In this document: positions 1 to 64,000 of the stretch, in pieces | Layout: every line of letters begins with the position of its first letter | Numbering within the stretch: position 1 is the stretch's first letter | The notes under the pieces: model-generated | What the model was told of the DNA's origin: nothing | What the model saw: only the letters and a program-made list of their open reading frames with translations | Databases searched by the model: none | Assembly (NCBI GenBank): GCA_030867685.1 | Contig: JAQOWU010000008.1 | Location: 558,001-622,000 of the forward strand | Reading direction: 5' to 3' | Length of the DNA stretch: 64,000 bases | DNA from: Wickerhamiella versatilis | Taxonomy: Eukaryota | Program-made: the position numbers and the translations under genes

Positions 1-792
1 CTTATGAATGAGGGCAAATCGCATCGACAATGAATCTGCAATTGTGGTAGCTCTTTTAGCTCCGCCAGCATCAGGTGATACGATGACTGCATCGGTATAT
101 TCAGGAATAATCGCCCTGATGTATTGTTCTAGGAGGGGACGACCATAAAGATTATCAACCGGAATGTCAAAAAAGCCTTGATACCGTGCATCGTGTAAGT
201 CCAAGGTGATAACATGGTCGGTACCTGCACTTGTGAGAAGCGACGCTACGAGGGATCCGCTCTGAGCAATCCAATTTCTGTATCCGCTGTTATCCTCTGC
301 CACGGCATTCGTATCTGGAGACCTCTCGTGCACATGTGATTTAGGCAAGGGGAACTGGGGTAACGGCGAAGACGGGACTGGCAGGCGATGGTGATTATCA
401 CCAACCCGCGGAGTCGCTTCAACGTGGGGAGTATTTTCGCGGGTCTCCATTAGAAAGTGGGGAGTGCGTTTTGCACGCACCTTCGCATCATTAGCGGCGA
501 GTTGCCTGCTGTAAGGGAAGAGCGGAAGAACCGCAGTAACAGACTTTGCCGAGGCAGCCTTGCATGCAGATATCATAATAAGAAGCTCCATAAACATATC
601 ATTAACTTCACCGCATCCAGATTGAACGACAAACACCTGTTTATCCCGAACAGTATCCTGGATATTTATGCGTGTTTCGCCGTTGCTAAAAATTTCAGAG
701 TCCACACGTACTGGTCTTACATCCAGATAGTAACAAATACGCCGGACCAGGTCAGGGTTTGAGCTACCGCCTAGAACGACACAATCTCGCAT
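1..792 (-). CDS. PRS5: Ribose-phosphate pyrophosphokinase, PRS5-type with non-homologous insert; 3' end outside window
   Basis: Not in the ORF track; translated by hand from ATG 792: MRDCVVLGGSSNPDLV...FSNGET...VQSGCGEVNDMFMELLIMISACKAASA...LPLFPYSRQ, an insert, then GYRNWIAQSGSLVASLL...HVITLDLHD...GFFDIPVDNL...VSPDAGGAKRA. Confidence 0.88.
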   Translation of the reverse strand, partial: MRDCVVLGGSSNPDLVRRICYYLDVRPVRVDSEIFSNGETRINIQDTVRDKQVFVVQSGCGEVNDMFMELLIMISACKAASAKSVTAVLPLFPYSRQLAANDAKVRAKRTPHFLMETRENTPHVEATPRVGDNHHRLPVPSSPLPQFPLPKSHVHERSPDTNAVAEDNSGYRNWIAQSGSLVASLLTSAGTDHVITLDLHDARYQGFFDIPVDNLYGRPLLEQYIRAIIPEYTDAVIVSPDAGGAKRATTIADSLSMRFALIHK

Positions 793-1046
793 ATCTTTCG
801 TCGACACTTTCTTGGTTTGCAAACAATCCACTTCCTCTTGCTGACTCAGGAAATATTTCCAACCGATTAAATGGCCTTATTACCACTTTGATTACTGTTA
901 CGTTGAATGGGACCGAGCTCTATATCAATTGGGTAATTTTCCTATGTAGAATGTGCTGAATCAATGCTTTAAGATGAAGTTTCCACATACAACTAGGGTA
1001 GGGGGATCAAAACGTAATCTTGCGAATATAGCTCATCTCACACACC

Positions 1047-2054
1047 ATGCCTCGAGTAGTTAGTTTTGATGCTGAATTCTCAAAACTAGGAGAGCCAGAA
1101 ATTACGCTTCTAGCAGAATGTGATGTTCCATTTGCACATGAAGCGGGTGTTTGGCTTCCTTCAACAAGAGAGGTGTTTTATACGTCAGCGCAATATGATG
1201 TACATGGGGATCGTAGAGTGCTTCTAGGACTGATCGATCATGATACGGGGGCTATAAGAACAATTCTACCCAAGGATCCAATTGCTATGGGAAATGGTGC
1301 AGTTAATTTTGAGGGTGGGATTGTCGTTTGCCAACAAGGCCATCACGATACTGCGGGAGCGCTTAAATTTCTTGATCCTAAGGAACCTTGGACCGTCACC
1401 AACTTAGTGGACAATTTTTATGGCCAACCATTTAATGCACCCAATGATGTTGTGGTTCTTGCACTAGACAGGACCTTATGGTTTACTGACCCTGATTATG
1501 CTCAGATCCATCGGCTCCGATCACAGAAATGTTTGCCAAACATGGTATATTGTTACAACCCACGTAATAAAAGAATTCGGAGTGTGACAGATGAAATACG
1601 AACACCAAATGGCATAGCCTTTTCCCCGGACTATAAACTTTGCTACATTACTGATACTAGCGCCTACGGAGATTGCACATCCGTGAGCCCCGAGAGCAAT
1701 CCCTCAAAACCCCCCATTGTGCGGTGCAAGCCTTCAACTATTTATGTGTTTGATGTGGTTCTCTTACCAAAGGGTAGTGGCTATACGTTAGCCAACAAAC
1801 GACTGTTTGCGTTTTCCAGCAGTCCTGCCCCAGATGGAATTAAGGTCGACACGGATGGTAACGTTTATAGCGGATGTTCAGATGGTATCCATGTCTGGAA
1901 TCCGGATGGGGTGCTTCTTGGCAAGTATGAAATTGATGGCGGTGTAGCCAACTTCGTGTTTACCGACCCGGGCACAATAATTGCACTCAATGAAACGCGT
2001 ATCTACAAGATTACTGGCTTGACTACACGCGGTGCCCTAGATTATACTCTGTGA
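1047..2054 (+). CDS. SMP-30/gluconolactonase (SGL) family lactonase
   Basis: Motifs HEAGVW, FNAPNDVVV, WFTDP, PNGIAFSPD, PDGIKVDTDGNVY. Confidence 0.9.
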   Translation: MPRVVSFDAEFSKLGEPEITLLAECDVPFAHEAGVWLPSTREVFYTSAQYDVHGDRRVLLGLIDHDTGAIRTILPKDPIAMGNGAVNFEGGIVVCQQGHHDTAGALKFLDPKEPWTVTNLVDNFYGQPFNAPNDVVVLALDRTLWFTDPDYAQIHRLRSQKCLPNMVYCYNPRNKRIRSVTDEIRTPNGIAFSPDYKLCYITDTSAYGDCTSVSPESNPSKPPIVRCKPSTIYVFDVVLLPKGSGYTLANKRLFAFSSSPAPDGIKVDTDGNVYSGCSDGIHVWNPDGVLLGKYEIDGGVANFVFTDPGTIIALNETRIYKITGLTTRGALDYTL

Positions 2055-2116
2055 AATATGAATATGTGTATGTATATATACTTATATGAATATAGCACTA
2101 CTACTACTCTTTGGAT

Positions 2117-3427
2117 TCATTCATTCTTCAAGGCGTCTCTACGTAACTTGGACTTGGGATCGAAAAACGGGCGCTCTCCGACCGTCAATGACCGCAAACC
2201 TGTTCTGACCTGCAAGTTTTCATCTGAAAAATCGAGGTCTAAGATAGCTGAGTGGTAAGTGCTGCGGTTATCCCAAATTGCAATATCCCCATTGGACCAT
2301 TTATAACGGAGCTGTATCTCTGGAGAATTGTAGAGAAGATCGGACAAATACTTTCGAATGACTTCTGATTCTTCAGGAGTCACGCCATGGATACTGTGAA
2401 GATGGGAGCCTATGCCAAATATTGACTTCCAGCCTGTGGTGGGATTCGTGCGCACCAAGGGGTGTGTGGCCGTTGTATAGTCGCCAATATTTTCGGGTGC
2501 TCCCCGAGATGCACTGTAAAACGGAATATTTTGATGTGCAGCAGCATCCTTAAACACTGGTTGGTAAAATTCACCCTTCAAAGTCTCTAAATAGGAAAGG
2601 AACGAGGGACTGATCTTCTCAGCAAGAGCATACCCAGAAGCCCACAGGGTGTCACCACCAGATCCACCAACTGGTCCTCCACCAGGCCTTGCCAATTCTT
2701 CCGGAGTAGGATTTCCGCTCGGTGTTTCGATAATACGCAACGCGGAGAAACTAGCCGGTACAGGCTCAAACGTTATATCTGAATGGAACACGACATCAGT
2801 ACCTTTCGAGCCACGTCCAGGACGTGTGCCCTTCTCGTCCTTGTAGAAGGTCTTACGCAATTTCGAGTTGATGAAGAATATTTCAGGGTCGATATGGTCT
2901 CCGGTGGAGTCAAGTAATCCTCCGGCAAGCGCAATGGGGTGAATATGTAGCCCATTCCCCTTTGGTCGCCCAGCAGCATCACCCAGTTTGTGGGTAAGTT
3001 TCTTCTGGTCCTCGATGGTGAGATCTGTTTGGTTCTTGAAAAATACCACACCTCGCTCTGCAATTGTCACGGCGAGATCATGAACCAAATCGTCATCCTC
3101 AAGGATATCGGACAATCGTGCATTCCAGATCTCACGTCCAAGGGGAGGCGTGACCTCAGTGTACTTATAGGTCGTATCAAGTTTACCTGTCTTGCGTTTG
3201 GGCTCGTACGACTTCAGCACCGAGGGACCCTGATCGGGAGTAGCAGCATATGGTGAGGGTCCTGTGCGCTGCTCTTCAATTGGCTGAATATCGAATGGCT
3301 TCTTATCGTCCTGGTAGAATACATACTTGAAAGTGAGCTCTTCAGTAGTCTCAGCACGTTTACCCTTTTTGGAGGATTCTGCTGGATTATTATTTATAGC
3401 TGCACCTGTTGTTAGCGTAGGAGCCAT
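2117..3427 (-). CDS. JLP1: TauD-family Fe(II)/2-oxoglutarate sulfonate dioxygenase (JLP1-like)
   Basis: HSDITFE (HxD), GGDTLWASGY, HPLVRTNP, WDNRSTYH; first ATG at 3427. Confidence 0.85.
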   Translation of the reverse strand: MAPTLTTGAAINNNPAESSKKGKRAETTEELTFKYVFYQDDKKPFDIQPIEEQRTGPSPYAATPDQGPSVLKSYEPKRKTGKLDTTYKYTEVTPPLGREIWNARLSDILEDDDLVHDLAVTIAERGVVFFKNQTDLTIEDQKKLTHKLGDAAGRPKGNGLHIHPIALAGGLLDSTGDHIDPEIFFINSKLRKTFYKDEKGTRPGRGSKGTDVVFHSDITFEPVPASFSALRIIETPSGNPTPEELARPGGGPVGGSGGDTLWASGYALAEKISPSFLSYLETLKGEFYQPVFKDAAAHQNIPFYSASRGAPENIGDYTTATHPLVRTNPTTGWKSIFGIGSHLHSIHGVTPEESEVIRKYLSDLLYNSPEIQLRYKWSNGDIAIWDNRSTYHSAILDLDFSDENLQVRTGLRSLTVGERPFFDPKSKLRRDALKNE

Positions 3428-3478
3428 GAGCAAAACGGTAAAACTTCCTGAGATAAGCTAGCGGATCGAGTATTATAC

Positions 3479-4193
3479 CTGTGGAGAAGTTCGATCGTGC
3501 AAATGCACGTGACACAACGCCATTCTAATTGATATGGGCAATGGGGCCCAGTCCTATAATATCTATATATTTCCAGATTAGCGGCAAGTTAGCAAGAAAT
3601 GACAATGTAAATAGGAGAATTCTACTTTTTTTTCTATTGGATTGCGCGCAATGCAACACAAATGCATCCATAGATCGATATCATATCTTCACCTAGAGCA
3701 CGTGACCTATTACGGCATTCGATAGAATCAATTATAAGAGGTATCACAAGCTATGAAGCACGTTCGCATAGATTTTGCCTAGAGATCAGAGACTAGAGGC
3801 ACAGGAAGGTTTGGTTTTATTTATTTGCTGACTTAGAAAAGTCTCTGTTATTCAAAGCAAGGAGCATTAACTTTTCCCGTGGCTTCTTGCCAACCTGTGA
3901 AGGGAAGGAAAGCTCACTCAAAATGTAGTGAATTATACATGAATGAATGAATATACGGAATAAATACACCATGGTAATTTACACACGAGTTTAAAGAGAA
4001 GTTGGGTTAAACGGTCCTCCATTGACTAGCCTAGTCAACAATTTGCCGATATAATTTTGTTGATCTGGAATATGGTATTTGCTACCTAGCAACTATACAG
4101 CGCTTAGGTTCTCATGGTCCGTATGGTTGCGCTTTGAAGACCTGATTAATGGCGCGCGAACATCCTGCATGAACGTCAATTGCATCACGTGAT
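3479..4193. promoter_or_regulatory. Cbf1-type E-boxes and a Met31/32-like core upstream of the sulfonate dioxygenase
   Basis: CACGTGAC at 3506 and 3699, ATCACGTGAT at 4184, CTGTGG at 3479. Confidence 0.5.
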
Positions 4194-4353
4194 ACTAATA
4201 TAGGTTCCTAGTGCGGCAGTTCCACCTATAAGGCAGGAACAAACACAAGTGGAAAGTGAATAATTCACAGAGAATTGAATTGACTCATAAAATTGTGACA
4301 GCTTCTAACACCCTAATTTTGTACCCACAAATCACCTGGGTCAGTGGTGCGTA

Positions 4354-5427
4354 ATGAATTCTGAAACACATCCTGCGCAAACTTACTTTCCCAGGTTGTT
4401 GCCACCTGAGGACAGCATGAAAAGTGATTCGAGTGAGGCCCTTTGGTCCAAGCCATCACGGTTAAGTGTGCGCTGGTCCACAAGATTTAGTCGGCGAAAG
4501 CGCCATCACTCAGAGTTATCCAATTCTGGGAGTGGGTCCAAGGATAGTATTCCCACAATTTCCACTCCACGTTTGACAGCGAGCTCATTGAGCGGGACGC
4601 TAATTGAGGATCTCAGAAGTATCAAGTGCTCTCACCAGAATGAAGACCGTCGTGGAACAGCAATACCTGAACATCTCGGGTCGATACCTGAACAGACCCA
4701 AGCAGCGTCAAGACCATCATCCCCGATAGCAATCTCAAAGCCCCCACGAGTTGAGTTCGAGCGCAGGACGTCGAGCCTTATCAACTTATTTCTTAATGAA
4801 GAAGACTGCTTCGATTTTGAATTCGAGAAAGCATCCGAGTCACTACCAGGTGAGCGAGACAGTCGCCCGCCTGAGGGATCAACAGGTCAGAAAGGAGGGA
4901 TTGCTCGTACATCCAATAGTACATTGTCAATAGCATCGCAGGCATCAAGCGAACCATCAACTCAGAATACTGAGCCATCGCCAGAGCCTGTGAAATCCGA
5001 TGTGCGAAAAATCCGGTCCATTCCTACCTGGCGGTCAAATCAACATATAGGAATTCACCGACTAAACACAAACTTTACAGCTCCAGACCATACAGCGAGC
5101 AGGGCAGGGGAGTCGCAGCGGACCTCGTCAATTAAATCACCGGTGCCCAAAGCATCTGGTCCGGAGCTTTTGGAGATGCCAATTGAGCAGCTGAAGCCAT
5201 TAATTGTGAGCCCGGAGAGCTTCGCTGAATATCGTGAGGCAATGAACCGGCTCGATCAATCCCGCAGAGTTCAAATCGAGCAACTACAGAACAGGGTGAA
5301 GGAGCTGGAGAACTTTCCGCGAAACCGCATAAGTAATACTCCATCAGACTGTACTTCGCCCAAAGAAACCCATCCAAGAAGCCGTATTCATGGTCTCCAA
5401 CCGATACTGCCCATTGCTAGAATATAA
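4354..5427 (+). CDS. Hypothetical Ser/Pro-rich, probably disordered protein with a short C-terminal coiled coil
   Basis: 357-codon ATG-initiated ORF; no domain recognised. Confidence 0.65.
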   Translation: MNSETHPAQTYFPRLLPPEDSMKSDSSEALWSKPSRLSVRWSTRFSRRKRHHSELSNSGSGSKDSIPTISTPRLTASSLSGTLIEDLRSIKCSHQNEDRRGTAIPEHLGSIPEQTQAASRPSSPIAISKPPRVEFERRTSSLINLFLNEEDCFDFEFEKASESLPGERDSRPPEGSTGQKGGIARTSNSTLSIASQASSEPSTQNTEPSPEPVKSDVRKIRSIPTWRSNQHIGIHRLNTNFTAPDHTASRAGESQRTSSIKSPVPKASGPELLEMPIEQLKPLIVSPESFAEYREAMNRLDQSRRVQIEQLQNRVKELENFPRNRISNTPSDCTSPKETHPRSRIHGLQPILPIARI

Positions 5428-5716
5428 TCCCCATGACTTACTATGTAATACTCACTATTTACTCCATGTTCATCAGTATTAATTAGCAAAGGTGGAAGAA
5501 GCACAAGACACAGCTGACGATTTGTTGTGCCTGTATTAATACTGAGATATCTGCGTTCATCGTGATTGTGAAACAGGACAGGTCGATAATTGCCAGCGCT
5601 ACGGAATGTCCCCACTGCCAACTCTAATGTAGAGACTGAGCCAGCACTTTCAGTTTCTATTCTATAACTCACAACAGAAGTAATAAGAAAGGCAGGAGAA
5701 CTATGTTTTTCTCCAC

Positions 5717-5741
5717 TTAAATTAAATTAAATCAAATTAAA
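5717..5741. repeat. (TTAAA)n pentamer microsatellite, 5 units with one variant
   Basis: TTAAA TTAAA TTAAA TCAAA TTAAA upstream of RPN2. Confidence 0.7.
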
Positions 5742-5822
5742 TATATGATTCTTCTTTGTATTTGGTCCTGAGAGATTGTAGGTCACCTCACCTGCTTACT
5801 ACTACAACACATATTGCCACCC

Positions 5823-8525
5823 ATGGCGTTAACAACGCCTATGTTGGCGCTCCTCAATGAGCCAGACAACGCGCTTAAAGAATATGCTCTGCGCACGTTA
5901 GACTCTCGTGTTGATGAAATTTGGCCCGAAATAGCAGATCATATACCTCTTGTCGAAGAGTTGTATGAGGACACCGAGTTTCCAGCACATGAGTTGGCGG
6001 CCTTGTTGGTATCAAAGGTATATTTTAACCTTGGGGACTTAGACGCTAGTGTCAAATTTGCTCTTGCAGCTGGCAGCGTTCTTGATCTTGGCCAGAAAAA
6101 TGAATATGTGGATACCGTGACCGCTCACGCTATTCGTACGTATGTGAGTCAACGGCAGGCCGCTGTAGACAGTGGAGAAGTCCCAAAGGATGATGAATAT
6201 CTTACACGAATTGTTGAAAGTATCTTGGCAGGCAGCGTACAGCCCTCGCTGGCTATAGGTATCTCACTTGAGGCCCGCCGGCTAGACCTAGTGGAGAAAA
6301 TGATGCGTGAAGAAGACTACGAATTTGTTTTGAATGCATCAATACGCCTTGTAGATAACAGGAACTTCCGAATAAAGGTTTTGAGAATGCTTTCGCAACA
6401 TCTTTTTGAGCGGGAAAAACAAGACTATGTGCTTCTGACAAAAATCATAATCATTCTTGACGATCCTGAGCTTGCTATTTCTCTGTTTCACAAGCTTGAG
6501 GATAAGCCGGCAGTCGCCTACCAGGTTGCTTTCGATTTAGTTGCAACAGCATCCCAAGAGCTGCTGGAAAAGACGGCTCAAGCATTCAATACCAGTGGTC
6601 GGCGGTGGCATGCTCGGATTGTTAGAATTCTTAGCGGTGTGCCAACTTGTGACCTGGAAGTTACTTTCTTGGAAAGACATAACCATGCAGATCAGACAGT
6701 TCTCAGCCGTACCAAGGCTTCGCTAGATGCAAGGAATTCACTCTTCCATTCGGCAGTGTCGTTCCAAAATGCTTTTCTGCATCTAGGTACTACCGCTGAT
6801 CAATTTTTCCGGCAAAATGTTGAGTGGCTAGGTAAGGCTACACACTGGACACAATTTACTGCGACGGCAGCGCTGGGCGTGATCCACCGCGGAAATCTCA
6901 CGCGTGGTCAACGCGTATTACAACCTTATTTTGCAGGTGATGGCGGAGTTTACAGCAAATCAGGTGCTCTTTATGGTCTTGGTTTGGTATTCGCAGGCTT
7001 TGGCAAGGAGGTTCTGGACCAGTTGACCAAGAACTTAGATGCTGAGAGCGATGGGGAGGACGGTGATATCGTTTTGCATGGTGCTTGCCTAGGTGTATCT
7101 CTTGCTGCAATGAGAACACAAAACTCAGAAGTCTATGCCAAGCTTCGCGAGGTTGTTTATACCGATTCTGCTGTAAGCGGTCAAGCTGCTGGATTAGCGA
7201 TGGGCCTTGTGATGCTTGGATCCCGGTCTGAAACAGCTGAAAGCGAAATGCTTCAGTATGCTCGCGATACTCAACACGAAAAAATTATTCGGAGTTTAGC
7301 ACTGGGAATTGCTCTGCTCAATTACGGCAAAGAGGAAGCGAGTGACAAGATAATCGACACTCTCTTGGCTGACCAGGAACCTATTTTGAGGTATGGTGGT
7401 TGCTTTACTGTTGCTCTAGCATACGCCGGCACAGGAAATAACAAAGCTATTAGACGCCTGCTGCACACTGCGGTCGCCGATTCTAGTGATGATGTTCGCC
7501 GCGCTGCAATGCTTGGTCTCGGCTTTATAATGCTCCGTAACCCAGCGGCATTGCCTAAAATGGTTGACTTATTGTCCGAGTCCCACAATCCTCATGTGCG
7601 ATATGGTACTACATTAGCTATCGGAATCGCCTGTGCTGGTACTGGCATGTCGGCAGCTGTAGACGTTGTGGAGCCAATGATGAAGGATCCTGTGGATTTT
7701 GTTCGACAGGGTGCTATGATCGCTCTGGCTATGATTTTGGTGCAGCAAACGCCTGCTAAGAATATGCGCGAGACCTTCTTAAATGTTGTGAAGGATAAGA
7801 AGGAGGATGGGCTGGCAAAATTTGGTGGTGCATTGGCCCTCGGAATCATCGATGCTGGTGGATGCAATGCGACAATCACCTTAGAGCACAAGCAAACATC
7901 TAACCTTAACATGAAGGCTGTTGCAGGGCTAGCTGTGTTCCTTCAATACTGGTATTGGTTCCCATTTGCCCACTTTTGTAGTCTAGCATTTACTCCCACC
8001 ACGGTAACGTGTGTTCGAGAGGATCTAAAAATCCCAGATTTCAACCTGATATGCTCTGCTCCTGCTCGTGAGTTCGACTATCCACCGAAGCTGGAGGAGC
8101 CGAATGCAAAAGCACCAGAGCAAATAGTCTCGGCAATCCTGAGCACTACTCTCAAATCTCGCAGAAAGAAGAAGAGTGGAAAACGTAAGGAACCAGAATC
8201 TTCTCAAGATAAAAAGGAGAAAGAAAAGACAAAATCAGAGGAGGAGGTTAAAGAGGAACAAAAGAAGGATGAACCTCAGTTCAGTCTACCAAACATGAGC
8301 CGTGTGGTACCCTGGCAAAGAAGATTTGTGCACTTCCCTGATGATTCACGGTTCATACCGATGGCCAACCGCACAGAACCTGCTGGCGTCCTAGTGGTTT
8401 CAGATACAAAACCTGATGAGGAGATAACCTTCATTGAGACACAGCGACAAGCTCTATCCAACGGAGAGGATGTTGATGAGGCCCCGGTGCCAGCGCCTTT
8501 CCGCATACCAGTTGACGTCAACTAG
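5823..8525 (+). CDS. RPN2: 26S proteasome regulatory subunit Rpn2
   Basis: PC repeats (LRYGGCFTVALAYAGTGNNKAIRRLLH, DDVRRAA, NPHVRYG), QYWYWFP; first ATG at 5823. Confidence 0.97.
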   Translation: MALTTPMLALLNEPDNALKEYALRTLDSRVDEIWPEIADHIPLVEELYEDTEFPAHELAALLVSKVYFNLGDLDASVKFALAAGSVLDLGQKNEYVDTVTAHAIRTYVSQRQAAVDSGEVPKDDEYLTRIVESILAGSVQPSLAIGISLEARRLDLVEKMMREEDYEFVLNASIRLVDNRNFRIKVLRMLSQHLFEREKQDYVLLTKIIIILDDPELAISLFHKLEDKPAVAYQVAFDLVATASQELLEKTAQAFNTSGRRWHARIVRILSGVPTCDLEVTFLERHNHADQTVLSRTKASLDARNSLFHSAVSFQNAFLHLGTTADQFFRQNVEWLGKATHWTQFTATAALGVIHRGNLTRGQRVLQPYFAGDGGVYSKSGALYGLGLVFAGFGKEVLDQLTKNLDAESDGEDGDIVLHGACLGVSLAAMRTQNSEVYAKLREVVYTDSAVSGQAAGLAMGLVMLGSRSETAESEMLQYARDTQHEKIIRSLALGIALLNYGKEEASDKIIDTLLADQEPILRYGGCFTVALAYAGTGNNKAIRRLLHTAVADSSDDVRRAAMLGLGFIMLRNPAALPKMVDLLSESHNPHVRYGTTLAIGIACAGTGMSAAVDVVEPMMKDPVDFVRQGAMIALAMILVQQTPAKNMRETFLNVVKDKKEDGLAKFGGALALGIIDAGGCNATITLEHKQTSNLNMKAVAGLAVFLQYWYWFPFAHFCSLAFTPTTVTCVREDLKIPDFNLICSAPAREFDYPPKLEEPNAKAPEQIVSAILSTTLKSRRKKKSGKRKEPESSQDKKEKEKTKSEEEVKEEQKKDEPQFSLPNMSRVVPWQRRFVHFPDDSRFIPMANRTEPAGVLVVSDTKPDEEITFIETQRQALSNGEDVDEAPVPAPFRIPVDVN

Positions 8526-8622
8526 TTAGTTACTTAGTATAGTATTAGCTAGAAAGTATGCTTGTAGTAAATGATACTACTTAACTCTTGTTTATAATAA
8601 GGCCTCGTTTGCCAAGTTGCTA

Positions 8623-10146
8623 TTAACGTTTGTGGAAACGACGAAGGGCAGCGCCTTCTTCTTTTTCTTGCTCCATTCCGTTCATCGCACGGTGTGAGCG
8701 TTGCCGAGCTTTTTTCTCGAGTTCCAAAGCTTTCTGAATATGGAGTTTTCGCTCATCCATCACGTTCTTGGCTTTCTTTCGAAGCAGGCGGCGAACTGCA
8801 GAATTTTTGCCGGATACTTTGCGGGGATTCATTTTTGCTTCAGCAGCAGCAGCCTCTGCTTTCTTAGCTTCCTCAACCTGTGCTGCAGACAACCTTTCTG
8901 AGCGGGATCGTCGATCGACCTCACCAATATGGCCTGGGTCGAGCGCTATCATGTCAGGCTGCAACTTTTCCAGCAAATGCTTAACCTGAGTTTCACGACG
9001 TGTAGTACGTGAAGCATAACTGTAGGGATTAATTTCGAGCGCGTCAATATTTGCCTCGCCTGCACCGGGGGCTATGATACTGTCAAACCCACTGGAGTGG
9101 CCAATGCCCAGAACATCTTCGAACGGACAAAAAGCTACTTTTCTAACTTCCTCACCAGGAAGAGGAAAATTCATATAAGGAGCACTGACTTTTGGTCCCG
9201 TGCGAGTAAGGACATCTTTCCAAATTTGAACATGTGAGCCCCATCCTACTGCTAATAGGCCTGTTTGGCTGATATTGACTGAGGATGCAGGTCTTGGTGA
9301 GTAGTAACTCTCTAAGACCTTGAAATTTCGAATATCCCAAATTTTCACAGACCTGTCTAAGCCTGCAGCTGCCATGTAGTTGCCAGTTCGATCCACAGAA
9401 AGGGCCTGCACAGGACCTCGCGCTGACTGTAGTTTAACTAGAGGTTCAGGCATCGAAGGTGCCCACAGCGTAACAGTACCATTAGCATGGCCAGTATGTA
9501 CAACTGCATTCCAAGGATTGTGGCAAAGGCTTCTAGTAGGTCCCAGCTTAGATCGTAGTTCTGAAACTAGCTGCCCTGTGGACACATCATGATACTTAAT
9601 GAATCCAGTGTTACCAGCACTTACAAGGAGATAGTGATAGGGAAGATAGTCAAGCTTTGTGGCTTCAATGTGGTTTTTCAACTGATGAATTTCTGAGCCC
9701 GATTTACCATCATAGATATAAACGTACTTTTTTTGAGCCACTGCAAAGTATTCTTGATCATTCTGCAAAAATGTAGCATCGTGAACAGTCTCACCCAAGT
9801 GCAGCTCACAATTTTGCTCGCCTGTTTTCCAGTTGAACGAAGCCACATGACCTTTCATTCCCGCTAGAAGAGCATGATTTCCTGTGCTGCTATACCTGCA
9901 CCCATATGGTCCAAGTTGGGGAAGTTTCAACGATATTCTTTTTTTCCTCATGCTCGTATCGACACTGGCAAGAATTTCGTCTTGCGTGACTTTGAAGGTT
10001 TTATCCATTTCGGTTTCTGGTTGGAGAAATCCAGACTGCTCGACAAGTAGAGCATCAGTACTTGCACTTTCTTTTGCTGCACGAGCTAATTGCTCATTTT
10101 GCCGTCTCAAATCGGCTCTTAATTTGCGATCCCTGGGTCGGGCCAT
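8623..10146 (-). CDS. UTP7: U3 snoRNP WD40 protein Utp7 (WDR46)
   Basis: WD repeats, LPYHYLL, BING4CT-like FCPFEDVLGIGHS...PGAGEANIDALEINPY. Confidence 0.95.
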   Translation of the reverse strand: MARPRDRKLRADLRRQNEQLARAAKESASTDALLVEQSGFLQPETEMDKTFKVTQDEILASVDTSMRKKRISLKLPQLGPYGCRYSSTGNHALLAGMKGHVASFNWKTGEQNCELHLGETVHDATFLQNDQEYFAVAQKKYVYIYDGKSGSEIHQLKNHIEATKLDYLPYHYLLVSAGNTGFIKYHDVSTGQLVSELRSKLGPTRSLCHNPWNAVVHTGHANGTVTLWAPSMPEPLVKLQSARGPVQALSVDRTGNYMAAAGLDRSVKIWDIRNFKVLESYYSPRPASSVNISQTGLLAVGWGSHVQIWKDVLTRTGPKVSAPYMNFPLPGEEVRKVAFCPFEDVLGIGHSSGFDSIIAPGAGEANIDALEINPYSYASRTTRRETQVKHLLEKLQPDMIALDPGHIGEVDRRSRSERLSAAQVEEAKKAEAAAAEAKMNPRKVSGKNSAVRRLLRKKAKNVMDERKLHIQKALELEKKARQRSHRAMNGMEQEKEEGAALRRFHKR

Positions 10147-10260
10147 GTTAGCAGCAGGATGGCACAGTGAAATATAAAAAATTATATAAGCAAGTCATCT
10201 CTAGACAAAATGTTCCTCTAACTTTATTCCTCTCCTATAATATATAGATTACTTATGAGA

Positions 10261-13200
10261 TCAGATCATCATGAAACGGGTAAACCGTTGCTTTAGCTTG
10301 GCATTGGGAGGGAGCGATGTAAATGCATGTTCAGCGCAGTAGAGAGCCCCGTCTACGTCAAAGTAGGATTGATTAAGTCTGACTTCACATTCGATACACC
10401 GCAAACAATCAGGATGATACCGCATTTTATTGTTTTGGTCTTCTGAAGCAGACTCTAAGCATTCACCCTCGATTCCAACTCCACACATACGACACGTTGA
10501 ATCATTTGCTTCATGATAGCAGCTCTTGCAATAAGGTTCATCGCTTAGTACATATACCATTTGACCAGCAAGATTGTCCTTACATGTGGAGCAATTCAAG
10601 CATCCCCGATGCCATCGACCACTGAGGTTTCCATCCTTGGATCGCACACTTTTATCGAGTAGCTGTTCTTTACAACCACGACATACCTTCTTGGATGTCA
10701 ACGAATCTTGTTGGACTTGCATTGCTGCAGGGCCATCACGCAAGTCGGTTTTATCGGCAGACGTAGATGATCGTTTGGAACTTTTATCAGTGTCTGACGT
10801 TGGAGCTGAACTAGAGGGATTCTTCTCTAAGGACGAATATTGCTCAAAAGACTGCTGATCACCAGGAGATGCCTTCTGCCGAGGGTCATCAGAGAAGCTA
10901 TTTGTCTCTTTTTGCTCTGTTTCAAGCGAAGGAGGAATTGCATTAGCTTGTGGCTGGTAGTTGGCTTGAGGATGGTTTTTGACAGGTACTGCAGAAGGGG
11001 GAACGGGTAATCTATTAGGGCTCATGCCACTTCCTGGAGCCTTCTGCGGCATCATACCTGGAGGCATAGTAGGCATACTACCGGAATATGGAATACCAGG
11101 TTGAACACCAGCAGGCATTGGGCGAGGCACTCCATAATGCATACCTTGTGGGACGGGATAAGATGCGGGTACGCCACGTGGTACATTATATGGCATATTT
11201 ACAGGGGTAGGCTGCACCATAGGTGGACCGCGAGGCATGACATTCTGAGGGAAGAATTGGGGTACGGGGCCCGGAGCGCCGCGAGGCATAGCATAAAATC
11301 CATTATGTGGCATGGGCTGGTAGACGTTCGGAGGGTTTCCACGAGGCATGCCATAATGCGCATTCTGAGGGATGAACGCCTGGTGGTTACCATGGGGCAC
11401 GCGCTGAGGTGCAACATACGGTACCCCAGGAGATGGTACAACCGGGGAAATAGGTGCTTGGGGTCTGGCATGCGGTGGAATAGGTGACTGGACCCTTACT
11501 TGAGGCTTGGGTCTCTGCGGCGGGGTAACCAGCATGTCACCAGATGCCGATCCATCAAGCATATGAGCTGGTGGCATTTTAGAGCGTCCCCTTAGGCGAG
11601 GTGATGATAACTCAGGAGGGGAAACAGAGCCTGACACAGGCATGCTACTCTGAGGAGAGAAACTCCTTCCTAGCGGTGGTGATTTCTGCATAGGAGGAGA
11701 CATGGAGCGCATGGGTGATGAAGTTCTAGGACCAGGCGATGGGACAAAAAATGGTGGAGGATATGGCATTGCGTATGGTGCACTCCGAGGGCCAGGAACT
11801 TGTGGTGAGAAATTTGGTGGGAGCTGGATATGAAGTCCATGAGCACGCGGTCCACCGGATTGAGAACGACCAGCATATGGCGGAGCCATGTTCGGCTGCA
11901 TATATGGAGGGACCGGCGCCGCATTCATTCTTGGAGCACCATCTGGAGTTGATACACTACGTGAATTGATTGGAGTAGAAGCACTATTAACCTGCATTGG
12001 ACCAGCGTGTAAGGAATTATCTTGAGCGCTTCTGGAAGGTAGCGCATCATAAGAGTCTTGATTTTCACTGATTGGTTCATATTCACGATTATCATGTTCA
12101 TTGGTACTAGGATTCTGCTGAGAGTCCATATCGAATGACTTTACTGTTGACGTTGCTGGTTCATTCCACTCAGAACGAACAGGTGATACCTCATTTATTG
12201 ACTCTTTGTGCGCGTGGTTAGTATCATCTGATTCATTTTGATCAAATCCCGAGTTAGGGTTTGCATCATAAGATTCAGCAGACCTCTGCTCGTCATCATT
12301 CATAGTCCGAGGAGGTAACTCTGTGTCTTCAACGCCACTAGAATCGGAATTGTTGTCAACAAAAAACCGAGGTCGCATTTCTTTGCCTGCAACATCTCTG
12401 CGATCGAGCTCATCCATATCTACAGACTGAGGAGGGATTTCTGTCTCCTCATCGGCACTGAGATCAGGCTCATCAATATCTACAGACTGAGGACGCTTTT
12501 TCATGGCCTCATCTATACTAATATTGGACTCATTATCGGCTTGGTCCTCAGTAGGGGTGATATCCCTCTCAGAATCAGATTCCGCTTTGATCATATGTTG
12601 ATTTTCCTCAGCTGCAGATTCGCTATTATCATCACTCCAAACGTCATTATCAAAACGAGGGGTATCATAATACACAGAGCTTGTCGAACTCAATCGATTC
12701 TGTGAATCTGGTACTACCGCTAACAAATTCCCCTTGGCGGAGGAGTCATGCAATGGAGGCTCAGGAGCTGGCTTGATTCCAAACTCAAATTCACTGGTAT
12801 TAGCTGAGCTCTGGTCATACGGCACACGTCCTTCTGATGCATCCTTCCAACTGCTTATGCTTGCCCGTCCACTGTTTTTTCTCGAATCACTGTCATTGGC
12901 AATATCTTCATCCCGACCAACTGGCACTATATGAGACGGGGGCTCCGGGACTCGATCTCCATCCCCACCTTGAGGATCCGAAGAAGGCGGGCGAACTGTA
13001 AATTTCGGGGTAGTCTCACCTCGCAAGTTCTTGGATGGTGATGCTGCTGGTGAGGTGACCACTCTTGTTGGCGGATTTAGGGGGGACCTGTCACTTTCAG
13101 AATACAGGTTGCCAGAATCATTCCGGACCAAGCTAGGTATGGAGTTGGCCGTTGTACTTCCAGCCCGGCTACGACTTCTTGCTCGTTGATTGACGTCGAA

Positions 13201-13293
13201 TCCAGCTCTCTCGTACACAGACTTGAACACTACACCAGGTGCAAATGGAGGAAACGCCGTGTCTAAGTTACGGTGGAACGAATCAGCGGACAT
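10261..13293 (-). CDS. PXL1: Paxillin-like protein with two C-terminal LIM domains
   Basis: LIM Cys/His pattern CRGC...WHRGCLNCSTC...YCKSCY and CRMC...YHPDCLRCIEC...YCAEH; the N-terminal YERAGFD motif favours the ATG at 13293 over the in-frame extension to 13644. Confidence 0.8.
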   Translation of the reverse strand: MSADSFHRNLDTAFPPFAPGVVFKSVYERAGFDVNQRARSRSRAGSTTANSIPSLVRNDSGNLYSESDRSPLNPPTRVVTSPAASPSKNLRGETTPKFTVRPPSSDPQGGDGDRVPEPPSHIVPVGRDEDIANDSDSRKNSGRASISSWKDASEGRVPYDQSSANTSEFEFGIKPAPEPPLHDSSAKGNLLAVVPDSQNRLSSTSSVYYDTPRFDNDVWSDDNSESAAEENQHMIKAESDSERDITPTEDQADNESNISIDEAMKKRPQSVDIDEPDLSADEETEIPPQSVDMDELDRRDVAGKEMRPRFFVDNNSDSSGVEDTELPPRTMNDDEQRSAESYDANPNSGFDQNESDDTNHAHKESINEVSPVRSEWNEPATSTVKSFDMDSQQNPSTNEHDNREYEPISENQDSYDALPSRSAQDNSLHAGPMQVNSASTPINSRSVSTPDGAPRMNAAPVPPYMQPNMAPPYAGRSQSGGPRAHGLHIQLPPNFSPQVPGPRSAPYAMPYPPPFFVPSPGPRTSSPMRSMSPPMQKSPPLGRSFSPQSSMPVSGSVSPPELSSPRLRGRSKMPPAHMLDGSASGDMLVTPPQRPKPQVRVQSPIPPHARPQAPISPVVPSPGVPYVAPQRVPHGNHQAFIPQNAHYGMPRGNPPNVYQPMPHNGFYAMPRGAPGPVPQFFPQNVMPRGPPMVQPTPVNMPYNVPRGVPASYPVPQGMHYGVPRPMPAGVQPGIPYSGSMPTMPPGMMPQKAPGSGMSPNRLPVPPSAVPVKNHPQANYQPQANAIPPSLETEQKETNSFSDDPRQKASPGDQQSFEQYSSLEKNPSSSAPTSDTDKSSKRSSTSADKTDLRDGPAAMQVQQDSLTSKKVCRGCKEQLLDKSVRSKDGNLSGRWHRGCLNCSTCKDNLAGQMVYVLSDEPYCKSCYHEANDSTCRMCGVGIEGECLESASEDQNNKMRYHPDCLRCIECEVRLNQSYFDVDGALYCAEHAFTSLPPNAKLKQRFTRFMMI

Positions 13294-13950
13294 TTCGAAC
13301 CTGGCTTGTCCGTCGGTGCAATGATCACGGGAAGTTTCTCTAAGTGATTCAAGATGTCTCTTTGACGCGTTCACCCTAAGCCACGCGACTCCCCTAACCT
13401 CACATTCACATGCCACCCCAATACCATTTCCGAATTTGGTATACGGATAAATTTTAGAATATTGAGCATGATCATATAAATGATTTTCTTTCCATCCATG
13501 TATAAAATCTACATATGCTCGTGTAGAGCTTCTGCATATAAAGCACATATTTGCTGAAGGTGGAGCTACGGTCATAGCCGGTATCTTGTCCGGCATTGCT
13601 GCATCAGCATGGAATGTATGCATCCTTTTAGTACAGGACGCCATTGATTCGCTCGAGAATAATATCGAGGCCTAGCTGGATTGATCTCCTTAGTGATATA
13701 AAGTAGTCCAATGTCTCACCCCCTTTTGTTTCAATTTATGCTCGCCCCTCGGTTAGCACAGGGTCGCCGGGGCATGCTATGTCTTCAGTTTGCATGAAGG
13801 AGATAGTTATAGGTTTGATTGTATATAATTTAGCACCGAGCAAAATTAAGGAATTAAAGAGAATATTTTCTAGATTCACCCTGATAGAAAGAGAAATTCA
13901 TAGACCTTACTAACACACCTTAGGTCCTATTATTTGTTCCATCATGATAG

Positions 13951-15123
13951 CTATTTTTGCCATTTCTCGCCCTTTAAGGCAGTGTGAATATCCTCATTTA
14001 CGGAGGCCGGTGTTCCAACGCCACGATAGATAAACGATGTGTACAATTGAAGATAGTCTGCCCCAGCCTCACGATAGTCCATAGCGTCCTCTCCGTATGA
14101 TATACCACCACATCCAATAATAGTCAGATCAGGTCCTACGATTGTACGAAGTTGTCGCAAAACGGCCAACTCAAGAGGCTTGACAGGCGGGCCACTCAAT
14201 CCACCTGCCTCCTTCACGTTCGAACGAAGCGGCGGTCGCTGGACAGTCGTGTTTCCCACAATTACTCCATCAATTCCACTCTGGGTTATTGCTCGAGCCA
14301 TAAGACCTACTTCTTTGACAGAGAGATCTGGTGCAATTTTAACGAGGAGAGGAGGTATTTTTGAGCCAGGTAGGGAATTACGCTCTGCGACCAGTGTCTT
14401 CAAAAGATGTCCTAGTTTTTCTTCTTTCTGCAGATCGCGTAACCCCGGTGTATTCGGGCTCGAAACGTTGACAACTAAAGCATCTGCATGGTTACCAAAT
14501 GCGCGAACTCCTGCCACAAAGTCCTGTACATCATCGCCCGTTTTGTTTTTGCCTAAATTGACAGCCAGTACACCTTTGTTTTGGATTGATTTCATCTCTC
14601 GTATGCGAAGCCTAGCAAGGACTGCCGCATGACCATCAGAATTGAAACCATACCGGTTGATTATTGCTCGGTCTTCAGGAAGTCGGAAAAGGCGGGGTTT
14701 CGGATTTCCTGGTTGAGGCAGCGGAGTAACGCTTCCAACTTCGACCCAAGAAAACCCAATTCCGAACAAGGCATCTATTGCATCACCATTTTTGTCGACA
14801 CCAGCTGCCAACCCGATTGGCGTAGGCAGGGTAAGAGGTTGGACACGTGGGTTTTTAGCATTTTTGAACAAAGTAACACTCAATGAATGGTCCGGATCCA
14901 GAGTTTTAAGCCACCTCTCAGGTAACTTAGGCGCAAGAAATGGAAATTTCATAAAAGTGATTGCGATTTTGTGCGAGTCTTCTCCATCGAAAAGTGCCCG
15001 ACAAGCGGGCATAATGATATACTCATGTGCACTAGCCCGAGGGTCATGCAGGTATATAAAGCCAGCACAGGCTGCCACGCTTGCCAGCGCACCAAGATTT
15101 CGTAGCCGCGGGATACGAATCAT
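13951..15123 (-). CDS. URA9: Class 2 (mitochondrial, quinone-dependent) dihydroorotate dehydrogenase
   Basis: GLAAGVDK, PQPGNPKPRLFRL, NRYGFNS, VNVSSPNTPGLR, KIAPDL, GGLSG. Confidence 0.95.
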   Translation of the reverse strand: MIRIPRLRNLGALASVAACAGFIYLHDPRASAHEYIIMPACRALFDGEDSHKIAITFMKFPFLAPKLPERWLKTLDPDHSLSVTLFKNAKNPRVQPLTLPTPIGLAAGVDKNGDAIDALFGIGFSWVEVGSVTPLPQPGNPKPRLFRLPEDRAIINRYGFNSDGHAAVLARLRIREMKSIQNKGVLAVNLGKNKTGDDVQDFVAGVRAFGNHADALVVNVSSPNTPGLRDLQKEEKLGHLLKTLVAERNSLPGSKIPPLLVKIAPDLSVKEVGLMARAITQSGIDGVIVGNTTVQRPPLRSNVKEAGGLSGPPVKPLELAVLRQLRTIVGPDLTIIGCGGISYGEDAMDYREAGADYLQLYTSFIYRGVGTPASVNEDIHTALKGEKWQK

Positions 15124-15190
15124 TACTAAGTAAAAGTGCCCGTGAGTGTACGAGGAAATATTCGAAAAAAAAGATTATTTATAACTGAGG

Positions 15191-16072
15191 TCAACTAGAA
15201 CGAAACGGATTGAATTCTTCGTGGTCACTACTGATTTCAAAATTATCGGCATCATCTGCCAGTGTATCTTGGTCCAATTCTCCGTAGTGTTCTTCCTCAA
15301 GCATTTGCGCTCGCTCCTGAGTTCGTTTCCAAATAATCCATGTGGTAGCAACACCAATTGTCACGGCTAATATAATTGACAAAAAGTTTGCCATCCAAGT
15401 TGCTCGATCCTTTGCAGCCCCTAAGCGGGCTAGACGGTCACCTATAAAGATGTGCAGGAATAGTTTTGGCGTTACGGCTGCAGTGGCCACGAAAAATTTC
15501 CAGGGTTCAACACTGGGTACACTACTCATTGCTGCATTGGAGAGAGAGTATGGAAGAGGGCATAATCGAATCATCCACAACAATGTGAACGAATCCTGTT
15601 CCAGTGTCTTGGAAAACGCCATAAACTTTATATTCGACTCCGCTAGTTGGACTGCACGATCCTTGAGTATATAGCGAAATGTCATGAAGCTGGCAAAAGA
15701 CCCTACTAGTGTACCACTAGCCAATACTAACCAACCTCGGGGAAACCCCCATACCATACCGGTAAAGGCGCTGAGTGCTGAGTACCCAATGAGCGGTGGA
15801 AACGAAATAACAACAAAAAGAAGGAATATAATTAACCAATTACCCCGCAATTTCCGAAAGTTGGTGCTAAATCTTACCATGGCATGGAGAACTTGTTCAT
15901 GGAATATGCCTAGTAGAAGAAGGAATGTTCCTAGGAGACTTAATCCGGCTCCTACCCATATCTTCTCACGTGTTTCAAGCTGCCTGAATGCCGCAGATGC
16001 GTGATACCCTGTCGCCTTTATTCTTGAGGAGACTTCTCTGTAAAGGCGAGAGCCCCTCGCGATAATGTCCAT
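15191..16072 (-). CDS. TVP38: SNARE-associated Golgi (DedA) membrane protein
   Basis: SFPPLIGYS, IRLCPLPYSLSN, PKLFLHIFIG. Confidence 0.9.
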   Translation of the reverse strand: MDIIARGSRLYREVSSRIKATGYHASAAFRQLETREKIWVGAGLSLLGTFLLLLGIFHEQVLHAMVRFSTNFRKLRGNWLIIFLLFVVISFPPLIGYSALSAFTGMVWGFPRGWLVLASGTLVGSFASFMTFRYILKDRAVQLAESNIKFMAFSKTLEQDSFTLLWMIRLCPLPYSLSNAAMSSVPSVEPWKFFVATAAVTPKLFLHIFIGDRLARLGAAKDRATWMANFLSIILAVTIGVATTWIIWKRTQERAQMLEEEHYGELDQDTLADDADNFEISSDHEEFNPFRSS

Positions 16073-16414
16073 TACCTAATACTGTTGCATGGTGCTGTGG
16101 AGAATCACCTAAGTGGAAACTTTAGTGGGTTTTTTTTTCTCGGTTCGAACTTGAAGTATATTTGTTAGTTTAAAGATTAATTTATCCAAACTAGACGGGG
16201 CGCTCTTTTCTGTCAGCTTCGCGCCAGAATTCAAACAGTACAGTGTGGCTCAGGTTTTCAAGCTCATTGAAACACTAAATTTTTCTTCGTACTATGTCAC
16301 TTCACCAACATTCACTCACTTTAGTGGAACTGGACAAATATCATTTATCACTCGCGCTAAGCTCGAACTCAGTCGATACGTACCGATCTGGTTACGTAAT
16401 TTTTTCTCTAACGA

Positions 16415-16861
16415 ATGTCTACAAATTTGTCGAGTAGTGAGGACGAAGCACCCGAGGAGGTGACTTTCAGTTCAGGAGCATCAGAAGCTTTGCAGCGCCA
16501 GAAAGAGAGACAAGATGTAGAGGCTACAACCAAAAGAATTGCGAAGGAAAAGCATCGAGCTAGGGATAACTGGCTCAAGTCCCAAAGCAAAAGCAGGAAA
16601 GAAAGCCGTCGGAAGTTACTCAGTGAAGTCTTGAATGAAGAAATGGACAAAAGCCTACGACTAAGAGATAGTGAGCAGGAGTCTCATAACGAACAACGTG
16701 AGAAGAAGGTCTTAAACAGGGCCAAGCCAACGAAATTCACGGTAGATGGCATTGAGGTACAACTCATGAATAAAGTCGGTCGACAACTTCCTCCTGCAAC
16801 TTCATCCTTGGTGAAGAGTAAGGAGCGTTTCCTGCAGCGTCGGTCAATTAGAAGACGATAA
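16415..16861 (+). CDS. BUD21: U3 snoRNA-associated protein Bud21/Utp16-like
   Basis: SSEDEAPEEV motif, charged coiled coil, C-terminal LPP...KERFLQRRSIRR; convergent with ATX2 as in S. cerevisiae. Confidence 0.7.
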   Translation: MSTNLSSSEDEAPEEVTFSSGASEALQRQKERQDVEATTKRIAKEKHRARDNWLKSQSKSRKESRRKLLSEVLNEEMDKSLRLRDSEQESHNEQREKKVLNRAKPTKFTVDGIEVQLMNKVGRQLPPATSSLVKSKERFLQRRSIRRR

Positions 16862-16893
16862 AAGTATAGGTCTTGTGTACGTTAATTTATTAT

Positions 16894-17688
16894 TTATTCC
16901 GGAAGCAAAGACGCGAAAAAAGGTATCATCATTCCCCCGGCCATGCGACCAAAGGCCGCCCAAGATTTTCTAACTTTAGTCTGAATATGTACAGCGACAT
17001 ACGCAAATGTCCCGCCGCTGAATGACATACATATTCCAGACGCAATCTTAAAAGCATTTTTTGAATCCGCACCCTCACCAAGCAATGTCAACAGGGCCCC
17101 AACTGTGATGGCTGCGATTGGACTTGCGCAACTAAACGCTATAATATCTCGCTTGACGACATAATGGGAAGTGTTATCGCGTAGAAGAAGTGAGGTCAGA
17201 CTGAAGGCGGCCGGCGCCTTGTGAACAATAATCGCAAGAAAAATCAAAATAGTGAACGACCAAGAAGAGCCCACCACAGATCCCAGTGCCACGCCATCGG
17301 CAAATGAGTGTGCGATAAGTCCTAGGCTTGTCATACTCATACGCATATCATTTCCTGATACTGCTGATGTGGGTGTAGTACGAAAGAGGCGGAGGCTGCT
17401 AATATCTATGTATTCACCCTGTCCCTCTTTCGCGAAGTAAAGCTCAAGGAGCGGCATAATAATATATCCCAGCGATAGTGACAACCCGCCAAGCCATTCT
17501 TCCTTTCTGTCGGCGAGCGTGCCTAGGCCTTCAGGTATCACTACTAAAAAGGCTGAGCCCAGAATGATCCCTGCAGACACTTCCGATGCTACTTCAAGGT
17601 TGATTTTGGTGGAATACCGCAACGGCAGCAAGCCTGCGGCCAACGAGACCGCGGCCATCACCGCTGCACCAACCACTATAGCGAGCAT
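16894..17688 (-). CDS. ATX2: ZIP-family metal transporter (Atx2/ZIP9-like)
   Basis: VVIPEG, GLIAHSFADGVALG, AIIVHKAPAAF, FSGGTFAYVAVH. Confidence 0.88.
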   Translation of the reverse strand: MLAIVVGAAVMAAVSLAAGLLPLRYSTKINLEVASEVSAGIILGSAFLVVIPEGLGTLADRKEEWLGGLSLSLGYIIMPLLELYFAKEGQGEYIDISSLRLFRTTPTSAVSGNDMRMSMTSLGLIAHSFADGVALGSVVGSSWSFTILIFLAIIVHKAPAAFSLTSLLLRDNTSHYVVKRDIIAFSCASPIAAITVGALLTLLGEGADSKNAFKIASGICMSFSGGTFAYVAVHIQTKVRKSWAAFGRMAGGMMIPFFASLLPE

Positions 17689-17691
17689 TAC

Positions 17692-18426
17692 CTAACCTAA
17701 TATCTGGGGCCGAGCGAAATCAGATCCTCCATAAGATAGAAGACCGTAAACAACAAGGACCACGCAGAAATCGCGATAAATAGTTCTACCAATCTGAAGA
17801 TAGAGCGCACCGTTGCGCAGTATGCCTTGTATTTGTGGGGGCAAGAATTGTGATACACTGGTTAGCATTAAAGGGGGGACATGATGGCCAAGCAAGAATC
17901 GAATAGTCTGAAGCCCAGCTTCTGCGATAACAAATGAAGATGCCAAAGCGAAAGGATTGACCCTCGCAACAAATATGCCCACTATCAGAGCGGTAATGAG
18001 ATGGGCCGTATTCCAAGCATTGTCAATTCTCCGCTTAGGAACAATTGAAGAAGATTGCTGCTGATTACTTTGTTGGGGGACTTGGAACGGGTCTGTCTGT
18101 GTACCCTGCGCTGTCCCAAACAAGCTACCATCCAGCTGTGTCTCTGCAGACTGTCCCGACAGATGGGACATACCATCCATCAGAGACTTCCAGTTCACTT
18201 CCGCCGCATTTTCCTCATGCTCCTGAATAGTGGAGACTGGTGGATCATCCTCGTCTAGAGAACTTGGTGTGTGGCTCACAGGTTCAGATATGCCTCTTTT
18301 AGTTGGTACAGGCGGTCCAAAATCAGTTCTTCCCGAGTCACCTGTAATTTTGCGCAATCTATCACTCGCACCCGATCGCAGTCGTGCCTTTCGTCGTTCC
18401 CTCGCTGCTTTCTCGACGTCACTCAT
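17692..18426 (-). CDS. GET2: GET complex receptor subunit Get2/CAML
   Basis: N-terminal RERRKARL...DRLRKITG motif and three C-terminal hydrophobic segments; start set at MSDVEK (18426). Confidence 0.8.
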   Translation of the reverse strand: MSDVEKAARERRKARLRSGASDRLRKITGDSGRTDFGPPVPTKRGISEPVSHTPSSLDEDDPPVSTIQEHEENAAEVNWKSLMDGMSHLSGQSAETQLDGSLFGTAQGTQTDPFQVPQQSNQQQSSSIVPKRRIDNAWNTAHLITALIVGIFVARVNPFALASSFVIAEAGLQTIRFLLGHHVPPLMLTSVSQFLPPQIQGILRNGALYLQIGRTIYRDFCVVLVVYGLLSYGGSDFARPQILG

Positions 18427-18815
18427 ACGAAGCCCGTTTGATGAGTCAGGCAGGTACAGACACATGAAGAAGAAGTAGTGAATCATACGGGGAAGATTGT
18501 GGCCTCTTTCAGCCATTGTGTAGTCCATGCAGCGTATCAACACTCAACTATAATTGTAACTTTAGTAAAATTAAATACGATAATGCTACAGGTGTATAAA
18601 AATATATTAAGTAGTCCATTTTCTTTGGAAAACCACACCAGACACCAGCTAAAGCCAAGTTCTAATGCACAGGTCATTTCAACTAATTCAAGGTCTCACC
18701 CAGCTTCTGCCAATAAATCCCCGCATATCATGATAGCTGACTATTTTGTGACTATTGTGTGACTGAATCTGAAATTCGATCCCAAAGGAATTACCTGATG
18801 TCTAATTGGCCTGTC

Positions 18816-20519
18816 ATGCGTCGCTTCGCTTTAGCTAGACGAGGTTGGCAGGCAATACGTCGATTTACGGTTTTAAACGAACCTAGAGAAGTCGATAATG
18901 TTGACCTGTGTATAGTGGGAGCTGGGCCTGCAGGTCTTGCAGCAGCTATTCGGTACAAACAGCTAGACACGTCAGGTGAACGCCGTGTCATAGTCCTTGA
19001 TAAGGCAAGTGAAGTCGGTGGCCATACTGTCAGTGGTGCCGTTTTAGAGCCACGGGCTCTTGATGAGCTTTTACCCGATTGGCGTGAGGACCCTCCTCCT
19101 CTGGCTACTCCTGTGAAAAAGTCAGGGATGAAAATGCTCCTTGGAAAATATGCACTACCCCTTCCTGAACCTCCGGCATCATCCAATTCTGGAAATTATA
19201 TAGTGTCATTGTCAGCCTTTGTTCGATGGCTTGGTGAGAAGGCTGAGGAAATTGGTGTTGAGGTTTACCCGGGGTTCAGCGTTGGTGAACTAATTTATGA
19301 TGAGTCCAATAAGAACGTGAAAGGAATAGCTACAACAGATCAAGGCTTAGATCGACATGGAAAGCCTAAAGAAAACTTCACTCGTGGAATGGAATTCCAT
19401 GCACCCACCACACTTCTTGCTGAGGGCTGCCATGGGTCTTTGTCAAAGCAAATTATTTCTAAATTTGGACTACGCAATGATAGTGATCCTCAGACGTATG
19501 GTCTTGGAATTAAGGAAGTTTGGGAAGTTGACCAGGCGAACCACCAAGAGGGCCATGTTGCCCATACTCTTGGATTTCCCCTGAATACACAGACATATGG
19601 CGGCGGATTTCAATATCATTTTGGCAAAAACCTCGTAAGTGTGGGCCTGGTAGTCGGTCTTGACTATAAGAATCCTTGGCTCTCTCCTTATAATGAGTTT
19701 CAACGGATGAAGACTCACCCTTTTTATGCTAATGTCTTGAAAGGCGGTCGATGTATAGCTTATGCTGCAAGAGCGCTCAATGAAGGTGGGTATCAATCCA
19801 TCCCCAATCTTTGTTTCCCAGGTGGTGGTTTAATCGGCTGTTCTGCTGGTTTTATGAATGTACCAAAGATTAAAGGAACTCACACTGCTATGAAGAGTGG
19901 AATGTTAGCAGCAGAAGCAGCATATTTAGCTGCGACTCAGGAAAACAGTGAGTTCGGTGATTACGATAAGATGCTTAGGAAAAGTTGGGTTGCTGAAGAA
20001 TTATGGAGTGTTCGTAATCTTCGGCCATCCTTCAATTATGGTCTGCTTCCTGGAATGGCTTATAGTGGGATTGAAGCCTACATTCTCCATGGAAAAACTC
20101 CATGGACACTTCATCACTCAATAACCGACGCTGCGATCACTAAGACTGCCGATAAATTCAAGAAAATCGAGTACCCGAAACCAGATGGTGAGCTTACATT
20201 TGATCTAATGACGAGTGTTTCTAGAACAGGAACCTATCATCAAGATGATGAGATGTGTCACTTACGTGTACCTGACTTGAAAAAGCATGCCTTAGAGAGC
20301 TGGCCTAAGTATCGCGGTATAGAGCAGCGCTTTTGCCCCGCTGGTGTCTATGAATATGTTGATGATAGCGCAACTGCAAAAGAACTTGGTGTTCCTGAGT
20401 TCAAAATAAACTCCCAAAATTGTATACACTGCAAGACTTGCGATATTAAAGTACCTGAGCAGGATATCAATTGGACTGTACCTGAAGGTGGTGATGGGCC
20501 CAAATACACAATCACCTGA
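18816..20519 (+). CDS. CIR2: ETF-ubiquinone oxidoreductase
   Basis: IVGAGPAGLAAA, AEGCHGSL, NVPKIKGTHTAMKSG, 4Fe-4S motif NCIHCKTCDIK; start could be 18798. Confidence 0.96.
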   Translation: MRRFALARRGWQAIRRFTVLNEPREVDNVDLCIVGAGPAGLAAAIRYKQLDTSGERRVIVLDKASEVGGHTVSGAVLEPRALDELLPDWREDPPPLATPVKKSGMKMLLGKYALPLPEPPASSNSGNYIVSLSAFVRWLGEKAEEIGVEVYPGFSVGELIYDESNKNVKGIATTDQGLDRHGKPKENFTRGMEFHAPTTLLAEGCHGSLSKQIISKFGLRNDSDPQTYGLGIKEVWEVDQANHQEGHVAHTLGFPLNTQTYGGGFQYHFGKNLVSVGLVVGLDYKNPWLSPYNEFQRMKTHPFYANVLKGGRCIAYAARALNEGGYQSIPNLCFPGGGLIGCSAGFMNVPKIKGTHTAMKSGMLAAEAAYLAATQENSEFGDYDKMLRKSWVAEELWSVRNLRPSFNYGLLPGMAYSGIEAYILHGKTPWTLHHSITDAAITKTADKFKKIEYPKPDGELTFDLMTSVSRTGTYHQDDEMCHLRVPDLKKHALESWPKYRGIEQRFCPAGVYEYVDDSATAKELGVPEFKINSQNCIHCKTCDIKVPEQDINWTVPEGGDGPKYTIT

Positions 20520-20680
20520 TGTAGTTAGCCATCATCAATACTTGAATATAAGGTGAAAGACTGTATCAATTTAATGTATTGTGGTACTGTGTTATCATTT
20601 GTAAAATTAAAGTAGCCATACTAGACATATTATGTGCGAAATCATAAGTTTAGTGTTTTTTGTACTGGCATTGAGGTCAG

Positions 20681-21688
20681 TCAATGTCTTTTCTCATCGA
20701 ACCAACCTAAATTATTTTGATACCAATGCCATGTCTTAGCCATACCTTCATTAAAAGACTCTAATGGTCTCCATCCCAGCTCAGCCTTGGCCTTCGACCA
20801 GTCCATGAGATACTGCTTGTCATTATATGGCCTATCCTCTCCGTGGCTCACCCATCGCCTTCTAACTTGAGAATCATTAGGATCGAGCCCTGCCAGACAC
20901 AGCAAGGTGTCTAATATCTCCAAATTAGACTTTTGAGAGCTCACGCCATCAGGGCCAAAGTTATAAGTCTCACCTTTACGTCCACTAGTTCGTACCATCA
21001 TTATTGCCGAAACAGCATCGTCAATATAGAGATATCGGCGTGTTTGCTCCCCAGAGCCATGCAAAATACAAGGTGGATCATTTGTTAGCAGACGGTGAGC
21101 AAAGGTTGGCATGATCTTCTCTGGATACTGACGTGGGCCATAAACATTCTGAAGTCTAACGATTATAGAAGGGATGTTCCAACTCTTACGATATGCCTGT
21201 ACGAACATCTCTGCCGCGGCTTTTGAGGCAGAATAGGGGTTGGTAGGCTGCAATAGAGAATCTTCCTTAGCTGCAACGTCAGGATGACTATCGCCAAAGA
21301 CTTCATCTGTAGAGACATAAAGAAAAAGATCGATACGACTAGATTGACGTACACAATCAAGTAGCACTTGTGTTCCTAAAGTATTGCTCAAGAGAAAACG
21401 CGTTGGATCGGCAAAAGACCGATCGACGTGTGATTCCGCAGCGATGTGTATAATTTCAGAAACGTTGAATTCATCAATGGCTTTCTCCACATCAACACGT
21501 TGAGCAACATCGCCATGAACAAACCGGAAATTCTGGAATTCCCGTTTCATCATATCCACAGTGCGAGGACTTCCCGCATAAGTGAGAGCATCGAAACAGA
21601 TAACATTGCGAGTTGGATAAAGCTCGGCAATCTTCTGTACAACCCAAGATCCAATGAATCCAGCACCACCAGTTACAAGAATTGACAT
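20681..21688 (-). CDS. NDP(dTDP/UDP)-glucose 4,6-dehydratase (RmlB/TGDS-like)
   Basis: VTGGAGFIG, AAESHVDRSF, VSTDEV, PTNPYSASK, NVYGPRQYPEK, DRPYND. Confidence 0.92.
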   Translation of the reverse strand: MSILVTGGAGFIGSWVVQKIAELYPTRNVICFDALTYAGSPRTVDMMKREFQNFRFVHGDVAQRVDVEKAIDEFNVSEIIHIAAESHVDRSFADPTRFLLSNTLGTQVLLDCVRQSSRIDLFLYVSTDEVFGDSHPDVAAKEDSLLQPTNPYSASKAAAEMFVQAYRKSWNIPSIIVRLQNVYGPRQYPEKIMPTFAHRLLTNDPPCILHGSGEQTRRYLYIDDAVSAIMMVRTSGRKGETYNFGPDGVSSQKSNLEILDTLLCLAGLDPNDSQVRRRWVSHGEDRPYNDKQYLMDWSKAKAELGWRPLESFNEGMAKTWHWYQNNLGWFDEKRH

Positions 21689-21733
21689 GGGCTAATCAGA
21701 GTCGACGTTCTTTGTGTTTGCTGACTTGATCAG

Positions 21734-22957
21734 ATGCGGCCGCGCTTTACACAAACCAGTGCTGGTAGACCACAAGCGCGGCCTGCGATAGATTGTCTTC
21801 CCAATTTATCTGATTTAGCATTACACAAAGCCAAGGTCGATCAAATATTGGCAGCGTTGGATGGCCAGCGTCCATTAATAGTAATTTCGGGACCTGCGGG
21901 CTCAGCTAAAAGCACTGCGGTTCGTGTTGCATCTCGTTCGCTTGTAAAAAGAATTGTTGAATGGTCAGATCAAACCTATGCTGTTGGAGAAACATCCGTA
22001 ATGCAAAGTTTTCGTGATTTTCTCTCCGGTGCGGTATTGCAACCCTCAGATACTGTGATCCTTATAGATGAACTGCCAAACATCTTTCACGATGAAACCC
22101 ATAATCAATTTAAAGAAGCTTTGTGGCAATGGATCCAGTGCTCCACGGAAAACAGTCCTCACTTAGTTGTGGTATTCTCAGAGCTCGGTCAGACTACCAG
22201 TTACGCAGACTCCATGGTAGCCCAAAGGATATTTGGGGAAATATTAGAGGACGAACGATGTTGCTGGATTAAAATTAATCCTGTTAATAGTACCTTACTC
22301 ACCAAAACTTTATCAAGGTACACGGATACCCCTAAGGATCCCGCAGTGGCTAAATCTATTCGCATTTTGAGTCAGTCAGGAGATGTTCGACAGGCTCTGG
22401 TAGCTTTCTCTAATTGGCTTGACAGCCCTCGGTCTTCAGTGCCCTCGGTTCGTACAACTCAAGTTGGATTATTTCACTTGATTGGTAAATTAGTATTCGG
22501 AACAGAGACTTCCATTCAAGAATTGGAAAATATGATATTAGAATATGTCGATATCAAGGAAACAGTCCTTTTGACCCTGCTAGAGAATTATACCTCGGCA
22601 AAGTATCAACAGCTTGATATTCCAACAGTTAGCACTGCTGCAGAGTGGATGAGTTTGGGAGACTTAGGACTACCGCTGGCGGCTACTTCCCTTGGTGTCC
22701 ATGATACAATTAATGCTGCAAATCCTGATCCACTCCAACCACGGAAATTCAAGCCTTTGACATTTACGCAAGCTACGAAGTGGCGTGGTGAACGTGCCGT
22801 CTGGACTACAAGGGTTAGAAACGACTATGCCGAACAACGTGAGGTCGGCCCTGTATCAATATTGGCATCAATGGATATTCGTGCATTTAACTTAATGTCG
22901 ACTATGGATTTTCTAGATATCGACTCGGAGTCCGATAGCAATGACTCCGTATTCTAG
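21734..22957 (+). CDS. RAD24: Checkpoint clamp loader Rad24/Rad17, compact form
   Basis: LALHKAKV, Walker A-like GPAGSAKST, LIDELPN, GDVRQA, LFHLIGK; convergent with the GRX gene as RAD24-GRX4 are in S. cerevisiae. Confidence 0.8.
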   Translation: MRPRFTQTSAGRPQARPAIDCLPNLSDLALHKAKVDQILAALDGQRPLIVISGPAGSAKSTAVRVASRSLVKRIVEWSDQTYAVGETSVMQSFRDFLSGAVLQPSDTVILIDELPNIFHDETHNQFKEALWQWIQCSTENSPHLVVVFSELGQTTSYADSMVAQRIFGEILEDERCCWIKINPVNSTLLTKTLSRYTDTPKDPAVAKSIRILSQSGDVRQALVAFSNWLDSPRSSVPSVRTTQVGLFHLIGKLVFGTETSIQELENMILEYVDIKETVLLTLLENYTSAKYQQLDIPTVSTAAEWMSLGDLGLPLAATSLGVHDTINAANPDPLQPRKFKPLTFTQATKWRGERAVWTTRVRNDYAEQREVGPVSILASMDIRAFNLMSTMDFLDIDSESDSNDSVF

Positions 22958-22971
22958 GTATGAGACTTAAT

Positions 22972-23688
22972 TTATTTAGCTGCATCAAAAAAATGAGGGT
23001 CATCGGCAAGAGAGTCTCGAACAATATCCAATCCACCTTGAAGCTCGCCATTCATATAAAGCTGTGGATAGGTTGGCCAGTCAGACAACTCCTTCAAACC
23101 TTGGCGTACTGCATTATCCTTCAAAATATCAAAAAATCCAAAATGCACTTGGTTTTCTCGCAAGATACCCACTAACTGTCGAGAAAACCCACATTTGGGT
23201 GCCGCCGGAGTTCCCTTCATGAAAAGCATAACAGGTGCAGCCGCGATCAGCTTCTTCAGTCTATTGTCCAACTCTTCTTTGCTTTCTTCAGGCTCGTTCT
23301 GCGGTGTTACGGAGTTTGTACTGTCTGGAGTTATCCTAGAGCTTGACGGCGGATTTTGACCCTCTGTCATAGACTGAATAGCTGTTGCAAGACCTTTGGG
23401 ATCGGCGCCGCTAAGCTCCTTCACAATCATTTTATTTTTAAGAAAAACAAAATAAGGTACAGCACTCACATCCAGCATCTCACTAATGTCCGGGAAATTA
23501 TCAGCATCGACGGTTAAGAAAAGATGCTGTGGGTACACTTCAGCTAGACCATTGAAGACGGTACTCATGTGCTTGCAAGGCTCAGCCCATGAAGTTTGGA
23601 AATACACCACCAAAAGTTTGGACGGCCCAGATTCGTTCGTGAGCTGATGGAACTGCTGGTCGCTAGAGATCTCAATCACTGACGCCAT
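22972..23688 (-). CDS. GRX3: Monothiol glutaredoxin (Trx + Grx domains)
   Basis: WAEPC, FMKGTP..PKCGFS, WPTYPQLY, GGLDI. Confidence 0.95.
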   Translation of the reverse strand: MASVIEISSDQQFHQLTNESGPSKLLVVYFQTSWAEPCKHMSTVFNGLAEVYPQHLFLTVDADNFPDISEMLDVSAVPYFVFLKNKMIVKELSGADPKGLATAIQSMTEGQNPPSSSRITPDSTNSVTPQNEPEESKEELDNRLKKLIAAAPVMLFMKGTPAAPKCGFSRQLVGILRENQVHFGFFDILKDNAVRQGLKELSDWPTYPQLYMNGELQGGLDIVRDSLADDPHFFDAAK

Positions 23689-23771
23689 CGACTTTGAATA
23701 ATTGATATTATGTAATGTATTTTTGACCTAAGCTGAAACTCTGTAAGTGCTTCTAATATCTAACGGCCTTT

Positions 23772-25055
23772 TTAGCCATCGTTGCCTAAGATACCTAAAT
23801 ATTCTGCTTTATCAAGGCGTGCTTGACGTCGATTGTTGTCTCTGTTTGCTTTTGAAACCGGTGAGGCATTTTGATCCCACTGTTCGTTTTCATGAGACTC
23901 AGATCGAGGGGTCGACACCAAAGCACTAATATCGCCATCGTAATCCTCGTCTTCGAAAATTCCTCGAAGAAAAGCATTATTGGCCAAATGGGTCTGAAGG
24001 CCAGGGCCAAAAACCCACCTAAGGTGTTCCACTGCGGCCAGTAGCTTCCAACTATTGATTTTGAGGGCTTTATGCTGTGATAGGCGAAAATGTGTCAATG
24101 TAGTAGGCTTAGAAGATGATGATGTTTTCAGAACATCTCGAATAATTGACTTACGAGACTTCTTGTCTCTTCTTGCAGTGCGATGGGAAGATTCTTGGAG
24201 AACTTCTTCTAGCTTGTCTTTTGGTTCTTCTAACTCTTCTTCGGGCCCATTGTATCTTTCCAAAACAACGCCAAGTAATTTAGCGGCAGTGTTCTGTACA
24301 TCGGGCGAGGGTGTATCAAAAAATTGAGAAATTGTCGGAAGAATATCGTTCTGAGCGAATACAGTTAACTCAGAACCAGAAAGAATAAACAGAATCAGTG
24401 AAACACCATTCAGCGCAGACGATGTTAGAGAAGCCTGGCCATTGACGGTAGTCTCAGCTATGCCTAAAAGTTCGTTGGCTATCTTGTCCATTCCATATCC
24501 GCCTCCACCAATATTCATGAAATAGGAATGCGTAGCGTATGCAATTGTGACCTGAGTCCTTAAAGTTGTACTGTTATTCTCTCCCAGAGCACATTTGAGA
24601 AGCGAAGGTAACATTCGTTGACTGACGAGTTCCTGTAAGTCTTCGCTTTGAGGGTGATTATTGTTGGCCATGGATAGTATCAAAGCTGATAATTGAGCAG
24701 CCAGAGCTGCTTCTAAGTCGCTGCGGTGGGTAATAAATGCATCTATAATGGCAGCAAACAACGGCACACTTACTAGCTCTGGTTCATACTTTAGCGTTAA
24801 TACATTGAGTATATCCGAGAGTGCCTTTTCTCGGGCCAAAAGGGCCGTTTTTCGACGATCATATTGCAGAATGGTGACGCTATGCAAAAATGCATCTTTT
24901 TTCTGAACATCCCCGTCCGCGAACGTGAGCTCTTGCAGCCTTTGATGGAGCTCTCCTGTTATCAATGGACTATGATAGTCTGATTCATCCGGTGTCTGTG
25001 CCACGGGTGTTCCCAGACGTGACCCTGCCTTACTTGCCACTCGGCTTGCGGTCAT
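23772..25055 (-). CDS. IFRD (interferon-related developmental regulator) domain protein
   Basis: ARM-like helical composition; ESSHRTARRDKK..KSIIRDVLKT and INSW...HLRWVFGPGLQTHL..NAFLRGIF. Confidence 0.7.
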   Translation of the reverse strand: MTASRVASKAGSRLGTPVAQTPDESDYHSPLITGELHQRLQELTFADGDVQKKDAFLHSVTILQYDRRKTALLAREKALSDILNVLTLKYEPELVSVPLFAAIIDAFITHRSDLEAALAAQLSALILSMANNNHPQSEDLQELVSQRMLPSLLKCALGENNSTTLRTQVTIAYATHSYFMNIGGGGYGMDKIANELLGIAETTVNGQASLTSSALNGVSLILFILSGSELTVFAQNDILPTISQFFDTPSPDVQNTAAKLLGVVLERYNGPEEELEEPKDKLEEVLQESSHRTARRDKKSRKSIIRDVLKTSSSSKPTTLTHFRLSQHKALKINSWKLLAAVEHLRWVFGPGLQTHLANNAFLRGIFEDEDYDGDISALVSTPRSESHENEQWDQNASPVSKANRDNNRRQARLDKAEYLGILGNDG

Positions 25056-25161
25056 ATACGGCAACTAGGTAATCGTCTTGATCTGGCTTCGTCAGCCGTT
25101 TATATAAATTGAATTCCGGATAGTGCAGTAATGATATCTGGCTATAAATTTATGTACATTT

Positions 25162-25998
25162 TTAACTAGGAAGTAGCTTATCAAGATTTCTGCCAGTATC
25201 CGACTGATCAGACTTTTGTGTGACAGAGAGCATTACCTCGCCATTTTGTCTGGACTCTGCTCTAAACGGATAAACATCCCTTGGAGTTTTGTGCATCAAA
25301 AAGCTGGCATCAGGCTGTCGTGAAATCCTCGCAACAAATCCTGCAACCGCTACTCTTCCATCGGTTGATGCGCTTGACCGTAAGAACCTGCCCTTGGTCG
25401 GTCGTGCGGTAGTCATACCATCAGGACTATTATGGAGTGTTCCTTTCTGAGCATATGAGAGACCAACAGCTGAAGTACCCGTATCGTCTTCATTTCCATC
25501 TAAAGATCCTTCGTCAAGTTTCAAGAAGCGTTCAATGTTTCTGACAGCCTTCCCTTGACTTTGACTGTCTAGGTTCTTGACATATTCGGGGCCCCGAAGC
25601 CGTGCTTGAGCTAATATCCGTCGCTTTTGAGATTTTGAAAGGTTGATAGCACTCTTTGGTGGCCTTTTTCCAGCCTGAAAAAGAGATGGAATTTCTGGAC
25701 AGGCCCCTTGCAAAGTGACTAGTTGACCCAGTTCATTAAACATTTGAAGCTTCGTAGCAAAATCAGTTTTATACTCAACATCAGGTAGCCCAATATTACT
25801 ATCTATCCCTTGATATTGTATCGTTTTCGTTGATGCGGCTTCTGGTAGATTGGCTTTCAGACCCCAGTCCCTTCTATGCAATGAGGCACGTGTAGTCTCG
25901 AGTACTTGATGTTGCGGGACGCTAGAGCTCTTAATTTTCAGGTCTTGGGGCAACGATACCACCTTTGATCTCCTGAGTAGACCTCGAAACTGCGACAT
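25162..25998 (-). CDS. MRP51: Mitochondrial small ribosomal subunit protein bS1m
   Basis: FRGLLRRSK, HQVLETT..SLHRRDWGLK, GLSY, VAVAGFVA. Confidence 0.75.
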   Translation of the reverse strand: MSQFRGLLRRSKVVSLPQDLKIKSSSVPQHQVLETTRASLHRRDWGLKANLPEAASTKTIQYQGIDSNIGLPDVEYKTDFATKLQMFNELGQLVTLQGACPEIPSLFQAGKRPPKSAINLSKSQKRRILAQARLRGPEYVKNLDSQSQGKAVRNIERFLKLDEGSLDGNEDDTGTSAVGLSYAQKGTLHNSPDGMTTARPTKGRFLRSSASTDGRVAVAGFVARISRQPDASFLMHKTPRDVYPFRAESRQNGEVMLSVTQKSDQSDTGRNLDKLLPS

Positions 25999-26108
25999 CA
26001 CAATCACTAGAAGGCTTTGTCAGAATAAGCACACACTTTTTTGTGCACACTGGTTCCTATGCTACCTGCGCTTCTGCTATATACAATTAATTAGAAAAAG
26101 TTTATTGT

Positions 26109-27053
26109 TTATTTGAGGTTTTTAAAGCTGTGTTCTGCTGAGCCACGAGCCTTTGGCTGCTGCTGGATAGAGGCATCGTGCTTCCAGCCCATCATGAATA
26201 CAACTCTAAAGGTGGCCGGAACAGATCCATCTGGCTCACCATGCATTTCTCTATAAATCGCGTTTGCCAATTGTAAAAGAACTGGAGGAATAGACTGAGG
26301 GCGGGCCTTCACTGCATTGGACTCCCCCATGGCCTGTAAGTCATCCATTAAGGCGAACATATCAGGATAACCTACTACAATATCCTCAACATCTATTGTC
26401 AAAAGTTTAAATCCTGCTTGCTGAAGGAGATTCCCTAAATCCCTTACATCCGCTAAGGGACTTAAACGGGGTGAAATTCGTCCGTAGCGTTCCATTTCGG
26501 CAAGTTGTAATGATGTTCTGAGCTCAAAAAGGCTATCACCTCCTATCATATTGGCCATGAACATACCATCTGGCACAAGCATCCTCTCTATTCGACCCAG
26601 TGCACCAGGTAAGTCATTAATCCAATGCATTGACATCGAGCTGATAACAGCATCGACGGTGTTATCACCAGGAAACCAGGTTTCTTCATCAGCAGCTACA
26701 CGTGTAATGTCGAGCTGTTTGTTGAACTCTAAATCAGCGTCGCGATAAAGAAGTTTACGGCTTCCGTCCACCATGATAATTTTACCAAACCTTTCTCTCA
26801 CAGCTTGAGCATCTAGCGTTGGTTGGCACAAAGCCTGTTCTATTAAACCAGAGCCTGCGCCAAAGTCTACCACACGGCTTGGATGCCTCGCAATCAATGC
26901 TAATCGTTCTACCATACGATTTGCGAGCTCTTGGCGTAGGTAGTCCGATTGACGGCTTTTTCCTAAATCTTGGGCTGCCCTGTTACGTTGTGATATTTTT
27001 GCGTTTCTGCTGAATACCTCGAATGCACTTCGGACTGCAGAAGTTATCCGCAT
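26109..27053 (-). CDS. NDUFAF5: Mitochondrial SAM-dependent complex I assembly factor (NDUFAF5 family)
   Basis: F.R..K..QR.RAA, SMHWINDLPG, GGDSLFELRTSLQLAE, RLSP, DLQAMGESNA, PATF. Confidence 0.92.
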   Translation of the reverse strand: MRITSAVRSAFEVFSRNAKISQRNRAAQDLGKSRQSDYLRQELANRMVERLALIARHPSRVVDFGAGSGLIEQALCQPTLDAQAVRERFGKIIMVDGSRKLLYRDADLEFNKQLDITRVAADEETWFPGDNTVDAVISSMSMHWINDLPGALGRIERMLVPDGMFMANMIGGDSLFELRTSLQLAEMERYGRISPRLSPLADVRDLGNLLQQAGFKLLTIDVEDIVVGYPDMFALMDDLQAMGESNAVKARPQSIPPVLLQLANAIYREMHGEPDGSVPATFRVVFMMGWKHDASIQQQPKARGSAEHSFKNLK

Positions 27054-27095
27054 CTTGTTCAATAATTATCGATGATGTAATAAAACGGTTCGGCT

Positions 27096-27998
27096 ATGGA
27101 AGGGAGGGGTCGTTTGCCTGAAATAATGGTAGCTCTACGCTCTCCTACTCAGTTTAAAGATATTTTTACAGCTGTAGCTGCTGTTGATCGTACGTGTCAA
27201 ATGCGTATTGCCAGTGACCTAATTACCCTGTTCTCTTCCCGTAACCATGGGGCTCTACAAATATGGGTCTACCTAGCTAAAGACTATGCGTTTCAATCGA
27301 TTCAAGCATATCCTAATGTGGACACCTTCATGGAGCTTCGAGCAGATCTACTTCCACAGGCATTTCGTAGTTATAATGGTGTGGATGATGTGGTTCTACG
27401 TATTGACAACAAGGGAAATGCAATGAAACGGTTGAGAATTCGTACGGCTAGTATTGATCTTGAGGGTAATGAGATGGTTTCGGTTAAGCAAGTTCTTTAT
27501 GCACGCTCGCTTGAGCCAGATGAATTGCTTGAAGAGCCCCGAGTTGATGGTCGCGAAAAGTTCGCTGAGCCAAGTAGAAAACAATTGCGACAGATTTTTG
27601 GAGTTTCTGATAAGTATAGTCAGATGAATGGTAAAATACGAATATCGCTCTCTGATTCAGGAATTTTGACCATCCTTGCCGAGAACCAGTTTGTCCGTGC
27701 TTCAGCTTCATGGACTGTGACCATGCCGGAATTAATTGACGAGCAAACTACAACGGAGCACCGTCCTGCATTTTCACAAGAATCCAACCAGTCTCAATCG
27801 GAGACTAATCAGAATTCCCCTTGTTCATGCACAGTCCCTGCAAAAGATTGGTGCAATACATTTACATCTATCCATGTCTTCCGTCGATTTATTATAGGGG
27901 TCGTCGATAGTCGGGCAGTTGTAGTGCATGCGTATCTCCGTGGTGATGATGACAACATGGTTTCCTATTATCTGCCACAAAGCGCAGCAGCATCTTAA
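27096..27998 (+). CDS. 9-1-1 checkpoint clamp subunit Hus1/Mec3-like (divergent)
   Basis: PCNA-like length and pattern (QIWVYL..YAF, DKYSQM...IRISLSDSGIL, C-terminal SYYLP); recognised by pattern only. Confidence 0.6.
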   Translation: MEGRGRLPEIMVALRSPTQFKDIFTAVAAVDRTCQMRIASDLITLFSSRNHGALQIWVYLAKDYAFQSIQAYPNVDTFMELRADLLPQAFRSYNGVDDVVLRIDNKGNAMKRLRIRTASIDLEGNEMVSVKQVLYARSLEPDELLEEPRVDGREKFAEPSRKQLRQIFGVSDKYSQMNGKIRISLSDSGILTILAENQFVRASASWTVTMPELIDEQTTTEHRPAFSQESNQSQSETNQNSPCSCTVPAKDWCNTFTSIHVFRRFIIGVVDSRAVVVHAYLRGDDDNMVSYYLPQSAAAS

Positions 27999-28020
27999 TA
28001 TCCTATCCTTAAGTATTTAT

Positions 28021-29169
28021 TCACTTGAAAGAGCTCATGAAGTTAGCCAAAATATCGATATCTTCAGGCGTAATGGCATTATAATTTGAGATTCGGATAC
28101 CACCTACTGAGCGGTGGCCTTTGAGGGCTAGTAGTTTGTGCTTAGCAGCTTCCTCAAGGAAACGCGATTCTGTTGTCGAATCTGGTAGCTTAAACACGAT
28201 GTTCATACGTGACCTAGCTGCGGGCTCGACCTCGGTAATGAAGTCAGAGTTCCTGTCGATCAGTTCATACAGCTTGCGAGCTTTACTTTCTGCCTCCAAT
28301 GACTGCGCTTCTATGCCGCCTCGCTGTAAGAGCCCGCCAAGTACAAGGTTTATACACTCAACAGCGAAGATAGATAGAGTATTATAGGCGCTATTGTTTT
28401 TGGCAATTAGACCAAGATCAAGCAAACTTGGTGCCACTGGAACACCAGAGTTTCGGAGTAAAGCAGGATCAGCATCAAGACAGGCCTTAATTATGTCTTT
28501 GCGAACAATATATACAGAAATGCCTGGTATCCCTACATTCTTCTGTGCTCCTCCAAAAATAATTGCATGACGACTCACATCAATCGGTCGACTCAGGAAA
28601 TTACTGGACACATCCACTACGAGATCTGTGCCCTCCGGTACCTGAGGAACACCTTTGAACTCGATACCGTGAACGGTTTCATTATCGCAATAGTACACAT
28701 AAGCCGTATCTTCAGCAGGGCTAAACTTGTATTCAGTCTCCTTAGGGATACCAGTAAACTTACCGTTAGAGTTTTTTCCACTGCATACAATGTTTGTAGG
28801 TACACCAAGCCGTTGGGCTTCCGATATTGCCTTACTGCTCCAGGACCCTGTTACAAAATAATCACCACGACCCAGTTTTCCTGTCTTAGAAAAGTGAAAT
28901 GCCTCCATAGCATATGTCACTGCGGCAAACCCACCAGTGCCACCTCCTTGAACGAATAAGACTTCGTGAGTATCTGGCACTTTGAGAAGCTCCACTATTT
29001 TGGTCTTGGTATCATTGATGATATTTGTCGCTTCCTTTGAACGATGTGAAATTTCACCAAGTCCTACACCGCAATTTCCATATTCAATAAATTCCTCTGC
29101 AGCTCTCTCTACCGCAGCCGTAGGAAGTGCGGCTGGTCCTGCTCCAAAATAATGTACGTCTCTCACCAT
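28021..29169 (-). CDS. SER1: Phosphoserine aminotransferase
   Basis: FGAGPAALP, EISHRS, QGGGT, TGSWS, NETVHG, GAQKN, GHRSVGGIR. Confidence 0.97.
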   Translation of the reverse strand: MVRDVHYFGAGPAALPTAAVERAAEEFIEYGNCGVGLGEISHRSKEATNIINDTKTKIVELLKVPDTHEVLFVQGGGTGGFAAVTYAMEAFHFSKTGKLGRGDYFVTGSWSSKAISEAQRLGVPTNIVCSGKNSNGKFTGIPKETEYKFSPAEDTAYVYYCDNETVHGIEFKGVPQVPEGTDLVVDVSSNFLSRPIDVSRHAIIFGGAQKNVGIPGISVYIVRKDIIKACLDADPALLRNSGVPVAPSLLDLGLIAKNNSAYNTLSIFAVECINLVLGGLLQRGGIEAQSLEAESKARKLYELIDRNSDFITEVEPAARSRMNIVFKLPDSTTESRFLEEAAKHKLLALKGHRSVGGIRISNYNAITPEDIDILANFMSSFK

Positions 29170-29353
29170 GACTCACAGATAGATCTTAATAATTACATGT
29201 ATAATGTGTATACTTATGGTATGGATGCGTGTGGTGATGTGTCCTGAAATAGTAGTAATAGTTTGTTTTATTTGCGCAGATAAAAGCGAGTCATGGATTT
29301 TATTTATTGTCTGCACAAAAATTATTAAATAAAGCATAAATAAGACAAACAGA

Positions 29354-30145
29354 TTAAAATCGGGGATGCCTCTTCCTGCCACTAAATTTAGAGTCTGCTG
29401 GTACCGCCTTTCCTCTTCGACGCTGTACATCCTTTTTCCTTTTGATGAACGAGTATTTATCTTCGCCTTGGTTCTTACCTCTTCTTCGTGATTTCATAGA
29501 ATCCACTTCAACATTCTTTAAATTTAACTGGCTTTCGCCTTCTCCAGCCGTAAGAACAAGGTAATATTTTTTATTTTTTTTCGACTCAGGATGATCAATA
29601 ATAAGTCCGCCGCCAAAGCCCGTAACTTTTGCTGCATGTGTAATTAATTCTGTCTGTTTTTCGTCACTAGGGTAGAACTGGCATACTGCCCTACCACCTC
29701 GTTTAAGGGAGGCATACAATGTCTGGAAAAAGAATAGCAGCCGTTTTCTTGGATTTGCTTCGGCAGTATCAGCATTGCAAAGCCACTGAATTGCCGAAAT
29801 GGAGATTGCAGCGTCAAAAGATCCAGCTCGGAAAGGAATGCCAGCACCTATATCTGAAAGCATTAGATCCCCTGTTACATCACGATCTAAAGCAGTTCCA
29901 AGCATAGCTGCAGAAATATCCATACCTATCCAAACGTGTCCTTCTTCTGTCAAAATTTCTCCGCTCAAACCACTGCCGCATCCAATATCTAAAATATGTT
30001 GTCCTCTTGGCAGATTCATTAAGTCGAGAGCTCTCAGCGTCATCTCTGCTTGAATTTGTTGGATTCGAGTATTGTGTGTATATTTTGTTGTCTCATCCTC
30101 ATTGTAGAATATCTCAGGTGGTGCGATGTGTTCAGGCCGAGACAT
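29354..30145 (-). CDS. BUD23: 18S rRNA m7G methyltransferase
   Basis: MSRPEH.APPEIFY, LDIGCGSGLSG, ISISAIQWLCNA, DSKFSGRKR. Confidence 0.97.
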   Translation of the reverse strand: MSRPEHIAPPEIFYNEDETTKYTHNTRIQQIQAEMTLRALDLMNLPRGQHILDIGCGSGLSGEILTEEGHVWIGMDISAAMLGTALDRDVTGDLMLSDIGAGIPFRAGSFDAAISISAIQWLCNADTAEANPRKRLLFFFQTLYASLKRGGRAVCQFYPSDEKQTELITHAAKVTGFGGGLIIDHPESKKNKKYYLVLTAGEGESQLNLKNVEVDSMKSRRRGKNQGEDKYSFIKRKKDVQRRRGKAVPADSKFSGRKRHPRF

Positions 30146-30380
30146 GTGAAATTTGAATTCTGGGTGAGGGTAGAATTACGCTGCCTATGACTCGCTTACC
30201 CAAGCCGTCTTTTACTTCGTCACATGCATTCGATTTTTCAGCCCAATCCTTCAGAAACTACGGCACGGAGCGCATTGATTCCTTCTCTTATATGCTAGTC
30301 ATATATTGTATTTATGAATTTTAAGTGACACTTAGTTCGCAATGTTATTAAGCATCACACCGGGTTCAATTGCGTGAGCA

Positions 30381-31781
30381 ATGTCACCAGTCAGAAGACG
30401 GCAGGGCGATAAGATAGACGGTAAGGTACATCAGAAGGATGAATTACCTGCAAATCATCCTGTGCCCCGTCATAAGCCACATTTTAATAGAATGACCGCC
30501 CACCATCCCACAACCATATTCGATAGTCCGCGTTTTCATTCGTCGGAATTTTATGGGTTTTATGTGTTTTTTTGGGTTGTTGTGGGTGTCTCTACTCTCA
30601 GAGTATTAATTATCAATTTCATTGAAAAAGGCTGGCCTCTGACAAGCAATGTATTTCAAATAATGCAGCGAGACTTGGTTAAAATTGGATTCACAGACCT
30701 CTGCATGTATCTTTGCATGTATGTTACTTACGGTATACAAGTCTTGGTAAAAAATGGTTTTTGCAATTGGTCACGATGGGGTTGGATTGTTCAACATATA
30801 TGGCAAACAATTTTTGTATTTACGTTCCTGGGAATTGCAAGATTTTCGAGATTTCCTTGGATTGGAAGAATCTTTCTTACGCTCCACATGCTTGTCCAGG
30901 TAATGAAACAGCATTCTTATGCGGTTTTCAATGGCCATCTTCACCAGGTGACACAGCGCCTAGAAGAGTGCAAATCCGAGGAAAATAAGACCACAGACTT
31001 ACTAGACGAAATCTCACATTTGGAACAAGAGCTCAATGTTCAAAGTAGAACAATTCGTTATCCAGCAAATTTAAATATACATGATTTCTTCATGTATACT
31101 ATGTTCCCAACATGTGTCTACGAGTTGGAATATCCACGTAGAGAAAATATTAGATGGGGATACCTTTTCCAAAAAGTTTCAGCAGTATTTGGTGTCATAT
31201 TGACGATACTGGTTTTCGCTGAACAGTATATGTATCCATTGGCCATGGATACTATACATAAACGTGAATTGCCGTTGACTGAACGATTAACACATCTTCC
31301 TATGCTCTTGCTCAATCTGTTCCCACCATTCGCTGTGATTTATATTCTTAACTTCTACTTGATTTGGGATGCTATCTTGAACAGTATAGCTGAAATTACT
31401 AGGTTCGATGACCGAGAATTTTATCGTGATTGGTGGAATAGTGTGACTTGGGACAAATTTGCGAGGGATTGGAACATTCCCGTCCATAACTTTTTGGCTA
31501 GACATGTTTACCGTTCTTCAATATTATTTTTCAGGTTGTCGAAACCACAGGGTATGATTGTAACTTTTTTCCTTTCGTCGTTAATCCATGAGCTTGCAAT
31601 GTATGTAATATTTGGAAGGTTTCGCGGCTACCTCTTTCTTCTCCAGCTCTCGCAATTACCTCTCCAGTTCTTATGTTCCCTTCCTTTCGTTCGCACCCAT
31701 CAGGTGATTGGGATCACATTATTTTGGTTTGGTATTGCCGTTGGACCATCTATTTTATGTTCTTTGTATTTGATGTTGTAA
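30381..31781 (+). CDS. ARE2: Sterol O-acyltransferase (MBOAT; ARE1/ARE2 family)
   Basis: MKQHSY, FYRDWWN, WNIPVHNFL.RHVY, SSLIHE. Confidence 0.93.
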   Translation: MSPVRRRQGDKIDGKVHQKDELPANHPVPRHKPHFNRMTAHHPTTIFDSPRFHSSEFYGFYVFFWVVVGVSTLRVLIINFIEKGWPLTSNVFQIMQRDLVKIGFTDLCMYLCMYVTYGIQVLVKNGFCNWSRWGWIVQHIWQTIFVFTFLGIARFSRFPWIGRIFLTLHMLVQVMKQHSYAVFNGHLHQVTQRLEECKSEENKTTDLLDEISHLEQELNVQSRTIRYPANLNIHDFFMYTMFPTCVYELEYPRRENIRWGYLFQKVSAVFGVILTILVFAEQYMYPLAMDTIHKRELPLTERLTHLPMLLLNLFPPFAVIYILNFYLIWDAILNSIAEITRFDDREFYRDWWNSVTWDKFARDWNIPVHNFLARHVYRSSILFFRLSKPQGMIVTFFLSSLIHELAMYVIFGRFRGYLFLLQLSQLPLQFLCSLPFVRTHQVIGITLFWFGIAVGPSILCSLYLML

Positions 31782-31829
31782 AGTATCATCAAGAACAGCG
31801 AAATTTGTAGTTAGAAAAATCCTGGCAAA

Positions 31830-32450
31830 TCATCTATATATCTCGTCAAATGGTCGTGTATCACCGAAACAGCTCTCAAACACCTGGTTTACAATAATAT
31901 CTGCTGTTTTTTCATCTGGACAAGCAGGGTTTCCTCGAACGCTCAAGGCTGCTCTTCTTCTTACGCAATCTTGGTGACCTTTGCTAAATTTCCAGAATCC
32001 ATTTTTTACCATTTGATTCATCATACGACACTCTCCACTAAGACTTGACGCACGAATTTCAGAGCATGCATGGTGTCTGAGATTACCCCAATCTACTTGG
32101 AAACGACAATGGTCGTACGCATGAACCATCTCATGCGTCAAGGTGTCCTCTGCGTGATTACGGGAGTACAACTTATTTTGGCATAATAAAATCCCTAGTT
32201 CAGGATGGAAGCCACCAGACTTCATATCATCACATTTAGCACATACAATGTTGTTAGCATTGATATTTCCCCCTACGCGGCCCACCTGGTCAGCCATGAA
32301 TCGAACACTTGGTGAGTAGCTCAGAAGCCAGTTTTTGTACTCATTGCATTGCTTACATTGTTTCGTATCAACAGCTTGCTCATTTTTTGACTTCTGCAGC
32401 TCATTCTCTTCATCTGAAAGATAGCCTAGATAGTAGAGAAGGGTATTCAT
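31830..32450 (-). CDS. ATP23: Mitochondrial inner-membrane metalloprotease Atp23
   Basis: GGFHPELGILLCQN, HEMVH, HHACSEIRA, DTRPFDEIYR; start uncertain (first ATG 32450). Confidence 0.95.
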   Translation of the reverse strand: MNTLLYYLGYLSDEENELQKSKNEQAVDTKQCKQCNEYKNWLLSYSPSVRFMADQVGRVGGNINANNIVCAKCDDMKSGGFHPELGILLCQNKLYSRNHAEDTLTHEMVHAYDHCRFQVDWGNLRHHACSEIRASSLSGECRMMNQMVKNGFWKFSKGHQDCVRRRAALSVRGNPACPDEKTADIIVNQVFESCFGDTRPFDEIYR

Positions 32451-32668
32451 CGGCCAGGATTGTGGCAGCTCCAAAGAATATCAAACTAATTTGTCAGCAT
32501 TATGTCCACTTTGAATGGTTAACAAGGATGCAATAGAAGAATCGTTGGAATACCTATTGCTCTTTAGTATGTAACTACACCAGCAGCTGTTTTATTTTTT
32601 ACTTTTTAACAAGAGCTGTAGACAAACCAAAATATTAAGATCTATCATAGTTAGTAAGATATTTTTCA

Positions 32669-33235
32669 ATGAATATTTGGGTCGCAGCGGCAGACAACCA
32701 AGCCGACAAAGTCAAGCAGTTCCTTGGAAATGGAACAAATGTTAACGCCAAGGATGAAAACGGCTATACGCCTCTTCATGCTGCGTCGGAGTATGGACGG
32801 CTAGAATTAATAGAATACCTGGTCGAGCAAGGTGCCGATGTGAATATTAGGGACAATGATGGTGATACCCCACTACATGCTGCTGAGTCTCCAATTGTGG
32901 CAGAGGTTCTAATCAAAGCTGGGGCTAATAGTAGATCAACAAACAATGATGGGTTGACACCATTAGACAAAGCCAGAGAAGAACAAGATTTTCCCGAACT
33001 TATTGAATTTCTGCAGAAAGCTAACGGTGAAGAAATTCCTGATAGACCGGAGAATATGGACCTTTCTGTAACCTACACGACATCTAATATTCCCGAGGAA
33101 GTTGATGAATCTCAGCGACAACGACTGAGAGAAGTGGTTGAGACTGGAACTGACAAGGACTTAGAAGCTTTTTTGACATCTCTGGTAGAAAAGGCTTCCG
33201 AAGAAGAGCCTTTAAAAAAATCTAAGAAGGACTGA
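32669..33235 (+). CDS. Ankyrin-repeat protein (YCR051W-like)
   Basis: MNIWVAAAD, DENGYTPLHAA, DNDGDTPLH; position after ARE/ATP23. Confidence 0.88.
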   Translation: MNIWVAAADNQADKVKQFLGNGTNVNAKDENGYTPLHAASEYGRLELIEYLVEQGADVNIRDNDGDTPLHAAESPIVAEVLIKAGANSRSTNNDGLTPLDKAREEQDFPELIEFLQKANGEEIPDRPENMDLSVTYTTSNIPEEVDESQRQRLREVVETGTDKDLEAFLTSLVEKASEEEPLKKSKKD

Positions 33236-33332
33236 AATAACTTATTATATATTACTATCTGAATGCTCCAAGGTAATTTCGAAAGAAAAAAACGCCCAGA
33301 GGATCTTCTAATACAGATAATTTTCTTTTCGT

Positions 33333-35228
33333 CTAGCTTTTTGAAAGAAATCCTTGATAGGCCTCTTGCGGAATAAATACTCTACCAGTGGCCTGCAGGT
33401 TCCGCTTGCCCTCTTTTTGTTTTGCCAAAAGCTTCTTTCTTCGGGAAATATCTGAAGCATGCAGTCGGGCTAATACATCTTTCCGCTTAGCCTTTATCGT
33501 CTCTCTCGCGACTATTTTTGAACCACAACGTGCTTGAATTATCACCTCAAATAGTTGATATCGAAGATACTGTCGGAACTTCTGGACCCATTCCCTTCCT
33601 TTTTGCTGGACTTGCGACGAATGCATTACCCTTGCCAGCGCATCGACTCCGTGGCCATTAACTAGAAGTTCCAGCTTCACTATATTTGATGATTGATAAC
33701 CCGCATCCTCATAATCTAACGCTGCGTATCCCCTGGTAATGCCTTTGAGTTTACCAAAGAAGTCCTCAACGAGTTCTGCGAGCGGGAGCAAAAAATTGAG
33801 CCTTACCTGTCCATTTGCAAGGTATTCGACATCAGTCTGTTGTCCACGATTTGCAATAGCAAGTTGAATTACCGCTCCCATATATTCAGGAGGACAATGA
33901 ATGATAGCACTTACAAACGGTTCTTGTAAATCCTTCACACCGAATGGTCCCGTGGTTACTTGGGGAAAATCATCAGGATTTGTGATTATCTTCGTTGTGT
34001 AATTTGTGTCAATGATCTTATAAGGTACAGTTGGAGCCGTGAAAATCAATCTACCTCCGTGTTCTCGTTGCAAACGCTCTTGGAATACACTAGCATGCAA
34101 AGTTCCCAAAAATCCGAGCCGCCATCCTTGACCCAGTGCATTGGAACTCTCTCTTTGAACAGTAACCGATCGATCATTTAGGGTAAGCTGCTCCATATTC
34201 TCCTCCATCTTCTCAAAGCTTGCACCTTCACCAGGGAATGCGCCAAGGAACACCATGGGCTTCGCTTCTGCGAATCCAGGTAGAGCTCGTGATTTACTAG
34301 AATTTACTGGTAAGAATGTGTCTCCAATGTGTGCCTCTTGGCTTTTCTTCATTCCTGTGATAATGTAGCCCATCTGACCAGCTCGCAGTTGTGGAAGAAT
34401 CACTCGCTCTGGATACATAATACCAACCTCTCTCACATCATAAACTTTACCTGTATGTGCAGAGACCACGCGCGTGCCCTTGGTAAGAGTACCATCAACA
34501 ACGTGAACAAGCATGACTACCCCCAAGAAATTATCGAACCACGAATCAACAAGAAGTAGTCTAAAGTCATCCTGAATTCTTCCATGAGGAGGTGGTATCC
34601 TTTCCACAATAGCTGGCAATACCTTTTCAACGTTCTTTCCGGACTTTGCAGAGATAGCTATTGGGTCCCCTAATAAAAAAATATCGAGTAATTGTTCTTC
34701 TACCCTTTCAACATCGGCATGTGGCAGGTCGATTTTGTTAATCACTGGCACAATTTCCAGACCTACATCCTGCGCCAATGTGAAGTTCGCCACAGTTTGA
34801 GCTTGAACGCCTTGGGTCGCATCTACCAGGAGTAATGCACCACTGCAGGCGGCATAAGACCGAGCTACCTCATGTCTGAAATCCACATGACCTGGCGTAT
34901 CCACAAGATTTAGCAAGTAGTCCTGCCCTTTATAGTTATATATCATGGAACAAGTCTGCGCCTTGACTGTAATACCTCGCTCACGTTCCACATCTAATTT
35001 GTCCAAAATCTGACTCTTAGATGTTTGCTTGTCAATAACACCTGTGATCTCTAAAAGACGATCGGACAAAGTGCTTTTACCATGGTCAATATGAGCTGCA
35101 ATCGCAAAATTCCTATATCTGTCCTGAGGGATCGCAGCAAGTTGCTTGACAAAACCATCAGATGGTATATTAGAATCAACTTTAAGATTCTTCTTACTTG
35201 AAAAAGCGCGGACCAGCCGCCTCAACAT
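33333..35228 (-). CDS. GUF1: Mitochondrial translation factor Guf1 (LepA/EF4)
   Basis: AHIDHGKSTL, ERERGITVKAQ, DTPGHVDF, GWRLGFLG.LH. Confidence 0.97.
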   Translation of the reverse strand: MLRRLVRAFSSKKNLKVDSNIPSDGFVKQLAAIPQDRYRNFAIAAHIDHGKSTLSDRLLEITGVIDKQTSKSQILDKLDVERERGITVKAQTCSMIYNYKGQDYLLNLVDTPGHVDFRHEVARSYAACSGALLLVDATQGVQAQTVANFTLAQDVGLEIVPVINKIDLPHADVERVEEQLLDIFLLGDPIAISAKSGKNVEKVLPAIVERIPPPHGRIQDDFRLLLVDSWFDNFLGVVMLVHVVDGTLTKGTRVVSAHTGKVYDVREVGIMYPERVILPQLRAGQMGYIITGMKKSQEAHIGDTFLPVNSSKSRALPGFAEAKPMVFLGAFPGEGASFEKMEENMEQLTLNDRSVTVQRESSNALGQGWRLGFLGTLHASVFQERLQREHGGRLIFTAPTVPYKIIDTNYTTKIITNPDDFPQVTTGPFGVKDLQEPFVSAIIHCPPEYMGAVIQLAIANRGQQTDVEYLANGQVRLNFLLPLAELVEDFFGKLKGITRGYAALDYEDAGYQSSNIVKLELLVNGHGVDALARVMHSSQVQQKGREWVQKFRQYLRYQLFEVIIQARCGSKIVARETIKAKRKDVLARLHASDISRRKKLLAKQKEGKRNLQATGRVFIPQEAYQGFLSKS

Positions 35229-35287
35229 TGAATTTTGTCCTTAACACCGTTATGCTAAGAGCGGTTAGTAATAGAGTCGACCTCGGT

Positions 35288-36175
35288 TTAACTAAGTCTC
35301 AGTACCTTCCACCCGCGGCCTATAGGAGTATTGAATCCTTCGATCCATCCACCTCCAATGCATTCATATAAAATCCATTCAAGTGAAATTCCTTGCAAAT
35401 TGCGCCAGTAGTTCTTTCCCTGATCTAGCCTCTCTTGAATAATATTTTCTGGCAATTCTCGCCACTTACGATTAGAACTCAACACTTTTAAAAGCCAGGA
35501 ACGAGCATTTTGTAAAAGTTTCAAGTAAGAACCTTGTCCAGGGATACTTAGCATGTAAATTCCTGGTCGCGAGGGATCTAAGGTTAAAAACCCCTCTGAA
35601 ACCAGCTGTTCCGGATCGACAACGTCTAATAAGTCTCCCTTTTTGATCCATGTAGATTCAGGGTTAGCTTTAAGTAACTGTATAAAAGTTTCGTTTCCTG
35701 ACATACTGTAATAAGTTTCTGCGTTTATCAGGAGATCATTCGTGTCGGATAGATTAGTCGTGATGAGTCTTACGATCCCAGCTTTTCGCGCCGCGATAAT
35801 TTCCTTGTCAATTGTAGTCATATCATTGGGAAAAATCCCGTAAAGCTGGTTTGCAGTCACAATGGGGGGGCACCGCTGGCGGAATTGATGAACATCTGCA
35901 GCAACTTTATAGTATACGCCTTTATCTGGAATTGGAATGAACATACGTGCAAGTATAGAGTTCATAGCAACAAGTAAATCCGTATCTGGAGAAGCTTGGC
36001 CATCAGGAAACGCTGGACCTTTGTTTTCAAGCTTTTCAACTGCTTCCTGAGTACTTTTACGCTGATCTTCTAGCTTCCTTAAAATTCCCACATCACCTGG
36101 TAGCATTGGCATTTGTGCCTTTCCCTTAGGTCGTGGTTTCCGCCACTTTAAAGAACCGGTCACATTCAGAGGCAT
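35288..36175 (-). CDS. STK19-family winged-helix protein
   Basis: PPIVT..QLY, LVSEGFL, LSIPGQGSYLK, GISLEWILYECIGGGWIEGFNTPIGRG resembles the Stk19 domain (recognised from memory). Confidence 0.65.
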   Translation of the reverse strand: MPLNVTGSLKWRKPRPKGKAQMPMLPGDVGILRKLEDQRKSTQEAVEKLENKGPAFPDGQASPDTDLLVAMNSILARMFIPIPDKGVYYKVAADVHQFRQRCPPIVTANQLYGIFPNDMTTIDKEIIAARKAGIVRLITTNLSDTNDLLINAETYYSMSGNETFIQLLKANPESTWIKKGDLLDVVDPEQLVSEGFLTLDPSRPGIYMLSIPGQGSYLKLLQNARSWLLKVLSSNRKWRELPENIIQERLDQGKNYWRNLQGISLEWILYECIGGGWIEGFNTPIGRGWKVLRLS

Positions 36176-36404
36176 TACTGATCACGTAATATTTTAGCTT
36201 CACGACGTATCGACCCGGGACTCAAAGGCTCGGAGACTCAAAAGATCAAAAAGACTAATAATTCTTAACTAATATGAATAAGTCGTAGAGAATTAAGCGT
36301 AGCGCAATTCACAGACAGGGTTGCTTGTTTCGAAGCCTGCTAAAATATAGTATCATTGAGATGTATACAGATGTAGCAGCTGATCGAGCAGATTTCAAGG
36401 CAGA

Positions 36405-37346
36405 TCACCACGCAGCACTGCCACCAAATCCAGCAGCTGAGGCGAGATCATCTGCATTGAGTAGAGCTACGCCCTGGTCAACAAGGACCTTCCATACTGC
36501 GTCTCTTGTACTGATAGGCCATGCAGGTGTATTCCAGAACCTTGCACCTATACCCTTGCTTTTCGCGCCAGCTATAAGAGACTGAATCTTTTCAATCTGC
36601 TTATCAGAGAAATTTCCACTAATAGTTCCCACTGCGGCTTCAAAGTCAGTGCTAGCGATCAGACTGATATCACTAGTCACATTGTTCTGGGTGGTATTCA
36701 ATTGTGTTAGTTGAGCATCAAAGAAAACATCTCGGTGGTTGTTCTCCTCTACCATATTAAGAGGGGTGTTTCCTGTGCCTATCACTGTTACGGGGCCATA
36801 ATTGACATGGCTTCCATTATATGACGTCAGATAACCAGCATCTCTTAATGGCTGAAGCTCCTTTATGACATAGGGGAGAGTAGCGCTACCGTCAGTCTTT
36901 AAATCCACGAAAAGATAAAGCGTCTGAGTGTGATCAGTGTCAAAAACACCATTTTTTGTCGAGGAACCGAATACAAACTCTGAAGCTGGATTCTGTCTCT
37001 TCACTGTTTCGAGAATAGGCTTGACGTAGAGCGACTCGAAAGTCCTTTCCTTTTTCAATGCAGAACGCATGTGACCTACGTACAACGTGCTGTTATAGAG
37101 CCAAACATCGGCCTCGGTACTGATACAACCATATGATAGGCCAGTGAAGAAGGGAACATCACGCCAATAATCATTGTGCGAGTGTATGGGTTTTGGCACG
37201 ATACCTTGAGTAAAGTCTGTTGGATACTTATAAAGGGAATCGTTCAATGAAGGTTTTAAGAGATCTGTTGCATTATTCTGCAGCACAAATTTCGCAACAA
37301 CCACCGACAAAGTCGTTAGAGAAATTGCGAAACAGAGAAATTTCAT
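36405..37346 (-). CDS. Secreted PLC-like phosphodiesterase (AIM6 family)
   Basis: Signal peptide MKFLCFAISL..., HSHNDYWR, CISTEADVW, LYVGH, LFVDLKT, GARFWNTP, LLNADDL. Confidence 0.88.
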   Translation of the reverse strand: MKFLCFAISLTTLSVVVAKFVLQNNATDLLKPSLNDSLYKYPTDFTQGIVPKPIHSHNDYWRDVPFFTGLSYGCISTEADVWLYNSTLYVGHMRSALKKERTFESLYVKPILETVKRQNPASEFVFGSSTKNGVFDTDHTQTLYLFVDLKTDGSATLPYVIKELQPLRDAGYLTSYNGSHVNYGPVTVIGTGNTPLNMVEENNHRDVFFDAQLTQLNTTQNNVTSDISLIASTDFEAAVGTISGNFSDKQIEKIQSLIAGAKSKGIGARFWNTPAWPISTRDAVWKVLVDQGVALLNADDLASAAGFGGSAAW

Positions 37347-37405
37347 AACGACAAAAAAAAATTACTCGAATGTAATGTAAAGTGTCACGACGAATTACCG
37401 TACCG

Positions 37406-37446
37406 AGCACGTGCTTAGTTAGCACGTGCTTAGTTATATCACGTGC
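37406..37446. promoter_or_regulatory. Cluster of three CACGTG E-boxes, two within a perfect 15-bp tandem repeat
   Basis: AGCACGTGCTTAGTT at 37406-37420 and 37421-37435; CACGTGC at 37440. Confidence 0.7.
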
Positions 37447-37544
37447 TGTGCCATAATCTTTTACGAACTATCTCCAGGTCCCAACGGCAATTCTCTCTTC
37501 TATCCGGCTCATAAAGCCATATACCATTAAAATGTACAATTTCA

Positions 37545-37617
37545 GCCATTATAGCTTAGTTGGTAGAGCGTTGCACTCGTAATGCAGAGGTCTTCGGTTC
37601 GACTCCGAATGATGGCA
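37545..37617 (+). tRNA. tRNA-Thr(CGT), intronless, followed by a T6 Pol III terminator
   Basis: Acceptor GCCATTA/TGATGGC, D arm TAGCTTAGTTGGTAGAGC, anticodon arm TTGCA-CTCGTAA-TGCAG, T loop GGTTCGACTCC; TTTTTT at 37618-37623. Confidence 0.96.
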
Positions 37618-37745
37618 TTTTTTGGACCACCCTTAAAAATTGCATATCTATTCCAGCATATCATGATAGAATTGCTGGGGTAGCTTTTTTTACCTGTAAA
37701 GTATCTTTAATGTTAAATTGAGCTATCTGATCACGTAATTAGCTA

Positions 37746-39810
37746 ATGCTCTTGTTAGCAACTGCCATTGCGCAGTACGTTGCTGGTTGCGGCGTGACGT
37801 AAGTTCTTTTAACAATTTTGCAACAAATGTACTAACAAAAGTGTGCATCAATCGCTAGTGCGCCGTGGAATTTCGACTGGGGATATTCCTCAGTCAGTAT
37901 TGAGAGAAGCCAGCTATCTTCGTGCTGGCGCATTTTATCCAGATGCTTTTTATGGTTGCATGGGTCAATCTGATGCGGCAGAGGCTGCACACTGGCCTCC
38001 ATTCCTTTACGAAGGTGCAAAGCTTGTTCGGGAACGCCGTGCCATAGGAAGTGACACTTCCAAACTTGAAGCATTTCTCATAGGGGTATTAACACATCAA
38101 GTTTCAGATGTAAGCTGGCATTCATTAGGGATTCATCAAGGCTTGCTTTGTGCCATGGCCGATAGGGAATTTGATGGTGACTACGATTCCGCTCATTCGT
38201 GTTTGGATACCGGTGGAGACATGATCCAAATGCACAAGCTAATCTCAAGTGAAGATAATTATGACTGGCTTTTTGACCCATGGGATTACTCCTTGACGGA
38301 TATTCAGGGTATCCTTCAGCCTTTGGGTTACCATATAACAAGACCACAATTATCTTACTGTATGTCAAGAGGGCAAGCTGCACTCAAGGCAGAGAAGAAT
38401 GTGGCAGAGGCTGGCTATAGAATGTACGCTCGACGAAGTCCTTTCTTATACGATGAGTTGAATGATTATTATGTTGGTGGTATGAAGGACATGCATCAGC
38501 AGATCGCTGAATGTCTTCCTAATTTATTATCATGGTTCAAAAATGCTCCAAATACTACCGATCCATATGATATTTGCCAGGTGTTTGACGGTATGAGACC
38601 AAAAGAACCAGGTCCCGGTGATATCCACCTCAGCATCCCATTTCATAAGGACACTATTAAGGATCTGTTTTTTGACGTCAAGAGCTCCCTGAAGTCTTCA
38701 AAAAGATATAAATCAAATTACAGTCTCAAGGTTAAAGGCTCAGTTCCCGAGGGAGAACTGGGGAGTCAAGTGGTAGCGTGGGGTCATTCCCACTGGGCCG
38801 TCGCGGCTCCGGCTGAATCAAAGGTGTATGTGTATGATCATAATGCAAGTCTTATAGGTGTTTTATCCGGGGGACGAAAACAGAATGGTCGTTTCAGTGA
38901 TGAATTCGGGTCTGCTTTGAATGTCTGGCCCACTCGTGACAAGAAATCGCTCTTGATTGTTAGCAGCCCGGGTGCGAATCGCATCGACTTATTTGATGAG
39001 AACCTCAGGTGGTGTGGAGGTCTTAGCTGGTCATCGGCGCAAGAAACATATGGTAGTGCCGGCTCGGCAAAACAAGTAGGTCGTTCTCTCGCTGTAGATC
39101 CCAACTATCGTACATTATTTGTCGGTGCGCCTTACTTTGACGATAGAAATAACACAGTACCTCAAGCTGGGGCTGTATATGCAATTTCTGCAAATTTTAT
39201 CGAAGATTCCATTCGCCAAAAGCGGGTGTCAAACGTTTCCTGGGATCCGTTTTACGTCGGTGAAACCAACTATTCTAGGGCGGGTACAAAACTCGCTAGT
39301 ACCCAGAGGTTCCTTCTCGTTGGGTGTCCAGGAGAAAACAAGGTACACGGCTTTGATCGTCTTACTTTCAACAAGATTTTAACATTGGAAGCGGATGGAA
39401 ATAATACGGGATTTGGCGGCTATCTTTTGGATGCCAATCATGATTACATTGCTATCGGTGCACCCAGCGATACAGAAGGGCATGCCGGCAAGATTTATAT
39501 CTACAAAAATACCCAGAGACGTGTTATATCTGTAGGTGGTGATATGACATGGTTCGGATATAACGGCATGCTAAATGGCAGGCGGCTAGTTGTGACATCC
39601 CCATATGCAAATTCTGAGCAGGGTTTATTATGGCAAATTGATCTGAATAGTAACGAGGTCACACAATTGAATGCTGGGCCTGAGCCCTACAGTGCTGCTT
39701 ATGGAAAAAGTATAGCCACCAATGGAACTAGAACCATCATTGGTATGCCGCGTTATCAAGAGGGTAGTGGTGGATTTGTATTTTATGATTTGTTAGATTT
39801 GGGCCGATAA
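37746..39810 (+). CDS. GPI-specific phospholipase D (GPLD1) homologue; 2 exons (37746-37798, 37842-39810)
   Basis: Spliced N-terminus MLLLATAIAQYVAG-CGVTVH; GAFYPDAFY, AEAAHW, THQVSDVSWH, AHSCLDTGGD; FG-GAP-like repeats (FVGAPY, AIGAP, IIGMP). Confidence 0.85.
37799..37841 (+). other. 43-nt spliceosomal intron
   Basis: GTAAGT donor, TACTAAC branch at 37830-37836, AAG acceptor; removal joins the signal-peptide exon in frame (AC|T = Thr). Confidence 0.9.
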
Positions 39811-40379
39811 AATAGCATTAAACGAGTATATACCGATCCCTGTGGGGACTTAGCTTTATCGCCATGCATATTGAGAATTTCAGTGACCCGATCGACAAGT
39901 GCCTTCCGACTTTGCAATTCTAAGTCGGAAGGTGCCGGTGAATATTTTGACTTGTTTTCTAGTCGCAGTTGTAGAAAATCACCCTTGGATAAAACTGATT
40001 CCATGGCTTTACGTTTTTGACCTTCGAGATCATGCTTGGATATCAGCCAAGATACAATTATCTCTTTTACTTTGGGAGGTTTTGCCTTGCTATGCGCTTT
40101 GCGAGTTCCTTTGATGTTTGCATTGTTGGAAGTAGAAGCACTGGTAATTTTCGCCACTACTGTTGGATCCTCACCAGGCCCACCGGGACGAACATTCACA
40201 ACTTGTAAACGTTCACCAGGCTGAAGATTCACACTTTTGTAATTTATTCCCAGTTTCACCGATCCCTCTGTTAAAAGATCAATACGTCCAGTTCGAGGTA
40301 CTAGCTCAAGGATACTTCTTGAACTACTCCTTGAGCTATTGCTTGAGGCCCATCTCACTAGCGGTCGGAGCATTAGCAT
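39783..40379 (-). CDS. Mitochondrial translation initiation factor IF3-like (Aim23-like)
   Basis: Presequence-like N-terminus; KEIIVSWLISKHDL..QKRK; C-terminus resembles IF3. Confidence 0.6.
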   Translation of the reverse strand: MLMLRPLVRWASSNSSRSSSRSILELVPRTGRIDLLTEGSVKLGINYKSVNLQPGERLQVVNVRPGGPGEDPTVVAKITSASTSNNANIKGTRKAHSKAKPPKVKEIIVSWLISKHDLEGQKRKAMESVLSKGDFLQLRLENKSKYSPAPSDLELQSRKALVDRVTEILNMHGDKAKSPQGSVYTRLMLFYRPKSNKS

Positions 40380-40450
40380 GACGTAATTAAACCATCTGTC
40401 TCTGGTCCATTTGGACGTTAACCGTAATTCGGTATCTGTGGCTGCGTTTG

Positions 40451-41158
40451 ATGGCGCAGTTTAAGTATTATGCAGTGAAGAGAGGGCGAAATTCAGGTAT
40501 ATATAAGTCCTGGCCGGAAGCAAAAGCACAGACTGACGGATATCCTGGTGCAATTTTTAAGTCGTTCAAGGATGTTGCGAGTGCAAAAAAGTACCTCAAT
40601 TCAGCAACATATCAGCTACCAAAACGTGACAGGAGTAACAAAACACGTATTATGGAAGAAACTAGTTCTAATTATGACTTGAATGGTAAACAAGACCATG
40701 TCTTTACTGTCTATACTGATGGAAGTTCTTTAAGCAACGGACAGCATAATTCAAAAGCAGGCTATGGAATTCATTGGCCAAATTTTCCCGAATTAGATAC
40801 GTCTGGGGCTGTTACTGGTGAACAGACTAATAATAGGGGAGAACTAACCGCGATTAAGAAATCCTTGATGCAGGCCAGCAACTTCTTGCACAAACATGAT
40901 ACTCTAACGATCAAAGCAGATTCCGAATATTCTATCAACTGCCTCGGGAAATGGGGGGATGCATGGGAACGTAATGCTTGGTCAAGAAAGGCTGGTGGTG
41001 TCATAAAAAACTTGGAGCTCATTCAGGAAACACGGGCACTCATGAAAAGTCTTAGAGATATGGGTATCACTGTGAACTTAGAACATGTCAGAGGCCATAG
41101 TAATGAGCCAGGAAATGAGCGTGCTGATGAACTTGCGCGATTAGGAGCGAAAAGGTGA
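40451..41158 (+). CDS. RNH1: Ribonuclease H1
   Basis: Hybrid-binding domain YYAVKRGR..GIYKSW; VYTDGS, QTNNRGEL, DSEYSI, HVRGHS..PGNE.AD.LA. Confidence 0.95.
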   Translation: MAQFKYYAVKRGRNSGIYKSWPEAKAQTDGYPGAIFKSFKDVASAKKYLNSATYQLPKRDRSNKTRIMEETSSNYDLNGKQDHVFTVYTDGSSLSNGQHNSKAGYGIHWPNFPELDTSGAVTGEQTNNRGELTAIKKSLMQASNFLHKHDTLTIKADSEYSINCLGKWGDAWERNAWSRKAGGVIKNLELIQETRALMKSLRDMGITVNLEHVRGHSNEPGNERADELARLGAKR

Positions 41159-41220
41159 TATTATAGGCTGATAGCATACGAAAGAGAAAACGCATTTTAG
41201 ATATATGTTCTAAGAGATAA

Positions 41221-42165
41221 TTATAGCATAACCCATAGAAATAGTAGAAGTATAATGAGCAAACCTCTTCCTCTCCATGTTTGGAATGCCCATAAGCTTC
41301 TTCCAATCACTAAGTTCGACACCAATGTGATATTGGGATATAAATCACCTGAAGAAATCTTTTCCGTACACAGTTTAATTTCCTCCGTATCACCACTAGG
41401 TACTGTTACCGCGAGATAAACGGGACGATGGTCAGAGACACGATACGAGAAGATACTATCATATATCAGTGGTTGAGCATTTGAAAAAAGTATTCTATCA
41501 CACCACGATGGTTTCCTTTTGTTATTATAGAAATTTGTGTTTGGGAGAAACTTGTATGTTGGCTTGAAGTTAATATGTGCTTCATCAAGACCCCAAAGTG
41601 TTTTTCCCTTGCTCTTTTCTAAAGTTAGCTCATCAGTGTTTTCTTTGGTTACACGGTAATTGAGATCACCGAAGAGAAATAGTGAGTTACAGGAGTAAAT
41701 GCCAGTACCATCTAAGAATCGTAATCGTGACGCAATAAGAGCACAATGCTGGTTACGCTCATTCACACGACCTTCATTTGCGGCAAGATGGGCAGATACA
41801 AAAACAATCCCATCCACTTTAATTGCTGCCGCACCTTTCAAACTCGACCACCCAATACCAAAAGAAGCTGAGGCCTTGTCTACATTCCGAGGAATATTAC
41901 ATGTCCAAACTATGACTGCAGTCGACCCCACCACACTAATTCCACTCCATTTAAATTGACTATATCTTTCTGATATAGCTTGCTCGAATGGTGCCAAATA
42001 ACTTTCTTGCCACTGCAACAGTGACTCCATGAGAGGACAAACCTCTTGCAAGCCCAAAGCTAAAAAGTCTGAGTCCACAAGATTTAATGAATCAAATAGC
42101 TGCTTCAAGAGAGCAGGTGGTTGTCTCGATTTACCACAGTTTAGCGTAACAATAGTACCACGCAT
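41221..42165 (-). CDS. INP54: Inositol polyphosphate 5-phosphatase with C-terminal membrane anchor
   Basis: LGLQE, LKGA, AHLAANEG, FGDLNYR, PTYK, PSWCDRIL, SDHRPV; hydrophobic tail. Confidence 0.85.
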   Translation of the reverse strand: MRGTIVTLNCGKSRQPPALLKQLFDSLNLVDSDFLALGLQEVCPLMESLLQWQESYLAPFEQAISERYSQFKWSGISVVGSTAVIVWTCNIPRNVDKASASFGIGWSSLKGAAAIKVDGIVFVSAHLAANEGRVNERNQHCALIASRLRFLDGTGIYSCNSLFLFGDLNYRVTKENTDELTLEKSKGKTLWGLDEAHINFKPTYKFLPNTNFYNNKRKPSWCDRILFSNAQPLIYDSIFSYRVSDHRPVYLAVTVPSGDTEEIKLCTEKISSGDLYPNITLVSNLVIGRSLWAFQTWRGRGLLIILLLFLWVML

Positions 42166-42273
42166 CAGCGGTGCTGCCGGGATCCCAGCGGAAGTTGCTT
42201 ACCCACCACACCATACTTGATACAAACAATATCAATATAAGCTAATTAAACAAGTTCGATAGCTTTAGCATAG

Positions 42274-43140
42274 TTATTGTTTATAATTCTCACTGGCCCA
42301 TTTCCGTAAATTTTCTGTGGATTTGGTAGCGCCATCGATACTATATATCACATTCGAACCTATAGAGTCAAGGTAATCGGCAACAGCCCCATAATTCCTG
42401 GCCACCTGTGCGACAGAATGCGAATCATCAGAAAGACAAAATTTACCACCTTCCGAAACAATTAATTGAGCAACATCGCGCTGAGGATATGGAGTATCCC
42501 ACCCTTTCGAAAGAGCCGCAGTATTAATTTCAAACAAGCATCCACGCCTGACGCCTTCCGCCACATTGCGTTTCACAAGGGGCCAGACTGCAGTGAGGTC
42601 ATTAGTAGGAGAAAAGAGTCGGATAAGATCAAAGTGGCCGATCGCTGGTGGAGACAAGCGGGTTATTATTTCATACTGAGAATCAAAATATTGCGTGAAA
42701 AGACCCTCAATACCACCACATTTTGCTTTTGCTAATTCCCAAGTTGGCTTGTCAATATCAATTGGAATTTCATTCACAAAATGGACTGATCCAATCCAAA
42801 GATCAGGCTTGTATTTGGAGATTAGGGAAGAAATAAATTCACAGGATCTCTCATCGATAAACTCCGCTTCAAATCCCACCAATACCTTTATCTCAGACAT
42901 ATATTTACTACGGAGTGATCTTGCTTTTAGAAAGTAAGAATCAAATGTTTCCACTAGTTGTTCAGGTGTAGTCCCTGACTCCTTCTCCTCGTCATAGAGA
43001 TGAGTTTCTTTGAGTCTTGGCATATGCTCAGTGGTACACATAAGGTCCATTTTAAGCTCAATTGCCCGTCTTATCATCCCCTCCAGATCATCGACCGCAT
43101 GCTGGCAGAACGATCCAGAGTGAGAATGATGAGTATGCAT
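42274..43140 (-). CDS. HIS2: Histidinol-phosphatase (PHP family)
   Basis: MHTHHSHSGSFC.HA, TEHMPR, GSVH, GHFDLIRL, EINT, LSDDSH. Confidence 0.95.
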   Translation of the reverse strand: MHTHHSHSGSFCQHAVDDLEGMIRRAIELKMDLMCTTEHMPRLKETHLYDEEKESGTTPEQLVETFDSYFLKARSLRSKYMSEIKVLVGFEAEFIDERSCEFISSLISKYKPDLWIGSVHFVNEIPIDIDKPTWELAKAKCGGIEGLFTQYFDSQYEIITRLSPPAIGHFDLIRLFSPTNDLTAVWPLVKRNVAEGVRRGCLFEINTAALSKGWDTPYPQRDVAQLIVSEGGKFCLSDDSHSVAQVARNYGAVADYLDSIGSNVIYSIDGATKSTENLRKWASENYKQ

Positions 43141-43504
43141 GTAACGATAACATAAGCATCGCGTAACTGAACGTTTAAATTTTTCATAAATTTTTAATAT
43201 GAATGTTTGGAAAATACGACAAGGACTAGCCTATTTAAATCAATTAACCCATCAACCTAGGTATTCTGTGCGATAGATTTTAACTTTCTCGAGCCATACA
43301 GAAAGTGAATTGAAAAAACAAAAAGATATATATACGCTCGGAAACTCGTAAAAGGTTATGCACTGTCTAAAATATCATCTTGTAAGACTTGTTAGAACCG
43401 ATACCCCTCTATTTTATACATAAATATGCTCATCGTGTAACACGGGAATCCATACGTATATATATATTACTAACTACAACGTGATCTTTCAACATATCTC
43501 CACC

Positions 43505-44965
43505 ATGCCTGCCGTCATAAACTCAGTACTGGAAGCCATAGGTGACACCCCGATGGTCAAACTCAATCGCATACCCCAGGAAGAAGGTATTGAAGCTACC
43601 GTATTAGCAAAACTCGAATATTTCAATGCTGGGGGATCTGTTAAAGACCGAATCGCGAAACGAATGATACTCGAAGCTGAAAAATCTGGTCGCATTAAGC
43701 CAGGATATACTCTAATTGAGCCCACGAGTGGTAACACCGGAATAGGCTTGGCACTAGTCGGCGCTGTTCGGGGATATCGCACAATAATTACTCTTCCGGA
43801 AAAAATGTCGAACGAGAAAGTAAGTGTATTGAAAGCACTTGGTGCAGAAATTGTACGTACACCCACCGAAGCAGCTTGGGATTCACCAGAAAGCCATATC
43901 GGTGTGGCACGGCGGTTAGAGAAGGAAATTCCAAATGCTGTTATTCTTGACCAATATAACAACCCCGACAACCCCAAAGCACATGAAGTTGGAACCGGAG
44001 AGGAGATTTGGGAACAAACTGGTGGTAACATCACAGCTGTTGTTGCTGGAGCAGGAACTGGTGGTACTGTAACTGGTATTGCTAGAGCCATCAAGAGCCA
44101 TGACAAAAATGTACGCGTGATAGGCGCTGACCCGAAGGGATCAGTATTAGCACAACCGGCCTCATTGAATTCAAGTCACGAAAGCTATAAAGTGGAAGGA
44201 ATAGGTTATGATTTTATCCCCGATGTTCTTGACAGATCGGAGGTGGATGAATGGATCAAAACTGACGATAAAGAAAGTTTCAACCTAGCGCGAAGACTTA
44301 TCAAGGAGGAAGGTCTTTTGGTCGGTGGCTCTTCGGGTAGTGCTCTTGCTGCAGCGCTGAAAGTCGCCAAGGACTTGAAGAAGGGGGACACTGTTGTAGT
44401 GATATTCCCTGATTCGCTCCGTTCGTACCTAACTAAATTCGTTGACGATGACTGGATGGACTATAACGGCTTTTTGGATAAGCCTAATATTTCAGGTGGA
44501 GTCAAGCCGACTGTGGCAGATCTGCGCCTGAAACCAGTAGTCACTATTTTGGAATCATCAAATACTGGATCCGCTGTCGATACAATGCATGATAAAGGAT
44601 TTGATCAACTCCCAGTCAAAAATTCTCAAAATCGTTTGGTGGGTATCGTTACTCTTGGTAACATTTTGTCATTCATGAGCCATGGAAAGGCAACAGTGGA
44701 TAGTCCAATTAGGGATGTAATGATTGACTTCCGAAAACTTGAAAGCTTTGCAAAGCCAGAACCATTGGCTACGGATATTCACAAGCGTCAACGAAGGAAA
44801 TTTACTGAAATCACGGAATCTACCCCTCTCGACGCCTTGAATAAATTTTTCGAGACCAACTCAGCTGCTATAGTGACGGAACGCACTTCTGAAGGCCTTC
44901 GAGCAAAGCATGTTGTAACAAAAGTGGATCTTTTAGCCTACCTTGCGAGACATCCTACAGCATAG
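43505..44965 (+). CDS. CYS4: Cystathionine beta-synthase with CBS domains
   Basis: NAGGSVKDRIA, EPTSGNTGIGLA, GAGTGGT, VEGIGYDFIP, GFDQLPV. Confidence 0.97.
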   Translation: MPAVINSVLEAIGDTPMVKLNRIPQEEGIEATVLAKLEYFNAGGSVKDRIAKRMILEAEKSGRIKPGYTLIEPTSGNTGIGLALVGAVRGYRTIITLPEKMSNEKVSVLKALGAEIVRTPTEAAWDSPESHIGVARRLEKEIPNAVILDQYNNPDNPKAHEVGTGEEIWEQTGGNITAVVAGAGTGGTVTGIARAIKSHDKNVRVIGADPKGSVLAQPASLNSSHESYKVEGIGYDFIPDVLDRSEVDEWIKTDDKESFNLARRLIKEEGLLVGGSSGSALAAALKVAKDLKKGDTVVVIFPDSLRSYLTKFVDDDWMDYNGFLDKPNISGGVKPTVADLRLKPVVTILESSNTGSAVDTMHDKGFDQLPVKNSQNRLVGIVTLGNILSFMSHGKATVDSPIRDVMIDFRKLESFAKPEPLATDIHKRQRRKFTEITESTPLDALNKFFETNSAAIVTERTSEGLRAKHVVTKVDLLAYLARHPTA

Positions 44966-45027
44966 TATTTTTTTTGACTATATTCTTCTAGCTTATTGTA
45001 TCAAACAGGGGGTCAACCTCTCTTAAG

Positions 45028-45423
45028 TTATTTTGGCTGTTTCAACCCAATAATGTCATATAGTCCCTTGAGATCCTCCTCCCGTAAATTTATTCCTTCT
45101 CGGTGCATCACATCGCGGAGTTTAGAAAATTGCTCCCTAACATCCTTGTCAAATAGCAGTTTCATCTGCTTCATAACTCCTATATCCCCATTATAGCCCT
45201 TTTCCTGTAGGATTTCAGCAGTCTGTTGCAAAGTACTCATCGCATTCTCAGATTTCGCTAGTCGATTTATGAGTGGATTTGACATCATCTTTTGAAGCAT
45301 CTCAGGGCTGACATGTGGTCCTTGACTAAAACTACGACGACATGATGCGTTAAATGAGCGTGATACGAGATGCTTCTGCGATGTGAGGTACCAAGTCGTA
45401 GGGATTCTGATTCCTCTCATCAT
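45028..45423 (-). CDS. Hypothetical small protein with mitochondrial presequence-like N-terminus
   Basis: 131 aa; Arg/Ser-rich acid-free N-terminus followed by a helical, Met-rich region. Confidence 0.6.
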   Translation of the reverse strand: MMRGIRIPTTWYLTSQKHLVSRSFNASCRRSFSQGPHVSPEMLQKMMSNPLINRLAKSENAMSTLQQTAEILQEKGYNGDIGVMKQMKLLFDKDVREQFSKLRDVMHREGINLREEDLKGLYDIIGLKQPK

Positions 45424-45450
45424 AACGTAAGGTGGAAACTAACATATAAG

Positions 45451-45897
45451 TTAGCTATACATTTGTCTGAGGTTGCGAACCTGTTGCTGCTGGTCTCCAG
45501 GTAAAAGCCTAATCTGCTCCTCTGTTAATTGCAATACCGCTCTAATCATCTCTGCCTGTTGGGAGTCCAATCCTTTCAATTTGTCTTCGGTAGACTTCGG
45601 CTGACCAACAACATCCGATTCTTCTTGTGGGGGCGGTGCCTGATTAGAGTTGATATTAGAAGCTTTCATGGCCTCCTCAATGACGTTTTCATCGACTAAA
45701 CCCATTAAAAACATAGCCTGTAGCACTGCGTAAGCTAAATCAGGATTCTGTTCTAGTAGCGCACGCGCCTGTTCAGGATCTTTTGCCAATAAAGGCTTCA
45801 ATCCCTCGATTACCTCGAGTAATTGTGACGGCTTGTACTTGTCTAGGTTCTGTGAAACTGCATCAGGCGCTACTAATTGTCGCTCATCTTCAGACAT
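45451..45897 (-). CDS. CstF-64 family paralogue: hinge + C-terminal domain, no RRM (possibly Pti1-like)
   Basis: Hinge PDAVSQNL...QLLEVI...PEQARALLEQNPDLAYAVLQAMFLMG; C-terminal QQAEMIRAVLQLTEEQIRLLP..QQ..V..LR. Confidence 0.78.
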   Translation of the reverse strand: MSEDERQLVAPDAVSQNLDKYKPSQLLEVIEGLKPLLAKDPEQARALLEQNPDLAYAVLQAMFLMGLVDENVIEEAMKASNINSNQAPPPQEESDVVGQPKSTEDKLKGLDSQQAEMIRAVLQLTEEQIRLLPGDQQQQVRNLRQMYS

Positions 45898-46068
45898 TGA
45901 TGACTCATGAAATAGTGTTGATAATCGAATACAATAGAGTGAACTTTTAAAAAAATTATTCAATCTTCTAAACTACTAGTACATGAAAAATAACTATTCC
46001 ACAATCAGACAACGGTTAATAAGTTCGAATAGCCATTTCTCGTATAAATATTTTAACACACGTCCTTT

Positions 46069-46830
46069 TTAAACAGTGTACTCACCAGACAAAACTTTTT
46101 GCCGAATATCTAGAACTGCTTGACGTTGAGCGGGTTGGAGCATCGAAATTTGTGCATCACTTAATGACATGACTTGTCTAATTACACTAGGGTCCGGGCC
46201 TGGTGTCACAGATGGGGAAGATTCCGACTCCCTAGAAGGGGCTTGCACTGGCGCTGGCGAATCCTCTTTCTGTGTACCACCACCACGACGCCTCAATCTC
46301 TGTTGACCACGTTTGCGTGCTTGTGGGTTTTCATTCGGGAGCTTTGGAAGGAGAGTATCAGCTCGTGACTGGTCAATTTTCCCTATATCAATCATTGTTT
46401 GAACTAGCGCGTAGGCAAGTTGAGGACTCTCCTCGAGAGTCTCAAGAGCATAGCTACGACTATCCAGAATAAACTGTTTAAAGTCATTAAGTAACTTTAC
46501 TTTCTCATCTTGTGACATGTCGTTTATGAGACTCGCAATATGACCGATGGCCGTGATATCCTCACCATCAGCTCGCTCTTCATTTCCTCCCCCCGCAGCT
46601 GTTACCTGTAGATTTAGCTGACCCACTTTGTAGTTATCCAAATTTCTGACAGCAGAAGCTGCAGTCTCTGTGTCGTAGAAGTCAACAAAAGCATACCCCC
46701 GGGACTTGCCTGTGTTTTTATCCATAATAAGCCTAACATCTTTAACCGGTCCTGCAGAACGGAATATGTCTGTCAGCTGCTCTTCAGTGAAGTCGAAGGG
46801 GATCCGACGTACATATACTGTGGTCGACAT
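46069..46830 (-). CDS. RNA15: Cleavage factor subunit Rna15/CstF-64
   Basis: RRM IPFDFTEEQL...TGKSRGYAFVDF..ETAASAVRNL; hinge PQLAYALVQ; C-terminal VIRQVMSLSDAQISML. Confidence 0.88.
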   Translation of the reverse strand: MSTTVYVRRIPFDFTEEQLTDIFRSAGPVKDVRLIMDKNTGKSRGYAFVDFYDTETAASAVRNLDNYKVGQLNLQVTAAGGGNEERADGEDITAIGHIASLINDMSQDEKVKLLNDFKQFILDSRSYALETLEESPQLAYALVQTMIDIGKIDQSRADTLLPKLPNENPQARKRGQQRLRRRGGGTQKEDSPAPVQAPSRESESSPSVTPGPDPSVIRQVMSLSDAQISMLQPAQRQAVLDIRQKVLSGEYTV

Positions 46831-47957
46831 TCACCTTCTTCCTACTAACAGCAGCCCACCGAGAATACGCTTATATAAGACCTCATAGCAGCATAAAAGC
46901 TGTTCAAGCCAAAGAGGTGTTCGGAGACTTCACATATATATGGCATTGTAAGGTTAGATTAACTTGAGATTGTATATCTATTATATACTCTCAAATTGGG
47001 TAAAGTAGAGAGCGAGGGAGATGTAATTGATTGGGTCTTATCCAGCTTTGACCTCACCCCACACATCATTGACATTTCGGTAGCTCACTTTCTTACAATT
47101 ATTCTAGCATCCGAAGAATTTGTTTATTGCTGTGATTAAGAGGTCTAATTCAATAGCTGTATGCGAATACAGAGGCTTATACTGCTATTTCAAGTCAGGA
47201 TCCCTAGAAGACTAAAAATCCCTTCAATCCTCCCATTAAGATAATGAGAACAGGTACTGTCCAATCTAAAATAATAATTAGAGTAGACAGAAACTTTTAT
47301 CGTTTACCTCGCCTTGGCCTTAAGTCTTACTATGCTGTGTTTATCAAAGTCGAAAAGCCACAGACCAAATCGTGATTGAAGAAAAAGAGTATAAATATTT
47401 TTCGTTTAGCCATAATACCAACGCGCTAGATAGTGGCATTCACGTGTTGTACGAAGAGATATAGTTTATTGCCAAAATCCACTGACTAACATACTGGGGC
47501 TTGATTACGGCTAAATTAAAAGAAGCATCGCGAATGCCTAGTAAATCCTGTTCAGCTACTGTTATCTCATAAGTGGTGATTGGCAGTTCACTTCTTGATT
47601 CCAAAGCTTTACAAGGTGGGCACACTGCGATCGTAACCCTCGGGGCTAAATGACTACAAGTTTGAATGATAGTGTGTAGGGTAGGGGTATCATCAGGGAG
47701 CGACTTGAGCAATGAGACGCACACCAATTTACGTATGAAACCAAAATAAAAGCAGGCTAATAAGATGAGATCAATTTTTGCAGATGTAAATTTCTTCTTT
47801 CACTAATGCAGAATACTGACAACAGCGCGATTTCGGCGACTGACGATGACCAATGAGCAAATGGCTAATTAGATTACTCACACCGTTTTCGGCGATGCAA
47901 CCGATATCGGAATGCTCTTATAAGAGTCTGGCACATTATTGTAATCAGAAAGATATT

Positions 47958-50255
47958 ATGGTGGGGAAAACACTGTATGACAAGGTCTTTGAAGACCATA
48001 TTGTAAGAAAAGAGGATGAGAAAACATATCTCGTTTACATCGACCGCCACTTGATCCATGAGGTCACTTCACCTCAAGCTTTCGAGGGTCTGCGAAATGC
48101 GGGACGGAAAGTTCGTCGCACTGACTGCACATTAGCAACAGTTGATCACAATATACCTACAAGCTCACGAAATTCCTATAAAGATACCAAATCCTTTATT
48201 CAGGAGGAAGATAGCCGAACTCAAGTTTTGGCCCTTGAACGAAATGTCAAGGATTTTGGGGTGAGATATTTTGGAATGACCGACAACCGTCAAGGTATTG
48301 TGCATGTTGTTGGCCCAGAAGAAGGTTTTACACTTCCTGGAACTACAGTTGTGTGTGGTGATTCTCATACATCAACCCATGGAGCTTTTGGAGCCTTAGC
48401 ATTTGGCATTGGTACATCAGAAGTTGAGCATGTGCTTGCCACGCAAACTCTCATGCAGTCGAAGTCTAAAAACATGCGTATTATGGTTAATGGGAAGCTA
48501 GCGCCTGGAATCACTTCGAAAGATTTGATGCTCCACATCATTCATGTTGTCGGAACAGCAGGAGGCACAGGACACGTAATGGAATTCGCTGGAGAGGCTA
48601 TAAGGGATCTATCCGTGGAAGCACGTATGTCGATGTGTAACATGTCGATTGAAGCTGGTGCTCGCGCAGGTATGGTGGCACCTGATGAAAAAACTTTGGA
48701 ATACGTTAAGGGGCGTACCCTGGCACCTGAGGGGGCTGAATGGGAGAAGGCTTTAGCATATTGGAACACTCTAAAGTCTGATGATGATGCCAAGTTTGAC
48801 ACGGAGGTTATCATCAATGCCGAAGAAGTTACGCCTACCATCACCTGGGGTACTAGTCCTCAGGATGCTTTACCCATTACTTCTACAGTCCCGGACCCTT
48901 CTAAAGAGAGTGATGACATTCGCAAAGGAGGTATGGAACGCTCACTATCTTATATGGGTTTGCAGGCGAACCAACCACTCACCAGTATTGTTTTCGACAA
49001 GGTGTTTATTGGTTCTTGTACGAACTCGCGTATTGAAGACCTCAAAGCTGCAGCTTCCATCGTGAAGGGCAGGAAAATTGCCTCTAATATCAAGCGTGCA
49101 ATGGTTGTCCCTGGTTCTGGCCTCGTGAAAAAGCAGGCTGAGGTAGAAGGTCTGGACAAGATTTTTATCGAGGCTGGATTTGAGTGGAGAGAAGCCGGAT
49201 GCTCCATGTGTCTAGGTATGAATGCTGATATTCTTTCCCCGCATGAGCGCTGTGCATCTACGTCGAACAGAAACTTTGAAGGTCGGCAGGGTGCTCTTGG
49301 TAGAACTCACCTCATGTCTCCAGTCATGGCTGCAGCTGCCGCAGTTGCAGGCCATGTTGTCGATGCACGTGAGTTCATGTCGCCTCAGATGGCGTCCTCA
49401 CCTAAGTTGGATGTTCAGCAACCTCAGGTTAAAAAGCAGAAATCCGAAACCCAAAACTTCACACCAGAGCCTACACCGGAACCCAATAGCATCAATAAGG
49501 CTGAGGAAAAGGTAGAGCAGAGCATGCCTGAGGAAACCCCAGCTCAGGCCCATGTCAATTCAGGAGACGGTACTGGCATTCCGAAATTCCTTATCGAATC
49601 AGGGATTGCCGCCCCTATTGCCAAGGAAAATGTTGATACGGATGCAATTATTCCGAAGCAATTCTTGAAGACCATTAAGCGTACAGGGCTGGCAGTAGGG
49701 CTCTTTTTCGAACTGCGTAATGCCCCTAATGATAAAGGTGAACTTCAGAAGACTGATTTCTGTCTAAATGTAGAGCCTTGGACGAAGTCGAAGATACTTG
49801 TAGTCAAGGGAAGTAACTTTGGTTGCGGATCTTCGCGTGAACATGCCCCTTGGGCCTTAGCTGATTTCGGTATACGTTCAGTGATTGCTCCGTCGTTTGG
49901 TGATATATTTTACAATAACTCTCTGAAAAATGGTTTGCTCCCCATAAGACTTCCCCAAGAGGTCATTGAGGAAAAATTATATCCTATTGCTGAGAAGGGT
50001 GGAGAGTTCAGTATTGATCTTCCCAACCAGCGGATCCTCGCTGAGAATGGAGACATTCTTGTTCCTAATTTCGCCATTGACCAGTTTCGAAAGTATTGTT
50101 TAGTAAATGGACTTGATGATATCGGCATCACCCTTAAGAATGAAGGAGATATTTCCAACTTTGAGAAAAAGCGGGATATCACCTTCTCTTTCTTGAATTC
50201 AAGTGGACGTACTCTTCCCGCCAAGACTAAAAAGAGTACTAAATTAGACTGGTAA
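47958..50255 (+). CDS. LEU1: 3-isopropylmalate dehydratase
   Basis: [57 protein letters not shown]. Confidence 0.98.
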
Positions 50256-50289
50256 ACTATGGTCATATTCATATTTTTAAATGCAGTAT

Positions 50290-52686
50290 TCATAGTAATG
50301 TACGCCTAGGATCATCGAAGCGGTATACAACTCCTCCTGACATGCTAGCATCCTCGCGCTCGCATATGCCAGATTGCTCGTCAGAGTTTCTTGTCTGTGT
50401 AACTGCTAAAGGATGGTGATCAATCCTATCTGGCTCCTGGATTGCTTGATAAGAACCGCTCTTTACGATACCTTCATCCTTCAGAGATGAACTGGATAAC
50501 GAATCCCTGCTTGAGTCATGTGAACTGTCCAATATAACCCTATCAAGTCGTTTAACCAAAGCAGGATTTTCATAGCATTCACCCAAGCTCCATCCACTCC
50601 GCACCTTTGGTTCTTCCGATTTGATGCCATCTGTGATTTCTTCGGATTCCTCCTCACTGGTAATACAAAATTCAAAGTGAGAATCAAATTTTGCATATGT
50701 CCAGATTTTGAATATGATTACAGTTAGCACCAAAGGTATAGTGGCAACAGCATACTGCCATCCGCCTTGAACCCATACTACACAAAGCAACATGAGATTT
50801 CCGAATCCGACAGAAAAGAGAATCATGTTGTTGACAAGTGGCCAGAATGAGCCGTTGGATTCATACTTCGTTATGTGTGAGTACATAAAAGTGTATTTTT
50901 TCAATGGAAATGCAATCGTGAAATATATCAATACACAAGGTAACACAAGAGGTTGTATAGAAGTGAATCCAAATGCAATTGTTGCTTGAAAAATGATGTT
51001 TAGATATTGACGAGCATATTCATAGGGTACAGGTTGCTGGCTCTCAATATCTTCTCTTGGTGTGGGATTGTGCCATAAGAAGTGAGCACTCTTCAGGAGC
51101 CTGACAGACTGGATCATGTCCCAGGCTAGACCTAGAACACCACGTAGCAAATACATCACCCAAAAGCTTGATAGATTGACTATTGCTGTCGCAATTCTTG
51201 ATGGAATCCTAAGAGTATGCCATACTTCTGAGAAGCTGGTATGCGATGAGTTAACCACCACCAAAACTTGAGCAATAATATCCCAAATGACCCCCATAAC
51301 TGAGAAAATAAAATAGTTGTCGAAGAAATAGAAGACGTAAAGTTTCCTTAGTACCTCTTTTTCTCTGTCATTTCTGGTAATTTTCCCCTGCCATCGACTG
51401 AACCTCCGAAAAAGTAGGGGAAGGACGCAGAAAATGGAGTTCGTAATGAGTGGGGCAAGAAAACCTTGTATAATACCAAATATAACTTTGTGTTGGTTCA
51501 TTGCCACTCCAAATGCAGGCCATACAGTTGCCAAACGGCTCAGGTTGGAAATAAAACAACTAATAAAGGCGTTGGGAACGATCCAGCAGACTAAAAATGC
51601 ACCATATAATACGTTGACCCAGGCTTGTTTTTGAGCCCTTGAGATCTTGTTCAGGGACAAATTTTCCCATATAATTTCTTCTGGTTGGGGCGCTAGACGC
51701 ACCTTACACTTGCCCTCTAACACATATTTATGGCGCTTAGCCATCTGAACCATATTTTGTGCTGTTATTTGTTGCTGGAATGATACAAATGCAAAAGATT
51801 GCGGTTTCTTGTGCTCATGAACTCTTTGCCGCTTATCCAATATTGCGATTTCGTAGTTGTCGCATACATTCTGCCAATAATCTATGGCGTCACCACCCTT
51901 ATATACGGGCCGTGATCCGGTTTTTTCGAATTTCAATAGGCAGTGCTCCAGTTTGCGAATTGACTTCGAATGAACTCTCAGCAATTCCTCTAAGTCTTCC
52001 ACAGAATAACCGAGAGACACACCTGAGGGTTTATCAATCAGTGCACACATCTTGGCTACTGTCTTTATATTCCGACATTTCTTTGGGAGATCCAGTAAAA
52101 GGATACTCCTATTCGAAAGCGTACAGTGCTCCGGAGACATAATAACCTTTCTTCGAGCTTTAAGTATCTCACGTGATGTTCGCCATACGAAAATGAAAAT
52201 AACCAAATTTGAAACCCATCCCAGAACGACATGCGTGGTTATGGGCAGTCCCCCAACATAAATAGGTGTAGTCAGAAGAAGTGCATCTTTACGCGATAAA
52301 TTCTCAGCGAAGCTGCTCCGGTAATTGAAGGTCACATCAACCGCGATAGCGCACGAGCAAATAATGATAGTCAATATGATGAAAATATTCCTCAGCATTT
52401 TGAGAATCCGGAGGTAAACCGCAGCATCTAGCCCTATGCGCAGAATGCATTCGTCCTCAGTGGCTTGGAAAGTATTGGCAATGCATGCCCTTAATTTACA
52501 GGTAGTGCCACCTTTAACGGCAAAGATATTCCGAAATTTATGCCAAAGACTTAGCCATATGAGCAGAATTAACAATGCGCCCCCCAACGAGAGTATTAGG
52601 CCTGCATATATTGCTGAAGTGGATAGTTGAATTCCATCCAAAGACGATCGAAGTTGTTGAAGAACAAGTTCCCCGGCATCGGTCAT
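50290..52686 (-). CDS. CSC1/OSCA/TMEM63 (DUF221) calcium-permeable channel family protein
   Basis: GLDAAVYLRILKM, FAFVSF, APQPEEIIWENL, YESNG.FWP; many TM segments. Confidence 0.88.
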   Translation of the reverse strand: MTDAGELVLQQLRSSLDGIQLSTSAIYAGLILSLGGALLILLIWLSLWHKFRNIFAVKGGTTCKLRACIANTFQATEDECILRIGLDAAVYLRILKMLRNIFIILTIIICSCAIAVDVTFNYRSSFAENLSRKDALLLTTPIYVGGLPITTHVVLGWVSNLVIFIFVWRTSREILKARRKVIMSPEHCTLSNRSILLLDLPKKCRNIKTVAKMCALIDKPSGVSLGYSVEDLEELLRVHSKSIRKLEHCLLKFEKTGSRPVYKGGDAIDYWQNVCDNYEIAILDKRQRVHEHKKPQSFAFVSFQQQITAQNMVQMAKRHKYVLEGKCKVRLAPQPEEIIWENLSLNKISRAQKQAWVNVLYGAFLVCWIVPNAFISCFISNLSRLATVWPAFGVAMNQHKVIFGIIQGFLAPLITNSIFCVLPLLFRRFSRWQGKITRNDREKEVLRKLYVFYFFDNYFIFSVMGVIWDIIAQVLVVVNSSHTSFSEVWHTLRIPSRIATAIVNLSSFWVMYLLRGVLGLAWDMIQSVRLLKSAHFLWHNPTPREDIESQQPVPYEYARQYLNIIFQATIAFGFTSIQPLVLPCVLIYFTIAFPLKKYTFMYSHITKYESNGSFWPLVNNMILFSVGFGNLMLLCVVWVQGGWQYAVATIPLVLTVIIFKIWTYAKFDSHFEFCITSEEESEEITDGIKSEEPKVRSGWSLGECYENPALVKRLDRVILDSSHDSSRDSLSSSSLKDEGIVKSGSYQAIQEPDRIDHHPLAVTQTRNSDEQSGICEREDASMSGGVVYRFDDPRRTLL

Positions 52687-52759
52687 GAAGTAATAATGCA
52701 AAAGCTGGTAATCTGTTCCTTGGACGTCAAAATATAACAACTTATCGCTTACTCAGTGC

Positions 52760-52777
52760 TGGTGGTACGTACCACCA
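52760..52777. repeat. Perfect 18-bp palindrome TGGTGGTACGTACCACCA
   Basis: Equal to its own reverse complement. Confidence 0.9.
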
Positions 52778-53050
52778 AGCCATAAGCCCCCCATTTCTCA
52801 CCCCCCATCCCTTTTCGGATTTTGGGGACGCGTCGCGTGTTATGTCATCACCAAGTTACAAATATAGTTTGCAAAAAAAGCAACTATCATATGCATATTA
52901 CGGTATTTATATGACTTCTTTTTACTATTCCCGAAATCTAGGGAATAATGTGAACGAATTACTGCCAGCAGTTTATTCCTTCGCAAACAAAAAAAAATCA
53001 AGAATGGACATCTGCCAATAAATTTAGCCCATAGGTTTCCTACGCTTCAC

Positions 53051-54064
53051 TCAAAATGCTTTCTTTAGAGCTTTTTTTAGTTTTTCATGTCTCTCCTGGC
53101 GTATTTTTTTACATTGCATGATCAATAGCCTAGTACCGTTGTCGGGTATCAAGACTTGAGATGCTTCTAAATCCTCGAGCGCCTTTTGATCGTCACTATT
53201 TGCTAGGTAGCATTTTCCACGTCGATAAAGCGCCTTAGCCTTATCATTAGGAGAATTCTCCACCTCTGGCATACTTAAAGCGAAATTTGTGGCTTCGAGA
53301 GTGGTGTGGAAGTCGCCAGTTTTCAAACTGGCCAATGCTAGATTTTGCACCGACGAAATTTTCAGTTTTGTGAAAAGCTGAAGGTCTGAAGAAGACAGAT
53401 CGCTGGGGTAATACTTATGACAGTAGTGAAATGCCTTACGGAACTTCTTTGACGCATCTTGGTAGTTCTTCTGAGCAAAGAGTTTCTTGGCGATACACAT
53501 GATATCCTCGATTGCCTTGAAAACAGTTTCAGGGTGGGACTCGATAATTCTGGGCTCCTTGAAATACGAATCATTATAACTGTCACCTGAAGCATCTGCG
53601 ATAAAAGGGGTGGGTTCGTCCTTTCGTAAAAACCGTGCAGCATCAATTTTAGAGCGAATAAATTGTTTCCCAGTCACGATAAGTCCTATCGCAATGTAAG
53701 TGCCGTTATTTCTAGCATTTTCGAGTGGAATGACGAGACTTTGACCATCAGACGCTAAAACATAAGTTGACAGGGGAGGTGACTTCTCTACAAACGTTGG
53801 ATTAATCTCTAAATGGAAGTCCTTCAACACCAAATGGCGGCCCAATTGCACATTCTGCCCCTCTTCAAATTTGTGGCCTGGTAACTTGTCGAGATTGTCA
53901 AGAAGTTCTGCCTGCACCGAAGGAAATATATCATTGAACAATAAAACAGCCCACGAGCCATTCGACTGCTCATTCCTTGTGCTGGTCTGATCGAAAGTTA
54001 GAAGTATTCGTCTCGGAGGTCCATCTTGAGGTTCACTGAATTCCACAAGACGCTTCACATTCAT
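53051..54064 (-). CDS. Cyclophilin-40-like (Cpr6/Cpr7) TPR protein with degenerate cyclophilin domain
   Basis: C-terminal TPRs (AKKLFAQKNYQDASKKFRKA, NLALASLK, KAKALYRRG, KKALKKAF); N-domain keeps only LFNDIFP, IAIGLIVTGK and GDSY remnants. Confidence 0.72.
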   Translation of the reverse strand: MNVKRLVEFSEPQDGPPRRILLTFDQTSTRNEQSNGSWAVLLFNDIFPSVQAELLDNLDKLPGHKFEEGQNVQLGRHLVLKDFHLEINPTFVEKSPPLSTYVLASDGQSLVIPLENARNNGTYIAIGLIVTGKQFIRSKIDAARFLRKDEPTPFIADASGDSYNDSYFKEPRIIESHPETVFKAIEDIMCIAKKLFAQKNYQDASKKFRKAFHYCHKYYPSDLSSSDLQLFTKLKISSVQNLALASLKTGDFHTTLEATNFALSMPEVENSPNDKAKALYRRGKCYLANSDDQKALEDLEASQVLIPDNGTRLLIMQCKKIRQERHEKLKKALKKAF

Positions 54065-54088
54065 CCGTTGCTGTGTCAGCAGCGTGGC

Positions 54089-54769
54089 ATGAGTTTCATG
54101 CTGAGACTTCGACCTGCCTATCTCAAGTTATCATACCCCAGAGTACTGATATCTAGAAAATACTCGGTTACAAGCCCCAAGAAGAAGGATACATTACTTA
54201 CAATACCTAATTGTCTTAGCCTCGCGCGTCTAGCCACAGCCCCAGTGATTGGGATGCTGATCGTGAATAATTCACCTAGTGCAGCCCTCGGGCTCATGGC
54301 AGGTGCATGCGTGACTGACTTTTTTGATGGTTATATCGCTCGCAAGTTCAAAAAGCAGTCGGTTCTGGGCAGTATACTGGACCCCGCAGCCGACAAGGCA
54401 TTGATGATAAGCCTGGCATCTTGCCTAACGTATTCTGGAATAGTGCCATGGTGGTGTGGCACTGCAATACTTGGTAGGGACATTGCTCTCTTGATTTCAG
54501 CAATATTTGTGCGCTGGAGATCGCTCCCCCCTCCAAAAACATTTGTTCGGTACTGGGACTTCCGTATACCCAGTGTGCAGGTCAATCCCACAACGATATC
54601 TAAATGGAATACATTTTTCCAGATGGTATACTTGGGAGTTGCCCTTGCCTCTCCACTTGTAAAAATTCCAGGATTGGAAACACTGGCAATTTTAGTCACA
54701 GGAACCACTATAGCATCTGGAGTCTCATATTTGACTAGCCAGTCTGCATTAAAATTTATCCGTAAATAG
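54089..54769 (+). CDS. CRD1: Cardiolipin synthase (CDP-alcohol phosphatidyltransferase)
   Basis: TIPN.LS..R, TDFFDGYIAR...S.LG.ILDP.ADK, PT.ISKWNT; first ATG 54089. Confidence 0.93.
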   Translation: MSFMLRLRPAYLKLSYPRVLISRKYSVTSPKKKDTLLTIPNCLSLARLATAPVIGMLIVNNSPSAALGLMAGACVTDFFDGYIARKFKKQSVLGSILDPAADKALMISLASCLTYSGIVPWWCGTAILGRDIALLISAIFVRWRSLPPPKTFVRYWDFRIPSVQVNPTTISKWNTFFQMVYLGVALASPLVKIPGLETLAILVTGTTIASGVSYLTSQSALKFIRK

Positions 54770-54799
54770 TATCAACATGCAGAAACTTGAAACTTCTAA

Positions 54800-56380
54800 C
54801 TAACGACTAAACTGGATATCATCAATCCGTAAGATGCTCTTAACGCACTCGGAGGCTAGCGTTATGGCAGATGTATTCACAAGGACTGGTTGCAGTACGT
54901 GCTCGCTGGTGATATCAGCAGTGCCGCGGCGCATAGAAATTCCCGCGTTTCTTTCACCAAGACGATGCTTATTGCGGAGCTCTGTCACTGCTTCAATGGA
55001 ATTGATCCCTGCATTTTCAGCTAGAGTTGTAGGTATTACTTCCAAAGCTTCAGCATATTCTCTCCAACATGCAGCTTCAGCGCCAACTAAAGTATCAGCC
55101 TCTTGAGATAGAACACGCGCAACCTCAATCTCTGACGCACCACCACCTGCTATAAGAGCTTGTTCCCGGACAAGACAACGCACTACACAGAGAGCATCAT
55201 GAATGGATCTCTCAGTCTCATCTAACACAAGTTGGTTTGAACCACGGCATACAATGGAGCATGTACCGTTATTTGCGGGTAACCCTGTAAAGCGCAAGAT
55301 CTTAGCTTCAGCCTCCGTGACTTCCTCAACCAGGTCCGCTGAGCCTAACCGGTCTTCGCTGAATGATTCGATATCTGCTATGGGTTGACATCCAAATGTT
55401 TTTGATATAAAAGGAACCTCATCACGTTCTATATCCTTAACAACCATGATTCCCAACTTAGCCATAAAGTGCAAAGACATGTCATTTACAGCATCACGGA
55501 GAATGGATTTTTGAATAAGAACAACATTGCACTTATTCTTTTTTATAGTTTTGCAAATGTTAAGGAGGTACTGGCGCTCTTCTTTCAAAATCTTGTCCAT
55601 CTGACGATAGTCATTCACAACCACTTGATTTTCCAGGTCAGGCTTCGGTGGCGAGAGCTGGAACTGGATAAGAGCAATCCTAGCTTTTTCTATCCGCACT
55701 GGGCCACCACCACTTGTTACAACAGACTGACGTAGTACCATGCCATTAACCAAACTGGTATCATCTATTGTTCCCCCAAGTTTCTTTATCACGCGAATGT
55801 TATTTATGTTCACATCTTGAGGAGAAGAGGGGTCTACAACTTTCAAGACAGCATCAACACACAGTGGTGCCAGTTTGTCGCCACTTTGGGCAACAATCTT
55901 CGACGACAAAGAGGTCGAGGCAGCCTGGATCAACTGCTTCGGGTTCTTCAAAGCATCTATTTTCAGAGACATGTCCAGTATGATCTGTACTGCACGCTGC
56001 GCAGCCCTCTGAAATGATTCGGCAATTATCATGGGGTGAATACCGCGATCAAGAAGCCTTTCCCCGGCACCAAGAAGCGCACCTGCCAACACCACGACCG
56101 ACGTAGTACCGTCCCCAGTCTCAACATCCTGAGCAGCAGAGAGCTCTACCAGCATTCGAGCCGCTGGGTGCAAAACTGCCATATGCTCCAGTATGGTGTG
56201 CCCATCATTTGTGATTATAGTTTCGCCCTGTTTGGTCTTCAGCATTTTATCCATACCCTTCGGTCCTAGCGAGGTACGTATGGCATCTGACACAGCGCGT
56301 CCAGCCACTATATTGGACCTCCGAACCTCCTGCGGTTTCTCCTTGTCCTGAAATGTAGTGTTTGCAGGATTTGTGGCCAT
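54800..56380 (-). CDS. CCT4: CCT/TRiC delta subunit
   Basis: DKEKPQEVR.SNI, TSLGPKGMDKM, GDGTTSV, QFQLSPPKPD. Confidence 0.97.
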   Translation of the reverse strand: MATNPANTTFQDKEKPQEVRRSNIVAGRAVSDAIRTSLGPKGMDKMLKTKQGETIITNDGHTILEHMAVLHPAARMLVELSAAQDVETGDGTTSVVVLAGALLGAGERLLDRGIHPMIIAESFQRAAQRAVQIILDMSLKIDALKNPKQLIQAASTSLSSKIVAQSGDKLAPLCVDAVLKVVDPSSPQDVNINNIRVIKKLGGTIDDTSLVNGMVLRQSVVTSGGGPVRIEKARIALIQFQLSPPKPDLENQVVVNDYRQMDKILKEERQYLLNICKTIKKNKCNVVLIQKSILRDAVNDMSLHFMAKLGIMVVKDIERDEVPFISKTFGCQPIADIESFSEDRLGSADLVEEVTEAEAKILRFTGLPANNGTCSIVCRGSNQLVLDETERSIHDALCVVRCLVREQALIAGGGASEIEVARVLSQEADTLVGAEAACWREYAEALEVIPTTLAENAGINSIEAVTELRNKHRLGERNAGISMRRGTADITSEHVLQPVLVNTSAITLASECVKSILRIDDIQFSR

Positions 56381-56764
56381 TTAGCACTTTCGAAAACCGA
56401 TTACCTAATCTGCCTGGGTTGTTCTCTCCAGAACTAATCCAGTCGTAATTGTATGACTGTGGGTGGTGAGCGTTAGAAATTTTGAGATTCACATCTTAAG
56501 CTTCGCCATTCAACATGGGTAATTGCCATATACTGTTTACTGAATTGAGTATTCCTCTGAGAATCTGTACACGCTCTCACTTCCATTCACACAAATAAAC
56601 ATAAATTTATATAATCCTTAATTCGCTAACTAGCAAGGTCTTTAAATAACTGTGCGACAAAGTGGTGAAGCGTTGTTCGTATAGCTATCGATCATCAGAA
56701 AAGGGCTTAACCAGCTTATAATTTAGCAAGGGCCAAATAGTATGCATAAAAATTGACTGTATGT

Positions 56765-58207
56765 TTAATAGTCCTCATCCATAGTAGGAGGAGGAAATGG
56801 TTCTTCGCTTCCCAACAATGGACCAGAAGTGTAGTATAGCTTTGGTCTATACGCTGGATCAGCATCCATAATAGGGGAATTACGAAATTTCTTTATCAAA
56901 TTCTCGCGACCCTGATAATTCGCAAAGCTAACATCAATCACTTTTTCTGAATTGTAATGATTCCATTTGGCACCTCTGCGAGCAATAACAAACCTGCTTA
57001 TATGTTTCGGCTCGGTAAATGAAATGAACGCATACCCCACATTACACTTGTTGCCGAAATCAATACGAAGATAGAGAAAATCATATGTATATGCGTTCGT
57101 TTCGTCGAGAAAGGATTTGAGTGCTTTTTGGTCTACCTTGTTCGGAATGTTTCGAAGCATGACAGTGGTTCGCTTCTCGGTACCTTCAGCTATCGCATTA
57201 AGGTCAATATAATTACTCTCTCGCAACTTGGGCATAGCTTGATCCTTCCCCTGCATAGCGGTTAGAGTTACTTTTCCCACTGCTCCCACAGGTGTTGTCG
57301 TTGGTGTTACGGGCTGAGTCCCGCCAGTAACTAGTTTCTGTGATGAAGAAGGTACATCGTAAAATTTCTCCTGCGTCTTTATGTAGCGTTTTAGAAGGTA
57401 ACGACATGTCTTGAAATCTGGTACTGTTTGTGTGGAAGAGACACTTGATGCCGGGCTACCAGAAGGAATTACGAGTGGCGAGGCTGGGGCTTGAGCGCTG
57501 GAAGGCGAAACGCCAGATGTCCTATTGCTAGCAGAAGCGGTCCAAAAATTATCTGAATAAAATGCAGGTGTAGGGCCACTACCTCCCCAGAGGTTTTCGG
57601 AGACATAATCTGACACCATTGCTGGAGGGCTGGCATCATTTGTATAGCCTCGCCATTCCGGCTTCTCATGATCTCTTTGTTGGCCACGACAGACTTGAGA
57701 ATGCGGTAAATGCACTAGACTAGGTCGTAGACTGATAGGCCCAATTGATACGAACTGGGACGACGCAGTAATGGTACTACGGGTGTCCCAGTATATGCAG
57801 GTAGCTTGAGTCGCTGGCACCAACTTGCGCTCAATGTCCAGTTTATGAATCGATCCAAAACTACTGAGTTCATACTGCAACTGTTCATAACTTACGTTAG
57901 GGATTGGAATAGATAGAGTTACTCCAAGATCTTTGGTAGGCAAAGGATCTAATCTCACATGGGTCATAGAAGGGATTAGCCGAAGTTTCATAAGACAGCA
58001 CTGAGCCGCGCGCAAATCATAAAATGTGACAAGAGCACTCTTAGAAGGTGGCCATATTTCGCATTCCATGTCACCAAAGTATTGGAGGACATTCTTGAGA
58101 CTATCTTCAGTTGTGTCACGCGAGAGACCTGCAATTCTAATTCTTCTGCTATTGCAGACGCAGCTTCCGCCCGTGGATTCAACCTCTGGAAAGGGCTCAA
58201 AATTCAT
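56765..58207 (-). CDS. mei2: Mei2-like RNA-binding protein (Mei2-type RRM3 plus degenerate N-terminal RRMs)
   Basis: RTTVMLRNIPNK...YDFLYLRIDFGNKCNVGYAFISF...SEKV...ANYQG...KFRNS. Confidence 0.88.
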   Translation of the reverse strand: MNFEPFPEVESTGGSCVCNSRRIRIAGLSRDTTEDSLKNVLQYFGDMECEIWPPSKSALVTFYDLRAAQCCLMKLRLIPSMTHVRLDPLPTKDLGVTLSIPIPNVSYEQLQYELSSFGSIHKLDIERKLVPATQATCIYWDTRSTITASSQFVSIGPISLRPSLVHLPHSQVCRGQQRDHEKPEWRGYTNDASPPAMVSDYVSENLWGGSGPTPAFYSDNFWTASASNRTSGVSPSSAQAPASPLVIPSGSPASSVSSTQTVPDFKTCRYLLKRYIKTQEKFYDVPSSSQKLVTGGTQPVTPTTTPVGAVGKVTLTAMQGKDQAMPKLRESNYIDLNAIAEGTEKRTTVMLRNIPNKVDQKALKSFLDETNAYTYDFLYLRIDFGNKCNVGYAFISFTEPKHISRFVIARRGAKWNHYNSEKVIDVSFANYQGRENLIKKFRNSPIMDADPAYRPKLYYTSGPLLGSEEPFPPPTMDEDY

Positions 58208-58839
58208 TAAAAAACTGTGGAAGGTGTGATTAAGAATGACAAGCCTGTAAAGGTATGCGCCCGATCGAATTATTATTACGCTGCTGCATAGAAACCCGAG
58301 CCCATATGCATTTCACTAATTCCTATCAAAATTGGCCAAATCAATTGTTACGAGCATGGTACATGGCTCGAAATCGAATAATAAATATTTCCTAGTTGAT
58401 CATATAGCTATAGCTAATTTGCGCCTACCCCACACTCCGCTGTGCCAATTCTCATGAAACACCTGATTATATTCACGCTATAAGAGTCAATTGTTCATTC
58501 TGGAATAGTTCTGTTTTTTTTTCCTCAATTCATCTAAATTATGTATAGTCAATTCATATATGCGTCTTTTATTTCAATATAGATGAGTCATTCGCCATAT
58601 CTAGCTGCTTAGGAGCAGTGGCGCACATCTCGATTTAAATCCTAAGAACAAGGGCTGAAAATATTGATAATGGAATGATTCGAATCCTTGTTTTCCTGTG
58701 GAAACCTAAGCTGCAAGTCTAACCGCACTACCTAAGATCTCTGAAGTGAAACTATTACCCCCGTCGCTATGGTGGTTTGAAACATTGGCTGCTCACAAAT
58801 TAAGTAATGCATATTTGATGCTATTCGTCCCTTGACTAT

Positions 58840-60519
58840 CTAGGAGGTAAATTTACGACTGTGTGATAAATTCTTGCGAATACCAGTAAGCTCTCCGCCG
58901 TATGGTCCTGTAGATTCCCGTACGCGGGGTCTTACGCCGCTCAGTTTCTTCTGAGCTTGTGAGAAACGGACACGCTTCTTAACACGAGCATTTCTATTCT
59001 CCTTCTTCCGCTTAGGAGTGAGGCCCTTATTCTTGCGGATCTGATAATCGATAGCCCGCTTGTCCACATTAGGATGCTGAGCTAGGTATTCTTTAATGCG
59101 GCCTTGCTTGGCAGCTTCGACTGCCTCAAGATGTCGTTGTTGTTTTGTTCTCGACGCCTCGGCGCGTTGCTTCTGTACTTCGAAATATAGAGAATTCTGG
59201 TTAATTCCATCGTTGACGTCGTCATCGTTACTTTCATAGCCAATATCATCTTTCTCCTTTTGACCACGCTTTCGGGCTTCCTCGAGGAGTCTGCGGCGCC
59301 TTTCAAATTCCCGTTCTCTATATGGAATGTCAATGTCACCAGAGAACTTTTCCTCGCGCGAGGGGTCTCTATCTCGCTTTCCAACCTGCGACGTATAGAA
59401 ACGTAGACTCTGTTTGTTCTTCTGTCGTGCCTGCTGTTCGATAGTGTCTGCTGTTTCATCAAAATCGTTATGGACAGATATCGGCCTCAACTTGGGTTGT
59501 GGTATCCGAATGGAAAACTCATCATCGCTATTTTCAAATGATTCATTTCCCTTAGAAGCCCTGGTGCCAGCAGCAGATTCAGACTCAGACTCAGACTCAG
59601 GTTCAGACCCAGGCTCGGAACCCGACTCAGACTCAGACTCCGAATCAATCTCTGGTACATCCTTAGCTTTTGGCTCGGGGGACAACTGACCATCCTGGTC
59701 TGAAATTGAGGTCTTCTCCTGATCAATCGGTTTTTCATCACCCCGAAAATCAGGATCGTGAAGCTGCTTAGCCGCATTCCACAATTCCCTTGCCTTCAGG
59801 ATTCCTTCCATCACAGGATGTTCTTTAATATCTTCTCTTTTTGATGCTGGCAAGCTCGTAAATAAAGCAAAGTAACTATAAAGTGTCCCCAGATAGCTTC
59901 TTAAAGCCACCTTTCTTAGATCCATGGAACCAACAGTAGAATCTTCTTTATTCGACTCAGCGAGGCTCTTTTCTGCCTGTTCTAGCTCCTTAAAAAGAAG
60001 AAATGCCTCGGGGTTAGTCGTTTTCAAGTATGTATCTCTCTCTTCTGCAGTCATTGCCGTGGGATCCTGGGCAGGCAGTCTTTCAATTTCACCTTCAGGC
60101 AACTCCGCCGACGCGGCCTCCTTCTGCCAGCTTTCCATATCATCCTCATCAATAAAATCATCCTCCTCCATACGCTCAAGCTGTTTCTGTTGAAGCCGCA
60201 GTGCCTCTTCCTCTTCCTCGATGCTTGCCTCAGAATCAGCACCCACGTCATCCTCACCACCATAATAGTTGGCCCTTGACATACCCCAACCAGCATTATC
60301 GGCCTTTTGCTTTTCAGACTTAGAATCATAGAAAGACTCCTGGCCGAGATTGTCGGATTCCGCTGAGCTCTCGCTATCCCCACTGTCAGTATTCATGACC
60401 TCCTCCTCACTATCAAGTGTGTCAACAAATTCCTGCTGTCCCATTCCTGCTTCTTCCGCGAGTCTTCTTTCCTTTTCATGTTGAAACCTCTCAATCTCAT
60501 CCGCCTCAATATCGCTCAT
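58840..60519 (-). CDS. SAS10: U3 snoRNP protein Sas10/Utp3
   Basis: GWG.SR..YYG, HPVMEGIL, KRAIDYQIRKNKGLTPKRKKENRNARVKKR, YGGELTGI. Confidence 0.95.
   Translation of the reverse strand: MSDIEADEIERFQHEKERRLAEEAGMGQQEFVDTLDSEEEVMNTDSGDSESSAESDNLGQESFYDSKSEKQKADNAGWGMSRANYYGGEDDVGADSEASIEEEEEALRLQQKQLERMEEDDFIDEDDMESWQKEAASAELPEGEIERLPAQDPTAMTAEERDTYLKTTNPEAFLLFKELEQAEKSLAESNKEDSTVGSMDLRKVALRSYLGTLYSYFALFTSLPASKREDIKEHPVMEGILKARELWNAAKQLHDPDFRGDEKPIDQEKTSISDQDGQLSPEPKAKDVPEIDSESESESGSEPGSEPESESESESAAGTRASKGNESFENSDDEFSIRIPQPKLRPISVHNDFDETADTIEQQARQKNKQSLRFYTSQVGKRDRDPSREEKFSGDIDIPYREREFERRRRLLEEARKRGQKEKDDIGYESNDDDVNDGINQNSLYFEVQKQRAEASRTKQQRHLEAVEAAKQGRIKEYLAQHPNVDKRAIDYQIRKNKGLTPKRKKENRNARVKKRVRFSQAQKKLSGVRPRVRESTGPYGGELTGIRKNLSHSRKFTS
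59576..59645. repeat. (GACTCA)n-type hexamer repeats encoding (ES)n in SAS10
   Basis: AGACTCAGACTCAGACTCAG...GACTCAGACTCAGACTC. Confidence 0.8.
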
Positions 60520-60556
60520 ACTTGGAGCAAAAAAATATTACAAATTTATTTTTTGG

Positions 60557-60569
60557 GTCACGTGATGAG
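60557..60569. promoter_or_regulatory. Overlapping Cbf1 E-box and PAC core (GTCACGTGATGAG) upstream of SAS10
   Basis: GTCACGTG plus GATGAG with neighbouring A/T tracts, typical of ribosome-biogenesis promoters. Confidence 0.45.
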
Positions 60570-60727
60570 TACAACGACGTGTGGCAACCACATTTGGCTC
60601 AGTTGTGAAACACGTATAATATATATCGTCAATAGGCGTCTTGAATGATTTTGTGATGCGCATGATCACATTATACCCTGAATTGAGAACCATAGCGCTT
60701 ATAATTACGAGTAGATTAATCGTAGTC

Positions 60728-60920
60728 GGGCTTCTTCGCTATTATTGCCACCCACGTAGAACGCTGCTGTGGGTCTGATTGGTTGAGACCAATGTCTCCA
60801 ATATGACCAGCCAGATCAATTTTGCCATTCCGCCAGCATTTAGAACCCAACCTGGTCTAGCCTTCTGGGCAGTACAGAGCTTGATATCGCGAAGCCCTGG
60901 AAACTGCCAAGCCCACAACT
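60728..60920 (+). ncRNA. Candidate structured ncRNA (H/ACA-like boxes)
   Basis: Several hand-folded helices, ANANNA at 60813, ACA+3 nt at 60915; strand and class uncertain. Confidence 0.3.
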
Positions 60921-61866
60921 AAGAATCAACGTCTGATTAAAACACATGCTCTTCTACATCCTGTGCATAAACCGCGCATTGATTCAATTCTAGTGAATAT
61001 TATTAACCTACCTTGGTGCGAGTAATTGAAGCGTTCAATTCTAGGTCATGGCATAAGATCAGCAGAAATTTGGATGAATGCACTCAAATTATGTGTTTAT
61101 TTATACCTTCAAATAACTAGCCAACCTACAAAAGTGCGCGCTCTAGTTTTTATGTCCCACTCCCCTTGATGGGTCTCATGATATGAGTTATGGGCGAAGG
61201 GCTATCAGAAATTGACTGGACCAATTATGATACACATTTGATTGTAATTTCTATCGTAATAAACTCTTGAATTCTAGTTACAGGGAAAATCCGGTCGCGT
61301 TACCTGCCGGTAAAACAACCAACGAGTGACACCTGCCCTACCCTAACTTCCTACGTCATACGGAATTACAAATGACGTCATAGAAGCCATTAGAAGCAAC
61401 ACCAAGAGCCCGCATTGAGCTTAAACAAGGACCTAAGCATAAGAAAATCATATTATTTTTGTTCTACAAGAATATTGAGGTGCTTGCCTCCGTTTTTGGA
61501 AGGGTTGGGTTGGTTCGGTATTAGATTATATATTACTAGCTATCGTATATGTTCTCTGTAATTTATACATTAAGTAAACAGGGGTTGCGCTAATGGCGAA
61601 AAAAGTTTCGAATTGTGCCATCTGAACCCAAAAAAATATGGATACAGGCTAGGGAAAAATTGTTATAATTGTTAAAACCAGGTTTATCGTATCCTCAGCG
61701 CCCTTGGCACTCAGTTCATAGAGGCAAGATATTTGTATTTGTCATTGCACCCTTAACCACTAAATGACGTATGAAGTACCCTAGCCTGGCGGAAGATAAC
61801 TTTCGGGTATAAGTACTGTTAGATTTATCTAGTGTTTTCGTTCAATCGCAATCGTCCTATTTCCAA

Positions 61867-62037
61867 ATGTTGTTTTCTTCTCCAGTATTCCGTATGAAGG
61901 CCGCCCAGACTGCCGCCATGGCAGGCTCAGTTGCAGTTGGCTTTGTGGCTTTCCGCAGCTTCTGCTATCGCCCAGCGCAAAAGAAGAGCAATGACGACTT
62001 GCTGGTCACCGTTGACCGCTCTGGTGGTGGTGTTTAA
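61867..62037 (+). CDS. 56-aa microprotein ending VDRSGGGV
   Basis: MLFSSPVFRMKAAQTAAMAGSVAVGFVAFRSFCYRPAQKKSNDDLLVTVDRSGGGV*; biased codons, TATAAG at 61808, TATATA element downstream. Confidence 0.75.
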   Translation: MLFSSPVFRMKAAQTAAMAGSVAVGFVAFRSFCYRPAQKKSNDDLLVTVDRSGGGV

Positions 62038-62590
62038 AAACACCACGCTAAGCGAAGGATTTATTTATGAGCCGACAGTTAGTCCGCCAGGAACTCACGT
62101 GTGGATTCTAAGCTCAATTTAGCAGCAATCAAGTCGGCTATATATATTCATATTTATCGTAAGTATATATTCTAAAACCTTCTTTACAAAGGGAAATATC
62201 GAGTACTGATTTTGGGGTGTTGAGAACTTCAGCTCAAACAAGGTATGTGATGTCATAGAAATGATGACCAACGATGAAACCATGCTGCATGGATAAACTC
62301 CGACCGGGAATTACACATGCGTTAACGAGAATTTTAAGTTTCTTTCCACTGCATTTCAAGTTCTTGCAAAACTTTAATTGTCTGAATAACTTCTATTAGG
62401 CCAACGTAACTCCCACTTAATGGCAGGAGATGCTGAATCTCTTCACAATCACTCTATGTAACCTAGTTCAGAAATATTGGCACCTTTTAAGGTTTTATAG
62501 TTAATTGCTCCCACATTCGTGCTATCCAGATGCTCTCTGGATGACCTCTCCGAGTCGAATCCTGCTTACGAAACAGGTCGGATTTTTTTC

Positions 62591-64000
62591 ATGTGGGGAC
62601 TCCTATGGCGAGCAGCGATTCTGCTGGCTTGCGTTGCTATAGCCCTCAATGAGAAAAGAAAACGCGACCTGAAATTGCAAGAGACTCGCCAGCAATCACC
62701 TGGGCCGGAAAAGAAGGAGCGTCCACCTGTTGCCATAGACTTCACCACTCGCAGCGGAGGGGATGAGAAGCCTAAGAGACGGGTCCGCGGTAGGGCAAAG
62801 GTGAGCCGCAAGATTCCATCCACAAATTCAAACATTGCTATATTTTATTCTACTCTTCTAGGAAGCTCAGCGCGGTACGCAGAGGAAATGCGGGACACCC
62901 TGAGCCAAGTCATGTCTAATGAACCTCTTCTCCTCAACATAGACTATTTGGATGACATTGACGACTATTTCGTGTCTCCCAAATATGCAGGTTATATATA
63001 TGTGCTTATCTTGCCCAGTTACGAGACGGAAAGTCCTCTTGATTTCTTCCTGGAAACGTTGAATGATACGTATCATGACTTTCGTGTGCCTTCGAAGCCA
63101 CTGTCAAAGCTTACTGGATTTTCAGTATTTGGGCTCGGAGATTCTGAAAGCTGGCCAGAAAAGTTCTGCTATCAGGCAAAACAGGCAGATAAATTAATGT
63201 CAAAACTGGGGTGCCGCCGCATATTTCCTTTGGGAACGGCTTGTGTAAAGACTACGGGCAGAAAAAGCTTTACAGAATACATGAGCCACTTTATTATGGA
63301 GCTGAAAAATCCTTCACCAATTATAGACACCAATGATGAAAGCGACAGCGACTCACAAAGTAAAGGCGGTGACGATCCCCTGGATGTCGAAGACCTCGGG
63401 CGCGTGATCGATAACAATGCCAATAAAAATGCTATGCAAGCACCAAAAGAAATGGTAGCCAAGGATTCCCCCACATATAAGGCACTTACAAAACAGGGCT
63501 ACACTGTGGTAGGTTCCCATTCTGGTGTGAAAATATGCAGATGGACTAAGTCGGCACTCCGTGGCCGTGGATCATGCTATAAGTTCTCCTTTTATGGTAT
63601 CAAAAGTCATTTATGTATGGAGACAACACCGTCTTTATCCTGCTCAAACAAATGCGTATTCTGCTGGCGGCATGGCACAAATCCTGTTGGCACAACTTGG
63701 CGTTGGCAGGTCGACGAGCCCGAGGATGTTTTCAATGGTGCTCTCACCGGACATTATCAGAAGATAAAGCAAATGCGCGGAGTTCCAGGTGTGCAGGCTG
63801 AAAGGTTTGCCGAAGCTTTTCGCGTACGGCATTGTGCTCTCTCCCTTGTGGGCGAGCCTATTTTCTACCCACACATAAACCGCTTTCTAGAGTTGCTCCA
63901 TGGGGAGAAGATATCAAGCTTCCTAGTGTGTAACGCACAACATCCCCAAGAACTTCGCTCGCTGAACCGAGTTACACAACTTTATGTCTCAATCGATGCC
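62591..64000 (+). CDS. TYW1: tRNA wybutosine synthesis radical-SAM enzyme; 3' end outside window
   Basis: Translated by hand: N-terminal TM, flavodoxin (IFYSTLLG, FSVFGLGDSE), LTKQGYTVVGSHSGVKICRWTKS, CSNKCVFCWRH, HCALSLVGEP. Confidence 0.95.
   Translation, partial: MWGLLWRAAILLACVAIALNEKRKRDLKLQETRQQSPGPEKKERPPVAIDFTTRSGGDEKPKRRVRGRAKVSRKIPSTNSNIAIFYSTLLGSSARYAEEMRDTLSQVMSNEPLLLNIDYLDDIDDYFVSPKYAGYIYVLILPSYETESPLDFFLETLNDTYHDFRVPSKPLSKLTGFSVFGLGDSESWPEKFCYQAKQADKLMSKLGCRRIFPLGTACVKTTGRKSFTEYMSHFIMELKNPSPIIDTNDESDSDSQSKGGDDPLDVEDLGRVIDNNANKNAMQAPKEMVAKDSPTYKALTKQGYTVVGSHSGVKICRWTKSALRGRGSCYKFSFYGIKSHLCMETTPSLSCSNKCVFCWRHGTNPVGTTWRWQVDEPEDVFNGALTGHYQKIKQMRGVPGVQAERFAEAFRVRHCALSLVGEPIFYPHINRFLELLHGEKISSFLVCNAQHPQELRSLNRVTQLYVSIDA

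Follow-up and report, generated by a model that had tools for sequence, protein, structure and literature searches.

Transposons and retroposed copies leave target-site duplications, and circle-mediated integration of foreign DNA is known from wine yeasts. For the W/S clade (Wickerhamiella and Starmerella), a mould-derived gene of the AIM6 family is already on record, as a single row among the 133 such genes listed by Brito et al. (2026, PMC13376923). This Wickerhamiella versatilis gene, JCM_5958_gene_v001_02487, is named AIM6 by PANTHER, classed as 'HGT Pezizomycotina' and assigned to OG0000556. It lies between GPLD1 (02485) and GUF1 (02488) in a 'Middle' domain, and is expressed at about 47-57 TPM. 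In the published table, OG0000556 has one copy in eight W/S genomes, while its frequency reaches 0.86 across the other yeast families and 0.85 across Pezizomycotina, a distribution that argues for loss and regain. The mechanism by which xenologues are incorporated is outside the scope of that paper, which states uptake and relocation in the W/S clade as open and proposes that xenologues relocate gradually to central chromosome regions; its main text has no match for 'tRNA' or 'target site'.

The corresponding locus is described here from the window, that is, the whole 64-kb stretch of DNA that was analysed. A first-pass annotation had proposed that a block carrying an AIM6-like gene and a tRNA gene, bounded by a 13-base direct repeat, was inserted between STK19 and GPLD1 with a target-site-like duplication. 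The horizontal origin of the gene being already published for its syntenic counterpart, the footprint of such an integration would, if true, be the only new thing. The reading favoured in this work, with a little better than even confidence, is that the two 13-mers arose independently as start elements at a known xenologue. The weights attached to this and to the other readings are judgements and were not computed.

Genes and transcripts of the locus

The features of the locus are collected in Table 1. Between the two copies of the repeat lie the AIM6-like open reading frame and the tRNA gene, as the first-pass annotation had it.

Table 1. Position of the features in the window
Feature	Position	Strand	Remarks
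STK19-like gene	35288-36175	-	native yeast, 295 aa; Pfam PF10494, E 2.7e-42
13-mer copy 1, CTGATCACGTAAT	36178-36190	+	exact match; 2 nt from STK19-like ATG
Element in copy 1	36181-36190		one mismatch to ATTACGTAAT; 5 nt from STK19 ATG
AIM6-family PLC/GDPD-like phosphodiesterase gene	36405-37346	-	313 aa, intronless; probably Pezizomycotina-derived
Three CACGTG boxes	37406-37445 (at 37408, 37423, 37440)		62-99 nt upstream of AIM6-like ATG
tRNA-Thr(CGT)	37545-37617	+	only Rfam match
13-mer copy 2, CTGATCACGTAAT	37727-37739	+	exact match; 6 nt from GPLD1 ATG
Element in copy 2	37730-37739		same element as copy 1; 6 nt from GPLD1 ATG
GPLD1 (GPI-specific phospholipase D) gene	37746-39810	+	native yeast; Pfam PF00882, PF14312

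Both flanking genes are closest to those of yeasts. The best named relative of the STK19-like protein is that of W. sorbophila (50%), and the best matches of GPLD1 come from the W/S clade and other yeasts. GPLD1 has a 43-nt intron (37799-37841), the splice joint of which is found in 26 reads, and its 3' end overlaps that of the mitochondrial IF3 gene by 28 nt (39783-39810). Relatives of its N-terminal domain at 25-35% occur in five prokaryotic genome records. One of these (L005 in the series L004-L008), a contig of 8 kb from an uncultured bin, may represent contamination with eukaryotic DNA; a metagenome scan with GPLD1 returned nothing viral. The open reading frame of STK19 is intact and transcribed in the window, although the genes listed for W. 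versatilis do not include a separate model of STK19 between 02487 and GUF1 (PMC13376923).

The RNA evidence comes from one raw-read run with the same species label, unstranded and read to 24%, and its resolution is in the tens of bases. Within these bounds, the AIM6-like gene has the deepest coverage of the three genes (up to about 325), with a 5' end near 37361 and 3' ends near 36340 and 36302. The read ends of STK19 pile up at 36156 and the depth over GPLD1 rises only from about 37750, so that both transcripts start about at the elements of Table 1. A depth of about 15-19 persists over 36151-36310, between the 3' ends of the AIM6-like RNA and the start of STK19, which suggests either read-through over the first 13-mer or that the leader of STK19 is longer. 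The segments 36189-36198 and 36339-36348 form a perfect inverted repeat of 10 nt, the second arm of which coincides with the transcript end at 36340; this is probably due to chance.

The tRNA gene has an identical copy elsewhere, with other flanks and at similar depth (X15 record 3, 0 differences over 74 nt), and the foreign 3' flank of that copy is the same in runs X15 and X19. Because the identical copy has other flanks, tRNA-Thr(CGT) is most likely a multicopy gene of the host. The 13-mer is not part of it. Assembled contigs join the whole locus, from STK19 to the AIM6-like gene (X20 record 14), from that gene to the tRNA (X19 record 13) and from the tRNA to GPLD1 (X15 record 4). The AIM6-like gene is thus physically part of the yeast chromosome, is expressed, and is not contamination.

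The AIM6-like protein and its promoter

The AIM6-like protein is modelled as a TIM barrel (pLDDT 90.5), which matches GlpQ from Bacillus subtilis, GDPDs and bacterial PI-PLC, with 23 matches at E<=0.001 and TM-scores of 0.4-0.5. An HSHND motif is conserved together with H57, N58, E78-x-D80, H92 and D148-x-K150, a residue set that we take to resemble the catalytic residues of PI-PLC and GDPD. The Atlas clusters name the protein AIM6, at 0.98, while no Pfam family was assigned at the cut-off and no relative with a solved structure was found by sequence. Its hydrophobic N-terminus and seven N-glycosylation sequons suggest that it enters the secretory pathway. It is probably a secreted or membrane-anchored phosphodiesterase, predicted from its fold and residues to act on glycerophosphodiesters or phospholipids and to release phosphate or head groups from them. 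Literature searches on the function of AIM6 yielded nothing relevant.

The first-pass annotation had drawn attention to three CACGTG boxes in this region. All are present, but the first two stem from one 15-bp tandem duplication. The clustering of 3 of the 16 sites of the window within 32 nt has a p of 0.00025, which becomes about 0.1 when the two tandem copies are taken as a single site. Since CACGTG is established as the box of Pho4, one may guess that the AIM6-like gene has a role in phosphate scavenging under Pho4-type control. Searches of the literature yielded no paper that treats AIM6 together with Pho4.

Origin of the AIM6-like gene

The possible horizontal origin raised in the first-pass annotation has gained support from protein matches, from a tree and from the published call for the syntenic W. 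versatilis gene (PMC13376923). The AIM6-like protein is closer to Pezizomycotina than to its yeast homologues, while both neighbours are yeast-like. Among the best 120 of 1792 AIM6-like matches, all 54 proteins that bear the name of an organism are from genera that we place in Pezizomycotina, at up to 64%, against 42% for Aim6 from Yarrowia. A C-terminal AAGF...W tail is common to the AIM6-like protein and those of Rhinocladiella, Xylona and Stipitochalara.

For phylogenetic analysis, 249 rows passed the coverage filter, and sets of 66 and 40 were picked by hand, with Yarrowia as the one named Saccharomycotina protein. In a maximum-likelihood tree of 66 rows (IQ-TREE), the AIM6-like protein and a relative at 72% lie inside a 42-row clade of Leotiomyceta with support of 98/97. 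A Pezizomycotina mould within Leotiomyceta is thereby supported as the putative donor. Two narrower candidates were not upheld in this tree, namely Xylona as the sister (90 in FastTree) and Chaetothyriales as the donor, as read from the best matches.

The same data bear on a reading in which the gene is a vertical paralogue, lost from other yeasts and in place since early, with nothing inserted at all. Approximately unbiased (AU) tests leave several yeast or yeast-like groupings unrejected: p was 0.29, 0.23, 0.15 and 0.07 when the AIM6-like protein was joined with Yarrowia or with three yeast-like proteins, and 0.33 when Leotiomyceta were held together without the query. The sole constraint to be rejected, and weakly (p 0.04), was Pezizomycotina as a whole without the query. 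The family also has several fungal paralogues. This vertical reading is nonetheless very unlikely, as the best tree nests the gene in Leotiomyceta, the identity to moulds exceeds that to Yarrowia while the genes on either side have their nearest relatives among yeasts, the C-terminal tail is that of the three moulds, and the family is absent from 7 of the 8 W/S genomes in the published table (PMC13376923).

Age and mobility of the block

By composition the AIM6-like gene resembles its host, ranking 31 of 43 in GC3 and 21 of 43 in codon index. A relative shares 72% protein identity over the AIM6-like gene, 77% over STK19 and 72% over GPLD1. In this relative, the AIM6-like gene and STK19 are on contigs of one and the same length, 43,108 nt, whereas GPLD1 has a different contig. 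Host strains show the same pattern, which would be expected if the repeated tRNA broke assemblies there. On this circumstantial ground, the relative seems to have the same arrangement as the window. The event accordingly seems to lie so far back that a neutral duplication would not have remained identical.

The block is present in all four runs, with haplotypes up to about 3% apart, and no joint skipping it, as an empty allele would give, was found in any of the four. Within the block no transposase, recombinase or integrase, no terminal repeats and no poly(A) tail were found, and its two ends, compared in inverted orientation, agree at 5 of 20 positions. A metagenome scan with the AIM6-like protein returned no relative on a viral contig.

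These observations concern a reading of the block as a recent or mobile cassette, either transposon-like or an integrative element targeted to the tRNA, with the 13-mers as a neutral target-site duplication. What recommends it is the joint occurrence of a direct repeat, a tRNA gene and a foreign gene. It is the least probable of the readings weighed here, since the recombinase or transposase and the terminal repeats are missing, the block is in all runs examined despite the divergence of their haplotypes, codon use is host-like and the best mould protein reaches only 64%, no viral contig holds a relative, and the repeat lies outside the tRNA gene.

A start-proximal element in both copies of the repeat

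The window holds exactly two exact copies of CTGATCACGTAAT, at both ends of the block and at the distances from the two start codons that the first-pass annotation had given. As a bare repeat, the pair is not above chance: exact repeats of at least 13 nt in direct orientation number 40 in the window, against 37.7 in Markov simulations, which also predict 3.45 within 3 kb. The right ten bases of the 13-mer, however, differ by one mismatch from the palindrome ATTACGTAAT, and this near-palindromic element recurs at gene starts. Allowing one mismatch, it is found in the 60 nt before the ATG of 7 of the 43 genes of the window, where shuffles give a mean of 0.25 and coding windows 0.14%; allowing two, in 15 of 43, against 2.3 in shuffles. 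With the focal genes left out and 40 nt considered, the counts are 5 of 41 genes with one mismatch (0.19 in shuffles) and 13 of 41 with two (1.6). In a de novo ranking of 8-mers at gene starts, related words are at the top and the same word comes first. The enrichment before start codons over shuffles shows that a start-proximal element of this genome is real.

Of the 15 genes that have a site when two mismatches are allowed, 7 have the element overlapping the start codon, the last two bases of the 10-mer being the AT of the ATG. Sites at start codons extend over 1009-56400 of the window (for instance 16071, 16391, 17687, 23707, 40378, 45422, 52685 and 56400). A post hoc count of ACGTAAT gives 8 occurrences for the plus strand and none for the minus strand. 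By its consensus, the element is likened here to the Yap/AP-1-type response element (TTACGTAA). Its enrichment at gene starts is shown statistically, and as a putative bZIP/Yap-like element it may be bound by a factor of that kind. No paper tying this start element to Wickerhamiella was found in the literature. Most likely, each 13-mer works today as the start element of its flanking gene, STK19 or GPLD1.

These results bear out the alternative offered by the first-pass annotation, in which both copies are instances of a promoter motif at start codons, as the element is enriched at gene starts and covers 10 of the 13 bases. Identical 10-base cores are also found at unrelated genes, in 3 other pairs of 91. 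The remaining three bases set the focal pair apart, for its shared run of 13 is the longest among the 91 pairs of 14 element instances, the next being 10. The chance that two start-proximal elements have a 13-base run in common is about 0.001 for a pair named beforehand (a resampling estimate); by arithmetic it is 0.016 for one of 13 neighbouring pairs and about 0.1 for any of the 91. Even with the element accounting for ten of the bases, the match thus stays at about 0.001 per pair. Two start-proximal elements with 13 bases in common are unusual.

A shared element as a possible site of integration

The match and its geometry have suggested another explanation, held here as a real but lesser possibility, in which STK19 and GPLD1 once shared a single element centred in a gap of about 21 bp. 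The incoming piece, tentatively, would have been an already domesticated AIM6-like gene together with a copy of the tRNA. It might have entered through a staggered break, with duplication of the element as a result, or by crossover of a circle through microhomology at this widespread element. Each flanking gene would have kept a copy of the element, so that the insertion was tolerated and the repeat survived.

Several observations agree with such a duplication. The match is exact over 13 bases, the longest of the 91 pairs and improbable by chance, and the repeats are in direct orientation although the genes are divergent. Removal of the block and one copy leaves the two start codons 21 nt apart, as the first-pass annotation had claimed and as recomputed here, with a single element in the middle, 5 nt from one and 6 nt from the other. 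Another short divergent gap, of 42 bp, has such a shared central element (at 27072). The linkage of STK19 and GPLD1 is also older than the AIM6-like gene, as set out below, and xenologues have been proposed to move by degrees into the central parts of chromosomes (PMC13376923).

The reconstructed gap itself counts against it, as all 12 divergent gaps of the window are longer. The first-pass annotation had likened it to gaps of 24-45 bp elsewhere in the window; this holds for 3 of the 12, while the other 9 measure 71-1022 bp. The TAGCT said to follow each copy does so directly at copy 2, but at copy 1 four bases intervene. This loose extension of the repeat would favour duplication, yet it is polymorphic, the A of the TAGCT near copy 1 (36196) being G in three of four runs (X23, X20 and one of two X19 haplotypes). 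The event would moreover predate the split from the relative at 72-77% identity, and unselected flanking bases should have drifted since. Nor was a terminal repeat, a poly(A) tail or an empty allele found.

Gene order in relatives

If the block was inserted between adjacent genes, STK19 might be expected directly head-to-head with GPLD1 in related yeasts. As far as the available gene lists and contigs extend, this order was found in none of five (W. sorbophila, W. domercqiae, St. bombicola and the two loci L001 and L002). In W. sorbophila, one protein accession (PRT54023.1) stands between STK19 (PRT54022.1) and GPLD1 (PRT54024.1). No paper identifying PRT54023.1 was found. We take strain DS02 to be the B9G98 genome of W. 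sorbophila. As DS02 is among the eight W/S genomes of the published table, in which only W. versatilis has OG0000556, PRT54023.1 is probably not AIM6. The presence of a gene at this place nevertheless leaves some room for the vertical paralogue. It counts against duplication of a shared promoter, since a direct head-to-head ancestry then needs an extra loss.

STK19 and GPLD1 are closely linked on two further contigs, of 15,963 and 8,482 nt. Together with W. sorbophila, these indicate that the linkage predates the insertion, so that the two genes may have been direct neighbours in the immediate ancestor. The order listed for W. domercqiae and St. bombicola is another gene, STK19, CCDC47 and GUF1, and GPLD1 of W. 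domercqiae is 331 gene numbers away from STK19, behind unannotated genes. A metagenome scan with an STK19 alignment gave three loci, of which two are from distant CTG-type yeasts (L001 and L002) and one is a fragment. The neighbour of STK19 in the two CTG-type loci is presumably a gene for an L9-type ribosomal protein. A CCDC47-like gene follows STK19 in both and is missing from the window (35228-35288); in the W. versatilis list, CCDC47 is far away, as gene 05212. By these lists, the stretch is rearranged in this lineage and CCDC47 has moved.

Interpretation

Of an insertion with target-site duplication, the direct repeat at both ends and its exact 13-base match stand, while no empty allele was found and the predicted adjacency is lacking in the five relatives. 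In the reading favoured here, that of independent start elements at a known xenologue, an ancestor of the W/S clade would have lost the native yeast AIM6 gene, and the lineage would have regained a gene of the family from a Pezizomycotina mould of the Leotiomyceta, in an old acquisition with no mobile cassette. The acquired gene would now sit in a gene-dense stretch between STK19 and GPLD1, with its own promoter bearing CACGTG boxes. The 13-mers would have arisen separately, each as the element of its flanking gene, with the three flanking bases matching by chance, and the tRNA-Thr(CGT) gene would be an ordinary second copy of the host. Against independent origin stand the direct orientation of the 13-base match and its centred geometry, roughly a 1-in-1000 coincidence for the pair. 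The focal pair also flanks the only xenologue among the 31 W. versatilis gene rows compared from the published table (PMC13376923).

It is accordingly conceivable, though the less favoured view, that the locus preserves the footprint of an integration into a 21-bp two-way micro-promoter, with duplication of, or recombination through, the single shared start element, so that each neighbour kept a promoter. No horizontally acquired insertion that duplicates a bidirectional promoter was found in the literature. If such a footprint were general, the start element would be a landing microhomology by which W/S xenologues move from chromosome ends to the core, a move that has been proposed in the literature without having been traced so far.

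Comparison with known systems

The published W. versatilis gene 02487 is of the same family and in the same gene order as the gene of the window, and was matched to it on those two grounds; the published table gives it no function or role (PMC13376923). With the AIM6 family, of PLC-like TIM-barrel proteins with GDPD and PI-PLC folds, the protein of the window has in common the fold and the set of histidine and acidic residues, whereas its structural matches reach TM-scores of only 0.4-0.5, with no Pfam assignment at the cut-off. Target-site duplications and the circle integrations of wine yeasts resemble the locus in that a foreign gene is flanked by a short direct repeat. The locus differs from them in that neither element ends nor an enzyme, a poly(A) tail or an empty allele were found, and in that the repeat is itself a common promoter element. 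That element is like the Yap/AP-1 response element in being a near-palindromic 10-mer that has ACGT at its core and is enriched upstream of genes; the difference is that in this genome it sits within about 30 nt of the start codon, often overlapping it, at unrelated housekeeping genes.
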